64,000 nucleotides of DNA from Methanoregula sp. (GCA_039698055.1 JBDKTL010000017.1:22521-86520); one strand, 5' to 3'. Counted from the stretch's first letter, positions 1-64,000 are shown. The notes: generated by a model not told the origin, from the sequence alone. Numbers and translations are program-made.

Positions 1-16
1 GGGATAGTAAAAATTC

Positions 17-270
17 AACTATTTTTTTTTATTTCATCTCAAGTTATGTAATGGGGGCAAACTGCCCCTATGCTCCCGGTTACGATGCCCCCCGCCGCCC
101 CCGATGGGACGCCCCCGCGGCGGATCTGGAATTCAGATAATATGGGGGGTCGACGAAATCAGTCATCTTATAGATCTAAAAAAAATAAATCTAAAGAAAA
201 AAACCGCCTCGCCCAGCGAGGCCCCGACGAGGCGGCAAAAGCGACCCCAAAGGGATGGGAAACATCTTAA
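17..270. repeat. Structured dispersed repeat, copy 1 (candidate MITE or ncRNA)
   Basis: Shares ordered motifs with 55433-55709 (CCCGGTTAC, CCCGCCGC, AAAAACCG, CGCCCAGCGAGG) and GC-rich hairpins such as GGGGCA-AAC-TGCCCC and CCGCCTCG...CGAGGCGG. Confidence 0.75.
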
Positions 271-414
271 AAACTAAACAACCGTTTACATCCGTTGTGT
301 TTTTCGCACCAGTTGCGCGTCCTGATGCAATTAATTTGCAAAAAAAGAAAGGATCAAACCCCCCATTACATTATCCAAAACTCCGGTTTCTCACTCTCTT
401 ATAAACCCCCCGGC

Positions 415-969
415 TCATTCCAGATAGTTCATCAGCATCTCAAGCGCAGCCAGCTCTTTTCTCCCGCCGCATTTCCGGACAATACCGGCATGATAATCGA
501 TAAGTTTCTTTAATTCTGGATCCCGGTTTTCCCTGAATCGGGTTGCATGCACCGTGGCATCGATGAGATTGCCAAATCCCCGGTTCACCGGGTGGACGAC
601 AGCATCCTCCACGATAGATTTTTCTGGCGTGAGCTCCACGTTGAGGATTGCATCCGTTTGTTTCTGCACGGTTGCGGTAAAAGCAATCCATGCCTCGGCA
701 CCCAGAAGCCGGTACATCTTTTTTTGTATGACCGGCTCTTCGGTAAACGATTCCTTTGGGAGATCTTCAAACGCGGTTTTCACGTAAATGACCGGATCGT
801 GGATAATATTGGCAACCACCCATCCGTCCCGAACGATGTTTTCAGCAGTATGCGAACCGGCAAAAAGTATGATGCTGTATTTTCCCTCGCGGTAATGAAT
901 CCCCATCGGCGCTGCATTAAAAGCAGTCGTTGCAATAACTTCGTTAATGCCACCGGTTAAGAGTCCCAT
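415..969 (-). CDS. DUF447 family protein
   Basis: N-terminal INEVIATT..NAAPMGI motif and C-terminal NRG..LIDATVHATR. Start set at MGLL, overlapping the citG-like stop. Confidence 0.85.
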   Translation of the reverse strand: MGLLTGGINEVIATTAFNAAPMGIHYREGKYSIILFAGSHTAENIVRDGWVVANIIHDPVIYVKTAFEDLPKESFTEEPVIQKKMYRLLGAEAWIAFTATVQKQTDAILNVELTPEKSIVEDAVVHPVNRGFGNLIDATVHATRFRENRDPELKKLIDYHAGIVRKCGGRKELAALEMLMNYLE

Positions 970-1778
970 TCCCATCCCTCCCCCAGTGCCACGTAGAGCG
1001 CAGCAATCGTGATATCGGCAATCGAACCGGGGTTGATATCCTGTGCGATGCACTCCTCGTCAAGTTCGGCAAGGTCGCGCTTACCGTCCAGCACTTCACG
1101 TGCCTGGTTCATGACCCGGACGGCACAATCCTCCCCATGCTTCTTGACGATGAACGTGTCGGGCTCGGATGCCAGCAGCGTGACAAACATCTGGACAATT
1201 GAATTCCTGCCCGGGCCGAAATGGAAGAGGAAATCGGCACCTTTACGGGTGAGCGGGAATCCCATGACCCATTCCCGGGATACCATGTCATGCGGGGCGG
1301 AATGCCGCATCACATCCAGCAACGACATGTCACGGTCACGCAGGATCGAGAGGGATTTTGGATCGTTTACATCCAGTTCATCGGATGCATGCACCCGGAC
1401 TTGTGTCAGGCCAAACGCCTGGTAAAATGCAACCGCATCGGAAACATCGGTTTTTTCTGTTGCCAGTATTGCCCCGGGAATATCTTTGCCGTACACCAGC
1501 GGGATGAGCAGGATAAATGCCCCAAAATGAGTGTTGCCGCCATGATGCACATTTGTCTGCTGCACGGCATGTTTGATAATCTCCCCGATTCTTCCGGTTC
1601 CCCGCTCTGCTTCTTCAAGGGCAGGCCGGGCAAAAATCGTGGATGCAAGAAAATGTTCTATACGGGTATCCTTGTAATCGTGGCACCGGTCGACATTTCC
1701 CGGCTTTGGGAATGCACAGACTTCAAGCATCATGGCGAGCTGGGCCCGCTCAACAGATCTCATCGGAAGGGACGTCAT
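957..1778 (-). CDS. Triphosphoribosyl-dephospho-CoA synthase (CitG) family protein
   Basis: Motifs LEV.AFPKPGNV, GGNTHFG and INPGSIAD. Confidence 0.9.
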   Translation of the reverse strand: MTSLPMRSVERAQLAMMLEVCAFPKPGNVDRCHDYKDTRIEHFLASTIFARPALEEAERGTGRIGEIIKHAVQQTNVHHGGNTHFGAFILLIPLVYGKDIPGAILATEKTDVSDAVAFYQAFGLTQVRVHASDELDVNDPKSLSILRDRDMSLLDVMRHSAPHDMVSREWVMGFPLTRKGADFLFHFGPGRNSIVQMFVTLLASEPDTFIVKKHGEDCAVRVMNQAREVLDGKRDLAELDEECIAQDINPGSIADITIAALYVALGEGWEWDS

Positions 1779-2889
1779 GGAACACCCTGCTCATCAGGTT
1801 ATCTGAAAGCTCGTGTTTCAGGCGCATATATTCTTTCTTTGTGAGCCCCTCCTGCTGGAGCGTCATATCGCGGAACATGCAGGGTGAGGAGGTTTTGCAG
1901 CACCATGCAAGACTCCCAAAACAGGTATTGTTCCCGCCTTCAAGAGGCGTGCCTTTCGCCGATCCCAGTTTAAGCTGGATATATTCGTCTTTTGGAATGC
2001 CGATCCTTGACAGGGCGGGTATGAGCGGGCACTCTTTTACCGGCATGCAGCAGAAGGTGAGTGCCCGCAGGTCCCCGCCACGGCAGAGTTGTTTTGGCGA
2101 ATTATACCATCCCTCTTCATCGGCGTACCGGGTGATCGCAGCGTCGAGTCCTGCCAGCGTGCGTTCATCGGCATGCCGGGCAAGCGATACCATGTCCGCG
2201 CCGTGGGAGAGCACCTCCCGCAGCCGGTCAAAGGTGTTGATGGAGTTGTTGGCGATTATTGTCAACGGGCAGCTGTTCCGGATCTGCCGCAGTTTTGCGA
2301 TGCCGGTATCCATGAGATCGATGTGGAGGATATCTGCCCCCGCACTCCAGAGCGCCCGGGCGAGCGCCCGGTCATCTCCTGCAACGCCGACCCGCATTTT
2401 CACCGACACGGTAACCTCAAGGGCCTTGAGCGCCCTGACTGTGGCAACCAGGGCCTTGGGATTTTTCAGGTAATATTCCCCGGCACCGGCGTTTACCATC
2501 GGCTCCTGTCGGCAATGGGCATCGATCTCGTACACAACCGAATCGCCGAACGTCTCTGCCAGCGCACAAAATGCTTCCGGGGAACTTCCGCGCAGGTTAA
2601 TTCCCAGCACAACGTCGGTTCCTTTGAGCAGTGCGATCTGTTTTGCGAGTTCGGCGACAGGATTGTCGTATAAAAATTCCCTGCGATCACCGGCAGAGGC
2701 GATTTCTTTTGCGGCATCCATTGTCGGCCCGTCAATGGAATATCCGCCGATGAATGCGAGACCAATATGATCTTTACGTTCGAGCACGTATGCCGCATCA
2801 ACGATACCGGCCATAGATGCAAGAGCGACCGGTGTACGGACAATATGATCGTTTATTACAAGGCCGAATCGCTCAAATGCATTCATCAT
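1750..2889 (-). CDS. Methanogenesis marker 9 protein (Dus-like FMN TIM barrel plus Cys-rich C-terminal domain)
   Basis: ALASMAGI, DAHCRQ and ANNS motifs, with C-terminal CRGGD.RALTFCC and TCFGSLAWCCK. Confidence 0.9.
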   Translation of the reverse strand: MMNAFERFGLVINDHIVRTPVALASMAGIVDAAYVLERKDHIGLAFIGGYSIDGPTMDAAKEIASAGDRREFLYDNPVAELAKQIALLKGTDVVLGINLRGSSPEAFCALAETFGDSVVYEIDAHCRQEPMVNAGAGEYYLKNPKALVATVRALKALEVTVSVKMRVGVAGDDRALARALWSAGADILHIDLMDTGIAKLRQIRNSCPLTIIANNSINTFDRLREVLSHGADMVSLARHADERTLAGLDAAITRYADEEGWYNSPKQLCRGGDLRALTFCCMPVKECPLIPALSRIGIPKDEYIQLKLGSAKGTPLEGGNNTCFGSLAWCCKTSSPCMFRDMTLQQEGLTKKEYMRLKHELSDNLMSRVFHDVPSDEIC

Positions 2890-3131
2890 AAGTTCATATC
2901 AGTTAATAGTTGAAAAAGAAATTACTTTCGCATGTCCTTATGGAAAAAAGGCAGATTCCCCGGCCGGATCCGAAAAACCGATTTGGGGAACCAGATTTTC
3001 CCGGGGGTGCCCAAACAGGGTATATTCACCCGAATTTTGTATTCTGGTTCACCCTGTCCGCCGGGACCGTGAACGGATGAAAAATCCAATTAGTAACAAT
3101 TTTTATCAATTAACGTATCACAATTTGTTAT

Positions 3132-3533
3132 ATGGTATTGAAGGGAATGCTACTTGTCGGCCATGGCAGCACCATGCCGTACAATAAAGAACTGGTAGAA
3201 TCGACCGGAAAAATGGTTGCGGCGCAGACAACCGAGTTCATTGTCAAATGTGCTTTTATGAATATGAACAAACCCTCTATTGAGGATGCGCTGGCAGAAT
3301 TCAAAAAAGAAAACATCGATGTCCTGGTCGTTGTCCCGCTCTTTCTTGCAAAAGGCGTTCACATTGAAAAGGACATTCCCTCGGTTATCGGTCTTGCAGA
3401 AGGCGTCAAAAAGGGAACATTTGCCCTTAACGGGAAATCCATTCCCCTCGTCTACGCCGACCCCATCGGAAGTGATCCGCTGCTCGCAAACCTGATGGTT
3501 AAAAATGCGCAGAAAGCGCTGACCCTTATCTGA
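3132..3533 (+). CDS. cfbA: Sirohydrochlorin nickelochelatase
   Basis: CbiX-S motifs LVGHGS and PLFLAKGVH..KDIP; first gene of the cfb cluster. Confidence 0.9.
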   Translation: MVLKGMLLVGHGSTMPYNKELVESTGKMVAAQTTEFIVKCAFMNMNKPSIEDALAEFKKENIDVLVVVPLFLAKGVHIEKDIPSVIGLAEGVKKGTFALNGKSIPLVYADPIGSDPLLANLMVKNAQKALTLI

Positions 3534-3541
3534 TTTTTTTT

Positions 3542-4762
3542 ATGAATATTCTTGTCCTGGACACGATTCACGGTGGTGCTGATATTGCTGCTGCCTATGA
3601 ACGTGCCGGGCATTCCGTTGACGCAGTGGATATTTACCGGAAAACGACGCCGGATGAAGAGTCCCATGCCCGGATACGGTCGTATGATATGATCGTTGCA
3701 CCGGTTCACATGGACCCGGTACATCCGCTGCTCGCACACCGGACGTGCCCGATTGTCACTCATCATGAAGCGGTGCGATCCCTGTTAGGCAATAATATGC
3801 CGGCCCTGATGGTGGAGATTACCGGGTCAAGGGGGAAGACGACGACCGCCCATGCTCTCGCGCACCTGCTCCCCAAAAACGGCATCCTGCATACTTCAGC
3901 CGGGACATATGAATGCCCGGGGCACCTCCTGCTCTGTAAAAAGAGCATCACGCCTGCATCCGTGCTTGCAGCAGCAGGATATGCGCAGCATATCAACGGG
4001 TGGCTGATCGCGGAGGAGTCACTGGGAGTGACCGGGGCCGGTAACCTCGCGATCATTACCTCAGCTGAAGATTATCGCTGTGCTGCCGGTAAAAAAAGTG
4101 CGCTTGCAGTGAAACTTGAATCGGCAAAAAACTGCAAACGCCTGCTCGTCGCTGAGGGGATCAGGGTGCCCGGTCAGGATACAGTCACCCGGCTTGAGTC
4201 CGTTGCCTGTTGTCGCGGGCAGGAATGCTGTATTGCCCTTGAGGGGCAGACCTTCCGGTTTACCAGTCCGCTGCTGGAATTATCCGGGTACCGGACTCCG
4301 CTTATGCTTGCCGGTACTGCCGCCGCCATGCTGGGCATCGATCCTGCGCCGCTTGGCACATTCCACGCCATGGCCGGACGGATGTCGATGACACAAGAAC
4401 AGGGGATCGTTATCATCGATAACGCAAACAGCGGCACGAATGTCATGACCACGGTTGAAGCGGCACGGTATGCCCGCACGTGCGCCGGTGTTCCCGGTCT
4501 CACCCTTGTTATTGGCACGGTCAAAGGGGATGGTGCAGTCTGTGAAGGATTTCCCGATGCGCAGATTGTTGCCGCAATTGAGCAGGTACAGCCGGCTACT
4601 GTCGTATGGGTGGGCGATCCACCACACCATCTTCATCTCAACACTCCCCAAAAACCGTGGACTCCTGATGCCGTCTGTTCAACGCTCGCGGATGCGAAAA
4701 AGACTGCGATGAGGATAACAAAGCAAGGTTCTATTGTCCTTTCCGTCAAGACTTGGAGATAA
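3542..4762 (+). CDS. cfbE: Coenzyme F430 synthetase (Mur ligase-like)
   Basis: VLDTIHGG, EITGSRGKTT, EESLGVTG and DNANSG motifs. Confidence 0.9.
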   Translation: MNILVLDTIHGGADIAAAYERAGHSVDAVDIYRKTTPDEESHARIRSYDMIVAPVHMDPVHPLLAHRTCPIVTHHEAVRSLLGNNMPALMVEITGSRGKTTTAHALAHLLPKNGILHTSAGTYECPGHLLLCKKSITPASVLAAAGYAQHINGWLIAEESLGVTGAGNLAIITSAEDYRCAAGKKSALAVKLESAKNCKRLLVAEGIRVPGQDTVTRLESVACCRGQECCIALEGQTFRFTSPLLELSGYRTPLMLAGTAAAMLGIDPAPLGTFHAMAGRMSMTQEQGIVIIDNANSGTNVMTTVEAARYARTCAGVPGLTLVIGTVKGDGAVCEGFPDAQIVAAIEQVQPATVVWVGDPPHHLHLNTPQKPWTPDAVCSTLADAKKTAMRITKQGSIVLSVKTWR

Positions 4763-4767
4763 CAAAT

Positions 4768-5838
4768 ATGTCAATGAAATATATGCACCCCCGCCCAAGT
4801 TCGATTGTCGCCGCGCTCTATACTGCCCGGGACCTTGAGGTCGATGTGGCAATCCTGCACGGCCCTTCGGGCTGTTCCTTCAAACACGCCCGGCTGCTGG
4901 AGGAAGACGGGATGCGGGTTCTTACCACATCGCTTGCCGACAACGAATTTATTTTCGGCGGGGAAAAGCCGCTCGTGGATGTCCTGACCTATGCACAAGA
5001 ACATTTTCCTGTGCACCGCATGGCCGTCATCGGGACCTGCGTCTCCATGATCATCGGCGAGGATCTCGAGTCCGCTATCGAAATTTCCGGCATTTCAACA
5101 CCCACGATCGCGGTGGATATCCATGCCGGGTTCCCGGAAAATATTGCCGGTGTCCTTGCAACACTGGATGCGGCAGAAGCTGCCGGCTGGATTACAGAAG
5201 AGGAACTCGTCCGCCAGCATACGCTTATGGAAAAAGCAAACGAGGTGGAGCGGTTGCGCGGAGCGGCATCGCAGGCCTACATCGAACCGTCCCGGGGCGA
5301 TCTCAAGCACATCGCCGCACAGCGCTTGATCGAATGCGCACGCAGCGGAAAAAAAGGGGTCGCGATCCTGAATGCAAAGAAAGAGACTGCCTACATGTTT
5401 GCCGATGAACTCCTCGCCCTTCACGATGCCTGTCCGGACACGGATATTACCTACATTGCCAATCTTGAAAACCGGGGACTGCCCAAAGTCCGTGCGGATG
5501 CAGAGCGGATCAGCACCGAGATGAAACAGCGGGGAGTGACCTTTGAGTGTATCGGGGCACTGGACGAGTACGGCGCAAACGGCGATGCACTTGGAAAACG
5601 TATCAGGGAACTTGCCCCCTCGTTTGCGCTGATAGTTGGTGTGCCGCATGCAATCCCGCCGGAATACACCGAAGGTATCGAATGTTTTTCTGTCACGAAC
5701 GGGCCCCGTCAGGTGGAACCCCTCCGGGCGATCGGGCACCAGCACGTGATGGTGGAAGTCGATCTGCATCCAAAGACTCTTGGCGTAAAAAATATTGTGG
5801 AAAGTGAATTTGGCGCCATCCTGCGGAGCCTGGCATGA
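4768..5838 (+). CDS. cfbD: Ni-sirohydrochlorin a,c-diamide reductive cyclase, catalytic subunit (NflD)
   Basis: HPRPSSIVAALYT and LHGPSGCSFKHARLLEEDG motifs. Confidence 0.95.
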   Translation: MSMKYMHPRPSSIVAALYTARDLEVDVAILHGPSGCSFKHARLLEEDGMRVLTTSLADNEFIFGGEKPLVDVLTYAQEHFPVHRMAVIGTCVSMIIGEDLESAIEISGISTPTIAVDIHAGFPENIAGVLATLDAAEAAGWITEEELVRQHTLMEKANEVERLRGAASQAYIEPSRGDLKHIAAQRLIECARSGKKGVAILNAKKETAYMFADELLALHDACPDTDITYIANLENRGLPKVRADAERISTEMKQRGVTFECIGALDEYGANGDALGKRIRELAPSFALIVGVPHAIPPEYTEGIECFSVTNGPRQVEPLRAIGHQHVMVEVDLHPKTLGVKNIVESEFGAILRSLA

Positions 5839-7211
5839 AGGCGCTGCTTGTCACCGGTGACCGTTCCGGCAGCGGAAAGACGAGCATCACCCTTGCGCTT
5901 TCCGCGCTGCTCTCAAAAAAAGAAACCGTCCAGACATTCAAAGTGGGAATGGATTATATCGATCCCTCCTACCTTGCCGCAGTCTCTGGCCGGCCGTGCA
6001 GGAATCTTGACAGTTTTACTCTGAACCCGGCCCAGGTGCAGGATATTTTCTCTTACGGGTGCCGGGGAGCTGATTTTGCGCTTGTTGAAGGGGTCCGGGG
6101 TTTGTATGAAGGCGCTGAAGCGCTCGACGATACTGGCAGCACCGCAGCGATTGCAAAAGCACTTGACATCCCGGTTGTGCTGGTCGTATCTGCGCAGAGC
6201 ATCACCCGGAGTGCGGCAGCAATCGTCAAAGGGTTCCAGGCATTTGACGAAAACGTTCACGTTGCCGGTATTATCCTGAACAACGTGAAAGGGGGCAGCC
6301 ACACCACAAAAGCGACCACCGCCATCGAACATTATTGCGGCGTGCCGGTGATCGGAGCGATTCCCCGCATGGAGGAGATGCGCCTTGCGATGCGCCACCT
6401 CGGGCTCGTCCCGTACCGCGAGGGAACCGGCCAGGGCGATTTCGATGCCCGGATTGAGGCAATCACCGGGCTTATCGGGAAGTATGTCGATCTCGATACG
6501 TTCACCGGGCTCGCAAAAGAGATCCCGCCCACGGCACAGAAAACAACGCTCTTCGATCAGGTGTCGCCACCCACCGTTCGTATCGGTGTCGCTTATGACG
6601 AGGCATTCAATTTTTATTATGCGGACCTGTTCGATATCCTGCGATCGCTTGGCGCCGATGTTGTCCGTTTCAGCCCGGTGCATGACCGGCTGCCGGATGC
6701 GGACGGGTATATTATCGGCGGCGGCTACCCGGAGCTGTTCGTTGCGGAGCTCGAAGCAAATGACCGGATGCGGGAAGCAATCCGGGACGTGTCAAAGGCG
6801 GGGAGTCCCATCTACGCTGAGTGCGGCGGGCTCATGTACCTGACCGACAAGATGACGTTAAAGAAAGGCTGGCAGGATGCAGAACGCGATCAGTCTTACC
6901 AGATGTGCGGCGTTTTTTCCGGTGAAACAATTATGCCCGCCCGGCGTGTCGTGAGTTATGTGGAAGGGGAGAGCATGAGTACAGGCCCGATGGGTGCGGC
7001 ACATTTCCGTGGTCACGAATTCCATTATTCGGATGTATCGCTTGCGCCGGACACGCAGTTTGCCTACCGGCTCTCGCGGGGCATTGGCATCCGGGACCAG
7101 CGTGACGGCGCCGTAGTCCACAATACACTTGGCAGTTACACCCACCTGCACCCGGTGGCTAGCAGGGATATGTTCCGGCATTTCGTGGAACTGTGCCAGT
7201 CCCCTCCGTAA
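5835..7211 (+). CDS. cfbB: Ni-sirohydrochlorin a,c-diamide synthase (CbiA-like)
   Basis: DRSGSGKT, KVGMDYIDP, YAECGG and GHEFHYS motifs; ATGA overlap with cfbD. Confidence 0.92.
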   Translation: MKALLVTGDRSGSGKTSITLALSALLSKKETVQTFKVGMDYIDPSYLAAVSGRPCRNLDSFTLNPAQVQDIFSYGCRGADFALVEGVRGLYEGAEALDDTGSTAAIAKALDIPVVLVVSAQSITRSAAAIVKGFQAFDENVHVAGIILNNVKGGSHTTKATTAIEHYCGVPVIGAIPRMEEMRLAMRHLGLVPYREGTGQGDFDARIEAITGLIGKYVDLDTFTGLAKEIPPTAQKTTLFDQVSPPTVRIGVAYDEAFNFYYADLFDILRSLGADVVRFSPVHDRLPDADGYIIGGGYPELFVAELEANDRMREAIRDVSKAGSPIYAECGGLMYLTDKMTLKKGWQDAERDQSYQMCGVFSGETIMPARRVVSYVEGESMSTGPMGAAHFRGHEFHYSDVSLAPDTQFAYRLSRGIGIRDQRDGAVVHNTLGSYTHLHPVASRDMFRHFVELCQSPP

Positions 7212-7249
7212 GGTTGACAGGTTCATGATACTGCGGGATGATTTCTCCC

Positions 7250-7276
7250 GCCCGGCACGGGCCTGTTTTTTTTTTG
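7250..7276 (+). terminator. Hairpin plus T-tract downstream of cfbB
   Basis: GCCCG-GCA-CGGGC followed by a 10-T run. Confidence 0.5.
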
Positions 7277-7492
7277 AGATCGGGCAGAAATTAAACAAAA
7301 ATCTTCGTTTATTGAATGAAAACCGCTTGTCAATTTCCTAATCCCGATAGCCGGAATAAAACTGGACGGTATCCAACAATTCATACCTTATGATCCGTTA
7401 TGGCTGGAGGGATTTTTTCCTGTTCAGGGTATTTGTTGCCCGGCAGATACAAAAGAAAAAACTACAAAACCAACAACGCCCCATCACAATCT

Positions 7493-8365
7493 ATGATTAT
7501 TTATCTTGATGGGAAGTACGTGCCCGAGGACCAGGCAAAAGTCTCTGTGTTCGATCATGGTCTCCTGTACGGTGACGGGGTTTTTGAAGGGATCCGGGCG
7601 TACAATGGCAGGATTTTCCGCTTAAAGGAGCATATGGACCGGCTCTATGATTCGGCAAAAACCATCGATATTCAACCTCCGATCTCAAAAGAAGAGATGA
7701 CCGAGGCAATATGCGAGACCCTTCGCAGGAATAATCTCAAGGATGCCTATATCCGTCCGATTATCACCCGTGGCATCGGTGACCTCGGGCTTGATCCCCG
7801 CAAGTGCCCGAAGCCTTCGGTCATCGTGATCTGTGTGACCTGGGGCGCGATGTACGGCGACCTGTACGAGAAAGGCCTCAAAGCCATTACGGTTTCCGTG
7901 CGGAGAAATCCGGCGGAATCGCTGCCGCCTAATGTCAAGAGCCTGAATTACCTGAATAATATTCTTGCGAAGATCGAAGCAAATTACAAAGGCGGCGACG
8001 AAGCGATCTTCTTTGATACCAACGGTTATGTTGCCGAGGGTTCCGGAGACAACCTCTATGTCGTTAAGAACGGCGAGATTCTCACGCCTCATACCATCAA
8101 CAATCTCCGGGGAATCACAAGGATGGTCGCCCTTGAGATTGCAGAATCGCTTGGCATTACCGTAAAAGAACAGAACCTCGGGTATTTTGACCTGTACACG
8201 GCTGACGAACTGATCTGTTCAGGTACTGCGGCGGAGCTGGCACCGATTACCTGGATCGATGGCCGGGTTGTCGGCACCGGAAAACCCGGCCCGGTTACAC
8301 GGCAGCTGATGGCCGGGTTCAGGACCGTCACCGAGAATGAAGGTTATCCCATTTACAAAAAATAA
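7493..8365 (+). CDS. ilvE: Branched-chain amino acid aminotransferase
   Basis: [25 protein letters not shown] and GTAAE motifs. Confidence 0.95.
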
Positions 8366-8506
8366 TTTCCCCCTCTTTTATGGAATAATTATTTTTTTAA
8401 TACCGGTAAATCCGGGGAATTTATTTTTCCGTACGTGCGATTTCACGCCCATGGTCTTGTTCCATAACCTATTTATGACGAGGGGTAAAATTAGTTAAAG
8501 CAACGC

Positions 8507-8581
8507 GCTGCTATAGTGTAGTCCGGCCAATCATGCGGGCCTTTCACGCCCGCGACTGGGGTTCGAATCCCCATAGCAGCA
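8507..8581 (+). tRNA. tRNA-Glu (anticodon TTC), no intron, CCA not encoded
   Basis: Acceptor stem GCTGCTA/TAGCAGC, anticodon arm CGGGC-CTTTCAC-GCCCG and T arm GGGG-TTCGAAT-CCCC. Confidence 0.95.
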
Positions 8582-8647
8582 TCTTCTTTTCAGACCAGAA
8601 TCCCCAAGGGTTTTCCAACGCATTCTCCCAGCGTCAGCTTAATCCAT

Positions 8648-9892
8648 ATGCACACGGATTTCGCCGGTGCAATGAGAAAAGGGATTGATCCTGCACCGAC
8701 CAGCCGAGACCGGGCTTTCCACTGTCAGAAAGCGGAGTATGCAGATCATTCTATCGACAATGCCATAGCGACAGATCGCCTCACACCGGAAGATGCCCAA
8801 TTGATCAGGGCATTCATCTCGGAACTGAAAGCTACCAAGGGGATCAGCACCGGAAGGGCGAACAAAATCATTTTCACGCTCATTACGTGGAGACGATTTC
8901 TTCCGCCCTACACGACAAACAGCATTACCGACATCTACCAGGGCATCAACAACATGAAAGATACGAGAGTTCAGGGCCGGCCCTACAAGCAGAACACCCA
9001 GAGGGATTTCCTGAACTTCATCAAACGCTTTTACCTCTGGATGATCAAGCACCGGTATTCCCCGCTTATGAAGGACGATATACGGGAGATCAAAGTGCCC
9101 CGTACAGACACAATGACTAAAACCGCTGAGATGATGCTGAGCGAAGATGAAGTCCATAAAATGATCGATGCGTGTATGAACTCACGTGACCGGGCACTTA
9201 TCGCAATGCTGTATGAGGGCGGCTTTCGTATCGAAGAGATTGGGACATTGACATGGGGCCAGATCAAAATCGATGATTATGGCATGATCATCAATACCAA
9301 CAAGAAAACCGAAAAGCCCCGGTACGTCCGGCTCGTAGCTGCTACACCCTATTTCGCAACGTGGCGGAACGATTACCCATATGCCATCGCTGCCGAGGGG
9401 TTGGTCTTCACGTCCCATAAACGCCTGCCGTTGCGTTACGAGGGGATCGCACTTCAGTTGAAAAAGATTGGAGCGCGCGCCGGTGTTAAGAAGCGGATCA
9501 CGCCGCATTTATTCCGGCATTCAAAAATCACGTCGATGGTTCAGCAGGGATATAACGAGACGATTATCAAAAAAATGATGTGGGGAAACATCCGGACGGG
9601 GATGTTCGAGACGTACTGCCATCTGACAGATACTGATGTTGACGATGAAGTCCTTTCCAAGCAGGGCATCAGGAGAAAGAACGAGAAGAAGCAGCGGGCT
9701 ATGGAGGCTCGCCAGTGTCCTCACTGTTCGACCGTGAATGCCCCAACCGATGAATACTGCCGCACCTGTGCCAAACCCCTTACTGCGGAAATTGACCTGT
9801 CAATGGAAGAGATCAAACGAGAGATTGAGAAGACCCCGGAATTCGCAAAAATTATGGAAATAATCCGGCACAATATTTCAGTTGCCGGATGA
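8648..9892 (+). CDS. Tyrosine recombinase/integrase with C-terminal Zn ribbon
   Basis: RDRAL..LYEGGFRIEE, HLFRHS and W..(ETY) catalytic motifs; CPHC..CRTC at the C-terminus; lies beside the tRNA. Confidence 0.92.
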   Translation: MHTDFAGAMRKGIDPAPTSRDRAFHCQKAEYADHSIDNAIATDRLTPEDAQLIRAFISELKATKGISTGRANKIIFTLITWRRFLPPYTTNSITDIYQGINNMKDTRVQGRPYKQNTQRDFLNFIKRFYLWMIKHRYSPLMKDDIREIKVPRTDTMTKTAEMMLSEDEVHKMIDACMNSRDRALIAMLYEGGFRIEEIGTLTWGQIKIDDYGMIINTNKKTEKPRYVRLVAATPYFATWRNDYPYAIAAEGLVFTSHKRLPLRYEGIALQLKKIGARAGVKKRITPHLFRHSKITSMVQQGYNETIIKKMMWGNIRTGMFETYCHLTDTDVDDEVLSKQGIRRKNEKKQRAMEARQCPHCSTVNAPTDEYCRTCAKPLTAEIDLSMEEIKREIEKTPEFAKIMEIIRHNISVAG

Positions 9893-10702
9893 ATTTTCTT
9901 TTTTTATATAGCGTTTTAATAGGGCATGGAGTTTATCCGGTTGAGTCCGGGTTGTTGTACCCATCCCCATAATAGAATCCAGAATCCGGTTGTTTTCAGT
10001 CGTCTCGTTTCCCATCATCATAAAGAGAAACATCCGAAGATCCCTTGATACAACTCCGTTCGGTTTGGTTTCCATCCAATCCTGAAATAAACAAAATCTG
10101 AACACTTCTAAAAGACGGTTATACGTACTTACTGCCTTGTCGGAATCGGGAGTAAGAGATAATCTTCGACACACCCATTGGATATTACTTGATGGAGTAT
10201 CCCACGAATAGAGCGTATCTTGGGTAACAGGGTTCAGGATGCAGAATTTGAAGAACGTGGGGGAGGCTTGTAACAGAAGGTGCAGGAGTTCCTTATTCTT
10301 CTCCTCACCTGCGAGAATCCGCTCATCAATAATCAGTTCACGGAGCCATGCACTTTCCCGGAATTTTGGGCGGAGTTCCTTGTAATAATCCATACCATAG
10401 CATACCGTTCCAAGGTGATCAAAATCCCGGAATAATCGATAGCCGGTTCCTTTTCGCCACCGTGATCCTTCCGGACGATAATCCTCAATCGCCTCGATAA
10501 CTCCCTCTTCCACGAGCGTATCCAGCTGCCTGCTGACATACCGGTACTTGTTATCGGTTGTCCCGCTAAAACCGCAATAGTCGGCAATCCCGCCGGTGTT
10601 TGCCACATCATTATCAAGCAAACACGCGACAATCAACTTCTTGATATCTCTTCTTGGTTCCTTGCCCTTTGTATTTTCACTCATATGCTCACGTCTCTCC
10701 AT
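9878..10702 (-). CDS. Putative winged-HTH transcriptional regulator of the element
   Basis: N-terminal wHTH-like pattern (IADYCG...VSRQLDTLVEEGVIE...YRL); convergent with the integrase. Confidence 0.6.
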   Translation of the reverse strand: MERREHMSENTKGKEPRRDIKKLIVACLLDNDVANTGGIADYCGFSGTTDNKYRYVSRQLDTLVEEGVIEAIEDYRPEGSRWRKGTGYRLFRDFDHLGTVCYGMDYYKELRPKFRESAWLRELIIDERILAGEEKNKELLHLLLQASPTFFKFCILNPVTQDTLYSWDTPSSNIQWVCRRLSLTPDSDKAVSTYNRLLEVFRFCLFQDWMETKPNGVVSRDLRMFLFMMMGNETTENNRILDSIMGMGTTTRTQPDKLHALLKRYIKKENSSGN

Positions 10703-10736
10703 TACTCCACAATATGGATAAACCTTGTGTAGTAAT
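10701..10736. promoter_or_regulatory. Operator-like inverted repeat at the start of the wHTH gene
   Basis: ATTACTCCACAA-N12-TTGTGTAGTAAT (11 of 12 positions match). Confidence 0.5.
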
Positions 10737-10936
10737 AGAAAAATTAACTTACGCCGGAGATCTTCGAAAGGATCGCCCTAAAATTATTGCAAATTGTGAT
10801 CCAATGAAGGGTCGATACAGCCATTTCTCAGAAAAAATTGCGATCTAAATAATCCGCATATCAGACTCAAAATGGGAAAATATGCCCTAAATGAGCCTTA
10901 TTTGGGATAAGGGTTAATGGGTAATTGTTGAGTCAC

Positions 10937-11089
10937 ATGCCAAAAATTACTCTGAAACAATTACAGCATCTGCCTGAACTCCATCGGCTCGTCTGCGAAC
11001 AGTTGATCTGGAAGGGATCATGGCAACTGGTCTTGGACGCCGATGAAAAAGCATCCGATCTTGATGCAATCCCCATCTCAACGAGGTGA
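10937..11089 (+). CDS. Small hypothetical protein (50 aa, below the ORF track cut-off)
   Basis: MPKITLKQLQHLPELHRLVCEQLIWKGSWQLVLDADEKASDLDAIPISTR; its end (GAGGTGA) doubles as the SD of the next gene. Confidence 0.55.
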   Translation: MPKITLKQLQHLPELHRLVCEQLIWKGSWQLVLDADEKASDLDAIPISTR

Positions 11090-11093
11090 ACCG

Positions 11094-11471
11094 ATGGGAA
11101 CAGGATTGCGCGGGTACGGATGGTACAAGTGGGACTTGCTGAAGGAGGTCTACTATGCGTTTGAAACTGCGGAATTTACCTACGCAGCAGCGGCCAAGCT
11201 TCCCGGGTTCGACAGAAAGACGTACATGTCTCTGTATTACGACGGGTTGATCACCAAAAAAGTCCAGGGGCGGCCGTCCAAATGGAAACTGAGCGAGGCT
11301 GCCATCAGATCAATTATCGGGTACAACCTGCCCGAGGACGTGGAGTGCGAACCGGAGATCAAACTCTCCGTCCCTCGCCGCTCCAAACGCGCTATACTAC
11401 ATGCCGAAGCATTTGTCGAACAGATCCTCGAAGCCGTTGAGTTTTTTTCAAAGCCGGAGGTGATATCATGA
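11094..11471 (+). CDS. Hypothetical protein with a wHTH-like region
   Basis: SD GAGGTGA before ATG 11094; FTYAAAA..LYYDGLITK...KWKLS pattern. Confidence 0.6.
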   Translation: MGTGLRGYGWYKWDLLKEVYYAFETAEFTYAAAAKLPGFDRKTYMSLYYDGLITKKVQGRPSKWKLSEAAIRSIIGYNLPEDVECEPEIKLSVPRRSKRAILHAEAFVEQILEAVEFFSKPEVIS

Positions 11472-11533
11472 AATGAGTGGCCAATTGACGATACGTTGGA
11501 TCGACATATGACAAGCGCGTAAAGGTGGTAATT

Positions 11534-11956
11534 ATGGAAGACAGCAAAAACAAACTAAAACTACAAGTCAACGATCTCGTTCTAATGAACGTCGTTGGCG
11601 TGGGAGAGGACGGGCCAATCTTTGGAGTCGTTGACCGGGTAGGTACAATGGAACTCCTTGATGAGGAGGCCGTTAAGTCTCCGATACTGGAGAATCCAAG
11701 CGAACAGGCAACGGAGAACATCCCGGAGGTTGAAATGCCGGGAAACGAGGGGATTTCTGACGTGAATGCCTCGGTAATTGCAGAACTGGAAGCCCGGCGG
11801 GCTGCTCTGGATGCTGCGATTCAGGAGTTGAAGAAGGAGGGCGTTGCATATCTTGATCCCACCCCAATTCAAGCCGAAGCTACAACACCACAGTTAGCTA
11901 CCGAGCGAGGGGATGATAATCCTAAAAATGCAATGGTTCGCAGGATACAAGGATAA
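11534..11956 (+). CDS. Hypothetical acidic protein with a coiled-coil segment
   Basis: Open frame containing AELEARRAALDAAIQELKK. Confidence 0.55.
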   Translation: MEDSKNKLKLQVNDLVLMNVVGVGEDGPIFGVVDRVGTMELLDEEAVKSPILENPSEQATENIPEVEMPGNEGISDVNASVIAELEARRAALDAAIQELKKEGVAYLDPTPIQAEATTPQLATERGDDNPKNAMVRRIQG

Positions 11957-12108
11957 TGGGAATGGGCAACAATCAAAACATATTTTTGGATTATATGATA
12001 ATAGAGAGAGTTTCTTAATCTCTCGCTGTATGTTTATTGCTTATAGTCTTTATATATTTGTCCAATTTAATTCATAACAATTATCATTCGCTGGCCCAAT
12101 TCAGGATT

Positions 12109-12702
12109 ATGTTCTGCTACAAATGCGGGGCCGAAAATAAAAACGATGCGACTTTTTGCAGTAAGTGTGGCACGGCCATAGGTACATCAGGTTCTTTGCC
12201 ATCACCGCAGACAAACCACGAACCACTTGAAAAATACAGATTACCTGAGATATCTGACGCGATTTTTGACTCCCTCACCCAGGAACAACAGAGATCATAT
12301 AACCGTAAAGTTCTGGCAAAGAGCGAATACAACCTAGCGAAGGAGAATTATGATACATCAATGAGTCTGGTTGGACCACTCATTTGTATTATCTGTGGTT
12401 TGCTCCTTGCCATTCTCGAAATATACTTAAGTATACTCGTTATAATTGGAATCATCTGGGCGTTCTACCGTGTTGCATCGCGATCTCAGGCATACCAACG
12501 GTTGAAGGACACTGAAGCAGAACTCAAGGCCGCGATTGATGCCGATGCTTCTCAAGCAAGGATGATTTCGCAGACTCCAAGTGTACCCTGTACATTCGAT
12601 AAGGATTTCTGGAAGAACATTACAGTCATCATTATTGTACTAGCTGCGCTCTTCACCATTGTATTTCTAATGATGCTCTACGCACAGGGAAAATTATCCT
12701 GA
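12109..12702 (+). CDS. Zinc-ribbon domain membrane protein
   Basis: MFCYKCG.EN..DATFCSKCG followed by 2-3 hydrophobic segments. Confidence 0.75.
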   Translation: MFCYKCGAENKNDATFCSKCGTAIGTSGSLPSPQTNHEPLEKYRLPEISDAIFDSLTQEQQRSYNRKVLAKSEYNLAKENYDTSMSLVGPLICIICGLLLAILEIYLSILVIIGIIWAFYRVASRSQAYQRLKDTEAELKAAIDADASQARMISQTPSVPCTFDKDFWKNITVIIIVLAALFTIVFLMMLYAQGKLS

Positions 12703-12917
12703 TGGTTGAGGTTCACGCGTCCCGATTCATCAGTCCCCTTGGCTATACCAAAGAGACTGAGATCATTAGAATAACCACAGTAATGTTTGTAGGACAAAAA
12801 CTACATATTTCCACTAATGATCAATATTCTTTCATTAGACAATAGTTTGCAATGACACGAGACATTTTTTTATATTTATGAAGAGAATAGAGAAACAATT
12901 GATTCCCGAGGGATTTT

Positions 12918-13448
12918 TTGTCTTACGATACCTTGTCATTTTTTTCTGCATCGTTGTCTTGCGGCGACTCAACATTTTCAATTATACTCAACGCTCTTGT
13001 TACCTTATTGGGTGCTGCTATTGGCGCGATAATCACGGTATATTTAACAGACCATATCACAAAAAGATCTGAAACGAAAACCAGAAATCAAGTTGCTCAT
13101 AGTCTGCTATTGAAGGTCAAGTCAATAGATGAGAGGTTAAGACATATCCCAACGATTATATCGCTGAATAATTTTAATACAGAAAATCCATTTTTTACAC
13201 GTGTCGAAACAGTTCTTCCAAATATGTCTCTACTAGATTTAGAGACAATATCTCTTTTGAATCGTCTTGAACGCGAGCTTTTCGTTTTAGAAGAGTTCCG
13301 TCAAAAAGTTGTTAATAAAGAATATTATAATAACCATCTCAACGATTTAAATCACGATCTTACTTTTTCTATGATCAATCATGTTACGAAAGCAAAACAG
13401 TATGTGATTGAACTTATTTCTAAATTGATGGAAATTACAATGAACTGA
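12918..13448 (+). CDS. Hypothetical protein with N-terminal membrane anchor
   Basis: ALVTLLGAAIGAIITVYL transmembrane segment; AT-rich; start codon uncertain. Confidence 0.55.
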   Translation: MSYDTLSFFSASLSCGDSTFSIILNALVTLLGAAIGAIITVYLTDHITKRSETKTRNQVAHSLLLKVKSIDERLRHIPTIISLNNFNTENPFFTRVETVLPNMSLLDLETISLLNRLERELFVLEEFRQKVVNKEYYNNHLNDLNHDLTFSMINHVTKAKQYVIELISKLMEITMN

Positions 13449-13563
13449 AATTATTACGGCTATGTAGAAATGCTAAGTTTACTGACGTAAACCAGTGACC
13501 ATAAGTTCTAAGGTACAGTGCCTCCTTCCATTGTTATGCAACACGACATAAGGAGACAAAATA

Positions 13564-13780
13564 ATGTCAGCAAACTGGTATATGAGGTTTGTTGAATTAT
13601 CCTCTTGACTGATCCTTGATTCACGGATTCCCCTGTTCTCGTCGAAGTTTTCGAGAAAAACATATACCCATCACAAGTTACTCATTCTTCTTCTTTTGAA
13701 AGAGTACTTGTCAGAGGATTACCGTGACGCTGCAGAACTCACAGAGATCATGGACTCACTCCGGGAGAAGATCCATTCTT
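13564..13780 (+). pseudogene. Transposase N-terminal remnant (IS4/IS5 superfamily-like)
   Basis: Reads MSANWYMRFVELSS*LILDSRIPLFSSKFSRKTYTHHKLLILLLLKEYLSEDYRD; upstream SD AAGGAG; in-frame TGA at 13606; truncated at a poly-T run. Confidence 0.7.
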
Positions 13781-13915
13781 TTTTTTTTAAAGAAATTCAA
13801 ATTAAAAGTTGGCAAACTATGTCTTTTTACACTCTTGTTAGTGGGAGCGCATTAATTGATTTTTTATATAACACACTGTTGACTGTGAAAAATATTAAAA
13901 TATAGAATAGACTTA

Positions 13916-15061
13916 TTACAAAAGTGCCGTTGACCTGCTTAAGTGAACCTGAGCATTATTCAGGTCCGTTATTCCAGAATAACTGAGGCTTGTACTACCG
14001 TCATGATCTCCAGCATTGTATTTGTCCACAGATAGGACGACTTTATCTGCCGCACTTCGCACGTCATTGAGATATAATATGTATTCTTGTGCGGCTGCTT
14101 TTTTTGTTCCTGCTCCATTGGTCAATTGCTTCATTTCTGGGAGGTTTTGGTCAATATAATTCCGCAATAATACTGCATTAAGACCTGCTTTTAGGTAATC
14201 TCCATTCGTTAAAGAATCTCCAATAATTCTCACAGTTGGGGACATCCAAGTATTCATCTCAGACATTTTATCAAGTGCGGCCTTCTCCCCACTAATGGTG
14301 GTTATCGTAGTTGGCTTTGGATTGGACTCTATCACCGTTGAAGCTGCCGCCATATCATCCTGATATGGATAGTATAGGAATGTTGGGAAATCATCAGTAA
14401 AAATCGTATTTTTCTCCGGTATGTATGTGTAATTATAATGCCCCCCGTTAAGTTCAGTGGTTATATACGAATTACCTCCTTGTGCATGCCAAGTCCCATA
14501 ACCTTCCCATGTCCCTTTATCAGGAGTGTGCATAATCCAAGATTGTGTCCCATTCGCATCAAACCGAACCTTCACATCAGTACCTGAGGCAGAAGCCAAC
14601 CATGTACCAATTATCGGGTCAGTTTTTACTGGGATATATGTCGGTTCTGGCGTGGGTGTGGGAATAACACGTTCATCTATGAAATGTACTTTATAAGAAG
14701 TATCATCAATAATTGTTGCCATTGCGACAACATCGAATGTTTTGGCGTCATTAGGTATGAAAAATTTTACCGCACCACTCTGTCCTTTTGTTATATAGGG
14801 TGTCCTTAACGTTTGTGTAGAGACTTTGACATTATTTTTATCATAGAAATCAACCATAACCGCAAACTGACCCTCTACAGACGAAAGATCCTTAACCGTA
14901 ACTTTAAGGATTGATCCTGAAATCTCCGTGTCTGTTAAAGCCAGTGATGGTGTTGTATCTTCAGTCGATAGACTAGTAGATGATGAATTATCGCTGCAAC
15001 CAGCTACGAAGACAATTAATATTAAAGAAATGCTTAAAACTGCGATATTTTGGATTTTCAT
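13916..15061 (-). CDS. Lipoprotein (hypothetical surface protein)
   Basis: Signal peptide with lipobox VAGC, a PTPTP linker and a DPIIGTW beta-domain motif. Confidence 0.75.
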   Translation of the reverse strand: MKIQNIAVLSISLILIVFVAGCSDNSSSTSLSTEDTTPSLALTDTEISGSILKVTVKDLSSVEGQFAVMVDFYDKNNVKVSTQTLRTPYITKGQSGAVKFFIPNDAKTFDVVAMATIIDDTSYKVHFIDERVIPTPTPEPTYIPVKTDPIIGTWLASASGTDVKVRFDANGTQSWIMHTPDKGTWEGYGTWHAQGGNSYITTELNGGHYNYTYIPEKNTIFTDDFPTFLYYPYQDDMAAASTVIESNPKPTTITTISGEKAALDKMSEMNTWMSPTVRIIGDSLTNGDYLKAGLNAVLLRNYIDQNLPEMKQLTNGAGTKKAAAQEYILYLNDVRSAADKVVLSVDKYNAGDHDGSTSLSYSGITDLNNAQVHLSRSTALL

Positions 15062-15283
15062 TAACAGCCACCCCAATAGTTCTATTTGAGAAAAAGACTT
15101 ATATTACGATTAATATTGTGTTTTTGTATGAGCAATATTTCTTGTAATTGGAAACGCTCTTGTTTTTGGCGTTTAACCGGAAATTAATGCCGCCGATAGG
15201 TACATTTCGGGTCGGGGGCAGTTCCCCGGGGGTGGTGAGGGCATTGATTCCACTACTAGTGAAATAACAATTTAAAAACTAAT

Positions 15284-16045
15284 TTAATCCAAATCAGTTA
15301 CTGCAATCCAAGTACAGCGGCATCCTTCATGGGCTTCTGCATCTATTTTTGCAGCTTCCTCAAGAGTGAAAATTTTTCCGTCTAATGCTGCACACTTATC
15401 ACAGGTCTTCTCATCACGAGCCACCAAACGTTCCAATTTTTTAATCCCAGTTTTTTTGTACCGATCTCTTGCCTCTGAATTAATAGACTTCATCGTTATC
15501 GTGTTAATTAATGATCTCGCACGTTCGAGGTTCACACCATCGACTTGTTCGACAATCTCATGACTAATTTGGCCCAGATTTTTTTCGAACCGGATGCCAT
15601 CGGCAACAATTTTTTTTACTTTTTTTTCGGATTCAATAGACAGTCCTTTTAGTTGGTTTGAATTGCCTTCAATTTGATTCGCAAGTTTCTCAGAGAGTTG
15701 TTGTTTTACTTCCGGAGTGGCCCCTAATCTGATACTGCCATGAGAATTTCCATTTTTTACAAACCATTGTCTCTCTAATTCGTCCATCTGGTCCTCTTTT
15801 ATCAAAACTTTCCTATTATCAAGGGGCCGTGTTTTACTTCGGATAAAATTATGGCAGTTTGGACATTGTTTCTTTTTTAAGGGCATTTTATCAAATTTAA
15901 AATCACAATACGGGCATATTGGTTCAGTATTACCAATCGCGGTAAATTCAATGTCGGAGATCTTTTTTGGGTTATTCCGAGTATCTTGAGATCCATCAGT
16001 ATTTTGTTCAGTTGTAATTCCCCGAAACCAATTTAAAATGCCCAT
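15284..16045 (-). CDS. Zn-ribbon fused to a phage minor head protein (MuF/SPP1 gp7-like) domain
   Basis: CPYC..CPNC at the N-terminus; C-terminal RARSLINT...YKKTG...DEKTCDKCAALDGKIF...HEGCRC. Confidence 0.75.
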   Translation of the reverse strand: MGILNWFRGITTEQNTDGSQDTRNNPKKISDIEFTAIGNTEPICPYCDFKFDKMPLKKKQCPNCHNFIRSKTRPLDNRKVLIKEDQMDELERQWFVKNGNSHGSIRLGATPEVKQQLSEKLANQIEGNSNQLKGLSIESEKKVKKIVADGIRFEKNLGQISHEIVEQVDGVNLERARSLINTITMKSINSEARDRYKKTGIKKLERLVARDEKTCDKCAALDGKIFTLEEAAKIDAEAHEGCRCTWIAVTDLD

Positions 16046-16165
16046 AACACACCATTCATTTTCATCTTAAGAACCGAAATATCTGGTTAATCTAACTGCC
16101 TTGCTCTTCGATCTTGGCATTCTGTTTATCAACCTGTTTCTGAAGTATAGTATTTTCAATGATAC

Positions 16166-16274
16166 GATAAAATTGGCGATCAAGATATGAGAAATAGACC
16201 TGACCTAATGAACAGTTGAATACCTATACGATTTTGGTTTTTTATTGACCGTATCTCTCCGTATCTCTCACGTC
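16166..16274. repeat. 109-bp module, copy A
   Basis: Gap-free match to 17316-17424, about 77% by manual count. Confidence 0.8.
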
Positions 16275-16614
16275 AGAGTGATCACATAAAAATTTCATGC
16301 ACTTTTACCTGCATTTACTATGGTTCTAAGGAAATCACAAAAAAAATATACGGAGCAATACGGTTTTCTCCATTCCGAGTATAGGTTCAGAAAAAAAGCA
16401 GATGTCAAAAGAGTTAATATGATCGCAAGCTGATGGTAATCTGAGCCTAAGGAGGTTCACATTTATGAAAAATGACCAGAATCAGAGGGATTCTGGTTCT
16501 GAAAAAAATCGCTCCATAGCAGCATTTTAACACTGATGGTTCAATGCTCTTTTGTGTGATTGCCTTATCACTTTCATAAGCAATTGTCTACAACTCACAA
16601 TGAAACATACTCGC

Positions 16615-17202
16615 TTAACCTGATCTATTTTGTTGATAGCAGTCAACTCTGACAGGTTGTGGAACGGGTATGAATATGGGTATTGAAAGATCTGTTGAAT
16701 AATCAAGCACTATTTTCTGGGAGTAGGAATTATTCTCAGCATCACAATATTGAATCTCTACTTCAAGTTTGCCTCTTCGTCTTTCTATTGAGGTCCATTC
16801 CCCACAGACAGAAATTCGTTCATTTGTGCCTAATGTGTATAAGTAAAACGATGATTCCGGAGATCCATCAGAACGAGTTTTGATAGTAACTCTTGTTGCA
16901 ACTGGACCATAATTGGATAAATATAAAGTTTTACCTCCTGTACGAGGGTAATCATCACTTTGAACAGATAAAACCGGTTTAATCGCAGATTTTCTTGTTT
17001 CATTATATTGCTTCTCTAACATTTTTAGAGAGTCTTCATTTAGAAGTCTGATTTTTTTGGTTTCAATAAGGTAACCATATGTAACTATTACCAACACTAC
17101 AGTAATGAATACAGAACATCCACTTAATAGGATTTCTTCAATTGGCATACGAATTAAATAATTTTTTAGGGATATAATATCTGGTATCATTAGATCTTTC
17201 AA
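16615..17202 (-). CDS. Hypothetical single-TM protein
   Basis: TM segment (VFITVVLVIVTYGYL) followed by KPVL..LSNYGPVA; start uncertain. Confidence 0.65.
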   Translation of the reverse strand: MKDLMIPDIISLKNYLIRMPIEEILLSGCSVFITVVLVIVTYGYLIETKKIRLLNEDSLKMLEKQYNETRKSAIKPVLSVQSDDYPRTGGKTLYLSNYGPVATRVTIKTRSDGSPESSFYLYTLGTNERISVCGEWTSIERRRGKLEVEIQYCDAENNSYSQKIVLDYSTDLSIPIFIPVPQPVRVDCYQQNRSG

Positions 17203-17315
17203 GAAAAATATGATAGTTCATCAACATATTTTGCTAAAAGATGACTTCTAATATTGCATTTTCCAAAACTCTTTTGTCACATTTCCTTCAAGTGTGAGAT
17301 CATTGTCAATGGCGG

Positions 17316-17424
17316 GATAAAATTGGCGATTTGGACCTTATAAATAACCGTGATCTAATGGACAGTTGAATATGCGTAAGATTTTGATCTGGTATCGACC
17401 GTATCTCTCCATATATTTCACGTC
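17316..17424. repeat. 109-bp module, copy B
   Basis: Shares GATAAAATTGGCGAT, ACAGTTGAATA and GACCGTATCTCTCC with copy A. Confidence 0.8.
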
Positions 17425-17727
17425 GTAATCCCGATAAGAAAAAACCATACAATTTTTGTTGACATTAGTCATACTGACAGTTTGTCCAAATCCACTGCAA
17501 AAGTCATCTCTTTTAAATGCATTCATCTTCCACATCCAGTTCATAATCGTGAAACCCCGATATCTGTCGTTAGTCATGGCCCGGGACAGCCCGGATTATC
17601 AGGAATTGCTGACGTGACTGCGAAAGGATTTGAATCTTAAGTTTTTTTTCATATGCGATTAACATTTTTTAATTGAACTAAAATGCATATATGCTGGAAC
17701 GAGAGTACATATCTGTAGGGATTTTAT

Positions 17728-17919
17728 ATGGAAAGTGACGTTTTCAAAGAGCTGCGGTTAATCCGGCAGGATCTCAAATATATCCGGGCCCATATGGTTG
17801 ACCAGGATATGATTCTTTCTCCTGAAGATAAAGCGCTTCTTGACAAAAGCCGTCAGGAACTCCATGCGGGGAAAACCCGGTCTCTCGATGATGTGATGAG
17901 AGCACGAAATGGTGCTTGA
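17728..17919 (+). CDS. Putative antitoxin (RelB-like partner)
   Basis: 63 aa with ILSPED.ALL...ELHAGKTRSLDDV; overlaps the downstream RelE-like gene. Confidence 0.7.
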   Translation: MESDVFKELRLIRQDLKYIRAHMVDQDMILSPEDKALLDKSRQELHAGKTRSLDDVMRARNGA

Positions 17920-18169
17920 GATTGCCATCGGGCCTAAGGCAGACCGTTTTTTGCTGAGTGTAAACCAACAGATTTTTGATCGGCTGATCAAAAAAATCAG
18001 GGAACTGGCGGTTAATCCCCAGCCTCGTGGTGCCAAAAAAGTTCTCAGCGAGGAAGGGGTTTTCAGGATATGAGTTGGAACGCACCGGATTCTCTATTCA
18101 CTTGAGGAAAATAAGCACGTTCTTCTTATCGTGAATATCGACAAGCGTTCCCGTGTATACAAAAGATAA
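17909..18169 (+). pseudogene. RelE/ParE-family toxin with internal stop
   Basis: MVLEIAIGPKADRFL..IKKIRELAVNPQPRGAKK..VFRI*VGTHRILY..IDKRSRVYKR; TGA at 18071-18073. Confidence 0.85.
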
Positions 18170-18424
18170 TCCATATTATTTATTGCCAAAACGCAAATCA
18201 TCCGAAATTTGATTATCTCATATCAGATAGGGAAAATACTCTACGATTTATTGGTTCTTTTTTAGAATTACGGGCGGCTGTTTAAGGACCCGCAAACAGG
18301 CCCGTAATCGGCTGTGAGATCGAATAGCGGTAATCCAGTTCCCCGGCAAACACTATCCCCGTCGTAGATTGTGACAACCGGACGGTCCCTTCGGGCTCGC
18401 AGGAACGATTGGATCGCACAAAAG

Positions 18425-18892
18425 GGCGAATTATCGATCGTCATTTCCAGACAACGCCCATTTTGGGGAATCCAGGCGAAAATACGGCAGATGATTGCCT
18501 GAAAAAGAACCCTAACAGACCCTTTTGGACGGCCGATCGCATGCCGGGTTGAAGGTACGTGGAGCACAATGAAAAGAAGGCCTGTTTTGAGGCAATGTTC
18601 CGGGGTCGTCTCGTCGGACACCGACGTGAATTTTATCCGGGTACGCATTGTTCCAGGATCGATCATACCCTCACTGACAGGTACGATCGTCGATTCCCTG
18701 CGGATCAATGCTCCGACGGTGATTCCCGTGCCGTGACGACAACCGGCTGATCGTGGTTCTGAATTTAATGTAAAAAATGGCGAATTATCTATCGTCATTT
18801 CCAGACAACGCCCATTTTGAAGAATTCAAACGAAAATACGGCAGGTAATCGTCCGAAAAAGAACCCTAACAGACCCTTTTGGACGGCCGATC
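18425..18892. repeat. Tandem duplication with 354-bp period; 114-bp cores at 18425-18538 and 18779-18892
   Basis: 11 mismatches in 114 nt by manual count, with weaker similarity on both sides. Confidence 0.9.
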
Positions 18893-19047
18893 TCAAGGAT
18901 TAACGGGCTGGAGCAGGGGGAAACCAAAGAAACCCCTGTTTTTATGGTTCGGCTCTATGGCACTCCGGGATCCTGTCCGTGTTCACCCGATTTTTTTTAA
19001 ACCAATGTAAGATTTACGAAAAAAAAATAAAAAAAATGTCCCCGGTT

Positions 19048-20670
19048 TTATGGGGATACGGTCGGTGTCGCCGTGACTGTGGTATTTGTTGCGGGGGGTT
19101 CTGTTGTGATGACGGTTGTAGCTTTTGTTGTCGGAACCGGTGTCGGTGTGGGTGTTTTCAGCACCGCTTCGAATTCAATGCTTCCTTTGGGGACAACAGT
19201 TGAATCGCGCTTGATCAGGACGCCGTCCTTGTACAGTTCAATAACAAGTTCATCCCCGGACCCGTCCGTCTTTTTGATGGATGCGTCGACCGGCCCGTTC
19301 ACGGTGGGAATCTGGTAGAAATGTTCACCGGTTTCTGTTACCGGTGTCTGCGCTCCCGGTGTACCGTACGTCCCGGTAAATGTCTGCGGGTAACTGATTT
19401 TGATCCAGATGCCGGACTGGGGAATAAGCAAGGTCGGTTGCGCCGTCGCCACGGTGGTAGTAATCGTTGCCTGTGTCGGATGCGGTGTTGGCGTGGGAAT
19501 GGTGGTTGCAACGGTTGTGCCGGTCGGAACGATCGTCACATTTGTAGAATCCGGATGTTTCTGCAGAGACTGGGAATAGATAACGATACCGCCAATGACC
19601 AGGAGAATGACGATGGCAATGCCGATAATCGCCATGCGCCGTGGTTTTCTGGTGGACGGTGGTGACGGAACCGGTGGCAGGGGGGTTTGTGGCGGGGTTC
19701 CGGGTTGTGCAGCCGGTGCTGGTTCCGCCGGCGTTACGGATCCTTCATTTGCGGCGTTTATGATTGACGCAGCTGCCAGTTCAATCGCAGACGGCGAGAT
19801 CGTTTCCTGCTGCCCATCAGGAACCGGCGATGTCTCCGGGACTGGCACGAACGGGAGCGGCTCGCGGACCGGCTCCGGTACGATAGGCCGGGATCCCGCC
19901 CGGGGGACCGAATCTTCAATAAGCGGTTCGATGGAATGGATGATCTGTTCAATGGGACGCTCCTTGCGTTCGAACACCGGAGCGCTCATCGCCGGAACCG
20001 GGTCCCTGATAGTCCCGAGAACCTTTTCCGGCTCGGCGGGTTTTGTGCTTTGTGCCGGAACCCTGGTCCCGCACCGGTTGCAGAATGTCGATTCCGGAGG
20101 AATACGGTTGCCGCACCGTGGACAGAATGACCCTTGTGGCAGGGATGTGGTTTCTATGGGCTGGGGATAGACCGGGCTTTTCTCAATGATCTTCTTGATG
20201 GGCCGGGAAATCTCGATCTTCTTTTTTCCTGAAGTGCTTGCGACACCAATCGATGACGGGGCGGGTGTCCCGTACTTCTGCGCAGATGCAACTTCCGGTG
20301 CCGGCTCTGCCGGTTTTTCTTCTTTTGGCTGCATCAGTGCGATGCGCTCTTTGAGCAGCGCGGCAAAGTCATCGCATTCGCGTTTTCGCTCCCCGGTCTG
20401 GCGCGAGAACGTGAGAATCATCTGACGGGTCTTGCCGGTTTCAGTCCCGATTGAGAGGGTGAGGATTGAATCGCGTATTGCATTCTCACCGGTTTCGACT
20501 TTCTGGATAGTCGCAAGCTGGATATTCTGCTGGGGGATGACATTTTTCTTGTTATCGACAAGAAGCAGCCGCTTGGTTGTCAGTATTGCGTCAAAGGGAA
20601 TGGATTTAACTTTGACATTTTTTGTTTCCAGGATGATTGACTCATCACTGTAGAGATCGGTATAGCCCAT
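19048..20670 (-). CDS. Membrane protein with PH-like N-terminus, Zn ribbon, Pro-rich linker, TM and Thr-rich extracellular part
   Basis: LTTKRLLL motif, FCPRCG..FCNRCG and one TM segment. Confidence 0.75.
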   Translation of the reverse strand: MGYTDLYSDESIILETKNVKVKSIPFDAILTTKRLLLVDNKKNVIPQQNIQLATIQKVETGENAIRDSILTLSIGTETGKTRQMILTFSRQTGERKRECDDFAALLKERIALMQPKEEKPAEPAPEVASAQKYGTPAPSSIGVASTSGKKKIEISRPIKKIIEKSPVYPQPIETTSLPQGSFCPRCGNRIPPESTFCNRCGTRVPAQSTKPAEPEKVLGTIRDPVPAMSAPVFERKERPIEQIIHSIEPLIEDSVPRAGSRPIVPEPVREPLPFVPVPETSPVPDGQQETISPSAIELAAASIINAANEGSVTPAEPAPAAQPGTPPQTPLPPVPSPPSTRKPRRMAIIGIAIVILLVIGGIVIYSQSLQKHPDSTNVTIVPTGTTVATTIPTPTPHPTQATITTTVATAQPTLLIPQSGIWIKISYPQTFTGTYGTPGAQTPVTETGEHFYQIPTVNGPVDASIKKTDGSGDELVIELYKDGVLIKRDSTVVPKGSIEFEAVLKTPTPTPVPTTKATTVITTEPPATNTTVTATPTVSP

Positions 20671-20748
20671 AGTACCACATTCTTTACTATAGTTGTGCGC
20701 TATCCTCTCCAAATAAGTATTTGTTTTAAGAACGTGCCAAAAAAAGGT

Positions 20749-22026
20749 TCAGAGATATTCCAGATCGTTCATGTACGGCCGGAGCACGACGGGGATTTCA
20801 ACGGACCCGTCTTTTTGCTGGTTATTTTCAAGAATGGCCCGTATCGCCCGGGATGTCGCGATCGCGGTCGAATTCAGGGTATGGAGATAGTGCTTGGACT
20901 CAAAATTCTCCGTGTCCCGCACCCGGATATTGAGACTGGCCGACTGGTAGCTGGTGCAGTTGGAGCAGGACACGACTTCCCTGTACGCGTTCTCGCGGGG
21001 CATCCACACCTCGATATCGTATTTTTTCGCGGCCACGGTACCGATATCCCCGGTACAGATATTCACGACATGGTAGGGAAGACCAAGGCCCTGGAAGACT
21101 TCTTCGGCATTTGCCAGCAGTTCCTCGTGGATCTTCCACGAATCTTCCGGTGTGCAGAAGACAAACTGTTCCACTTTGCTGAACTGGTGGACCCGGAAAA
21201 GGCCCTTGGTGTCCAGCCCGTGCGACCCGATCTCCCGCCGGAAACAGGGTGAAACGCCCGCAAGCCGGAGCGGAAGATCTTTTTCTTCAAATATTTCGTC
21301 CTGGAACATCGCGCCGATCGGGTGTTCGCTCGTCGCTATCAGGTACGTGTCGTCACCATCGATCTTGTACATGACTTTTTCAAAGTCGTCGAGATCGGTC
21401 ACCCCTTCGTACGATGACCGGTTGATCATGAACGGGGGAATGACCGGTGTGAACCCTTTTTTTGCCAGCAGGTCGATGGTAAACCGCTGCAGTGCAAGGT
21501 CAAGCAGCACGAGGTTGCCTTTCAGGAAATAGAACCCTGCGCCGGAAATTTTTGCAGCCCGCTCAAAATCGGCCCATCCCTTGTCAGCGGCAAGCTGCCC
21601 GTGGTTTTTAAGTTCGAAATCAAATGTGCGGGGCGTCCCGACGCGTTTGAACTCCACGTTTTCGGTATCGTCCTTTCCCTGCGGGACACTCTCGTGCAGG
21701 ATATTGGGGAGCCGCATCAGGTACGCGTGAATCGTTGTGCTGATCTCTTCTTGTTCTGCATCGTTTTCCTTAATTTTCTGCGGAAGGTTAGCGGCTTCGA
21801 TCATCAGCGGCGCCGTATCTTTGCCGGCTTTTCGCGCTTCATTGATCTCGCGGGAAATGACATTACGGCGGCGGCGTAATTCGTCAGTCAGGCCTTTGAG
21901 TTCCCGGGACCGGGCGTCTTTTTGTAAAATCTCGTCCACCCACGGGAGCTTGAGAAGATCGTTGCGTTTTTTGAGATCGGCTTTTACCGCATCCGGATTT
22001 GCCCGTACAAACCTGATATCAAGCAT
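20749..22026 (-). CDS. serS: Seryl-tRNA synthetase (bacterial type)
   Basis: MLDIRF, LIATSEH, FRREIG..GLFRVHQFSKVE, EVVSCSNC and HTLNST motifs. Confidence 0.97.
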   Translation of the reverse strand: MLDIRFVRANPDAVKADLKKRNDLLKLPWVDEILQKDARSRELKGLTDELRRRRNVISREINEARKAGKDTAPLMIEAANLPQKIKENDAEQEEISTTIHAYLMRLPNILHESVPQGKDDTENVEFKRVGTPRTFDFELKNHGQLAADKGWADFERAAKISGAGFYFLKGNLVLLDLALQRFTIDLLAKKGFTPVIPPFMINRSSYEGVTDLDDFEKVMYKIDGDDTYLIATSEHPIGAMFQDEIFEEKDLPLRLAGVSPCFRREIGSHGLDTKGLFRVHQFSKVEQFVFCTPEDSWKIHEELLANAEEVFQGLGLPYHVVNICTGDIGTVAAKKYDIEVWMPRENAYREVVSCSNCTSYQSASLNIRVRDTENFESKHYLHTLNSTAIATSRAIRAILENNQQKDGSVEIPVVLRPYMNDLEYL

Positions 22027-22152
22027 AATTTACCCTTCCGTATTTTTTTGCTATTTCGTGATAGTGATATTGCCGTGCATTATGTATCTTTTATTCCCTT
22101 TCTCCTGTTTTCGTGCAGGAAAAAAATATCGTTATTATACGGGGAACCCCTG

Positions 22153-22938
22153 CTACGAATCCTCTTCAAAGAGCCAGCTGATATCGTCAAGATCGTCCAT
22201 GCCCTCCATCCGGCTGGAGATATCGGCATTTTTTGGAATCGTGATGTTTGCCTTGCAGGTGGCAGGGCCCCCAAAGGAATCAGGCCGGGGACCGCGTGCG
22301 ACAAAATCCCTGAGAATATCTTCCTGCATCTGCCAGTGCGTGCCGGTATCGTTGTCTTCATCGCCCGGGACCGGGGATGTCAGGCTGTCGAGCACCCGTT
22401 GTTTTTCAAGGACACGGTTGAATGTTTCCCGGTTCCTCTGCTGGCTCTCGGTATGGGACAGGATCGGGGACTGGATCTTGATCGACCGGGCAATCTCTTC
22501 AATCTTCTCAATCACCTGTTCGGCAACAATTTTCGGGTCGTCCTGGTCCTGCGTGATGGCAAAGATGTTGAAATCGTCGGTATAGATCCACTGGATCGAG
22601 GTGGTCGCCCCTCGCCGGAACAATCTCCCGGTTATCGTCCATTTCCCGGGACGGATGCAGAAGCCCCAGATCCGGAAGTCCGGGTTTTTCTTTGCTGTCA
22701 CCGGGTACACTTCGAGGTCCCGGATACCGGATCCTCCTCGTTTTTTTGATTCGGTAATGCTGATCTCAAAAAACCGGGTTGCGGCATAGGGCGGACCAAG
22801 CACGATACTCTCGAATACGTCGTGCCGGTATTCCATGACTTGGTGAATGTCGATCTCATACCCAAGGTCGACAAGATAGGTATGTATGCGGTGATCCCGG
22901 TCAGTATCCGTTACGGTGTGGCTGAGAATAATTGTCAT
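22153..22938 (-). CDS. Hypothetical protein
   Basis: 261-aa ORF filling the gap between serS and the methyltransferase, with an acidic tail and no recognised motif. Confidence 0.55.
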   Translation of the reverse strand: MTIILSHTVTDTDRDHRIHTYLVDLGYEIDIHQVMEYRHDVFESIVLGPPYAATRFFEISITESKKRGGSGIRDLEVYPVTAKKNPDFRIWGFCIRPGKWTITGRLFRRGATTSIQWIYTDDFNIFAITQDQDDPKIVAEQVIEKIEEIARSIKIQSPILSHTESQQRNRETFNRVLEKQRVLDSLTSPVPGDEDNDTGTHWQMQEDILRDFVARGPRPDSFGGPATCKANITIPKNADISSRMEGMDDLDDISWLFEEDS

Positions 22939-23148
22939 CAGGTTTCCACGACCCTGCAGGAAAAATACGCGGCATGCACACGGAAACTGCCAAACCGGGA
23001 TGATTGCGTCATCGCTATAAAATATCCCTTTTTCTGTTATAATACCTCTTTGGTTTGTGGGTTTATCGTCAAAACCGGGAATTCAGGATGTATGCGCCAC
23101 GATGGCATGGCATTATCTTCCTGCTCCCACAAACGGTATTCTTGCGTG

Positions 23149-23802
23149 ATGCCTGATCCCCCGACCCACGGTAATGATGCCGCCCCGTGGAATGCTGATT
23201 ATCTTCGCCGTGGACGGCTCTGGGGCGGCGCTGTTTTTAATCTGCCGGATCTGCCCGTGGGTTCCCGAGTCCTCGAACTGGGCTGCGGCACCGGAAAGAC
23301 ATTTTGCGCGATGCAGGCCCGGGGATATGATATCGTCGGGATTGATTTTTCCCATCATGCGGCTGGTTTGAGTCACCGTTCAGCAGGCGCCGGCGATCAG
23401 GGGCACGTGCTGATCGCAGATGCACGTGCACTTCCCTTTGCTGCAAACACGTTCGATGCGGTGATTGCATTCCATGTCATCGGTCATATGAGAATCCAGG
23501 ATCGTTACTGTTGTGCCCAAGAATCATGGCGTGTCCTCCGGGAGAAGGGAACCCTGTTTTTCCGGGAGTTCTCAGATGAGGATTTCCGGGCGGGGAAGGG
23601 CCGGACGGTGGAACCTGGCACATTCGAGCGCAACGAGGGTATTCTCACGCATTATTTCACCGAACCGGAAACCGGGGAATTATTCTCACGGTTTACGCGC
23701 TCCTGTCTTTCCACGCACCGCTGGACGATGACCGTGCGGGGAGAACGGCTGCAGCGGGCTGAAGTTGCCGGTATTTTTGTGAAACCTTTAAAAGCGACCT
23801 GA
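23149..23802 (+). CDS. Class I SAM-dependent methyltransferase
   Basis: VLELGCGTGK, GIDFS and DARALPF..FDAV motifs. Confidence 0.85.
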   Translation: MPDPPTHGNDAAPWNADYLRRGRLWGGAVFNLPDLPVGSRVLELGCGTGKTFCAMQARGYDIVGIDFSHHAAGLSHRSAGAGDQGHVLIADARALPFAANTFDAVIAFHVIGHMRIQDRYCCAQESWRVLREKGTLFFREFSDEDFRAGKGRTVEPGTFERNEGILTHYFTEPETGELFSRFTRSCLSTHRWTMTVRGERLQRAEVAGIFVKPLKAT

Positions 23803-23881
23803 ATTAAAATAAACGCAGAACAATTGGCAATTATTAAATGAACCGCGTGCGTTAACTATTCTCGCAATCAGAGATGATTTC

Positions 23882-24439
23882 ATGAAAAAACTGTTACTTA
23901 TTGCATTCCTTATCAGTATCGCCTTTGTCGGATGCGTGTCTGCACTCAGTGTCACGGCAGAAACTGTAACGCCCCAGATGATTGGCGGCGACAAGGGAAC
24001 CTACCTTGTCACGGCAAATGTCGATGGCGCAAATGTCACCTTCGACAGCGATCCCGTGGGCGTTATCACCAACGGGCAGCTTCTCGTTGAAGTCTATACG
24101 ACCGGCACTCCTTACCGTGTCATGACGGTTGAAAAGACCGGCTATGCAGTCTATACGGCCAATATTACTGAGGTCCCGGCAAAGGGCGAGACCGTAACCA
24201 TGAACGTCACGCTGGTTCCTCTCGCTCCCGTTACGACAGTTTCTGCCGAGATAAACAGCACTGCCCCCCAGACCGCCGTCTCCACACCAGCAGATGCCGG
24301 TGTTAATGCGACCGTTGAAAGCACCGGACAGGCCACCAGTGCAGCAACCCCGTCACCCACGAAATCCGCGAGTGCGCCGGTCGTGGCTCTTGCCGCATTC
24401 GGTATTGTCGGCATCCTTGCGCTGAGATCACGGCGCTAA
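23882..24439 (+). CDS. Surface protein with PEGA-like domain and C-terminal sorting signal
   Basis: Signal peptide, GGDKG domain, Thr-rich linker and PTKS-TM-RSRR tail. Confidence 0.8.
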   Translation: MKKLLLIAFLISIAFVGCVSALSVTAETVTPQMIGGDKGTYLVTANVDGANVTFDSDPVGVITNGQLLVEVYTTGTPYRVMTVEKTGYAVYTANITEVPAKGETVTMNVTLVPLAPVTTVSAEINSTAPQTAVSTPADAGVNATVESTGQATSAATPSPTKSASAPVVALAAFGIVGILALRSRR

Positions 24440-24821
24440 CTTTTTCTCTTCAATTTTTTTTATCAACAGCCATCCGGTTTTTCAGCCTTGCATGCAGTCC
24501 CGGTAAAAGTATTTCACCGAATCTCCGGTATTTCGGTTCAGGAATAAGCCGGTTATCGGACGGCATAAAAAAATCTCATGGCACCTGGTGGGCACGACTC
24601 CTGCCGTGAATTATCCTGTTATTTTTCCCATTACCCGGATTTTTGCCAGCCCCCGCATGCACTCCTGTTGCCAGACCAGGAACGTCGGTATCCTGCTGGT
24701 GCCGGTTCACCATTCCTACGCCATTTTTTTAAGAAAAATGCCGGCTGTCTTAAATTTTTTTCCCAGAACGGGGAAATCTATTTTAACGAGAGGACTAATT
24801 CTCATGGAGAGGGAAACCCCT

Positions 24822-26126
24822 ATGAAAAAATTGCTGTTTTGCATATGTTTTGTTCTCTGCCTCTTTGCTGCAATTCCTGTTGTGAGCGGACTTGGCGGGG
24901 ATGAGGGATGGATCCAGATCTTCTGCAATGTCAACGGGGCATCGGTCAGTTTTGACGGGCAGTATAAAGGTGAGATCAGCGGTGGTCAGCTGACCGTTCC
25001 TGTCTATACGACAGCATCACCCTTCAGTTCGTATACGGTTGAAAAAAGCGGTTACTATTCGGCAAGTGGCGGGATTGTAATGCCAGCCGCCGGGGACACC
25101 CAGACATATTACGCAACCCTGCAACCAATACCCACCCCGACTCCGGCATATGGTTCGATCGTTGTGGATTCATCCCCTTCGGGCGCGGCGATTTACCTGA
25201 ACGGGAATTATCGCGGGGTTGCCCCGTTGACCATTCACAATGTCGCGCAGGGGAGCTATACGGTAGGGGCGGAACTTGATGGATACAATCCCTATACCAC
25301 GACAATCTCTGTTTCGGCGGGACTGCAATCGAATGTGTACTGCACGCTCTCCCGGATTGTATCGTCAGGGGCTCTCTACGTAACCTCAGTGCCCTCCGGA
25401 TCGATGGTTTATCTTGACGGCAATTACCGTGGCAGGACGCCGCTCTCGCTGAATAATATCGCAACCGGATCACACATTGTCGAATGCGATCTTGCGGGTT
25501 ATTACGACTGGAAATCTACAGTCAGTGTACCCGTGGGTGGAACAATGACGGTGACTGCACCCTTGAGTCCGATACCCGCAAGTACGGCTGGCTGGATCTA
25601 TGTCACATCAAACCCGGGTGGAGCAGCGGTTTTTCTTGACGGTGGAACAGCCGGCACGACCCCTGCCAGCGGCACGCTGAATCTCAACGCTGTGACTGCG
25701 GGGGATCACACAATTATGGTGAAACTGGATGGGTACCAGGATTACACGACAAGTGTCAATGTCCAGCCGGCGGCAGTCTCCCAGGTCGATGCAGTTCTTG
25801 TGCCATCTGGCCAGGGTTCATCAACCGGCATACTGAGTATCTCGTCAACGCCGTCTGGTGCAAATGTCTATGTGGATAACAATCTTCGCGGAGTAACTCC
25901 CCTGACGCTTACCGGCCTGTCCGCAGGGGCCCACGCCGTCCAGGTCCAGATGTCCGGCTACCAGGCTTATGTCGAGACCGTACAGGTGAATGCCGGCGCG
26001 ACCAATACAGTAAATACCGTTCTCAATCCATCGACACAGCCCACACAAAAATCCGGTATGCCCCTGTATGTTATCGGCATTGCCGGTATCATTGCCGGGC
26101 TGATCCTTATCCACCGGCGCGGGTAA
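24822..26126 (+). CDS. PEGA repeat surface protein
   Basis: Four S.PSGA.VY.DG...G.TP repeats and a TQKS-TM-HRRG tail. Confidence 0.88.
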   Translation: MKKLLFCICFVLCLFAAIPVVSGLGGDEGWIQIFCNVNGASVSFDGQYKGEISGGQLTVPVYTTASPFSSYTVEKSGYYSASGGIVMPAAGDTQTYYATLQPIPTPTPAYGSIVVDSSPSGAAIYLNGNYRGVAPLTIHNVAQGSYTVGAELDGYNPYTTTISVSAGLQSNVYCTLSRIVSSGALYVTSVPSGSMVYLDGNYRGRTPLSLNNIATGSHIVECDLAGYYDWKSTVSVPVGGTMTVTAPLSPIPASTAGWIYVTSNPGGAAVFLDGGTAGTTPASGTLNLNAVTAGDHTIMVKLDGYQDYTTSVNVQPAAVSQVDAVLVPSGQGSSTGILSISSTPSGANVYVDNNLRGVTPLTLTGLSAGAHAVQVQMSGYQAYVETVQVNAGATNTVNTVLNPSTQPTQKSGMPLYVIGIAGIIAGLILIHRRG

Positions 26127-26290
26127 CACGAACTCACCATTTTTTTATTTTTTTTAGTCGTCACGTAGACGATCTCATTTTTTGTCGACAACCTGTGCAG
26201 TCCGATTTTTACGGGCAATGTTCATGATAAAAAAAAAATAAAAATATTCCCATTTCAGAAATTAGAAAAAAGATCCAAAAAAAAAAAGTT

Positions 26291-27163
26291 TTATTTTTTT
26301 ATGGGTTTTTGGCACATCATAATAATGCTGCACCCGGCAACGACAATTACCACAAGCCCGATAACTACAAGGATACCCGTCCATCCCCATCCGTTTTGTT
26401 CCGGTGTTTTTGGAACATAGGAGAGCACTTCAACATCGGTCGTCACGTTCCCGGGCGTTATCGTGACCGTTTTGGTCAGCGTGACAAACCCGTCCAGCTC
26501 CAGTCGAATTTCATGATCCCCCGGCGCAATGCCGGAAACTACAAAGGGCGTGTTTCCGGCATAAACGGAGTCGACATAGACCAGCGCATTATCAGGGGAC
26601 GATGAAATCGAGAGGGATCCCTGCATGGATGTATCGGTCACCGGAACCTTTTTGTCCGGATCGATAATGATATGCCTGAGTGACGGCAGAACCGACGAAT
26701 CGGTAAACGTCCGGGAATACCCGTCCGGGAAGGTGATCACAATCGACTGCGGTGAAAAATCAGCGGATATTACCGAACTGACCGCGGAATTTTGCAGTGC
26801 AATTTCCGCTTTTTTAAAATCCATCGATGCGGTCTGGTATTCCGTGCCGGTGGGGACATCAGTTACCATGGCGAAATTTTTCATCAGCATGGATACCCCT
26901 GACCTGTCAAACGAGAGAATGACCGGTGGATCGGAATTGGTTGTCAGCCCTTTTTTGAGTTCATCTTCAAGCATTGATTGCGGAATGGCATTTTCCAGTG
27001 CGCCTTCAAGGGCAAACCTGAAATCTGCAATAGCGTCCCCGTTTTTATCAACGGTGATATCAAGGGACTGTGCCGTAAAAGCATATGCCGGCGCAACAAG
27101 AATGGCAAGCACGCATACCGCACAGACAAAATGTTTTATGGAGGGATACGTATCGTTCATCAT
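26291..27163 (-). CDS. PEGA domain membrane protein
   Basis: Signal peptide, SSPDNALVYVD...GNTP and a C-terminal TM. Confidence 0.8.
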   Translation of the reverse strand: MMNDTYPSIKHFVCAVCVLAILVAPAYAFTAQSLDITVDKNGDAIADFRFALEGALENAIPQSMLEDELKKGLTTNSDPPVILSFDRSGVSMLMKNFAMVTDVPTGTEYQTASMDFKKAEIALQNSAVSSVISADFSPQSIVITFPDGYSRTFTDSSVLPSLRHIIIDPDKKVPVTDTSMQGSLSISSSPDNALVYVDSVYAGNTPFVVSGIAPGDHEIRLELDGFVTLTKTVTITPGNVTTDVEVLSYVPKTPEQNGWGWTGILVVIGLVVIVVAGCSIIMMCQKPIKK

Positions 27164-27337
27164 GTGACCAGCCTTTTTTTTTTAAAATCTGAACCGGATT
27201 TAATAGACACTCTGTTTTATCACTCATTAATGTAACAGGTCTGGTTCCTGCAATTTTTGCCTGCCGGGGATTACATCGCAAGAGAACCCGGGGGATAAAT
27301 CAGGTTGATATAGCATACCGGCAGAGTCCTATCTGAC

Positions 27338-27994
27338 ATGATCGAAACTGTCCTGATGATCCTCCTCCATCTCGATGAGCATCTCGGCACGGTGGTGCAC
27401 GACTATGGCATCTGGACGTACCTCCTCCTGTTTTTTATTATCTTTTTTGAGACGGGATTTGTTGTCACACCGTTTCTTCCCGGCGATTCCCTGCTCTTTG
27501 TTGCCGGTGCTGCCGCTGCCGGCGGAATAATGGACCTCCACCTGCTCATCGCAGCGTTCATTCTCGGGGCCATCCTTGGCGATACGGCAAATTACTGGAT
27601 CGGGAATTATGTCGGCCTGCACGTATTCCAGGAACGGTTCCCCACGCTCGTGAAAAAAGAATATATCGATCGGACGTACGGGTTCTATGAGAAGTACGGC
27701 GGCCTGACCATTTTTGTTGCCCAGTTCGTGCCGGTTGTCCGCACCTTTGCCCCGTTCCTGGCCGGTGTCGGGGCGATGCATTACCGGCGATTCTTACTGT
27801 ACAATGTGATTGGCGCAATATCGTGGACGCTTGTTGTCGTCCTTGCCGGGTATTATTTGGGCACTCTTCCCATTGTCCAGGACAACATGAATGTCCTTAT
27901 CCTGCTTGTCCTGCTCGTTTCGCTGGTCACCATTGTTGCACTCGTAGGTGGACTCGTCTCATCATATTTCCAGAAAAAGAAAGAGCTGCCATAG
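27338..27994 (+). CDS. DedA (VTT) family membrane protein
   Basis: FFETG..PFLPGDSLLF and FVPVVRTFAPF motifs. Confidence 0.92.
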   Translation: MIETVLMILLHLDEHLGTVVHDYGIWTYLLLFFIIFFETGFVVTPFLPGDSLLFVAGAAAAGGIMDLHLLIAAFILGAILGDTANYWIGNYVGLHVFQERFPTLVKKEYIDRTYGFYEKYGGLTIFVAQFVPVVRTFAPFLAGVGAMHYRRFLLYNVIGAISWTLVVVLAGYYLGTLPIVQDNMNVLILLVLLVSLVTIVALVGGLVSSYFQKKKELP

Positions 27995-28216
27995 GTGCCG
28001 GAGTAATCTTTTTGCCGCACTTTTTTTTTTGGATTTTTTATTGTTACCACATTGCAAAAGAAGTGTGCCGGCAAAAATCGGGACTATTTTTTAATTGTAT
28101 TGGGGAGTCCGGATATTGTACAAAATTTCTCATGGCTCCCCATTATTTCGTTTGCCCATTGTCACCCAGCTTAAATACAATGGCACCCTCATTTCATGCA
28201 GGATGATGGTGGGGAT

Positions 28217-29011
28217 ATGAAGATCGCTGTCGCGGGAAAAGGGGGCGTTGGAAAAACCCTGATCGCGAGCGGACTGGCATGGTCGTTTTCCCGTGCGGGA
28301 TTAACAACCATCGCTATCGATGCCGATCCGTCCCCCAACCTTGCACTCTCGTTAGGGCTTTCTGCCAAAGAGACCAGCGCAATTGTTCCCATATCGGAAA
28401 ATGAAGCGCTTATCAAAAAAAAGACCGGGACCAGTTTTCCCGGGGTCTACAACCTGAACTTTTCGGTCGATGATATCATACGGGACTTCTCTGTTTCCAC
28501 GCCATCGGGCGTCCACCTGCTCGTGATGGGAACCGTGAAATCCATGGGCTCGGGGTGCACCTGCCCGGCAAACAGCGTGACCCGGGCACTGATCCGCCAC
28601 CTTGTCGTCGATCAGAGCGATGTGGTCGTGCTGGATATGGAAGCCGGCATCGAACATCTGGGGCGGGGTACGGCAGAACAGGTAGACGTGATGATTGTCG
28701 CAAGCGATGCCAATAAAAAATCCCTTGCTATCGCCGCAACGATTGCCCGGATGGCGCAGGATGCCGGCATTCCCCGGGTGGAACTGGTCGCAAACCGGAT
28801 CGAAAATCCCGGTGAGGAATCCCTTGTGCGGGCTTTTGCTTTGGAGCACCAGCTGGCGGTTCTTGGGATCGTTCCCTTCGATCCTGCGGTTGTACGGGCG
28901 GGTATTGAGGGCAGCCCGGTCATGGCGCTCGAAGGAACACCGGCATTCTGCGCAATCGAAGCGATTGGCTGGAAGATTATGGGCAGTAGTTCTAAAATAA
29001 AAATTGTGTAA
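28217..29011 (+). CDS. cooC: CooC-type Ni-insertion ATPase
   Basis: GKGGVGKT, GCTCP and DMEAGIEHLGRG motifs. Confidence 0.9.
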   Translation: MKIAVAGKGGVGKTLIASGLAWSFSRAGLTTIAIDADPSPNLALSLGLSAKETSAIVPISENEALIKKKTGTSFPGVYNLNFSVDDIIRDFSVSTPSGVHLLVMGTVKSMGSGCTCPANSVTRALIRHLVVDQSDVVVLDMEAGIEHLGRGTAEQVDVMIVASDANKKSLAIAATIARMAQDAGIPRVELVANRIENPGEESLVRAFALEHQLAVLGIVPFDPAVVRAGIEGSPVMALEGTPAFCAIEAIGWKIMGSSSKIKIV

Positions 29012-29035
29012 GAGCAGGGACAGGCAGGAATACCG

Positions 29036-29803
29036 ATGAAAACACTGGTCACGATGGGACGGGGGGGCACCGGCAAGACAAGTTTTGTCGCGATGATGAC
29101 GAAATTTTTTACTTCGCAGGGGGATGCCCCTCTCCTGCTCGTTGATGTCGACCCGGACCAGAACCTTGCCGAGATGGTCGGCGTGGACCTGGAACGGGAG
29201 GGCGTCAATACCATTGCGGAACTGGTCACCGAGACGTTCATCAAAAAAGGTGGGACAACGATGGGGATACCGCCGTCAAAACGGATCGAGTCCACCGTGC
29301 TTGAGCGGGGATTATACGAGGGCGACGCATTTGACCTGATTGCAGTTGGGACCAAGTGGATCGAGGGATGCTACTGCCTTCCGGATGCGGCGCTTAAAGG
29401 AGCCCTTGCCACGCTCACGAAAAATTACCGGTACGTGCTGATCGATTCCCCGGCCGGGCTCGAACACCTCAACCGTAAGATCACGAATCGTGTCGATGAT
29501 ATCTTTGATATCATGGGCCCATCGCACAAATCCTTTGACCACGTCAAGCGGGCGCACCGGATAACCCGCGAGGTCGGCATCGCGTACGACAATTTTTATG
29601 CGGTCGGCGGCTGCCTGTTTCCGGAAGAGCTGGAGCCGGTAGTGCAGGAAAAGACCGGGCAGCCGTATCTTGGAAAGATCAGTTTTGATCCTCAGGTGCA
29701 GGAAATGGTCATTGCCGGGCGATCCCTCCTTGACGGTCCGGATGATTCTCCTGCATACTGCTCGGTCAAAAACCTTCTTGTCCGGGCAGGATACCGGAAA
29801 TGA
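29036..29803 (+). CDS. CooC2/AcsF-type ATPase
   Basis: GRGGTGKT, EGCYC and DSPAGLEHLNR motifs. Confidence 0.85.
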   Translation: MKTLVTMGRGGTGKTSFVAMMTKFFTSQGDAPLLLVDVDPDQNLAEMVGVDLEREGVNTIAELVTETFIKKGGTTMGIPPSKRIESTVLERGLYEGDAFDLIAVGTKWIEGCYCLPDAALKGALATLTKNYRYVLIDSPAGLEHLNRKITNRVDDIFDIMGPSHKSFDHVKRAHRITREVGIAYDNFYAVGGCLFPEELEPVVQEKTGQPYLGKISFDPQVQEMVIAGRSLLDGPDDSPAYCSVKNLLVRAGYRK

Positions 29804-29897
29804 CCGGCCACTGCCGGGATAAACCGTGGGATTTAACAGGCATAAGGTAATGTTATAAAAGGATTTTGTACTACTAAGAACAGCATACTACATCAGG

Positions 29898-32267
29898 GTG
29901 CTTTTGAGTGTGGGTAACGTGACGGATAAGGGCATCAATCTCAGGATCAAAGAATTGCAGTCCGATATCGGATTTATCAAGGATCTGGAGATTTCAATCG
30001 GCAACATTTCCCGGGAAGACTGGGACGAGCCGCAGGGGCCGACGCCGTTTCCCACGATCACCTCCCTCCGGGAATGGGATAAACGCCTTCTCGCGCGATA
30101 CCAGCCGTTTTATCTTCCTTTCTGCGATCTCTGCTGCCTGTGCACCTACGGGAAATGCGATCTTACCGGGACAAAAAAAGGCGCATGCGGGATCCAGATG
30201 CCGGCACAGCAGTCCCGCATCGTGTTGCTGGCGGCATGTATCGGTGCCGCGACTCATATCAGCCATGCCCGCGAACTGGTCACGCACACGATTAAAGAGA
30301 AGGGTCGGGAGTTCCCCTTAAATCCCGGCGGTCTTGCCATTGAAGTGGAAGCCCCGGTCATCCGTCTCGTGTGCGGATTAAAACCGGAAAAACTGGGCGA
30401 TCTTGAACCCGTGCTCGAATATCTTGAGAGCCAGATCACCGTGCTGCTCTCTGCTGCCCATACCGGGCAGGAAGGCAATCACCTTGATTTTGAATCAAAA
30501 GTCCTGCATGCCGGGATGATGGACCAGGTCGGCATGGAAGTTGCCGATCTCGCCCAGATCTCCGCGTTTGATTATCCCAAAGCCGATCCTGACGCCCACC
30601 TTGTCGACCTTGGCATGGGCACCGTCGACACGACAAAACCGGTCATTCTGGTGATCGGGCACAACGTGCCGCCGGCGATTAGCATCGTCGATTACCTGAA
30701 CAGCAACCAGCTGAGCGAAAAGGTGGAAGTAACCGGTATCTGCTGCACCTCAATTGACATAACCCGGTACACGGCAAAAGCAAAAATCATCGGGCCGATG
30801 TCATGGCAGCTCCGCTATATCCGGAGCGGGATTCCGGATGTGATTGTTGTTGACGAGCAGTGCATCCGCACCGATGTGCTTGACGAGTCCGAACTCATTC
30901 ACGCGCCGTTTATCGCCACTTCAGAGAAGAACTGCCTCGGCCTGCCGGACCGCACTTACGATTCCATCGACACGATTGTCCGGGATCTGGTATCCGGGAA
31001 AACAAGGGGAGTGCTCCTGCTGAACCCCGATATGGTCGGTGAAGTGGCAGTCAGGGTTGCTCGGGAGATAGCACCGCTCCGGAAGAAACAAGGCCGGCTG
31101 CTCACACCGGAACAAATCATTGAGCGGGCAAAGGAATGCACCCAGTGCAAGCTCTGCCGCCGTGCCTGCCCCAACGATATCCATATCCCGGACTGCATGA
31201 AAGCCGCCGGCAAAGGGAGCCTTGCGATGCTTGCCGGCATTTATGATGACTGCGTCAGCTGTGCCCGGTGCGAAGAAGCCTGCCCGCAGGATATCCCGAT
31301 CCATACGATGATTGTATCCTCTGCGTCAAAAGCCACCAAAGATGAGACGTTCAGGATGCGGGCCGGGCGGGGCGCAATCCAGGATGTGGAGATCCGCAAA
31401 GTCGGCGGACCGCTCGTGCTGGGCGAGATCCCGGGTGTCGTCGCGTTTGTCGGCTGCGCAAATTATCCCAAAGGTGGAAAAGAAGTTGCTGAAATGGCCG
31501 TGGAGTTTGCCAAGCGCCGGTATATTGTCTGCACGTCGGGCTGCGCCGCGATGTCGGTTGGCATGTACAAGGACGAGGAGGGAAAAACGCCGTACGAGCA
31601 GTTCCCGGGGAGTTTTGACGCCGGCGGGATTGTCAATGTCGGCTCATGTGTTTCCAACGCACATATCGCCGGGGCGGCAATCAAGATTGCCAGTGTTTTT
31701 GCCAAGCGCAACCTGAGAGGCAATTACGAAGAGATTGCCGATTATGTGTACAACCGCGTTGGGGCAGTCGGGGTTGCATGGGGTGCGATGTCGCAGAAGG
31801 CGGCAGCGATTGCGAGTGGGTTCTGGCGATTAGGGATTCCCGTTGTTGTCGGACCGCATGGCACCAAATACAGGCGGATGCTGCTTGGGCGGGCTGACCA
31901 TGATGAGGACTGGTATGTGCATGACCGGCGTACCGGGGAACAGGTCTATGTCGGCCCGGTGCCGGAACATTTGTTCTTTGCGGCGGAAACAAAGGAGGAA
32001 GCGATGGTGATGGTGGCAAAACTCTGCATGCGGCCAAATGATACGAGCAAAGGCAGGGCAATCAAACTCACTCATTATATTGATCTCCACAAACGACAGT
32101 TTGGTACAATCCCCGACGATATCCCGCTCTACGTGCGCACGCTTACTGACGTTCCCATCACCATGAAAGAGGAGATTGTGAAAATCCTTGATTCCTGGGG
32201 CTGGAAAGAAAATACGATTCCCGATCCGACACTCCTTGCGCAACAGGTCAGAAAAAAGGAGCGGTGA
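29898..32267 (+). CDS. cdhA: ACDS/CODH alpha subunit
   Basis: CDLCCLCTYGKCDL, two CxxCxxCxxxCP ferredoxin motifs and VGSCVSNAH; start uncertain. Confidence 0.95.
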   Translation: MLLSVGNVTDKGINLRIKELQSDIGFIKDLEISIGNISREDWDEPQGPTPFPTITSLREWDKRLLARYQPFYLPFCDLCCLCTYGKCDLTGTKKGACGIQMPAQQSRIVLLAACIGAATHISHARELVTHTIKEKGREFPLNPGGLAIEVEAPVIRLVCGLKPEKLGDLEPVLEYLESQITVLLSAAHTGQEGNHLDFESKVLHAGMMDQVGMEVADLAQISAFDYPKADPDAHLVDLGMGTVDTTKPVILVIGHNVPPAISIVDYLNSNQLSEKVEVTGICCTSIDITRYTAKAKIIGPMSWQLRYIRSGIPDVIVVDEQCIRTDVLDESELIHAPFIATSEKNCLGLPDRTYDSIDTIVRDLVSGKTRGVLLLNPDMVGEVAVRVAREIAPLRKKQGRLLTPEQIIERAKECTQCKLCRRACPNDIHIPDCMKAAGKGSLAMLAGIYDDCVSCARCEEACPQDIPIHTMIVSSASKATKDETFRMRAGRGAIQDVEIRKVGGPLVLGEIPGVVAFVGCANYPKGGKEVAEMAVEFAKRRYIVCTSGCAAMSVGMYKDEEGKTPYEQFPGSFDAGGIVNVGSCVSNAHIAGAAIKIASVFAKRNLRGNYEEIADYVYNRVGAVGVAWGAMSQKAAAIASGFWRLGIPVVVGPHGTKYRRMLLGRADHDEDWYVHDRRTGEQVYVGPVPEHLFFAAETKEEAMVMVAKLCMRPNDTSKGRAIKLTHYIDLHKRQFGTIPDDIPLYVRTLTDVPITMKEEIVKILDSWGWKENTIPDPTLLAQQVRKKER

Positions 32268-32273
32268 TCCAAA

Positions 32274-32813
32274 ATGCCACTCACTGAACCATGGCAGACT
32301 GCAGAAGTATGCGGGCCAAAAAAAGCATCGGTCATCAGCAAACCCGAAGTCGCCGATGCGATGATCAAACGGGCAAAAAACCCGGTGCTGATCATCGGAC
32401 ATCTCGCTGCAGAGATTGACCTTGACGATAAGAAAATGATCGATTGCCTGCTGGAACTCGCGCGATCAGGCAATATCCCTATCATTGCCACCGGCCATAC
32501 AAACCGCGATCTCCTGAAAAGGGGGTATAAAAAGGCCACAATTATGCCGGCAGTTGCCATCGGGCAGCGGCTGACTGATCCCACGTGGAAAGGAATCGAT
32601 GGAAAAGAGCCCTATGACCTTGCCATCTTTGCCGGGCTCCCGTATTACATGGAGTGGACGATCTTATCCGGGCTCAAGCATTTCGCACCCCCTGTAAAGA
32701 CCATGACCCTTGACAATGTCTACCAGCCCAACGCAAGCTGGTCATTTGGCAATATTTCAGTCAAGGAATGGCTTGAGAACCTGCGGGCCATCATCGGGCA
32801 TGTGGAGGACTAA
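32274..32813 (+). CDS. cdhB: ACDS epsilon subunit
   Basis: EPWQTAE..GP, W.GIDGK..YDL and YQPNASWSF motifs. Confidence 0.92.
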   Translation: MPLTEPWQTAEVCGPKKASVISKPEVADAMIKRAKNPVLIIGHLAAEIDLDDKKMIDCLLELARSGNIPIIATGHTNRDLLKRGYKKATIMPAVAIGQRLTDPTWKGIDGKEPYDLAIFAGLPYYMEWTILSGLKHFAPPVKTMTLDNVYQPNASWSFGNISVKEWLENLRAIIGHVED

Positions 32814-32823
32814 AAGATCTGCC

Positions 32824-34209
32824 ATGTTTGAAAATATTCCCTGTGAAGTCGGGCTTGTGCATGTGGGGGAGCGCATCCGGAAAAATGACATGTATGTCGA
32901 GCTTGGCGGCCCGGAGATCAAAGAAAAATTTGAGCTGGTCAAAGTACGTCCGCCTGAACAGGTTCACGACGGGGAAATCATTATTGTCGGCCCGGATCTT
33001 GCGGACATGGACCCCGGTAAAAAATACCCTCTTGGTATCCTTATAGAAATTGCGGGAAAAGATCTTGAAGAGGATATTGAAGGGGTAATTGAACGCCGGA
33101 TCCATGAGTATACCAATTATATCGAAGGGTTCATGCACCTCAACCAGCGCTACGACATCTGGGTGAGAATCTCAAAAAAAGCATACAACCGGGGATTTAC
33201 GACTCTGAAATATGTCGGCATGGTGCTCGAGCACCTCCTGAAAAATGAGCTGCCGATCATCGAGCGGATGCAGATCACCTTCTATACCGATGCAGAGAAA
33301 ATTTCGCCGGTCTACGCAGAGGCAAAACAATCGTATGAAACCCGGGACGCCCGGGCACGCGGTCTGACGGATGATGACGTGGATGTATTCTACGGGTGCG
33401 CCCTGTGCCAGTCGTTTGCCCCCAGTCATGTCTGCGTGGTTACACCTCAGCGGTATGCAAACTGCGGGGCGATCAGCTGGTTTGACGGGCGGGCAGCTGC
33501 ACGGATTGATCCAAAAGGTCCCATCTTCCCGATTGAAAAAGGGGAATGCCTTGACCCGGTGAAAGGCGAATTTGTCGGCATCAACGAGAGCGCCAAAAAA
33601 CGTTCGCTTGGCGAAGTGAGCCGGGTATATCTTTACAGTGCGTTTACCTATCCCCATACGTCCTGCGGGTGTTTTGAAGGCATCGCGTTCTATATCCCTG
33701 AGGTGGAAGGTTTTGGCATTGTAATGCGGGGGTACCGGGAGAGTACGGTTAACGGACTGGCATTCTCGACGATGGCGGATTCCACTGCCGGGGGAAGGCA
33801 GGTTGACGGGTTTCATGGCATTTCGCTCGAATACATGCGGTCGCCAAAATTTTTGTCAGCCGATGGGGGGTATGCCCGGATCGCGTGGATGCCATCCGAC
33901 TTAAAAGAACAGGTAAAATCGTTCATCCCCCCGTCACTTGTCGATAAAATTGCGACGGAAAAAGAGGTGAAAACGGTCAGCGAGCTGCGTGATTTCCTGG
34001 CTAAAAATGCCCATCCGGTCATTGAACGGTGGAAAACGGAGGACGACACGACTGCCGGGGACCATGCCGGTGCAGTGCAGGTGTTTGCCGGTGGGGATTT
34101 CCCGCTGACAGCGGGGGGATTCAAGATCATATTCAAAAACGCACGGATTTATGCGGACAAGGTCATCATCCAGCCGGTCCAGCCAAAAAAACCGGGGGCG
34201 GGCGAGTAA
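32824..34209 (+). CDS. cdhC: ACDS beta subunit (acetyl-CoA synthase)
   Basis: GERIRK, CALCQSFAP and HTSCGCFE motifs. Confidence 0.95.
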   Translation: MFENIPCEVGLVHVGERIRKNDMYVELGGPEIKEKFELVKVRPPEQVHDGEIIIVGPDLADMDPGKKYPLGILIEIAGKDLEEDIEGVIERRIHEYTNYIEGFMHLNQRYDIWVRISKKAYNRGFTTLKYVGMVLEHLLKNELPIIERMQITFYTDAEKISPVYAEAKQSYETRDARARGLTDDDVDVFYGCALCQSFAPSHVCVVTPQRYANCGAISWFDGRAAARIDPKGPIFPIEKGECLDPVKGEFVGINESAKKRSLGEVSRVYLYSAFTYPHTSCGCFEGIAFYIPEVEGFGIVMRGYRESTVNGLAFSTMADSTAGGRQVDGFHGISLEYMRSPKFLSADGGYARIAWMPSDLKEQVKSFIPPSLVDKIATEKEVKTVSELRDFLAKNAHPVIERWKTEDDTTAGDHAGAVQVFAGGDFPLTAGGFKIIFKNARIYADKVIIQPVQPKKPGAGE

Positions 34210-34212
34210 TCC

Positions 34213-35439
34213 ATGGCAGACGAGAACAATAACCGGAAAGGTGCAGATGTCGCCCGGGAATCAATTCCCCGTCTTTTATCGCTGCTCTCCGGCGTTGAGA
34301 AAGTGGAACTTGAGCGGTTCACCATGGAGATTGGGGATCTCGAGCTCTGGATTCCCACCGGCTCGTCGCCGGTATCAGCCGTTTTGCCGGCGCTTGAAAA
34401 AATCAAACCCAGCTCGTTGATACCCGCACCGTTTTCCCTGCCGAAAGAAGAGTTCCCGGGCCGGATTCATGAAGTCCGGCTTGGAGCAACACGGGGCGAG
34501 GGGGGAAGCCGGGGAAGGTCACTGGTTATCGGGGGTGCGGATTCACCGCCATTTGTCTATGCGGACAAGCCACCCAAACACCCGCCGGTGTTTGCGCTCG
34601 ACGTGTTTGACATGGAAGTCGCACTCCCAAAAGTCCTGAAATCCAATGTAAAAGACGTGATGGGCGATCCGGCAGAATGGGCGCGGATGAATGTCAAAAA
34701 GTATGGTGCCGACATGGTCACCGTTCATCTCATGTCCACCGATCCTTTGATCAAGGATGCCTCCCCCCGGGATGCAGCACGCACGGTTGAAGCCGTTTTA
34801 CAGGCAGTTGATGTCCCGCTCATCATCGGGGGATGCGGCGATCCGCACAAGGACGCGCTGGTGTTTAAGGAAGTTGCAGAGATCGCCGACGGTGAGCGGC
34901 TGTTGCTGAATTCCGTGACGCTGGATATGACCGAGGCAAAGACCCTTGAAACCGTAACCGTAGCCGCAAAGGAGCATGGCCATGCGGTGCTCGGGTTCAC
35001 CGGCCTTGAACTGAACAAGGCAAAGGAGCTGAACCGGCGACTGTACGAATACCTGCCGCCGGAAGATATCGTCATGGATCTCACGACGGTTGCACTCGGC
35101 TATGGGCTTGAATATTCGTTTACCATCCATGAACGTGCCCGGTATGCGGCGCTCATGGGTGACCAGGAACTCCAGCACCCGACGATATCGGCGTCCACCA
35201 ATGCATGGGCGGCACGTGAAGCATGGATGCAGATGGACGAAAAGTACGGCCCACGGGAGCTCCGGGGACCCCTCTGGGAGACGATCAACGCACTTACGCT
35301 GCTGCTTGCCGGGGTGGATATTTTTATGATGATGCACCCTGCCGCCATCAGAACCTGCAAAGATACCGTTACGATGCTGACTCAAAGCGAGACTACGGTG
35401 CCAGACCAGCTGCTGCACTGGGCAACGATGAAGATCTAA
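34213..35439 (+). CDS. cdhD: ACDS delta subunit (small CFeSP)
   Basis: LGYGLEYS, NAWAAREAW, RGPLWE and MMMHP motifs. Confidence 0.95.
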   Translation: MADENNNRKGADVARESIPRLLSLLSGVEKVELERFTMEIGDLELWIPTGSSPVSAVLPALEKIKPSSLIPAPFSLPKEEFPGRIHEVRLGATRGEGGSRGRSLVIGGADSPPFVYADKPPKHPPVFALDVFDMEVALPKVLKSNVKDVMGDPAEWARMNVKKYGADMVTVHLMSTDPLIKDASPRDAARTVEAVLQAVDVPLIIGGCGDPHKDALVFKEVAEIADGERLLLNSVTLDMTEAKTLETVTVAAKEHGHAVLGFTGLELNKAKELNRRLYEYLPPEDIVMDLTTVALGYGLEYSFTIHERARYAALMGDQELQHPTISASTNAWAAREAWMQMDEKYGPRELRGPLWETINALTLLLAGVDIFMMMHPAAIRTCKDTVTMLTQSETTVPDQLLHWATMKI

Positions 35440-35455
35440 ACCAGGAGGAGCACAC

Positions 35456-36889
35456 ATGTCAGAACGGGAACCAAAAAAGAACATCAAGGAGATCAGCCCG
35501 ATCGATGTCTACAAACTCCTCCCCAAGACAAACTGCCGTGAATGCGGCGAGGCAAACTGCATGGCGTTTGCTACCCGGGTGGTGAACGGCGAACTGGGCG
35601 TGGACAACTGCCCGCCGGTGGCAAAAGAGGAATACCGGGCCAGTTACGAGAAACTGCTCCGGCTCATGGCGCCACCGGTTAAAACCGTGACTGTCGGCAC
35701 GGGCGATCGGGCGATGAAGATCGGGGGAAAATATGTTCTGTACCGCCACGAATTCACCTACCATAACCCGACCCCCATCGCACTGGATGTGTCTGATGAC
35801 CTGTCCGATGCCGAAAGGGACGAGCGGGTGCAGGCTATCGGGAATTTCGCTTACAATTATATCGGACGGGAACTCCGGCTGGATGCGATTGCCATCCGGT
35901 CGACCCAGCATGATCCGGCAACCTTTGCTTCTGCGGTAAATGCGGTTGCCGCACGGACAGATCTTCCGCTCATTCTCTGCACCTACGATGCAGCAATCAT
36001 GGCAGCAGGACTTGCCCATATCAAGGACAGGCGCCCCCTGTTGTATGCCGCCACAAAAGACAACTGGAAGGACATGGCCGAGCTTGCCCTGCGGTATTGC
36101 TGTCCGCTCGTCGTGTCGGCTCCCTATGATATCTCCGGGCTGCGCTCGCTGACAAAAACATTAAACGAATACGGGCTCACCGATCTCGTGCTCGACCCGG
36201 GGACGTCGGTCGAACCAGACCTTGCCGGAACAATCCACAATTTTTCCCAGATCCGCCGGGCGGTCTTCCAGCAGCACGACGAACTGCTGGGATACCCGCT
36301 GCTTGGGACACCCATTACTGCGTGGCTTTCCCCGGAACTTTCCCGCGAACTGATCCAGTGGAAGGAAGCCTGCATCACTTCGATGCTGATCTCACGGTAT
36401 GCCGATCTCCTGATCCTGCACAGCATGGAAGGGTGGGTGCTCCTGCCCCAGCTGATCTGGCGGTTTAACACCTACACCGACCCAAGGAAACCGGTCTCGG
36501 TCGATACCGGTGTCCGGACGTTTGGAACGCCTAATAAAAATGCCCCGGTCCTTATCACCACCAACTATGCGCTCACCTACTTCACGGTCGAAAGCGATAT
36601 CAAATCGGCAAATATCGACTGTTTCCTGATAGTCGTGGATACCGGGGGAAACAGCGTGGAGAGTGCGGTTGCCGGGCGGTACCTGACCGCCGATTCCATG
36701 GCGGCCGCATTAAAAGACAACCATGTTGCCGATCTTGTCGATCACCGCTGCCTCATCATCCCGGGGCTTGCCGCCCGTCTGAGTGGTGAGACCGAGGAAG
36801 CAAGTGGCTGGCGGGTGATGGTCGGCCCGAAGGATTCATCCGGCCTTGCCGGGTTCTTGAAAAATTACTGGCCGCCAAAAGAGCGATAA
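35456..36889 (+). CDS. cdhE: ACDS gamma subunit (large CFeSP)
   Basis: LPKTNCRECGEANCMAFA, YTDPRKP and TTNYALTY motifs. Confidence 0.95.
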   Translation: MSEREPKKNIKEISPIDVYKLLPKTNCRECGEANCMAFATRVVNGELGVDNCPPVAKEEYRASYEKLLRLMAPPVKTVTVGTGDRAMKIGGKYVLYRHEFTYHNPTPIALDVSDDLSDAERDERVQAIGNFAYNYIGRELRLDAIAIRSTQHDPATFASAVNAVAARTDLPLILCTYDAAIMAAGLAHIKDRRPLLYAATKDNWKDMAELALRYCCPLVVSAPYDISGLRSLTKTLNEYGLTDLVLDPGTSVEPDLAGTIHNFSQIRRAVFQQHDELLGYPLLGTPITAWLSPELSRELIQWKEACITSMLISRYADLLILHSMEGWVLLPQLIWRFNTYTDPRKPVSVDTGVRTFGTPNKNAPVLITTNYALTYFTVESDIKSANIDCFLIVVDTGGNSVESAVAGRYLTADSMAAALKDNHVADLVDHRCLIIPGLAARLSGETEEASGWRVMVGPKDSSGLAGFLKNYWPPKER

Positions 36890-36972
36890 GCCACCAACCC
36901 GATAAAAATCCCTGTAAATGATGCCGGAAGACTAAACCCCTTCAACGCTGCGGGGTATACGAGATATTTTCT

Positions 36973-38817
36973 ATGCCAAAACATTCCCTCCGGGTAATTT
37001 TCCAGCCCATGAACAAGGTGCTGACCGTACCGTCTGGCACCCCGCTTCTGGATGCACTCCGTACGGCAGGTGTTGCAATTGAAAGTGTCTGCGGCGGGAA
37101 AGGGCTGTGCCGCAAGTGCAGGGTTATTCTCACCAAAGGTACCTGTGCCTCCCTGCCCCAGATGGAAGCGTCGCACCTCACCCCGGAGGAAGTGGCACAG
37201 GGATACTATTGCGCCTGCCAGGTCACACTTACTGCCGACGCAGAATTCACGATTCCGATTGAAAGCCGGATCGATTCACCGCGGATCCTGCTCGCTGCGG
37301 ATATGAAGATCGAACCTATCTCTCCGTGTGTCCGCAGGTACCGTGTCGATATCCTGCCCACCGATGGATTACCGGGTGCGTCGTTCTCCATCCGGCTTGC
37401 AGGATATACCGGCGCACGACCACGAGTCCGGGATTCCCTGTACCGGACCTTTCATGTATCTGCTGAACCTCTCGTAGCGACGCTCTCATCGGTTCAGACG
37501 CCTCCCGAGATTATTGCCGTTGAACCCGTGTCTGCTGCCCGCCCGGTGTACGGTGTTGCCATCGATCTTGGGACAACAACGGTTGTCGGCTGCCTTGTGG
37601 ATCTTGATACCGGTATGATCCGGGAAACCGGATCGACGCTCAACCGCCAGATTACGTACGGAGAAGAACTGATCACCCGCATCGGCTATGCGGATTCCCC
37701 CGGCACACTGGCAACACTCCGCCAGGCAGCCATTGACAGTATCGATTCCGTTATTTCCGATATTATCACCCGCGCTGGCATCCAGAAAACCGATATTGTG
37801 GATATGTGCATTGCCGGGAACACCGTGATGCATCACCTGTTCTGGGGTATTGACCCGCATTACCTTGAGATGGCAAACGCCGATATCTCCCGAATCCCTT
37901 CAAATAAAAGCGCACAGGTTGCGGGTTTTCCCCTCCACCCGGATGCACGGGTGTACAGCCTCCCCAGTGTCAGCCGGTTTGTCGGTGGTGATGCGATTGG
38001 TGATATATTAGCCTCCGGCATGCACGCATCGCCGGAACTTTCTCTCCTTGTCGATCTTGGCACAAACGGCGAAATTATCCTTGGGAACCGGGACTGGATG
38101 GCGTCAGTTTCCTGTGCATCCGGGCCGGCGTTTGAAGGGGCGGGAATTACCTGCGGCATGCGGGCGAGCAGAGGTGCGATTGAACATGTCCGCATCGATC
38201 CATCAACATCAGAAGTGACACTTGCCATCATCGGGAGCGACCTGCCCCGGGGGATCTGCGGGTCCGGTATAATCGATGCCGGGGCGGGAATGGTTGCGGC
38301 GGGCATTCTTGATTTTGCCGGGAAACTGAACAGGGATCACCCCCATGTCCGTTTGGGGACAGAAGGCAGGGAATACCTGCTTGTCCCGGCAGACAGGACC
38401 GCAACCGGTCACGATCTGGTCATTACCCAGAGGGATATCGATTATCTTATGGACTCAAAAGCCGCTGCCTGCGGTGCTATCGGTGTCCTGTTAAAGAAAT
38501 ACAAACTCACGATTGCCGACATCCGTCATGTATACCTTGCCGGCGCATTCGGGGCATACACGGATATGGGAAATGCGGTCCGGTTCGGCATTATACCGGC
38601 GTTTCCCCACGCGGAATTCCATCCGATTGGTAACGGGTCACTCTCCGGCGCATATGCCACCCTTGTATCCTGCAATTATCGTACGGTTGCAGAAACCGTG
38701 GCACAGAAGATGGTCTATATCGATCTGCTGGTGGATACGGATTTTATCGAAGAGTATTCAGCGGCGCTGTATATCCCCGGAAAAAAGGAATTGTTCCCGG
38801 AGCCGGGGAAAATTTAG
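36973..38817 (+). CDS. ASKHA-type reductive activator of corrinoid proteins (RACo/AcsV, DUF4445)
   Basis: 2Fe-2S motif CGGKGLC.KC, plus DLGTTT, DLGTNGE and GPAFEG. Confidence 0.9.
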   Translation: MPKHSLRVIFQPMNKVLTVPSGTPLLDALRTAGVAIESVCGGKGLCRKCRVILTKGTCASLPQMEASHLTPEEVAQGYYCACQVTLTADAEFTIPIESRIDSPRILLAADMKIEPISPCVRRYRVDILPTDGLPGASFSIRLAGYTGARPRVRDSLYRTFHVSAEPLVATLSSVQTPPEIIAVEPVSAARPVYGVAIDLGTTTVVGCLVDLDTGMIRETGSTLNRQITYGEELITRIGYADSPGTLATLRQAAIDSIDSVISDIITRAGIQKTDIVDMCIAGNTVMHHLFWGIDPHYLEMANADISRIPSNKSAQVAGFPLHPDARVYSLPSVSRFVGGDAIGDILASGMHASPELSLLVDLGTNGEIILGNRDWMASVSCASGPAFEGAGITCGMRASRGAIEHVRIDPSTSEVTLAIIGSDLPRGICGSGIIDAGAGMVAAGILDFAGKLNRDHPHVRLGTEGREYLLVPADRTATGHDLVITQRDIDYLMDSKAAACGAIGVLLKKYKLTIADIRHVYLAGAFGAYTDMGNAVRFGIIPAFPHAEFHPIGNGSLSGAYATLVSCNYRTVAETVAQKMVYIDLLVDTDFIEEYSAALYIPGKKELFPEPGKI

Positions 38818-38939
38818 ATTTTTTAGATCCGGCCCTGAAGGAAACTCATGAGTTCTTCGTGAACAACGGTTGATTGTTTACTGTTTTTTTCCCTGAACAA
38901 TCGTGCATCTTCCACCCGTCCGGCAATTACATGTTTTAC

Positions 38940-39218
38940 CTATAACCTGTACCCCGGGATCGCATCGAAGAGGTTCCGGTACAGCTCGGTGAAAAGTGCA
39001 ATATATTCCCGGGCACGATCCGTAGCGACATACAAGAATTTTTCCCCGTCTTTTATCTGGGATAAATACCCTTTGGCGCAGAGAAACCCGATATAGTCCT
39101 GCCCGGTTTTTGAATTCAGATCGCACCGGTTGATGATGGACGTGAACGTTCGGGGTGGGTCTTTGCAAAAAACGAGTATCTCCCAGTATATCTCGTACTG
39201 GGTTCGTCGTTCCGCCAT
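38940..39218 (-). CDS. Winged-HTH transcriptional regulator
   Basis: RRTQYEIYWEIL...IINRCDLN...YVATDRA pattern typical of archaeal wHTH proteins. Confidence 0.85.
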   Translation of the reverse strand: MAERRTQYEIYWEILVFCKDPPRTFTSIINRCDLNSKTGQDYIGFLCAKGYLSQIKDGEKFLYVATDRAREYIALFTELYRNLFDAIPGYRL

Positions 39219-39220
39219 GG

Positions 39221-39877
39221 TTACTGCTCCATCGTCTCTTTGAGGGTCGTTTCATTTTCTGCGTTTTTTTCAAGGCGCCGGTCCCAGACCAGAGAATACT
39301 GGTGGAATCCGATGGAAATGGCGATGGTGACAGTCCCTATCGTCAGGTTGATCGCTGCATCGACAAATGGCAATGCAAAAACTATCCCGGTCCCTAAGGC
39401 AAAAACTGTTCTTGTCGTCCCTGACACCGATCCAAAAGACAATGCCCAGACAATATTTGCCAACCCGAGCGCGATAAAGACACAGCCTCCCAACCGGCAG
39501 ATCGTGATCATCCGCAGGAGGATCTTCTGGTTCTCCCGGTAATGCGCCAGCATCCGGACAATTCCGCTGGTGAGCATATCGTCGGGGACCGGTAGTGTCC
39601 GTTTCCGGAATTCCCTGCGGATTCCATTAATCCCCAAAAAAACCTTTGCACTGGAAAGAACCCACGATAACCCGAGCCCAAAGCCTGCCATGGCAATCGC
39701 CCCGGCAAGCACCCGGAGTCCCGGCATCGTCGGCTCCAATGGCAGTCCCATAACAGCCGAGATTACAAACTGTATTCCAAATGCCATTGCCAGTGCGCCA
39801 AATACCATGTTCAGGAGCACGAGCCAAAAGAAACTGTTCAATTCGTTTTTAAACTGTGAAATAGTGGTATCCGTCAT
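39221..39877 (-). CDS. Membrane protein (about 4 TM)
   Basis: Four hydrophobic segments; 2-bp gap to the wHTH gene. Confidence 0.75.
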   Translation of the reverse strand: MTDTTISQFKNELNSFFWLVLLNMVFGALAMAFGIQFVISAVMGLPLEPTMPGLRVLAGAIAMAGFGLGLSWVLSSAKVFLGINGIRREFRKRTLPVPDDMLTSGIVRMLAHYRENQKILLRMITICRLGGCVFIALGLANIVWALSFGSVSGTTRTVFALGTGIVFALPFVDAAINLTIGTVTIAISIGFHQYSLVWDRRLEKNAENETTLKETMEQ

Positions 39878-40075
39878 AAAAAATTTTCACTGGTCTCTAT
39901 GTATATTGCCGGTTTCTTAATAAAAACCATGAAACTAAGATACGTAGTCGGTATCTTTTGTTCCATAAGAGCCGTAAATGGGCCAGGCCCTGTTCCCGTT
40001 AACAAAAATAATCCGGCCCTCCCCATAAGGGCTGGGGATCAGAAAAAACCGGGTACATTCCCGGCAAAAAAATTC

Positions 40076-42532
40076 TCATATATACCGGAACATGCCCTGT
40101 GGTATGAGTATCTCAAACCGTGCCCCGTCCCCGGGTGTACCATTCTCGGTGATGGTAATGCCGGTAATGGCGAGAATTTCCCGGATCAGGAACAAGCCAA
40201 GACCGGTATGTTTCCCAAACCCACGCCTGAACAGTTTTGGTTTATCCGTATCGGAAATCCCGACACCGTCGTCGGCACAGATAAGCGCCAGCATCTCGCC
40301 CCTCGGTTCTGCGGAGAACCGGATCGTGGTCACGTGTTCGCCGTGCCGTGCCGCGTTTTCCATGAGATTGTAGATCACTTTATTCAACAGCGGGTCGGCG
40401 AACACTTCCAGCCCGTCCAGATTGTTCATCACCATCGCGCCTTTCACGTCCACCTGCCCGCGTGCGATGATGACAAGATCGAGGACATTCTGCCATACCG
40501 GGGCCTTCATTCCCATCTCCTGGTAATCGTACGTAAATTTCAGGCCATCGTCAATGAAGGTGAGGATCTGTTCCATTTTTGGCAGGGTGGCATGGAATCG
40601 CCCGGGATCGCACTCCTCTTTTGCAAGTTCGATATACCCGGAAAGCGCGGTGAGCTTGTTGCGGATATCGTGCCGGGTAACGCTGGAGAGCAGGTAGAGT
40701 TTTTTGTTGGCAACTTCAAGGGCATGCTGTATTTTCTGGCGATCGACAATATCGCGGTTAACCCCGCGAAAACCCTTAAAACCGCCGGTATCGTCAAAGA
40801 AGGGCTCCCCGTTTGTTTCGATCACCACGAGATGCCCGTCCCTGTGGAGATTAACATTGACCATTCCGGCAAAGGGTGTCTGGGTGCTCACGGTCTTTTC
40901 CAGCACAAAACGGACTTTCGTTGCTTCATCCGGTGGCATAAAATCAAACGGTGTTTTTCCTGTTACTTCGGACGGCTCGTACCCGAGGATCGTTTTGATC
41001 TTCGGACTCACGTAGGTATACCGCAGTTGAGTATCCACTTCCCAGATGATGTCGCTGGTCGTCTCAACAAGGGAGCGGAACCGCTCTTCGCTGGTATGCA
41101 GAGCCTGCTCTGTCTTTTTACGATCGGTAATATCACGGGAACTCGACTGGATGCCGGAAATACTCCCGTCTTTTGCAACAACCGGTTTAATTGTCGATTC
41201 AAGACAGCGCCAGTCACCGTCCTTTGTACGGACCCGGAACTCGGCTGTGTTACCCGTAGCACCGTTATGGGGTGGATGGGGATTTGTGTACGTGAAGTTG
41301 TTCGCATCGTCCGGATGAATAATCCCGGAAGGATATGTCCCCACCAGTTCCTCCGGGTTATAGCCGAGAATATCTTTTACGGCAGGTGAAATATACACAA
41401 ACCGGGTGTCCGGGCAATGAAGGCAGATAATATCCTGGCTGTTTTCCGAGATGAGCCGGAACTTCGCTTCATTTTGTTTGAGTTCCTCCTGGGCATTCCT
41501 GCTCTCGGTAATGTCCCGAAGGATGATGAGGTAGCCCTGAGGCGCCCGGTTGAGAGCGCGGACCGGCCTGCATACACCGTCGTACACATACAAGCGTCCA
41601 TGACGGCTAAGAGAAATCTCCTTGTGGACCTCAAGGATACACATCTGCTCGTCGGCAAGTAACGGCATTACCCCGGGAAGGATATCTGCAAGCAGACACC
41701 CGACAGGTGAGGAGGGCAGGTTTCCGATAATCGATTGTGCGGCCGGATTAAGATCCATAATCCGGTTTTTCGTATCGACAACGATAATCCCGTCGCTCAT
41801 CGAGGTAAATACAAGGGGATATGTGACCGGAACCTGGGAAAAAAGTTCAAACCGGAAAATGCCGATGGCAATAATCAAACCGGATATCGTAAAGGTAAAG
41901 GGAGTCAGGTCAAGGCCCCTGACCGGGTCGTACCCGACGATATACATCGCATTTGCCAGCAGCGGGATCATCGCTGCAATAATCAGAAGGAGAACCTGTT
42001 TTTTATAAATGCGGGGAGCATCGAAATACCGCAAAGAGAGGAATACGACCGAGATGATCATGAGGGCGTAGGAATAGGTCGTATGCAGCCAGAATAATGG
42101 TCCCCGGTAAAATACCCAGACTATCGAATTGCCGATGAGTTCCGGTGCGATCAGCGAATAATACAGGTGATGGTACGGGTTTGTGGCAACCAGGAGTACG
42201 ACAAGGGCCGGAATGGCAAAGAGAAGCGCCAGGTTTCTTTTTGTGAGAAAGTGATCCCGCCCGGTGTACACGAGCACCACAAGGAGCCACGCGACCGGGA
42301 CCGTGGCGATGCCCAGGTACTGGACAACCGTCAGGAACATGCCGGTGGGAAAATCTGCAAAGACTAGTTCGACTGCATACCCGATTGTCCAGATCGTGCA
42401 TGCGCCCATAAGCAGAGCAAAAGGAAGCCCGATGATTTTATCCCGGTTCTTCCAGCCAAAATATGCAAGAGATCCATTGATGAGAGCAGCAATGAGAAGG
42501 GGAATAAAAAATGGGGACTCCTGAAGTATCAT
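40076..42532 (-). CDS. Sensor histidine kinase (7TM N-terminus, 3 PAS, HisKA, HATPase)
   Basis: TRHDIRN, NLMENAARHG, DDGVG and TGLGL motifs. Confidence 0.92.
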   Translation of the reverse strand: MILQESPFFIPLLIAALINGSLAYFGWKNRDKIIGLPFALLMGACTIWTIGYAVELVFADFPTGMFLTVVQYLGIATVPVAWLLVVLVYTGRDHFLTKRNLALLFAIPALVVLLVATNPYHHLYYSLIAPELIGNSIVWVFYRGPLFWLHTTYSYALMIISVVFLSLRYFDAPRIYKKQVLLLIIAAMIPLLANAMYIVGYDPVRGLDLTPFTFTISGLIIAIGIFRFELFSQVPVTYPLVFTSMSDGIIVVDTKNRIMDLNPAAQSIIGNLPSSPVGCLLADILPGVMPLLADEQMCILEVHKEISLSRHGRLYVYDGVCRPVRALNRAPQGYLIILRDITESRNAQEELKQNEAKFRLISENSQDIICLHCPDTRFVYISPAVKDILGYNPEELVGTYPSGIIHPDDANNFTYTNPHPPHNGATGNTAEFRVRTKDGDWRCLESTIKPVVAKDGSISGIQSSSRDITDRKKTEQALHTSEERFRSLVETTSDIIWEVDTQLRYTYVSPKIKTILGYEPSEVTGKTPFDFMPPDEATKVRFVLEKTVSTQTPFAGMVNVNLHRDGHLVVIETNGEPFFDDTGGFKGFRGVNRDIVDRQKIQHALEVANKKLYLLSSVTRHDIRNKLTALSGYIELAKEECDPGRFHATLPKMEQILTFIDDGLKFTYDYQEMGMKAPVWQNVLDLVIIARGQVDVKGAMVMNNLDGLEVFADPLLNKVIYNLMENAARHGEHVTTIRFSAEPRGEMLALICADDGVGISDTDKPKLFRRGFGKHTGLGLFLIREILAITGITITENGTPGDGARFEILIPQGMFRYI

Positions 42533-42693
42533 CGATTTATCTCACCAATTAAAAAATATTTTCCAATATTCGTTCAATGAGATGATAGGCATTTCGTCTT
42601 GATTTTTTACCCTGCCAGATTGTCAATGGAAAATGATTATTACCGGTTAAAAAAATCCTAAAAAGATTACACTACTAAAAAAAAGGGAAATAA

Positions 42694-43374
42694 TCATTCC
42701 TTTTTTTCCGGGATCTCCGGGGCATCTGCCGGACAGGAGCGAACCGACCTGACGATGCCAAAGATGATGGAACCGACCGCAAACAGCGAAACACCGATGA
42801 TGGCGTAGATTATCAGGTTAAAATTCTGCTGGACAACGGGAATCGTCCCGAAGAAATAGCCGGCAAGGGTAAACGCAAGTACCCACATGGCAGCACCAAC
42901 CACGTTGTAGGTAATAAACCAGCGATAGGACATCTTTCCCACACCTGCCAGAAACGGCGCAAAGGTGCGGATGAACGGGACAAACCGGGCGATCACAATC
43001 GTCACGCCCCCATAGCGGTTGAAATAATCCTGTGTCATTTCAAGGTGATCGCGCTTGACAATGCAGTATTTTCTTTCGAGCAGTTTCATTCCCACGGTGT
43101 GCCCAATCCAGTAGTTGACCGTATCGCCGATTACCGCCGCAATAAAAAAAACAAGAATGAGCAGTTCAATGTTCAGGTAACCGGTTCCGGCAAGTGCGCC
43201 CGCAATAAAAAGCAGCGAGTCCCCCGGCAGGTACGGCATGACGACCAGCCCGGTTTCACAGAAGATGATCAGGAACAGGATAAGGTACGTCCAGAACCCA
43301 TAGGTCTGGATCATCCCGGGCAGGTATTTGTCAAAGTGAAGCACCAGATCGATTAAGGAAAAGAACGGATCCAT
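42694..43374 (-). CDS. DedA (VTT) family membrane protein
   Basis: FCETG..LPGDSLLF and ARFVPFIRTF motifs. Confidence 0.92.
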   Translation of the reverse strand: MDPFFSLIDLVLHFDKYLPGMIQTYGFWTYLILFLIIFCETGLVVMPYLPGDSLLFIAGALAGTGYLNIELLILVFFIAAVIGDTVNYWIGHTVGMKLLERKYCIVKRDHLEMTQDYFNRYGGVTIVIARFVPFIRTFAPFLAGVGKMSYRWFITYNVVGAAMWVLAFTLAGYFFGTIPVVQQNFNLIIYAIIGVSLFAVGSIIFGIVRSVRSCPADAPEIPEKKE

Positions 43375-43530
43375 TTCCGGTTATATTGGATGAGGATGTC
43401 CATAAACAAAACGGATAAAAATTTTCTATTTATAGTTTGAGGATATACATTGTGTAAGGATGGTTCATTCGTCATTTTTTTTAACGTGAGAACCCACCAA
43501 AATACAAAAAAAGTGCGGGGTATCAGGGCC

Positions 43531-44478
43531 ATGATACAGATCTTCAACACAAAAAAAGAGCCGGAACCGACTGTAACCGTGCAGGCGGATGCCATCTGTG
43601 AAGGTGCATGGATACGGCTGTCTGCGCCGACTGAATCAGAACTGGCAGAAATTGCAGAAAAATGTGCGATTCCCCCGGATTTTTTGAAAGCCGCTCTCGA
43701 TGAAGAAGAAAGGCCCCGCATTGACGTTGAAGATGATGTAGCGCTCGTTGTTATGGACATTCCGGTAATGGCCGAAACCGATAGTATCCAGAACCTGACC
43801 ACACTCCCGCTTGGGATCATCATGACCCCGAAATATCTCGTCACGGTCTGCAACATCGAATCACCGGTACTCCAGGATTTTATCTCGGGTAAGGTAAGGA
43901 ACTTCCAGACCTTTAAAAAAACACGGTTCCTGTTCCAGATCTTTTACCGGAATTCAACCCATTATCTTACCCATCTCCGCCAGATTGAGCGATCGATTTC
44001 CCGGATTGAAATTGAACTTCACCGGTCGATGAAAAACGAGGAGCTTTTCCAGATGATGGGCCTTGAAAAGAGCCTGATCTATTTCTCCACATCGCTCAAG
44101 AGCAATGAGGCGGTGCTTGAGCGGATCCTGCGGACAAAACCCCTGAAGATGTACGAAGAGGATGCCGAACTGCTCGAGGATGTCATTATCGAGAACAAGC
44201 AGGCAATGGAGATGTCGCAGATCTACCTGCACATCCTAAACGGCATGACCGAAACGTTTGCCACGATCATTTCAAACAATCTCAACATCGTTATGAAATT
44301 CCTCGCCTCCGTGACGATTATGCTAGCGGTGCCGACCATGATTGCAAGTTTTTACGGGATGAATGTCTCAAATATCCCGCTGGCCACGCCGCCGTTCGGG
44401 TTTGAGTTTATTTTTGGCATCTCGGTTTTCATCTCGGTCCTGATGGGTATCCTGATGTGGAAGAAAAAATTATTCTGA
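43531..44478 (+). CDS. corA: CorA-family Mg2+ transporter
   Basis: YGMN signature followed by two C-terminal TMs. Confidence 0.92.
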   Translation: MIQIFNTKKEPEPTVTVQADAICEGAWIRLSAPTESELAEIAEKCAIPPDFLKAALDEEERPRIDVEDDVALVVMDIPVMAETDSIQNLTTLPLGIIMTPKYLVTVCNIESPVLQDFISGKVRNFQTFKKTRFLFQIFYRNSTHYLTHLRQIERSISRIEIELHRSMKNEELFQMMGLEKSLIYFSTSLKSNEAVLERILRTKPLKMYEEDAELLEDVIIENKQAMEMSQIYLHILNGMTETFATIISNNLNIVMKFLASVTIMLAVPTMIASFYGMNVSNIPLATPPFGFEFIFGISVFISVLMGILMWKKKLF

Positions 44479-44619
44479 AGATACTAAAAAAAAATTCTGA
44501 CGGGTCTGATCTCTTTCAGGCTGATTAAAAACGCTGGATTTTTAGCGTAAAACGATAAGAATATACCCATACCAACCACCTAGAAAAGCGCACCTTGCAT
44601 ATCCAGAGACCCGCCTGCC

Positions 44620-45528
44620 ATGATTTCAGTCCTCTACGTTGACGATGAGCCCGCACTGCTTGATATTGGAAAACTGTTCCTTGAACGATCCGGCCTGATG
44701 CATGTCGATACCGATACGTCCGTGCCGGATGCGCTTAAAAAAATTCAGGAGTCCTCGTACGACGCGGTCATCTCCGATTATGAGATGCCGGTCATGAACG
44801 GTATCGAGATGCTCAAATCAATCCGTTCTGCATATCCCTCGCTGCCGGTTATCCTTTTTACCGGGCGGGGCCGGGAGGCCGTGGTCATCGAGGCGCTGAA
44901 CCAGGGGGCGGACGCGTATCTCCAGAAAGGCGGCGATCCAAAATCCCAGTTTGCTGAACTGATCCACCTCATTACGCAAGCTGTAGAGCGGCGGCGTGCC
45001 CAGGAAACAATCCTGCACTTAAACCGGCTTTATTCTGTGTTGTCAAGAACGAACAAGGCCGTGATTCATATCCGGAACCGGCAGGAACTTCTCGACGAAG
45101 CGTGCAGGATAGCGGTCGATGAAGGCAAATTCGTGATGGCATGGATCGGCATGACTGATCCGGCAACCCGCAGGGTACTTCCGGTTGCTGCCTGCGGGTA
45201 CGATGACGGATACCTGAAAAACCTTTCAATAACTCTTGACGATGTCCCGCAGGGTTTGGGCCTGACCGGCACTGCGATACGTGAAGGGCGCCCGACGATC
45301 AGCAATAATATCCAGTCTGACCCGAGAATGGCCAGGTACCGTGAGGATGCGGAAAAGCGCGGTTACCGTTCATCTGCCGGAATCCCGTTGAAAAACGGGG
45401 AAGCGATCGTGGGTGCGATGCGGTTTTATTCTGCGGAGTGCGATTTTTTTAATGACCGTGAAATTGCACTTCTGCAGGAGCTGACCGACGATATATCATT
45501 TGGCCTGAGCCTGATGGACAAGGCATAG
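44620..45528 (+). CDS. Response regulator (REC plus GAF)
   Basis: VLYVDDE, ISDYEMP, FTG and QKGG motifs followed by a GAF domain. Confidence 0.9.
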   Translation: MISVLYVDDEPALLDIGKLFLERSGLMHVDTDTSVPDALKKIQESSYDAVISDYEMPVMNGIEMLKSIRSAYPSLPVILFTGRGREAVVIEALNQGADAYLQKGGDPKSQFAELIHLITQAVERRRAQETILHLNRLYSVLSRTNKAVIHIRNRQELLDEACRIAVDEGKFVMAWIGMTDPATRRVLPVAACGYDDGYLKNLSITLDDVPQGLGLTGTAIREGRPTISNNIQSDPRMARYREDAEKRGYRSSAGIPLKNGEAIVGAMRFYSAECDFFNDREIALLQELTDDISFGLSLMDKA

Positions 45529-45968
45529 GAATAGTGGAAGAAAGAATGTAGGTCTTCCCTACCTTGATACGGTATAACGGGGGTAGGATTTTTTTATGGA
45601 TTTCTTCATATCCGGTCATTTTTACCGCCTTGTTGGTAATGACGGTTTCTTTTTTTTTTTAAACAGGGATTTTTTAGGTTTCATTTACTTTCATTTCGAA
45701 TAGCTACGGATGCATCCCTTCAAATGCGGCTGGATCCATCGTAACCATGAATAGGGGGAATTCATTCTTATCATCAAAATTGAATAAAAAAAATCGTGTA
45801 AAAAAACATTGTATCCATTTTCTTGTGAACACATTTTTTTCAGATTCTTTTTGATATTCCAGGTACGGTTCCGGGTTATTCGTGTAATCTCACTGCTCTC
45901 ATTTCCCCACGTGTCCCGTACCTGAACATTTTTTACCCCAGCCCTCCTTGGTTGGTACAGGTGCATCA

Positions 45969-47261
45969 ATGGCAATTGACTGGTACAAAGAATTCGTTGA
46001 CACAACCTACGAACCTGCACGGGACGACCTTGTCTGTCTCTATTACTACGAGCCCGCGGAAGGGGTAACAAAAGAAGAGGCAGCGGGGCGTATCGCGTCG
46101 GAGAGTTCGACTGGTACCTGGACGACGCTTCACACGCTTCCGCCAAGGATGAAGGCCCTTGAAGCAAAGGCGTTTGAGTTTGACAAAAATCTTGTCAGGA
46201 TTGCCTACCCGCTTGAACTCTGGGAGGAGGGAAATGCCGTCCAGCTCATGAGCGGGATCGCTGGTAATATTTTTGGCATGAAAGCGCTCAAAAACCTGCG
46301 GCTGATAGATGTCTCGCTCCCCCCGGCATACCTGAAACACTTCAAGGGTCCGGCGTTTGGGATGGGCGGAATCCGGAAGATGATGAACGTCAATGGCCGG
46401 CCACTTACCGGGGCTGTTCCAAAACCCAAGATTGGTTTTTCGGCAAAAGAACATGCCGAGGTTGGTTATGAAACCTGGATGGGTGGATTTGATTTTGTCA
46501 AGGATGATGAGAACCTGACGTCCACCCCATTTAACCGGTTCGAGGACCGGGTAAAATATATGTCAAAACTCCGGGACAAGGCCGAGAAGGAAACCGGCGA
46601 GAAAAAATCCGCATTCCTCAATATTTCCGCAGATGTGGAAACGATGAAGAAAAGGGCTGACCTTCTCGCGGAGTACGGGTGGAATTACGCAATGATCGAT
46701 GTCGTTGTCGCCGGGACGGCCAGTGTCATGACCATGAGGGATTACTGCACCGATCTCGGGCTTGCTATCCATGCGCACCGGGCGATGCATGCTGCATTTG
46801 ACCGGAACAAAAAACATGGCGTTACGATGCAGTTCCTTGCAAAACTCATGCGCCTTATCGGTGTTTCCCAGATCCATACCGGTACTGCGGTAGGAAAACT
46901 TACCGGTACAAAAAAAGAGGTGAGGGTCCTTGCCGATATCCTCCGGGAGAATAAGAACACCGCAGTCAGGGGGATGCTCCTCGACCAGGACTGGGGAAAG
47001 ATAAAGACCGCATTCCCGGTCTGTTCGGGAGGTCTTCACCCCGGCCTAGTTCCGGATGTGCTTGACATCTATGGCTGTGATATGGTGCTGCTTGTCAGCG
47101 GAGGCATTCACGGCCACCCTGATGGCACACGCGCCGGTGCACGGGCGACCATGCAGGCAATCGAGGCGTGGCAGGAAGGCATCAGTCTCGATGAAAAGGC
47201 AAAAAAGGCAAAAGAACTCATGCGTGCACTTGACAAGTGGGGATATTACAAGCCCAAGTGA
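45969..47261 (+). CDS. rbcL: Form III RuBisCO large subunit
   Basis: ESSTGTW, PKPKIG, DFVKDDE, HAHRAMH, GTAVGKL, SGGLH and GGGIHGHP-type motifs. Confidence 0.93.
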   Translation: MAIDWYKEFVDTTYEPARDDLVCLYYYEPAEGVTKEEAAGRIASESSTGTWTTLHTLPPRMKALEAKAFEFDKNLVRIAYPLELWEEGNAVQLMSGIAGNIFGMKALKNLRLIDVSLPPAYLKHFKGPAFGMGGIRKMMNVNGRPLTGAVPKPKIGFSAKEHAEVGYETWMGGFDFVKDDENLTSTPFNRFEDRVKYMSKLRDKAEKETGEKKSAFLNISADVETMKKRADLLAEYGWNYAMIDVVVAGTASVMTMRDYCTDLGLAIHAHRAMHAAFDRNKKHGVTMQFLAKLMRLIGVSQIHTGTAVGKLTGTKKEVRVLADILRENKNTAVRGMLLDQDWGKIKTAFPVCSGGLHPGLVPDVLDIYGCDMVLLVSGGIHGHPDGTRAGARATMQAIEAWQEGISLDEKAKKAKELMRALDKWGYYKPK

Positions 47262-47744
47262 GGGAGGTTATTCTCATATCTTATTTTTAAACTCTAAAAC
47301 AATCAAACTTCAAAATCTGTGGGTCTCTACGATAATCTATGAAAATTTACCTTAATTTTAAATTTTTATTTTTTGTATATTGATATTTTGTGTGGATCAG
47401 ATACAAAATTAAGTTTGATTTTGATGTGCTTAACCCCTTTGAAGTCTTCTGGGGTGCCTCATCCATACCAAATCACACACATAGTGAACGTTTACGATAT
47501 AATTTAATGATGATGATCCTATTCACCCTGAAATTTAATCACAGGGATGATTTGTGTAGTATGGCGCAGTCACTCACAATCCGACAAGATTCTTTTATAC
47601 CGGATTCCTTATCTTTCTTAATGATCCCGGTGTTTTTCACATGACGGGTACAATCTGTCGTGGTATCTCCGGGAAGACTATGATACACCACCCGTATATC
47701 CGGTTCCCGATGGTTTCCTGTACTGCCCGGGGAGAACACTGACT

Positions 47745-48860
47745 ATGCCGCATGCTTGTGAAAATCCAGAATTCCATGAGGGCGATCTTCGGTACCGTGA
47801 AGTGCTTGATGCGTGCATTTCGGATACATTACTCCGGGCATTAAAGATCGCGGCTGCCGATCCGGCAGTGGTAATGGCGGGTTTGGGTATACTCGTGCAC
47901 CAGAAAAAGGCAGCTGGCAGGCGTCGTGAGTACGAGCAGCAGGGACTTCTTGTTCCCCCGGTAATGATGGTCAGCATTACCTCACAGTGCAACCTTGCCT
48001 GTCGGGGCTGTTACATGCACCGGCAGACTTTGGCAGTACCGGCTCCGGACATGCGTGCGGAACAGCTGCGTTCGGTCGCGGAACAGGCAGCCGAGCTGGG
48101 AATCTCGGTCATCGTAATCGCCGGCGGGGAACCCCTTTTGAGAAAGGAGGAAATCTTTTCTCTCGCCCGCTCGTTCCCTCACATCCTGTTTCCGGTTTTC
48201 ACCAATGGTCTCCTGATTGATGATAAGACCGCACAGGAAATTTCCGGTATCAGAAATATCGTACCGGTCATCAGTTTTGAAGGGCTTAAACCGGAAACCG
48301 ATGCCCGACGGGGAACCGGGGTTTATGACCATCTGCGTGCTTCCTGTGCCCGGCTCGCAAAACTCCATGTATTCTTCGGGTGCTCGGTGACGGTCACAAG
48401 CCAGAACCATCCCCAGGTAACCGACCGGGATTTTATCCGGCAGATGGTCAGCGCCGGGGCACGGGTTTTTGTCTTTGTTGAGTACGTGCCGGTAAAACCT
48501 GGCACAGAATCGCTCGTGCTTTCCCGGGAACAGCAGAAACTACTCAACAAAGCCATTACCGATTTTTCCGGTGAATTCCCGGCACTTTTTATCGGGTTTC
48601 CCGGGGATGAGACGCTTTATGGGGGATGTCTAGCCGCCGGCAGGGGTTTTATCCATATCAGTCCTGATGGGAATGTTGAACCTTGCCCGGCCGCCCCGTT
48701 CTCGGATGCAAACCTGACAAACGCCTCCCTGCGCGATGCCTTGCAGTCCCGTTTCCTTGAACAGGTACGCCGGCATCATGACCTGCTGACAGAAACACAG
48801 GGTGGTTGTGCACTCTGGGCAAACCGTGCATGGGTGAGCACCCTGCTGAAGAGATCGTGA
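47745..48860 (+). CDS. Radical SAM/SPASM-twitch protein
   Basis: CNLACRGC, GGEP and CLAAGRGF.HI...G.VEPC motifs. Confidence 0.88.
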   Translation: MPHACENPEFHEGDLRYREVLDACISDTLLRALKIAAADPAVVMAGLGILVHQKKAAGRRREYEQQGLLVPPVMMVSITSQCNLACRGCYMHRQTLAVPAPDMRAEQLRSVAEQAAELGISVIVIAGGEPLLRKEEIFSLARSFPHILFPVFTNGLLIDDKTAQEISGIRNIVPVISFEGLKPETDARRGTGVYDHLRASCARLAKLHVFFGCSVTVTSQNHPQVTDRDFIRQMVSAGARVFVFVEYVPVKPGTESLVLSREQQKLLNKAITDFSGEFPALFIGFPGDETLYGGCLAAGRGFIHISPDGNVEPCPAAPFSDANLTNASLRDALQSRFLEQVRRHHDLLTETQGGCALWANRAWVSTLLKRS

Positions 48861-49107
48861 AAAACCCCGATGAACCGGGTTTTTACACCTTCCATGACGG
48901 TTTTTCAGGAAGAATTTTTAAATAATCATGATTTTCCGGTCAGTGGATGTTTAAATTAGCCCCCGGAATAGAGTGCCGTTGATACCCTTTGGCAAATGAC
49001 ATGGAATTGGAGTATAACGGGGAATCTGGTATATGGTTTCCCGTGTTCCCATATTCCCGCCGCAAACCTGCTATCTTATAAACCATTCTTGAAAAGTAGT
49101 ACGCATC

Positions 49108-51066
49108 ATGACCGGATTCCAGCTTGTTTCCCCGTTTCCACCCGGCGGTTCCCAACCGGAGGCGATCCAGAAACTTGTGTCCGGGCTTGCGGACAATGCC
49201 CGGTTCCAGACTCTTCTTGGCGTCACCGGCTCCGGTAAAACCTTCACGATGGCAAATGTGATAGCAGCAGCGCAGAGACCAACGCTGGTCATCGCCCACA
49301 ACAAAACCCTTGCCGCCCAGCTGTACCAGGAATTCTGTGACTTCTTCCCAAACAACCGGGTGGAATACTTTGTCTCGTACTATGATTACTACCAGCCCGA
49401 GTCCTACATTCCGTCAAAAGACCAGTATATCGAGAAAGACTCTGCTATCAACCCCAAGATTGAGATGCTTCGGCTCTCTGCTACCGCATCGCTCTCGTTT
49501 CGCCGCGATGTTATTGTCGTGGCATCAGTTTCCTGTATCTTCGGGTTAGGCAACCCTGAGAATTTCCGTAATATGGGGTTTGATCTCACGGTTGGCCAGA
49601 AGATGGGGAGAAACGACCTGATGAGCCGGCTGCTGGACATCCAGTTCGAGCGAAATGATATCGATCTCTCTCCGGGCCGGTTCCGGGTAAAGGGCGACAC
49701 GATCGATATCGTGCCCGGGTATTTCAACAACATCATCCGGGTCGAGCTGTTCGGAGATGAGATTGAGCGTATCGCGGAAGTGGACAAAAACACCGGTGCA
49801 AAAACAGAGGATCTGAAATATTTCTATGTCTATCCTGCCCGGCATTTTGTTACCCCGGAATCTGCACGAATTGCAGCGATGGCGTCGATCCAGCAGGAAC
49901 TTGACGAGGTTCTCCCCACCCTTGACATGATTGAAGCCCACCGTCTCCGGCAGCGGACAAATTTCGATCTGGAGATGATACGGGAAACCGGATCCTGCAA
50001 GGGGATTGAGAACTACTCACGGCATTTCGATGGCCGCAAAGCCGGTGAGAAGCCGTACTGCCTGCTTGATTATTTCCCGGACGATTTTCTGATGATCATC
50101 GACGAGAGCCACCAGACCATACCGCAGCTGCATGGCATGTATAACGGCGACCGTTCCCGCAAGCAGACGCTCGTGGACTACGGGTTCCGGCTGCCGAGCG
50201 CACGCGATAACCGTCCCCTGAAATTCAACGAGTTTGAACAGTACATGACACAGACTATCTTTGTGTCCGCCACACCGGGGCCATACGAGCTTGAACACTC
50301 AAGCCAGTTGGTTGAACAAATTATCCGCCCGACCGGTCTTGTCGATCCGCTGGTTGAAGTCCGGCCCATTGAAGGACAGACACTGGATGTGATCCGTGAG
50401 GTCCAGAAAACCATTGCCCGCGGGGACCGGGTGCTGGTGACCACGCTCACCAAAAAACTTGCCGAGGAACTGTCTGAATACCTTGCCGATCGCGGGATCA
50501 AGACCCGGTATCTTCACTCAGAGATCCAGACGCTCGAACGCACCGAGATCATCCGCGAACTCCGGCTTGGGACCTTTGATGTCCTTGTCGGGATCAACCT
50601 GCTGCGGGAAGGTCTCGATATCCCCGAAGTCGGGTTTATCGGGATTCTCGATGCAGATAAGGAAGGATTCCTCCGCGATGCCAGAAGCCTCATCCAGATT
50701 ATCGGGCGGGCTGCACGCAATATCAATGCCCGGGTTGTGCTCTACGCAGATTCCATGACCAACTCGATGAAATCAGCAATATCCGAGACAAAGCGCCGGC
50801 GCACAATGCAGCTTGCCTACAATGCAGAGCACCACATCACCCCGCAGACCATCATCAAGCCGGTCAAGGAAAAGGAAGTTGATATAAAAGATATCAGGCA
50901 TATCCCGAAAAACGAGATTCCCAATGTGGCTATCGAACTGGAAAAACAGATGCGTGACGCGGCAGAGAATCTCGATTTCGAGCGGGCGATTGCACTTCGC
51001 GACCAGATAAAAAAACTCAACGAACGGCTGAAAAATCTCAAAAATCCCGTATCCCCTCATGAATGA
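49108..51066 (+). CDS. uvrB: Excinuclease ABC subunit B
   Basis: [29 protein letters not shown] and a C-terminal UVR domain. Confidence 0.97.
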
Positions 51067-51079
51067 GAGGCAGCCAGTT

Positions 51080-52423
51080 TTATTTGGCCTCTCCTTTGCC
51101 GGGCTCGTTGCCGGCGGGATCGATAGTGCTGACCATGTAATAGCGCTTGATAAACTCCCGGACTTTTTCTGACTCGATCCATCCCATGTCAAGCTGGGTA
51201 ACGATCCGGTCAATTTCACGGGCCTGCAGGATGATCTTATCGGTGATGTCGCCTGGTGCAAGGCTTGAAAGGCCGACAATCACCGCAAGCGGATTTCGTA
51301 TATGATCGCCAAGAATGGCGAACTGTTCGATATTCTTCTCGATCTGCTCCAGTGCATTTCGTTTCACGACTTCCATCTGTTTGCGATCGGTGATGTCGAT
51401 GAATGATGCCATAATACAGATGGATTTTCCTTTTTCGTCCCTGACAAGGTTTACCCAGAGCAGGACGGGAAACGTCGACAGGTCTGATTTTTTTAAGATG
51501 CTCTCCCCAAACCAGCTTCCGTTTGCCTCCAGTTCTTTGCGGATGATATCTATACCATTCTGTACGGCAATGAACGGTCGTATATTCTTTCCGATTAATC
51601 CCTGCTCGTCAGCAAAACCCATCATTCCCACAAGAGAGTGGTTTACATACGTTATATTGAAATCGAGATTGAAAATGCAGATCGCATTGATGGAGGAACT
51701 GATCGCATGATCCCTGATCAGCAGGGATTCCTCTGCTTTTTTACGGTCGGTAATGTCAACGATAGTACAGACGAACTGGTTTTCCGGCAGCATCCCTGCT
51801 GAGAGAAGAACCCACCGGTATGCTCCGGATTTTGCCCGGAACCGGGTTTCAACATTTTCTACATTTCCCTGTGTTCGGAGTTCCCGAAAAAACCGGTCCT
51901 TATCCGTGGGTTCGACCCATATTTCCGAGAATGGAATCGAAGAGATTTCCACCGGCAGGTATTCGAGGATACCGGCAAACCGGGTGTTCACTTCCTTTAT
52001 TGAAAGATCCAAGAGACTTACAAGGCCGATGCCTGCTTCAGAATGTTTGAAGATGCCCCGGTATTTGATCTCACTTTTACGCATATGGGATGCAAGGCTG
52101 GATACAACAGCGGCGACGCCAAGCAGCACAAAACAGGTAATGCATGCCGCTGCGAGCTGGTCCATCACTCCACCGGTGATGAGGTATACCAGAATGATAT
52201 AGATGGACGATACGATGCCTGCGTACAGGATTCCCCGGTGGGGATACCAGTATGCAGCGATGACGATGGGGATATACAGGAGGTGGGGTGCGACAGCATT
52301 GGTGCCGTAATGGAGACTGAGGATATTGATAAGGAGGGCAAGAATTGTGGTATTAACGACAATAAAAAGCCAGAAATCAACAAAACTTTCTTCCAGATCG
52401 GAGAATAATCTGCCTTTTTCCAT
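51080..52423 (-). CDS. Membrane PAS protein ending in a HisKA-like helix pair, no ATPase domain
   Basis: About 4 TMs, two PAS domains (DITDRK) and GDHIRNPL. Confidence 0.85.
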   Translation of the reverse strand: MEKGRLFSDLEESFVDFWLFIVVNTTILALLINILSLHYGTNAVAPHLLYIPIVIAAYWYPHRGILYAGIVSSIYIILVYLITGGVMDQLAAACITCFVLLGVAAVVSSLASHMRKSEIKYRGIFKHSEAGIGLVSLLDLSIKEVNTRFAGILEYLPVEISSIPFSEIWVEPTDKDRFFRELRTQGNVENVETRFRAKSGAYRWVLLSAGMLPENQFVCTIVDITDRKKAEESLLIRDHAISSSINAICIFNLDFNITYVNHSLVGMMGFADEQGLIGKNIRPFIAVQNGIDIIRKELEANGSWFGESILKKSDLSTFPVLLWVNLVRDEKGKSICIMASFIDITDRKQMEVVKRNALEQIEKNIEQFAILGDHIRNPLAVIVGLSSLAPGDITDKIILQAREIDRIVTQLDMGWIESEKVREFIKRYYMVSTIDPAGNEPGKGEAK

Positions 52424-53135
52424 CCCGTTGCCTCTTTAATCGAAACGATTGGTAAACCGGCACGAGGCAGACGCGTGTGTCCTCTTCGTGTATGAAACTT
52501 AATTGTACAAATCCTTATTAATAGTTTTTGTTTCTCTCCCTTTAAAAAAATTAAAGATACGGCCTGATATTGGGAGATAAACTAAAATGCTCAATTATTT
52601 GTTGGTGCCGGCTTAAGTTGCAGAGATCTTGACAAAAAACACACATACTGCCGGTATGTGCCGCCATTACCCATTGAAATTTTTTAACTAACGTATCTCT
52701 TTTTTTCGCGAACGATAATTTGTCATGTATTTTTATTGTAATAAATTCCTGAATACCTGTTTTTAAAAACCCGGTTAGCGTCGATGCCCTTTAAACAGGA
52801 TTGCTCAATGTTTCACCATGGTTTTATAAATATCCGAAAAAAAATTTTACTTTGTTTTTTATTTTGAGGAATAAAAAATTGCTATTCTTTTAGAGTTCCG
52901 ACAAAATGACAGGAGCGATTGTATTTTCTCATGCATACCACAAGAGCAAATATTTACCTGTCCACATTTCCTGGCGTTCAAACCATCAGCACGTCATTTA
53001 CGGGTAGCATGCAGGACTAAATCCGGTATGGGCTGATACCGGTAAAAGTGTACCTTTAACCAAATGGTCAGGAAAAATATGAGCTGCAATCCATTGTCGG
53101 CCCGGACCCTGAAATTTTTTATTTTATTTTCTGCC

Positions 53136-54065
53136 TCACAACAGCCGGATGAGATTCTCCCTGCCTTTTTTTATCTTCTGGATGAGTCCCCGTGCGTGAA
53201 GATTGTTAAGCGCCGCACTTATGCTTGACTTGGGCAATCCCAGATCTTTTACTATCCCGGACTGGTACATCTCGCCGCCATGTGACCTGACAATCTGAAG
53301 TATCTTCTCGTTAATGCTGAGTATTTCCGCTTCCGAGAGTGATGGTGCATCAGGAGCCGGGGCAATTTCCGGTATATGATTTTTACGGATACGATACATG
53401 ATCCCTGCTGAAACTGCACCAGCGGCAATGACCAGAATAACAGCAAATATCCATGATACCGGTATGGATGTGCGCTCAAAAACGATACCGGGTTCACCGG
53501 CGCTAAAGGATCGAAGACCGTACCAGGTGAGCCCGTTATAGGTCTGGTCAGGTTCCGGTTGGACAGTTTTCACCATGTAACCCTCAGGGGCATGGATAAT
53601 CAGGGTCGCCTCTTTTGGCAGGTACATTCCCCCGGCAAATGCATCCCCTACCAAGATATCAGAACCGGGCCGGGCAAATCCCATCCAGGTGAAGGTATAC
53701 CGGATAATCCCATATCTTCCCGTCGGAGCTGTCTGGATATTGCCAGTGCCGGAAAAATTATTGATTGCCATATACCGTGTTGTGGCTGCCGCTGCCTGTG
53801 AAGCGGAATGTTCCATGATCTCCTGTAACTGTGGGAGGTACACCGTATCGATCTGGCGCGTGTATTCATTGAATGTGGTGATATCTTCATCAGTGACAAG
53901 AAGGGTCCGGTAATCGACCTGCCATGAGGCCGAACCGTCATCCTGCAGCGAAATGGTGTACGTGATGGTGTAGGCTGGGTCGGGTGTAGCAGTAACGGGG
54001 GCAGCTATGATGCAGAGAAGGATACCGGTGAAAATGAGGAGAATACCCGTGGTTTTTATCTTCAT
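53136..54065 (-). CDS. Membrane-tethered wHTH protein with extracellular domain
   Basis: Signal peptide, TM and C-terminal MYQSGIV..LGLPKSSIS..L..RGLIQK.KKGREN. Confidence 0.82.
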   Translation of the reverse strand: MKIKTTGILLIFTGILLCIIAAPVTATPDPAYTITYTISLQDDGSASWQVDYRTLLVTDEDITTFNEYTRQIDTVYLPQLQEIMEHSASQAAAATTRYMAINNFSGTGNIQTAPTGRYGIIRYTFTWMGFARPGSDILVGDAFAGGMYLPKEATLIIHAPEGYMVKTVQPEPDQTYNGLTWYGLRSFSAGEPGIVFERTSIPVSWIFAVILVIAAGAVSAGIMYRIRKNHIPEIAPAPDAPSLSEAEILSINEKILQIVRSHGGEMYQSGIVKDLGLPKSSISAALNNLHARGLIQKIKKGRENLIRLL

Positions 54066-54157
54066 TGTTGTACGCCTTCCTGGTGACTGTTTTTTGTCCG
54101 ATTATAAAAATAACAAGGTTAATAGTTTCCGTTTCACGATCGTTCACGAATTATTGA

Positions 54158-55117
54158 TTATGTATTGCGGCTTTTACCATTGTCGTTTCCCTTCGGATTG
54201 TCCTGGTTCATATTATTCCTGTTCTGGTTGCCACTGGAATCCGATAATTTCTGTGTTTGTTGCGGTGAAACCGTTATATCATTTTTTTGTTCCTGATCCT
54301 GTGTCTGTTTTGTTATTTCGCCATGCCCCTGAGGTATACGTTGTGTTTGGTTACCCTGTACCTGCACGTTCTGCCGGGTCTGCTCCTTGATTTCAGTCTG
54401 ATTACCAGCACCGGTACCATCACGGTTCTGGTACTCAGTTTCCTGCCGGATGGTATTTATTGTGGTCTTTTCGTTCCGGTCCATATTCCGCAGGGTATTC
54501 ATGAGAGTCTTTTCCTCGAATTTCTGTTCCAGGAGCCGGCTGTTATTATATGCGCGTATCAGTCCCGTATTATTCGGGTGCGATAGCTTGAGACCGGCAA
54601 GCACGGTCTGGTGTTGAACGATCATTTCCTGCGCACGGAGAAGATCAGTCGGGTTTGCGTCAAAGGGAGCGAGGGTTTCCTGTGTCTGGTCGAGTTTCTG
54701 CCAGTAGAGATCGAGTGCCTCATCTGCCCTGTCCGATCGGTTCAGTGCGAGTTCACGAATTGTCTCCCGAATGCGCAGCTGAGCATGATCCATCTGCTTG
54801 TTCAACCGCTCGGTCTGGTTAAAGGTAAAGGTCTCATCAAGATTTTCCATGGCGATCTCAAACCCGTACATCGCACTGCCGGGACCGTTTGGGCCGTCAT
54901 AAGGGGTAAGATTGCCGTTTATGTTCATGGTGCCAAAGACCGGTTGAGGTGCAATGAGGATGGTATCATCTCCTGCAGCATCTGCCGGAACAACTATCGT
55001 CACCGTTGCGGTCGTGTTTTCACCGGGTATATTTTCATCTGACGCTGCACAAAGCCCGACAACCATGATCAGGCTCATGAAAAGGAATACGGCCAACCGG
55101 ATTTTTCTGTGAATCAT
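54158..55117 (-). CDS. Secreted helical protein (DUF5667-like) with Q/N-rich tail
   Basis: Signal peptide and GPGSAMYG.EIAMENLDE motif. Confidence 0.7.
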   Translation of the reverse strand: MIHRKIRLAVFLFMSLIMVVGLCAASDENIPGENTTATVTIVVPADAAGDDTILIAPQPVFGTMNINGNLTPYDGPNGPGSAMYGFEIAMENLDETFTFNQTERLNKQMDHAQLRIRETIRELALNRSDRADEALDLYWQKLDQTQETLAPFDANPTDLLRAQEMIVQHQTVLAGLKLSHPNNTGLIRAYNNSRLLEQKFEEKTLMNTLRNMDRNEKTTINTIRQETEYQNRDGTGAGNQTEIKEQTRQNVQVQGNQTQRIPQGHGEITKQTQDQEQKNDITVSPQQTQKLSDSSGNQNRNNMNQDNPKGNDNGKSRNT

Positions 55118-55432
55118 TTTTCTCAAAAACTCCTTTTAGATCAATTGCTTCTGGTATGAGCGTGGATGTTTTTGGGAAATAAGGGTCGTTACTGTTCGTG
55201 TGGTTAAGCGATTGTCCGTATGTTTTTTAATCTGCTGTAAATTGTCCAGTATGGTTCAGAATTTAAAACCGGGCGTGAATTGAGTTAAAAAAAATTGTGA
55301 TAAATGCCTGGTGGAAATGGTTGGTTTTACCGGAAATTTGTTTTTTTTAAGCGCTAAAAAAAACTGCTTGCAACTGCTGAGTCCAGGGTCCTGTGCGATG
55401 AAAATTTCCTGACGTCTCGATGGTTTTTTTAC

Positions 55433-55709
55433 AAGATATTCTACTTCATAACTGATGTCATTGATGGGGACAAACTCCCCCCATACCCCGGTTACATTGA
55501 GTCCCGCCGCTTCCGAAGGGATGCCTCCGCGGGGGGGTTTAACCTGAACGGTCGCTCTATGAGAAGAACATCCTCAATCCTGTTGTATATGAAAAACCGT
55601 CCCGCCCAGCGAGGGGTTGACGCGACTGATCAGGTGACCCTATCAAGGGTGGGATATTAAAAAAAATCCAACGCTTTCAGACATCAGCGATTGATGAAAA
55701 AAAATAGTT
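55433..55709. repeat. Structured dispersed repeat, copy 2, with imperfect terminal inverted repeats
   Basis: Homologous to 17-270; CTGATGTC (55452-55459) and GACATCAG (55680-55687), plus TTCAT/ATGAA. Confidence 0.75.
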
Positions 55710-55885
55710 CATAAATCCCTGACGGCATTAAAAAAAATTAGGTTTTATGACGCAGGTTTCTGAACCTGTCTTTTTGCTGTTTAAATGTTTCAAACCTTTT
55801 TTGTGATATCTTCCTATGACCATTCTGCGGACGGGCACAAAAATAAAAACCGTGACCGCCTTTTTTTACCGGAAAACAGGTAATA

Positions 55886-58354
55886 TTATCCAAATCCCCA
55901 CTGTGCCAGTGTCGTGTGAGAGGGATCGATATCGGTCCATGTCCAGCCGAGCGCTTCGATAATGCGGGAGATGGGCTGTTCGATGGTCTTTTCAAGCATC
56001 AGTTCCCAGTCCACGATAAATTCTTTTGGCACCTGGTCGCCATACTCAAAACAGAGCACATCGGTCTTGGGATATTTCGAGGTTACGGTCTTGATGTAGA
56101 TGCGTTTTGGCTTGCTTCCCTTGCCAAATTCCGTGTGCAGGTGCTGGTTTGCGTACCGTGCGCCCCGCACCTGTGCATCATCCGTCTCGTAATCATCAAG
56201 AGATTTTCCAATGCCGCCCGGAATACCGATTTCGTCAAGCGTGTATTTACCCGCCCGGTATTTTGTGATGATATCGCCAAGGTACGCCTTAATTTCCGGG
56301 TAGCCTGTTCCGGCAAGGATCATTTCCATAACCCGTGTCTGCACGACTTTTGTGATCTGCGGGGTATCTGACCGGCGGATCTCAAACCCGACAATATCGA
56401 TCTGGTTGACCTCTTTACCCTCTTTCCAGACGAGCTGACCGGCATACCGTTTCTTTTTCCCGGCCTGGAAAAACCGTGCATAAATTTTTTCAAACTTGAT
56501 GGAGAAGAAGTGCGTGTCGGCATTGAGCTCACGCTTGGCAAATTCCTGGTAACTCCCGTTCAGTTTTTTTTCAATCGCCCGGGCTGTTTCAATTGTCTTT
56601 TCAATCGAGAGCGGCGGGAGATGAACCATGCAGGAATCCGTATCGCCGTAAATTACAGTATACCCCTGCTGTTCGATGATCTTACGGGTATGCTCAATGA
56701 TCGCTCTTCCTACAGACGTTACTGCTGCCCCGATCTCCCGGTCAAACAGCCGGAACCGGGTGTATCCCGATACACCATAGTAGGTGTTCATAATCACCTT
56801 GAGCACGTTCTGTTGCATATCGTAGGTGACATATTGCGGCGAACCGAACGGGAACGAATTCCGCAACGCTTTCTTCTCGTCGCGTTCTTTTAAGAGCTCG
56901 GATAAGATGCTCCGTGTCAGCCCATCCGGTTGTTTCCTGAACCGGATACCGTTTGGCGCGACCAGTTCCCCGTTTGGATCCTTTGTTTCAGGTGAGGCAT
57001 TGATGGTCATCATCGCCATCGGGTAGAGGGATTTGAGGTCGAGTACAATCACGTTCTCGCGGACACCCTTGCTTGGCTCAAAGACCGTTGCGCCTTCAAA
57101 CTCCTCTGCGTTTGCAAACCCTTTTGACGGGAGGACATATTTCCCATGGGCTTTCCTGAGGATGTAGACATCGACAATACTGGAGGAATTGAGCGTTTTA
57201 TCGAGCGGGCAGCCAACATAGCGGGCAATTTCCCGGTAAAATTCGATAATGTTGTCTTTTTTATTGATGCCAACGCAGAGTTCCACATCCTTGAAGTTGT
57301 ACTCGACAAGAAGGGCGGGCTGTTTTTTCCAGAGATCCGAGATCGTTCCCGTGTACCGCACCTTGCGCTCGCCAAGTTCCTCTTCGGCAATCGCATCAAG
57401 CCGGTACGACTCTTTTAACGAGGAATGCATCTTTTTGTAGGCAGACAACAGATCAAAAACCGCTCGTCCCCGCAGGGCACTGCGTTCGGTCATTCCCGGC
57501 AGCCGTGCAAGAATGACCGGGGATATGCCGAGTTTGTCCATCCTGCCGGTGATATAGGGGATATCGAAATCGATAAAGTTCCAGCCGGAGAGAACATCCG
57601 GGTCCCTAGCGGCGATATATGCGGCAAAGGCCCTGAGCATCGCGGTCTCGTCTGCATACGTACAGATCGTATGGGTGCCTTTTTGGAAACAACCGTTCAC
57701 GAGCCCGCCGTTTTTCTCCTGTGTCCTGATATCTGCCGGTGTCTCTGTGCCGCCAAGCAGGAACGTCATATAATCGTTTTCAAATGAATCCCAGCTGGTG
57801 ATACAGATGATTGCATCCCGCCCGGTATCGGGAAAACCCCGTTCATCCTCGCATTCGATATCGACCATGCACACCCGTGCAGGTGCATCCACTTCAGTAG
57901 GCACCAGCGCGTGATAATCGACGGTTGTTGCAGGCATCGATACTGCCCCGGTAAGCCCGGTATCGATCATGAACCGTGTCGCAAACGGGATATCGGCTTC
58001 AAAATGCCGGTACCGGTCCCGCACATCCCGCACATCGCCCGGGCGTTCGGTGTACAGGCGGCTGAGCGGATCGCCCCGTATCGAGCGGTATATCGTACCG
58101 GGTTCGATAGTTACCTGCGAAGGAGGGGTAGTTCCCATGGCCTGGTCTGCCGGAACATAGAAGTATGGCCGGAAACCGGTTACATCGATCCGGAGCGCAT
58201 CGCCTTTTGCAGTCCTCCCAAAGATATGGATAACCGGGCCGCCGGGAGAATTACTGTACTCCACCTGGTTAATCGCAACGGCAATATCGTTTGTATCCTC
58301 CTGCGTGCAGGGTTTAATCATACAATTGTTGGTGAGAAGTGCCTGCGTCGTCAT
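55886..58354 (-). CDS. polB: Family B DNA polymerase
   Basis: Exonuclease motifs DIEC and GWNF..FDIPY; polymerase motifs DLKSLYP, KVIMNTYYG and YGDTDS; no intein seen. Confidence 0.96.
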   Translation of the reverse strand: MTTQALLTNNCMIKPCTQEDTNDIAVAINQVEYSNSPGGPVIHIFGRTAKGDALRIDVTGFRPYFYVPADQAMGTTPPSQVTIEPGTIYRSIRGDPLSRLYTERPGDVRDVRDRYRHFEADIPFATRFMIDTGLTGAVSMPATTVDYHALVPTEVDAPARVCMVDIECEDERGFPDTGRDAIICITSWDSFENDYMTFLLGGTETPADIRTQEKNGGLVNGCFQKGTHTICTYADETAMLRAFAAYIAARDPDVLSGWNFIDFDIPYITGRMDKLGISPVILARLPGMTERSALRGRAVFDLLSAYKKMHSSLKESYRLDAIAEEELGERKVRYTGTISDLWKKQPALLVEYNFKDVELCVGINKKDNIIEFYREIARYVGCPLDKTLNSSSIVDVYILRKAHGKYVLPSKGFANAEEFEGATVFEPSKGVRENVIVLDLKSLYPMAMMTINASPETKDPNGELVAPNGIRFRKQPDGLTRSILSELLKERDEKKALRNSFPFGSPQYVTYDMQQNVLKVIMNTYYGVSGYTRFRLFDREIGAAVTSVGRAIIEHTRKIIEQQGYTVIYGDTDSCMVHLPPLSIEKTIETARAIEKKLNGSYQEFAKRELNADTHFFSIKFEKIYARFFQAGKKKRYAGQLVWKEGKEVNQIDIVGFEIRRSDTPQITKVVQTRVMEMILAGTGYPEIKAYLGDIITKYRAGKYTLDEIGIPGGIGKSLDDYETDDAQVRGARYANQHLHTEFGKGSKPKRIYIKTVTSKYPKTDVLCFEYGDQVPKEFIVDWELMLEKTIEQPISRIIEALGWTWTDIDPSHTTLAQWGFG

Positions 58355-59223
58355 ATCAGGGCCCCGCTCTTATGGGTCAGCTCCGCAACAAACCGGCCTG
58401 CCTCTGACATTTTTTCATGCTCCCAGGTATCAAGCGGCCATTCCTGAATTTCGCGAATGCCTTCCCGGTCAATGCGCACAGGCATGCCAAGCGAACATCC
58501 GTGTAGACCGTATTCCCCGTCAGGAATCGTGGAGCAGACTAAAAGTTCCGGCGTGTCTGAAAGGATGATCCGGATAAGATGGATAAGATGGAACGCCGGA
58601 CCAAAAACCGTGCCGCCTTTTCCCCTGATTACTTCCATGCTCGCGTTACGGAGTTCGTGCAAAATTTCTTCCCGTGTCGTTGTATCAATGTTCCGGGATA
58701 ACGTGGAGAAGATGGGTACCTGGTGCTCGCCATGCTCGCCAAGTACAAAAGGAGTGCCGGTAATCCCCCGTTTTTTGAGGGCAAGACCAAACCGGGCACT
58801 GTCCAGCTGCCCGCCAAACCCGATGCACCGCTCGCGGGGGATGCCAGATTTTGTGTAAAGAATATAATTGTTGATATCCATGGGGTTCGTGACCGTGATC
58901 AGGACCCCGGAAAAATTCTTCAGCAGCCCGGCACATTCGTGGTTTGCCTTCAGGTTAGCTGAAAGCAGATCGGCACGGGTTCTGACCGTGGGATTGCGGG
59001 GCATCCCTGCAGAAAATATGCAGATATCGGCATCGCGGATATCCTTTTCATCCGTGCTGATTGCTACATCGAGACCTGTGTGTATGAGATCGAGCACCTG
59101 CGCCATGAGGAGTTCTGTGGCATTGTCATAGAGCACCAGTTCATCGGCAATGCCCATCGATGCTGCAAGGTACGCGACTTCGCCGCCGATCCTCCCGACT
59201 CCCATAACTGCAAGGCGCACCAT
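58351..59223 (-). CDS. mdh: Malate/lactate dehydrogenase family protein
   Basis: GVGRIG, AGMPR..TRADL, TNPMD, LDSARF and GEHG motifs. Confidence 0.88.
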   Translation of the reverse strand: MVRLAVMGVGRIGGEVAYLAASMGIADELVLYDNATELLMAQVLDLIHTGLDVAISTDEKDIRDADICIFSAGMPRNPTVRTRADLLSANLKANHECAGLLKNFSGVLITVTNPMDINNYILYTKSGIPRERCIGFGGQLDSARFGLALKKRGITGTPFVLGEHGEHQVPIFSTLSRNIDTTTREEILHELRNASMEVIRGKGGTVFGPAFHLIHLIRIILSDTPELLVCSTIPDGEYGLHGCSLGMPVRIDREGIREIQEWPLDTWEHEKMSEAGRFVAELTHKSGALI

Positions 59224-59535
59224 CTGGTACCAATATGGGTATGCTAGTAATAAAAATGACCCGGGGAGCCGGTGAAAAGAAATAAAAAATTCAGGTATAT
59301 TATTCCCTTTGCTGCGAACCGGCAATGAAATCGCAGGAAAAAACAGGGATATCTTTTACGTCCGGAATACCGATTGAAAAACATGAGATTCACTCGCCAG
59401 AATTCAACTATAACTTTTTATAATATACCGTAGTTCAAATCCTATCACAGTACTATCGGAATTTGTCGGGCAGACCATGATTTTTAAAAAAAAATTTTTT
59501 TGCGATGGCTGTTTCTGTGGTACAAAGGGAGTTGT

Positions 59536-61227
59536 ATGATGGGCAGCAAAAGTATAGGGAAAAAACGTACGGGGTTTAATCCCCGCACCGTACTGATTTT
59601 TATCTTTGTGGGTATGTTTGTCATAGTCAGCGTGTTTGAACTTTTCCGGGATATTTTCCTTCCTTATGTGGGGATTGGGCAGGTATCAGTTCTCACGATC
59701 ATTGTGGTGAGTGCCAGTGCAGTGTTCATCGCGTCTTTTCCGATACGGTCTCTCCATAATGCGGAATCCCGGCTGGACACACTCATGAATGGCTCCCCGG
59801 CCCCGCAGTTTGTGATCGATGCCGATCACCGGGTTATTCTCTGGAACCGGGCTCTTGAGATCTCAACCGGAATCAAAGGGTCAGATGTTATGGGCAGCAC
59901 ACATCCATGGTATGCATTATATGGTGGAGAACGTCCGACTCTTGCCGATCTTCTTGTTGATGGGAAGGTTGAACAACTTCCTGCGTATTACAAGGGCAAA
60001 ATTACCAAATCAAAGATTATGGATGGATCCTATGAAGTGGTCGATTTTTTCCCCAATATCGGAAAAGATGGAAGTTGGTTCTACCTGACCGCTTCACCGG
60101 TACGGGACGAGAAGGGTACCCTTCTTGGGGCGGTTGAAACATTTATCGATGTGACCGATCGTGTGCGTGCCGAGGAGGCCCTTGAAGCAAACAGGTCCCT
60201 GATGGAAGATTCGATGGAACTGGCACATATGGCATACTGGGATCTCGATGTTACGGCCGGGATGCTGGTCTTAAACGATCGGTTCTATTCACTCTACGGC
60301 ACGACAGCGGAACATGAAGGTGGATATCGGATACCGGCGCAGGATTATGTCAAAAAATTTGTCCACCCTGATGATGCCGGGATTATTCAGTCAAAACTGT
60401 CAGAATCCATGGCAAACGAGGGTTCGGGAACGATCTCTGAACTGGAGCACCGGATTATCCGCAGGGACGGCAAGATCCGGTATATCCGTTCCTTTGTCCG
60501 TACGACCCGGGACGAAACGGGTCGCATATTGCGGTCTCATGGAGCAAACCAGGATATTACCGAGCGCAAACAGGCAGAAGAGGCGCTCATCCTTTCCGAA
60601 CGGACCTATCACTCCTATATCGATAACTCCCCGCAGGGACTCTTCGTTGTGGATGAGACAGGACATTACCTTGATGTCAACCGTGCCGCGTGTATACTTC
60701 TCGGGTATTCCCGTGAAGAGATGCTCTCCATGAACATCCTCGATCTTGCGGCTCCAGAAGAAAGACAACAAAGACTGGACCAGTTCACCGGTATACTGGA
60801 GAAATTAAAAACAGAACCTTCTGTCAGTTTTGAAATAAACTTAAAAAAGAAGGACGGAATTGCATGTCCGGTTATCCTGAGCGTAGTAAAACTTCCCAAT
60901 GATACGATCATGGGATTTACGCTCGACATCACCGAGCGTAAACTGGCAGAAGAGGCGTTGAAGGAGAGCGAGGAAGGTTTCCTCACCTTTATCAAGGAAG
61001 CCTCCATGCGTCTGAAAAATCCTCTTGAAGTGGTGGAAGGAAACCTTGGATCGGTAATTGGCGATATTGACCGGGGCGAAATGATCAGCCCGGACATTAC
61101 CCTCCAGCTCCATCTCCAGATAAAGAATCTGGAGCAGATAAGGAATAACATCATCGAGCTGAATAAGGCAATTGTCGATCGTTCGGGAGAGATCTCGGAT
61201 GCATCCAGGAAATTTTTAACAGAATAG
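59536..61227 (+). CDS. Membrane multi-PAS protein with degenerate (His-less) HisKA-like end
   Basis: Two TMs, three PAS domains, SMRLKNPL and no HATPase domain. Confidence 0.85.
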   Translation: MMGSKSIGKKRTGFNPRTVLIFIFVGMFVIVSVFELFRDIFLPYVGIGQVSVLTIIVVSASAVFIASFPIRSLHNAESRLDTLMNGSPAPQFVIDADHRVILWNRALEISTGIKGSDVMGSTHPWYALYGGERPTLADLLVDGKVEQLPAYYKGKITKSKIMDGSYEVVDFFPNIGKDGSWFYLTASPVRDEKGTLLGAVETFIDVTDRVRAEEALEANRSLMEDSMELAHMAYWDLDVTAGMLVLNDRFYSLYGTTAEHEGGYRIPAQDYVKKFVHPDDAGIIQSKLSESMANEGSGTISELEHRIIRRDGKIRYIRSFVRTTRDETGRILRSHGANQDITERKQAEEALILSERTYHSYIDNSPQGLFVVDETGHYLDVNRAACILLGYSREEMLSMNILDLAAPEERQQRLDQFTGILEKLKTEPSVSFEINLKKKDGIACPVILSVVKLPNDTIMGFTLDITERKLAEEALKESEEGFLTFIKEASMRLKNPLEVVEGNLGSVIGDIDRGEMISPDITLQLHLQIKNLEQIRNNIIELNKAIVDRSGEISDASRKFLTE

Positions 61228-61238
61228 GGTGATTGTGC

Positions 61239-61793
61239 ATGGTAATTTCCCCCATTGAAATAAAAAATGAGGCCCTGTATCTTATCATGTCCTCAGCTGC
61301 ACGGATGCGGGAGGCAAATATCGATTTGATCCGGATGCTTTTAACACAGGATTATTATGTGCTCGTGGTAACGGCAAACCAACCTTACGATATCTTAAAA
61401 AAGAACTATGAACGGGAAGGGATCCCGATGGATAAGATATTTGTTGTCGATACCGTTACCAAATATGCGATTGGGCGCGATCACGAGCCGGTGCCAAACT
61501 GCCGGTTCGTCAGCAACCCGTCAGATCTTACGGATCTGGGGATTGCCATTACAGAACTCTTAAGCAATCACAAGGAGAAAAAGATCACCCTGCTCTTTGA
61601 TTCGGTCAATGCGATGCTGATCTACATCTCGTCCCAGAATATTACCCGGTTCATTCACTTTGTGACAAATAAACTGAGGCTGATGAATTTTGCCGGGGTT
61701 TTTCTTGCCGTGGAAAAGGGGCTTGACCCGGACCTGCTTATCCAGCTTACGACATTTGTGGATCAGGTCATTGACGTAGATGCACAGGTATGA
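61239..61793 (+). CDS. KaiC/RecA-like inactive ATPase-fold protein (DUF7504/DUF835-like)
   Basis: FVVDTVT, PSDLTDLGIAI and LLFDSVNAMLIY motifs; no Walker A. Confidence 0.75.
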   Translation: MVISPIEIKNEALYLIMSSAARMREANIDLIRMLLTQDYYVLVVTANQPYDILKKNYEREGIPMDKIFVVDTVTKYAIGRDHEPVPNCRFVSNPSDLTDLGIAITELLSNHKEKKITLLFDSVNAMLIYISSQNITRFIHFVTNKLRLMNFAGVFLAVEKGLDPDLLIQLTTFVDQVIDVDAQV

Positions 61794-62176
61794 AACCTTG
61801 TGCAGGAAAATTGCTTCCAGGCCTTTGATCGACAATAGCAACGTGGATAAAACAATAAAAGGAAATTTTTTAACATCCCGGATACCTTTATTTTCTAAAA
61901 AAAATCCCCTCACGAAAATGCTGAACGCCCAAAAGTTTTCTGGTCGAATTGATCCGTACGAGTATTTTTCTTCCGTTCAGGTTTGAAGTCTCCTGCATTT
62001 TCACGTATCTGCCGATAATTCACCCGGTTGATTTAAAGATTCAATCAAAAAAATATCTCTGATTGCAGCTGCCAGACCCGTTGGAATCAGGAGCGCGAAT
62101 CATGGTTTAACTAAAAAAATGATCCGCCTTCATAAAAAGGTGCTCTTAATAATAAATAACGACTATTTCCTGATGA

Positions 62177-63064
62177 ATGGTTGTGATCAGACCGGGGCCG
62201 GTGACCGTGGGAGGTGTCACGCTTGACAATCATCTCCTGCTTGCGGCTGGCATCCTTGGAACTACCGGGGCATCCCTGTCACGGATGCTCCAGCTGGGCG
62301 CTGGCGGGGTTGTCACCAAATCGATCGGTCCGGAACCAAAGGATGGTCATCATGGACCGTGCGTTGCCGTGCTCAGCGATGGCATCCTGAACGCTATGGG
62401 TTTACCCAATCCCTCAAAGGAGTTTCTTGGAGAACTGGAACTGCTTGAGAAAAAACCGGTTATTGTCAGCATATTCGGGGGAACCCCGGCAGAATTTGCA
62501 CGTGTAGCCGGTTGGTTCAAAGGGTATGCATCAGGGTTTGAGCTTAACCTGTCGTGTCCGCATGCGGAAGGATACGGGGCGGCGATCGGAACCGATCCGG
62601 TGCTTGTCGAAGCCTGTACCCGTGCAGTAAGCACGCTTGGCATGCCCACATGGGTGAAACTGACGCCAAACGTTACAGATATCACCGCTATCGGAAAAGC
62701 GGCGGAACGTGGTGGGGCAAGTGCGATCGTCGCGATAAATACCGTAAAAGCAATGCGCATTTCAACTGGTCTCAAACGGCCGGTGCTTGGCAACCGGTAC
62801 GGCGGGCTCTCGGGAAACGCAATATTTCCCATCGCAGTCCGCTGCGTCTACGAGCTCTATGAATCCTGTAAAATCCCGATCATAGGGTGCGGCGGGGTTA
62901 CAACCGCGGATAACGTGATAGAGATGATGATGGCCGGTGCATCCGGTGTGGAGATCGGAAGTGCTGCAGGGAACGATGTCACGATCTTTGAGACCATTAA
63001 AAAAGATCTGTACGCGAAGAAGGGATGTTCACCGGAAGAAATTATCGGGTGTGCCCATGACTGA
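62177..63064 (+). CDS. pyrD: Dihydroorotate dehydrogenase 1B, catalytic subunit
   Basis: VTKS, NAMGL.NP, ELNLSCPH, KLTPN and GGLSG motifs. Confidence 0.95.
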   Translation: MVVIRPGPVTVGGVTLDNHLLLAAGILGTTGASLSRMLQLGAGGVVTKSIGPEPKDGHHGPCVAVLSDGILNAMGLPNPSKEFLGELELLEKKPVIVSIFGGTPAEFARVAGWFKGYASGFELNLSCPHAEGYGAAIGTDPVLVEACTRAVSTLGMPTWVKLTPNVTDITAIGKAAERGGASAIVAINTVKAMRISTGLKRPVLGNRYGGLSGNAIFPIAVRCVYELYESCKIPIIGCGGVTTADNVIEMMMAGASGVEIGSAAGNDVTIFETIKKDLYAKKGCSPEEIIGCAHD

Positions 63065-63821
63065 ACAACTGCCAACTCCCGTTTCCATCGTCCAGATCCG
63101 GACTGAAACCCCGACAACAAAATCATTTTTCTTTGAACCGCCGTTTGCCTTTGTGCCCGGGCAGTTTGTGATGGTCTGGGTTCCGGGTATCGATGAAATA
63201 CCCATGGCTCTCTCTGCAGAAAACAGCATCACGGTCCAGAAGGTGGGCGATGCGACAGCTGCCCTCTTTGATATGAAAATCGGTGACCGGATTGGGATAC
63301 GGGGGCCATTTGGAAATGGTTTTACCAAAGGAGAAAAAATGCTTGCAATCGCCGGTGGCGTCGGGGCAGCACCCATTCTTCCTCTTGCACGGGCTGATTG
63401 TGTGATGACACTTCTTCTGGGGGCCCGGACTGAATCAGAACTGCTCTTTGTCGATCAGCTGGATGAATGCACGGACGTAATAATTGCCACTGACGATGGT
63501 TCGATGGGGCAGAAGGGATTTGTTATTACGCTCATGGATGACCTGAACCTTGGGGTGTATGACCGGATTGCAGTCTGTGGACCTGAACTTATGATGCGGT
63601 CGATCCTTACAAAGGTTGATGAAAAAGGACTAGCCGCGCAGACCGAATTTTCCCTTCACCGGTATATGAAATGCGGTGTGGGCATCTGCGGCTCCTGCTG
63701 CATCGACCCCACCGGATTACGGGTCTGCCGCGATGGCCCGGTTTTTAATGGCGAAGTGGTAAAAAACAGCGAATTTGGAAATTACACACGCGATGCCAGC
63801 GGCCGCCGGAAAAAAGTGTAA
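63057..63821 (+). CDS. pyrK: Dihydroorotate dehydrogenase electron transfer subunit
   Basis: PGQF, RGPFG, GGVG, CGP and MKCGVGICGSC motifs. Confidence 0.95.
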   Translation: MTEQLPTPVSIVQIRTETPTTKSFFFEPPFAFVPGQFVMVWVPGIDEIPMALSAENSITVQKVGDATAALFDMKIGDRIGIRGPFGNGFTKGEKMLAIAGGVGAAPILPLARADCVMTLLLGARTESELLFVDQLDECTDVIIATDDGSMGQKGFVITLMDDLNLGVYDRIAVCGPELMMRSILTKVDEKGLAAQTEFSLHRYMKCGVGICGSCCIDPTGLRVCRDGPVFNGEVVKNSEFGNYTRDASGRRKKV

Positions 63822-63905
63822 GTGAGTCTCCATACTTTTTTTAGTAATTACTGCGGGCTGACAAATGTACTGATATAGGACTTACGCACAAGATCTAGAA
63901 AAAAA

Positions 63906-63998
63906 TTAGAGCGTGTATTTTGGATGAGCCAGATAGTCCGCGATGGCAGCTTTTACAATCTCCCATTTTGCATTGTAGATCGTGACGTTATTGATGCG
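63906..63998 (-). CDS. Partial CDS (C-terminal end; starts outside the window)
   Basis: Open frame ...RINNVTIYNAKWEIVKAAIADYLAHPKYTL* followed by a T-tract on the minus strand. Confidence 0.4.
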   Translation of the reverse strand, partial: RINNVTIYNAKWEIVKAAIADYLAHPKYTL

Positions 63999-64000
63999 GT

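Follow-up and report, generated by a model that had tools for sequence, protein, structure and literature searches.

The interval 8571–16525 of the window (the whole stretch of 64,000 nucleotides that was analysed) is a discrete, recently mobile integrating DNA element of 7.9 kb, carried by a Methanoregula methanogen. It is inserted into the 3' end of a tRNA-Glu(UUC) gene by a Xer-like tyrosine integrase, and probably represents an intact, modular, small site-specific integrative element of the kind known as archaeal cryptic integrated elements; its integrase ORF would span attP. There is no sign of a virus or a virus satellite in it, and nothing points to a helper virus.

Boundaries and integration site

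The integration target, tRNA-Glu(UUC) (8507..8581, plus strand; ARAGORN; Rfam tRNA, 60.5 bits), is the sole tRNA that ARAGORN finds within the 64-kb window, and its synteny with ilvE is kept in 31/31 related genomes. The att core takes in the last 11 bases of the gene, which the element restores, leaving the tRNA intact beside the insertion according to both ARAGORN and Rfam. The 12-bp core, CCATAGCAGCAT, was located by exact repeat search and occurs exactly twice in the window on the plus strand, at 8571..8582 (attL) and 16514..16525 (attR), in agreement with the common core reported by the initial annotation; shuffled sequences average 0.23 matches at one mismatch or fewer, and 2/100 shuffles reached two. 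A repeated tRNA fragment longer than the core was looked for in the window and was not found.

Both ends are defined to the base by three other Methanoregula sequences. On the left, the STB_131 contig (L066) begins to show homology precisely at 8571 of the window; on the right, genome G031 and the metagenome contig L053 cease to show it precisely at 16525. The complete tRNA-Glu element of about 7.9 kb described earlier therefore has ends that match homology breaks, and it passed the test set beforehand, namely that relatives might lack a boundary at 16525. The 28 bases to the right of attR are similar to those found after tRNA-Glu in G005 (40 nt, 87.5%, core included). One unbranched Logan contig spans 8554 to 18465, and the Logan contigs, which drop rare variants, list no circle joint or empty site. 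Excision would be expected to occur in this host. On the STB_131 contig, a different element sits upstream of the point that matches 8571.

Counted from the tRNA, the element comes first in a 10.4-kb accumulation of elements and remnants that occupies an integration hot spot, where the elements found at the same tRNA hold integrases 95, 91, 57, 54, 53, 39, and 38% identical to the one described here. The spacer between tRNA-Glu and zn554, a conserved neighbouring gene, measures 136–1313 bp in 7/14 relatives' loci vs. 10,466 bp here, and the extra DNA comprises the whole stretch from 8583 to ~18940. Its distal part (16526..18940, no strand assigned), absent from the relatives with short spacers, is older debris lying outside the 7.9-kb element. 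This debris includes a gene for a 195-aa membrane protein (16615–17202, minus strand), a decayed right-arm copy (17302–17456), an antitoxin together with a ParE toxin gene bearing an in-frame TGA (17728–18169; ParE_toxin, 2.5e-10 when read through with X), and two 122-nt repeats, D1 and D2. Its parts are found in the same order in L053.

Gene content

The integrase gene (8648..9892, plus strand) encodes 414 aa from its first ATG, although its frame is open from 8522, upstream of that codon. The protein is a Xer-like tyrosine integrase (PF00589, 2.6e-23) with a C-terminal CxxC..CxxC zinc ribbon, and its NCBIfam matches are XerA/C/D-like, under the curated cut-offs. Residues R194, K220, H287-x-x-R290, W312, and Y323 are unchanged in 8/8 aligned relatives (alignment A3, 8 integrases), which bears out the earlier statement that the catalytic motifs are retained. 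This motif is of the HxxR form rather than the R..KxxR..Y signature of the SSV-type family, and PF16795 (Phage_integr_3) is absent among the Pfam matches at E<=0.1. The integrase shows a dN/dS of 0.07–0.09.

Together with a divergent 274-aa protein and three small ORFs (o54, o125, and o143), the integrase constitutes a conserved left module of 3.3 kb. All the core ORFs are intact in three to four copies, with dN/dS values of 0.07–0.44 that indicate purifying selection. The gene for the 274-aa protein (9878..10702, minus strand; intact in 4/4 copies, dN/dS 0.20–0.26) faces the plus-strand run of small ORFs, along which the Shine-Dalgarno sites GAGGTGA (that of o125) and AGGTGGT can be read. Only four homologues of this protein were found among 5.8 billion proteins, one of them labelled as ArsR-family by JGI, and it has no Pfam, PHROG, NCBIfam, or PADLOC match. 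Its structural model reaches a pLDDT of 44.6, hence no confident structure, and an N-terminal winged helix is probable, if weakly indicated. The protein is a candidate regulator or replication initiator.

The first of the small ORFs, o54 (10925..11089, plus strand; likely start ATG 10937), is 85% identical in G031 by tblastn, which also returns homologues of 30–48% identity from the elements with 53% integrases, from provirus B of L053, and from PtaU1.Bin051. Weak o54 homologues lie after the integrase in several integrase lineages; o54 is proposed as a candidate directionality factor. The next one, o125 (11094..11471, plus strand), encodes a small DNA-binding protein whose start is placed at ATG 11094 because 23/24 representatives (E<=1e-3) align from query residue 18–22, at this codon or shortly past it, and the remaining one from 23. 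Its AlphaFold model (pLDDT 81.7) adopts a predicted winged-helix fold, and the Foldseek search that had been recommended for the small ORFs places the winged-helix proteins MarR, TubR, and AspA as top matches (probability 0.99, E 0.014). The last one, o143 (11525..11956, plus strand; likely start ATG 11534), encodes an acidic protein, 74–76% identical in G031 and L053, with a dN/dS of 0.30–0.43. The roles suggested for these small proteins are presumptive. The initial annotation had described a divergent winged-helix gene facing Shine-Dalgarno-coupled small ORFs, in the manner of a cI/cro switch. The layout and the Shine-Dalgarno sites hold, but the winged helix is modelled for o125 and only weakly indicated for the divergent protein, and the cI/cro analogy goes no further than the layout.

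Downstream of this module lies the cargo, which consists here of two membrane proteins, a broken IS, a lipoprotein, and a zinc-ribbon–MuF fusion. The GC content falls to 0.32–0.41 over 12001–17500 vs. 0.43–0.52 in the core module, and the low values run on past 16525, a correction to the earlier description. The zinc-ribbon membrane protein (12037..12702, plus strand; likely start ATG 12109; Zn_Ribbon_1, 1.2e-6) has a TATA-like TTTATATA at 12049; it is 82% identical in L053 and is not found in the G031 element, G031-A. The second membrane protein, of 176 aa with an N-terminal membrane segment (12918..13448, plus strand, from the ORF list), shows only a weak PHROG holin match (E 0.0015). It is followed by the truncated 5' end of a ~1.0-kb IS (13456..13776, plus strand), recognised through nucleotide matches across Methanoregula, so that the ORF listed at 13696–13905 is an IS remnant and not a gene. 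Of the 108 Methanoregula genomes searched, dozens have nucleotide matches of 75–84% to this fragment. Full copies elsewhere encode a 306-aa DDE transposase (DDE_Tnp_1), and the element's own genome has four partial copies, of which two lie at contig ends.

The two remaining cargo genes lie on the minus strand. One encodes a 386-aa putative lipoprotein (13916..15076), with a signal peptide and a VAGC lipobox read directly from the sequence; it has no family match, and resembles a lipoprotein of L053 at 39% identity over 95 aa. The other one (15284..16045) encodes a 253-aa fusion of an N-terminal zinc ribbon and a C-terminal MuF/SPP1-gp7 domain (PF04233, 8.5e-10; TIGR01641, 8.5e-15). This is the only MuF domain in the genome, and 301 Methanomicrobiales genomes yielded no full-length homologue of the fusion, its halves matching separately. 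The AT-rich cargo with a Zn-ribbon membrane protein and a MuF fusion that had been noted at the outset is thus recovered by these families, whereas the proposal of defence cargo finds no backing, as 0/8 proteins match PADLOC.

Right arm and reading frame of the integrase

The element is closed by a conserved right (attR-proximal) arm of 0.3 kb (16212..16513, plus strand), which is non-coding and yet 84–86% identical to G031 and L053, where the neighbouring genes show dS values of 0.2–0.6. It holds a distal box, CCGTATCTCTCCGTAT, at about 16249, a TATA-like TTAATATG at 16414–16421, a Shine-Dalgarno site, AAGGAGGT, at 16449–16456, followed by ATG 16465, and a hairpin, ACCAGAATC/GATTCTGGT, at 16475–16497. 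That ATG and its 16 codons share the integrase frame across the core. On the opposite side, the integrase-proximal arm, or leader (8583..8647, plus strand), is open in the integrase frame, identical to G031 in 64/65 bases, and carries the box ACCAGAATCCCC at 8594–8605.

The same arrangement recurs in the relatives. In 8/8 elements whose integrases are at least 53% identical, the frame stays open when followed back across the core, the leader is open in 11/11 sequences, with lengths of 28–37 codons, and closed in 4/4 elements with 39–45% integrases, and a Shine-Dalgarno site and an ATG are in frame across the core in 5/5 mapped right arms from two integrase lineages, although the copies compared in these frame counts are related, so that their independence is overstated. 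A genus-wide search for the arm pattern gave 14 matches in 10/108 genomes and none in the reversed control; among 12 arm-like matches, 11 measure 60, 63, or 66 nt, and are therefore in frame, while one of 62 nt is not. In addition, uninterrupted long integrase ORFs are present in two tandem arrays, at 15869–17218 in L046 (449 aa) and at 8788–10041 in L066. These comparisons show that the frame is conserved across attP.

A mechanism can be proposed in which attP falls inside the integrase reading frame. From the right arm would come a promoter-like box and a strong Shine-Dalgarno site, as well as an ATG with 16 codons; the core would be translated as S-I-A-A, and the leader would carry the frame on into the integrase. 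Because the frame would span attP, integration would part the first ~20 codons and the expression signals from the gene body, and the full ORF would be rebuilt by excision or by the right arm of a neighbouring element in a tandem array. The in-frame arm ATG, kept in 11/12 arms along with 11/11 leaders, suggests that the full integrase ORF probably exists only in the excised circle, from which a long form of the protein may be translated.

Nevertheless, the leader shows a pN/pS of 0.5–1.5 vs. 0.11–0.28 in the integrase body, indicating no protein-level constraint, and its synonymous sites are more conserved than those of the body in 7/7 pairs compared, a pattern that DNA-binding sites would explain at least as well as coding does. 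The N-terminal "exon" has just 7/17 residues common to the two best-mapped lineages, and overlaps the conserved hairpin. Moreover, an internal ATG or GTG is kept at the homology start in most copies, so the shorter integrase may suffice.

Relatives and nature of the element

Two other complete copies hold the same core module: G031-A, of 6.2 kb, with a DnaJ-TPR cargo, and L053-A, of 7.0 kb, with a lipoprotein cargo. Relatives with 53–57% integrases are islands of 19.7 and 22.8 kb carrying metabolic or GTPase/Hsp70 cargo, so that sizes within the integrase clade range from about 6 to 23 kb. None of the three complete copies contains viral structural genes, and neither the elements with the same core module nor the islands are proviruses; the element hence also passed the second test proposed at the outset, that its relatives might be full proviruses, and the reading as a minimal island fits. 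Comparison of the copies shows a modular build, with a conserved left module, a swappable AT-rich cargo bay, and the conserved right arm. Between the genome under study (G000) and G031, the element genes show dS values of 0.22–0.59, far below those of the flanking ilvE (1.56) and cbiA (1.68), which shows that the element moved horizontally and that its spread between Methanoregula species is more recent than their divergence.

As reported initially, no primase, MCM, terminase, capsid, or conjugation family matches the element in Pfam, PHROGs, or NCBIfam. A head-tailed provirus is ruled against by the lack of a large terminase, portal, or major capsid protein in it (Pfam, PHROGs). A helper-dependent satellite (PICI-, P4-, or pSSVi-like, pSSVi being an integrating archaeal satellite) would be excised during the replication of a head-tailed Methanoregula virus and packaged in its capsids, with the MuF/gp7 protein aiding head entry. 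Its size, the layout of integrase plus divergent regulator, the MuF gene itself, and the clear transfer between species without transfer genes of its own fit such a lifestyle, as does the L053 copy, which is in tandem with an element bearing a 38% integrase, an o54-like ORF, a P-loop protein, and a large terminase (phrog_2, 3e-17; phrog_5902, 1e-30). However, the MuF gene belongs to the variable cargo of this copy and is missing from G031-A and L053-A, Pfam and PHROGs reveal no gene for a small terminase, for capsid size or remodelling, or for replication, and Terminase_6N and Phage_capsid (HK97) have no match anywhere in the 93%-complete genome. In IMG/VR, the 274-aa protein has no relative and the integrase reaches 37% identity at best, and the 20–23-kb islands of the same clade make sizes too varied for one capsid. 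The PICI-like satellite first suspected is accordingly very unlikely.

An integrative plasmid, whose excised circle would self-replicate from an origin in the right arm or the divergent intergenic region, with the 274-aa winged-helix protein as initiator, is also unlikely. In its favour, no conserved gene apart from the integrase is larger than that of this protein, which evolves under purifying selection; the conserved right arm includes a hairpin; and winged-helix initiators have precedents, being proposed for the smallest archaeal cryptic element (PMC6563490) and shown for rolling-circle replication by the Rep-Arvir family (PMC13107129). Against it, neither the 274-aa protein nor its 335–439-aa counterparts match DUF7845 (Rep-Arvir) in Pfam, no other replication family is matched in Pfam or NCBIfam, and the protein has no confidently modelled structure to rely on. 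No contig turned out to be a free circle, the recovered relatives being chromosomal or short fragments, and contig depth is lower over the element than over its flanks (281 vs. 335 in X1; 167 vs. ~215 in X2), which is weak evidence. It is harder still to believe in a decayed provirus or inert, immobile island whose 12-bp repeat is the fossil of an old insertion. The truncated IS, the ParE pseudogene and decayed arm in the adjoining debris, and the lack of an alternative junction in the assembly graph would suit it, but both cores are perfect, purifying selection acts on core genes that are all intact, the resemblance between copies in different species far exceeds that between their hosts, and the three complete copies are free of viral structural genes. 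An intact integrative element thus remains the preferred reading.

Comparison with known systems

Phage satellites (the bacterial PICI, P4, and PICMI, and pSSVi and pSSVx of Saccharolobus, given as the two known archaeal satellites in bioRxiv 10.1101/2025.02.15.638363) are likewise small, and combine an integrase with an adjoining regulatory module in the absence of capsid genes. Unlike them, the Methanoregula family has no conserved packaging or capsid-hijack gene, the present element matches no replication initiator or primase family (Pfam, PHROGs, NCBIfam), no close IMG/VR relative or helper was identified, and its clade sizes spread from ~6 to 23 kb.

The split frame recalls the SSV-type "suicidal" integrases, described as monophyletic, carrying PF16795 and R..KxxR..Y, and tied to hyperthermophilic archaea in the conclusions of a review (PMC8371274). 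There too, the recombination site lies inside the integrase frame, integration cuts an N-terminal piece from the catalytic part, and compensation may come from a neighbouring element or from related integrases that the cell also encodes. Here, in contrast, the protein is a Xer-like PF00589 integrase with HxxR, lacking that signature, from a mesophilic methanogen genus; just ~20 codons and the expression signals would be split off, the internal start is usually kept, and the split is deduced from reading frames. In the SNJ2 provirus of Natrinema (PMC13107129), excision and circularisation bring the ends together to form a functional transcription unit, integrase gene included, so that, similarly, the physical state of the element sets gene expression. 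However, SNJ2 is a virus, and its rebuilt unit is a replication operon with the Rep-Arvir (DUF7845) initiator, a family without a match in the Methanoregula element, where the integrase ORF itself would be rebuilt.

The closest likeness is to the cryptic integrated elements of archaea, defined for Thaumarchaeota (PMC6563490; Krupovic et al. 2019), the smallest described of which, of 2.6 kb, encodes an integrase, a winged-helix protein, and two unknown proteins. These elements share with the present one a tyrosine integrase and short att repeats at a tRNA, likewise encode winged-helix and hypothetical proteins along with a variable cargo, and lack recognisable replication, capsid, or conjugation genes; they form a class defined by exclusion, without signature genes, and belong to another phylum and another integrase lineage. 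The Methanoregula element differs in having a defined five-gene module and a right arm, both conserved, that recur in several species.

Ends and mobility of the element

Between 8571 and 16525 lies a small integrative element of 7.9 kb that is genuine and complete and has been mobile recently. The tRNA-Glu(UUC) gene in which it lies (8507–8581) is the sole tRNA found by ARAGORN in the window and the only Rfam match between 8300 and 19200. The att core proposed in the initial annotation was recovered at both ends: the 12-mer CCATAGCAGCAT occurs exactly twice, at 8571–8582 and at 16514–16525, with the left copy made up of the final 11 bases of the tRNA gene plus one. In shuffled sequence, matches with at most one mismatch averaged 0.23 and reached two in 2 of 100 shuffles. 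No longer piece of the tRNA gene is repeated within the window.

Both ends could be placed because three independent sequences fix them. The Methanoregula MAG G031 holds a copy of 6.2 kb at the same tRNA, flanked on both sides by a 13-bp repeat. Window positions 7451–11833 align to it at 83%, unrelated cargo follows the core gene o143, and the alignment resumes at 16242–16525 (86%) to stop at 16525, where a second integrase (53% identical) starts in G031. At the protein level, identity reaches 91% for the integrase, 81% for the divergently encoded 274-aa protein, 85% for o54, 80% for o125, and 76% for o143. Similarly, the metagenome contig L053 carries a 7.0-kb copy matching 8569–12696 at 86% and 16212–16525 at 84%, ending at the core. 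In the relative STB_131, homology begins exactly at 8571, and the upstream DNA is the end of a 19.7-kb island rather than a tRNA. Finally, the 28 bases to the right of 16525 resemble the sequence following tRNA-Glu in the related genome G005 (40 nt at 87.5%, core included). The lack of a boundary at 16525 in relatives had been named beforehand as grounds for abandoning this delimitation; homology to both G031 and L053 ends there, and the delimitation holds. The initial description of the cargo as AT-rich needs one correction, in that low GC values (0.32–0.37) persist beyond 16525 to about 17500.

All core ORFs are intact in three or four copies, with dN/dS values of 0.07–0.09 for the integrase, 0.20–0.26 for the 274-aa protein, 0.36–0.44 for o125, and 0.30–0.43 for o143. 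Between the source genome (G000) and G031, dS is 0.22–0.59 for the element genes versus 1.56 and 1.68 for the adjoining host genes ilvE and cbiA, so the element copies diverged much more recently than their hosts did and have spread horizontally. The non-coding right arm next to the right core is 84–86% identical among copies, and the 65-base leader that separates the left core from the integrase ATG (8583–8647) has 64 identical positions. Since both are more conserved than synonymous sites, they represent functional DNA.

Among the joints listed for the assembled Logan contigs of four runs, none linked 16525 to 8583 or 8582 to 16526, which does not speak against excision. In both runs of the source sample (X1 and X2), a single unbranched contig spans 8554–18465. 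Its depth, which is not equivalent to copy number and comes from two runs of one study, is 281 against 335 and 334 for the flanks in X1, and 167 against 210–221 in X2. Another X1 contig has the tRNA and 11 further bases in common, beyond which it diverges and resembles an unoccupied flank. The lower depth of the insert and this diverging contig may reflect island-free relatives in the same sample. Two further runs (X3 and X4) yielded short, diverged pieces only.

The tRNA-Glu hot spot

The order ilvE–tRNA-Glu is conserved in 31 of 31 related genomes, in 14 of which the DNA downstream of the tRNA was compared. A zinc-ribbon membrane-protein gene (zn554; window 19048–20712) lies downstream in nine of these 14 stretches, with serS next in eight of the nine; it was not found in the other five, two of which are shorter than 2.5 kb. 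The tRNA-to-zn554 gap measures 136–1313 bp in seven genomes, ~5.1 kb in G009, and ~5.9 kb in G005, compared to 10,466 bp in the window, and no homologue (E ≤ 1e-5) of any ORF from the integrase through o195 occurs in the 14 loci. Inserted DNA therefore extends from 8583 to ~18940. The 7.9-kb element accounts only for the portion nearest the tRNA, as the first member of a pile-up at this tRNA-Glu hot spot. The zn554 product is a Pro/Thr-rich protein and a conserved neighbour of this tRNA in the genus, with several diverged paralogues elsewhere in the source genome (contigs C34, C48, C37, and C49).

An earlier member of the family has left its trace in the debris to the right of the element: a decayed second copy of the distal right arm located 1150 bp further right (17302–17456, 71–76% identical to 16152–16306). 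The L053 contig shows the same order of parts, but with an intact outer arm and a degenerate inner core. The debris also includes a toxin–antitoxin pair (17728–18169), formed by a 63-aa putative antitoxin and a ParE-family toxin with an in-frame TGA at 18071–18073 (Pfam ParE_toxin at 2.5e-10 if the stop is translated as X). A 122-nt repeat follows in two copies that are 89% alike, at 18420–18541 and 18774–18895, where the Logan assembly breaks; shorter matches to it are present on contigs C2, C21, and C48 of the source genome.

Core and cargo genes

The ORFs originally described (a 414-aa integrase, a zinc-ribbon membrane protein, and a 253-aa MuF protein) were all found. The integrase bears a PF00589 domain (2.6e-23) and a C-terminal zinc ribbon, and its catalytic motifs are retained as claimed: R194, K220, H287, R290, W312, and Y323 are invariant among eight aligned related integrases, as are the four zinc-ribbon cysteines. 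Among 5.8 billion proteins, only four are homologous to the 274-aa protein, for which no family match was obtained. The structural model of this protein (pLDDT 44.6) reaches moderate confidence only at residues 20–80, which are helical; a profile search against the PDB gave E ≥ 0.35, and the ESM Atlas returned unnamed archaeal clusters only (score ~0.9). The start of o125 can be set at the ATG at 11094, as 23 of 24 representative homologues align from query residue 18–22 and the remaining one from residue 23. The predicted fold of o125 is a winged helix (pLDDT 81.7), and the Foldseek search suggested at the outset for the small ORFs gave as best matches MarR-family regulators and the centromere-binding proteins TubR and AspA (probability 0.99; E 0.014 and weaker). 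ORFs resembling o54 occur downstream of the integrase in several integrase lineages.

Cargo begins past o143 with its own TATA-like box at 12049 and varies from copy to copy, with a DnaJ–TPR protein in the G031 copy and two lipoproteins in that of L053. In the window, it includes the 5′ 320 bp (13456–13776) of a ~1.0-kb insertion sequence whose full copies encode a 306-aa DDE_Tnp_1 transposase. The ORF at 13696–13905 is thus what remains of a transposase gene. Relatives of the IS, 75–84% identical, are found in dozens of the 108 Methanoregula genomes searched, and partial copies lie at two contig ends of the source genome. The MuF fusion (15284–16045) matches Phage_Mu_F (8.5e-10) and the SPP1 gp7 domain TIGR01641 (8.5e-15) at residues 141–246, and is the sole MuF protein of the genome. 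Across 301 Methanomicrobiales genomes, 29 of them with any match, its two halves match separately and never together. The N-terminal zinc ribbon (residues 30–105) heads proteins of 97–603 residues with different C-terminal parts in more than 20 Methanomicrobiales genomes, and could serve variable proteins as a common head for targeting or DNA binding. The suggestion of defence cargo found no backing, since PADLOC matched none of eight proteins.

Relationship to viruses, satellites, and other elements

The initial annotation had considered either a helper-dependent, PICI-like satellite or a reduced provirus. Its observation that primase, MCM, terminase, capsid, and conjugation genes are missing agrees with searches of Pfam, PHROGs, and NCBIfam, in which no ORF matched any of them. 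The element is not a provirus. The MuF gene is not conserved within the element family, and neither Terminase_6N nor the HK97 capsid family was found in the 93%-complete source genome. Full proviruses from which the element might derive by deletion were not found, and relatives with integrases 53–57% identical lack viral structural genes. Regarding the satellite, which would be notable in a methanogen because, according to preprint 10.1101/2025.02.15.638363, only pSSVi and pSSVx were known in archaea before that work, nothing beyond size and gene layout speaks in its favour. Close relatives in viromes did not appear either: searches of IMG/VR with the integrase and the 274-aa protein, as single sequences and as alignments, returned no relative of the latter, and the best integrase match (37% identical) is on a 5.1-kb contig with no other gene in common and no terminal repeat. 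The satellite reading is left without supporting evidence.

The 53–57% integrases adjoin tRNA-Glu or tRNA-Thr in G031, G044, STB_131, G111, G077, and a Lac Pavin MAG, each accompanied by a divergent protein of larger size and by ORFs weakly resembling o54 and o125. Two of these elements were mapped end to end. The 19.7-kb STB_131 island carries UbiB-like, radical-SAM, reductase, MMPL, and TetR genes, while the 22.8-kb second element of G031, at the same tRNA-Glu, bears double-GTPase, GrpE, two Hsp70, VWA, and GAP1 genes (L047 86–12834, G031:C4). The latter, with two double-GTPase proteins and one Hsp70 fused to VWA, looks like a GTPase-centred conflict system riding on a 53% integrase. A size of 4.1 kb considered for the tRNA-Thr element of G077 was discarded, as it relied on a chance 10-mer repeat inside a GC-rich coding region.

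The only large terminase (phrog_2, 3e-17) came from an L053 element whose integrase is 38% identical and which stands in tandem with the L053 copy. This head-tailed provirus fragment (L053 9094–14456) uses the same core and encodes, besides the terminase, a 199-aa divergent protein, an o54-like ORF, a 479-aa P-loop protein, and the integrase, which sits at the end adjoining the shared core and reads away from it. The source genome holds three further integrases of the same superfamily, with zinc ribbon and 40–45% identical, next to tRNA-Leu(CAA) (C30, about 75798–76913), tRNA-Gln(UUG) (C16, 21955–23136), and tRNA-Thr(CGU) (C38, 23745–24818); it therefore carries at least four tRNA-integrated elements.

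An integrase frame across the att site

The end of the right arm comprises, in order, a TATA-like TTAATATG (16414), a Shine–Dalgarno AAGGAGGT (16449), an ATG at 16465, 16 codons, and the core. In the integrated state, this ORF meets a stop two codons past the core. Reading back from the first ATG of the integrase (8648), no stop interrupts its frame up to and across the core, and the phase is that of the right-arm ORF. Joining the arms in silico as in a circle yields one ORF extended by 42 codons in the source genome and in the G031 and L053 copies. This arrangement suggests a mechanism in which the right arm would supply the promoter, the ribosome-binding site, the start codon, and the first 16–18 codons of the integrase, with the att core translated as S-I-A-A within the frame. 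Insertion into tRNA-Glu or tRNA-Thr would then cut the integrase gene, and in tandem arrays the right arm of one element would complete the integrase of the next.

Several comparisons are consistent with this long form. The SD–ATG–16 codons–core order is present in five of five mapped right arms, from two integrase lineages. A search for this pattern in 108 Methanoregula genomes gave 14 matches in 10 genomes (none in the reversed control), of which 12 are arm-like; 11 of the 12 measure 60, 63, or 66 nt, all multiples of three, and one measures 62 nt. The arm-encoded starts are also alike, reading MKK-x-WN..DSNQ.. in two lineages and MK(N/K)(D/G)QN..DSG.. in the lineage of this element. Despite lengths of 28, 30, 33, 36, or 37 codons, the leader is open in 11 of 11 sequences, while it is closed within 27–281 nt of the tRNA in all four elements with 39–45% integrases. 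Moreover, in tandem arrays the upstream arm gives the downstream integrase an unbroken long ORF (L046 15869–17218, 449 aa; L066 8788–10041). On the other hand, the internal start is retained in most copies, and the leader shows a pN/pS of 0.5–1.5 versus 0.11–0.28 in the body of the integrase. This high ratio, together with the unusual conservation of synonymous sites in the leader, indicates conservation at the DNA level, probably reflecting protein-binding sites such as the ACCAGAATCCCC box and hairpin. The arm/leader peptide, if made, is a loosely constrained linker. Judging from the reading frames, we see a roughly even chance that the integrase gene of this Methanoregula clade is whole only in the excised circle.

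Comparison with known systems

To our knowledge, mobile elements of methanogens outside the gut and hyperthermophiles have barely been described, and we know of no genetic tools for Methanomicrobiales. The elements studied here constitute a defined family with base-exact ends, a small conserved core, and a cargo bay. They have moved between species, and the tRNA-Glu hot spot they occupy also receives islands of 20 kb with metabolic or GTPase/Hsp70 genes as well as a terminase-bearing provirus. Integration vectors for this order could naturally be built from the 3.6-kb core (left module plus right arm), whose attB is known. If the circle-dependent gene is real, it would represent a second, independent origin of the archaeal suicidal-integrase design, in a Xer-like PF00589 enzyme of mesophilic methanogens, so that self-interruption would not be limited to one hyperthermophile-associated family. 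It would also provide a built-in sensor of the integrated versus free state and a simple integration/excision switch.

The titles and abstract openings retrieved on Methanoregula integrases or tRNA-integrated elements, and on suicidal integrases in mesophiles or methanogens, do not describe this family, although published lists of Rep-Arvir proteins and integrases may include Methanoregula. The element works in the same way as the cryptic integrated elements of archaea, a class defined by exclusion (PMC6563490), and fits into it. An att site spanned by the integrase frame resembles the SSV-type suicidal integrases, but the enzyme lacks their Pfam domain and catalytic signature, and is not a member of that family. 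The proposed rebuilding of a gene upon excision recalls SNJ2, where the unit involved is a replication operon that includes a Rep-Arvir protein; no match to the latter exists in the element. The element is of a known kind; what is new are the family, the modular way in which it is built, and an integrase gene that is probably circle-dependent.
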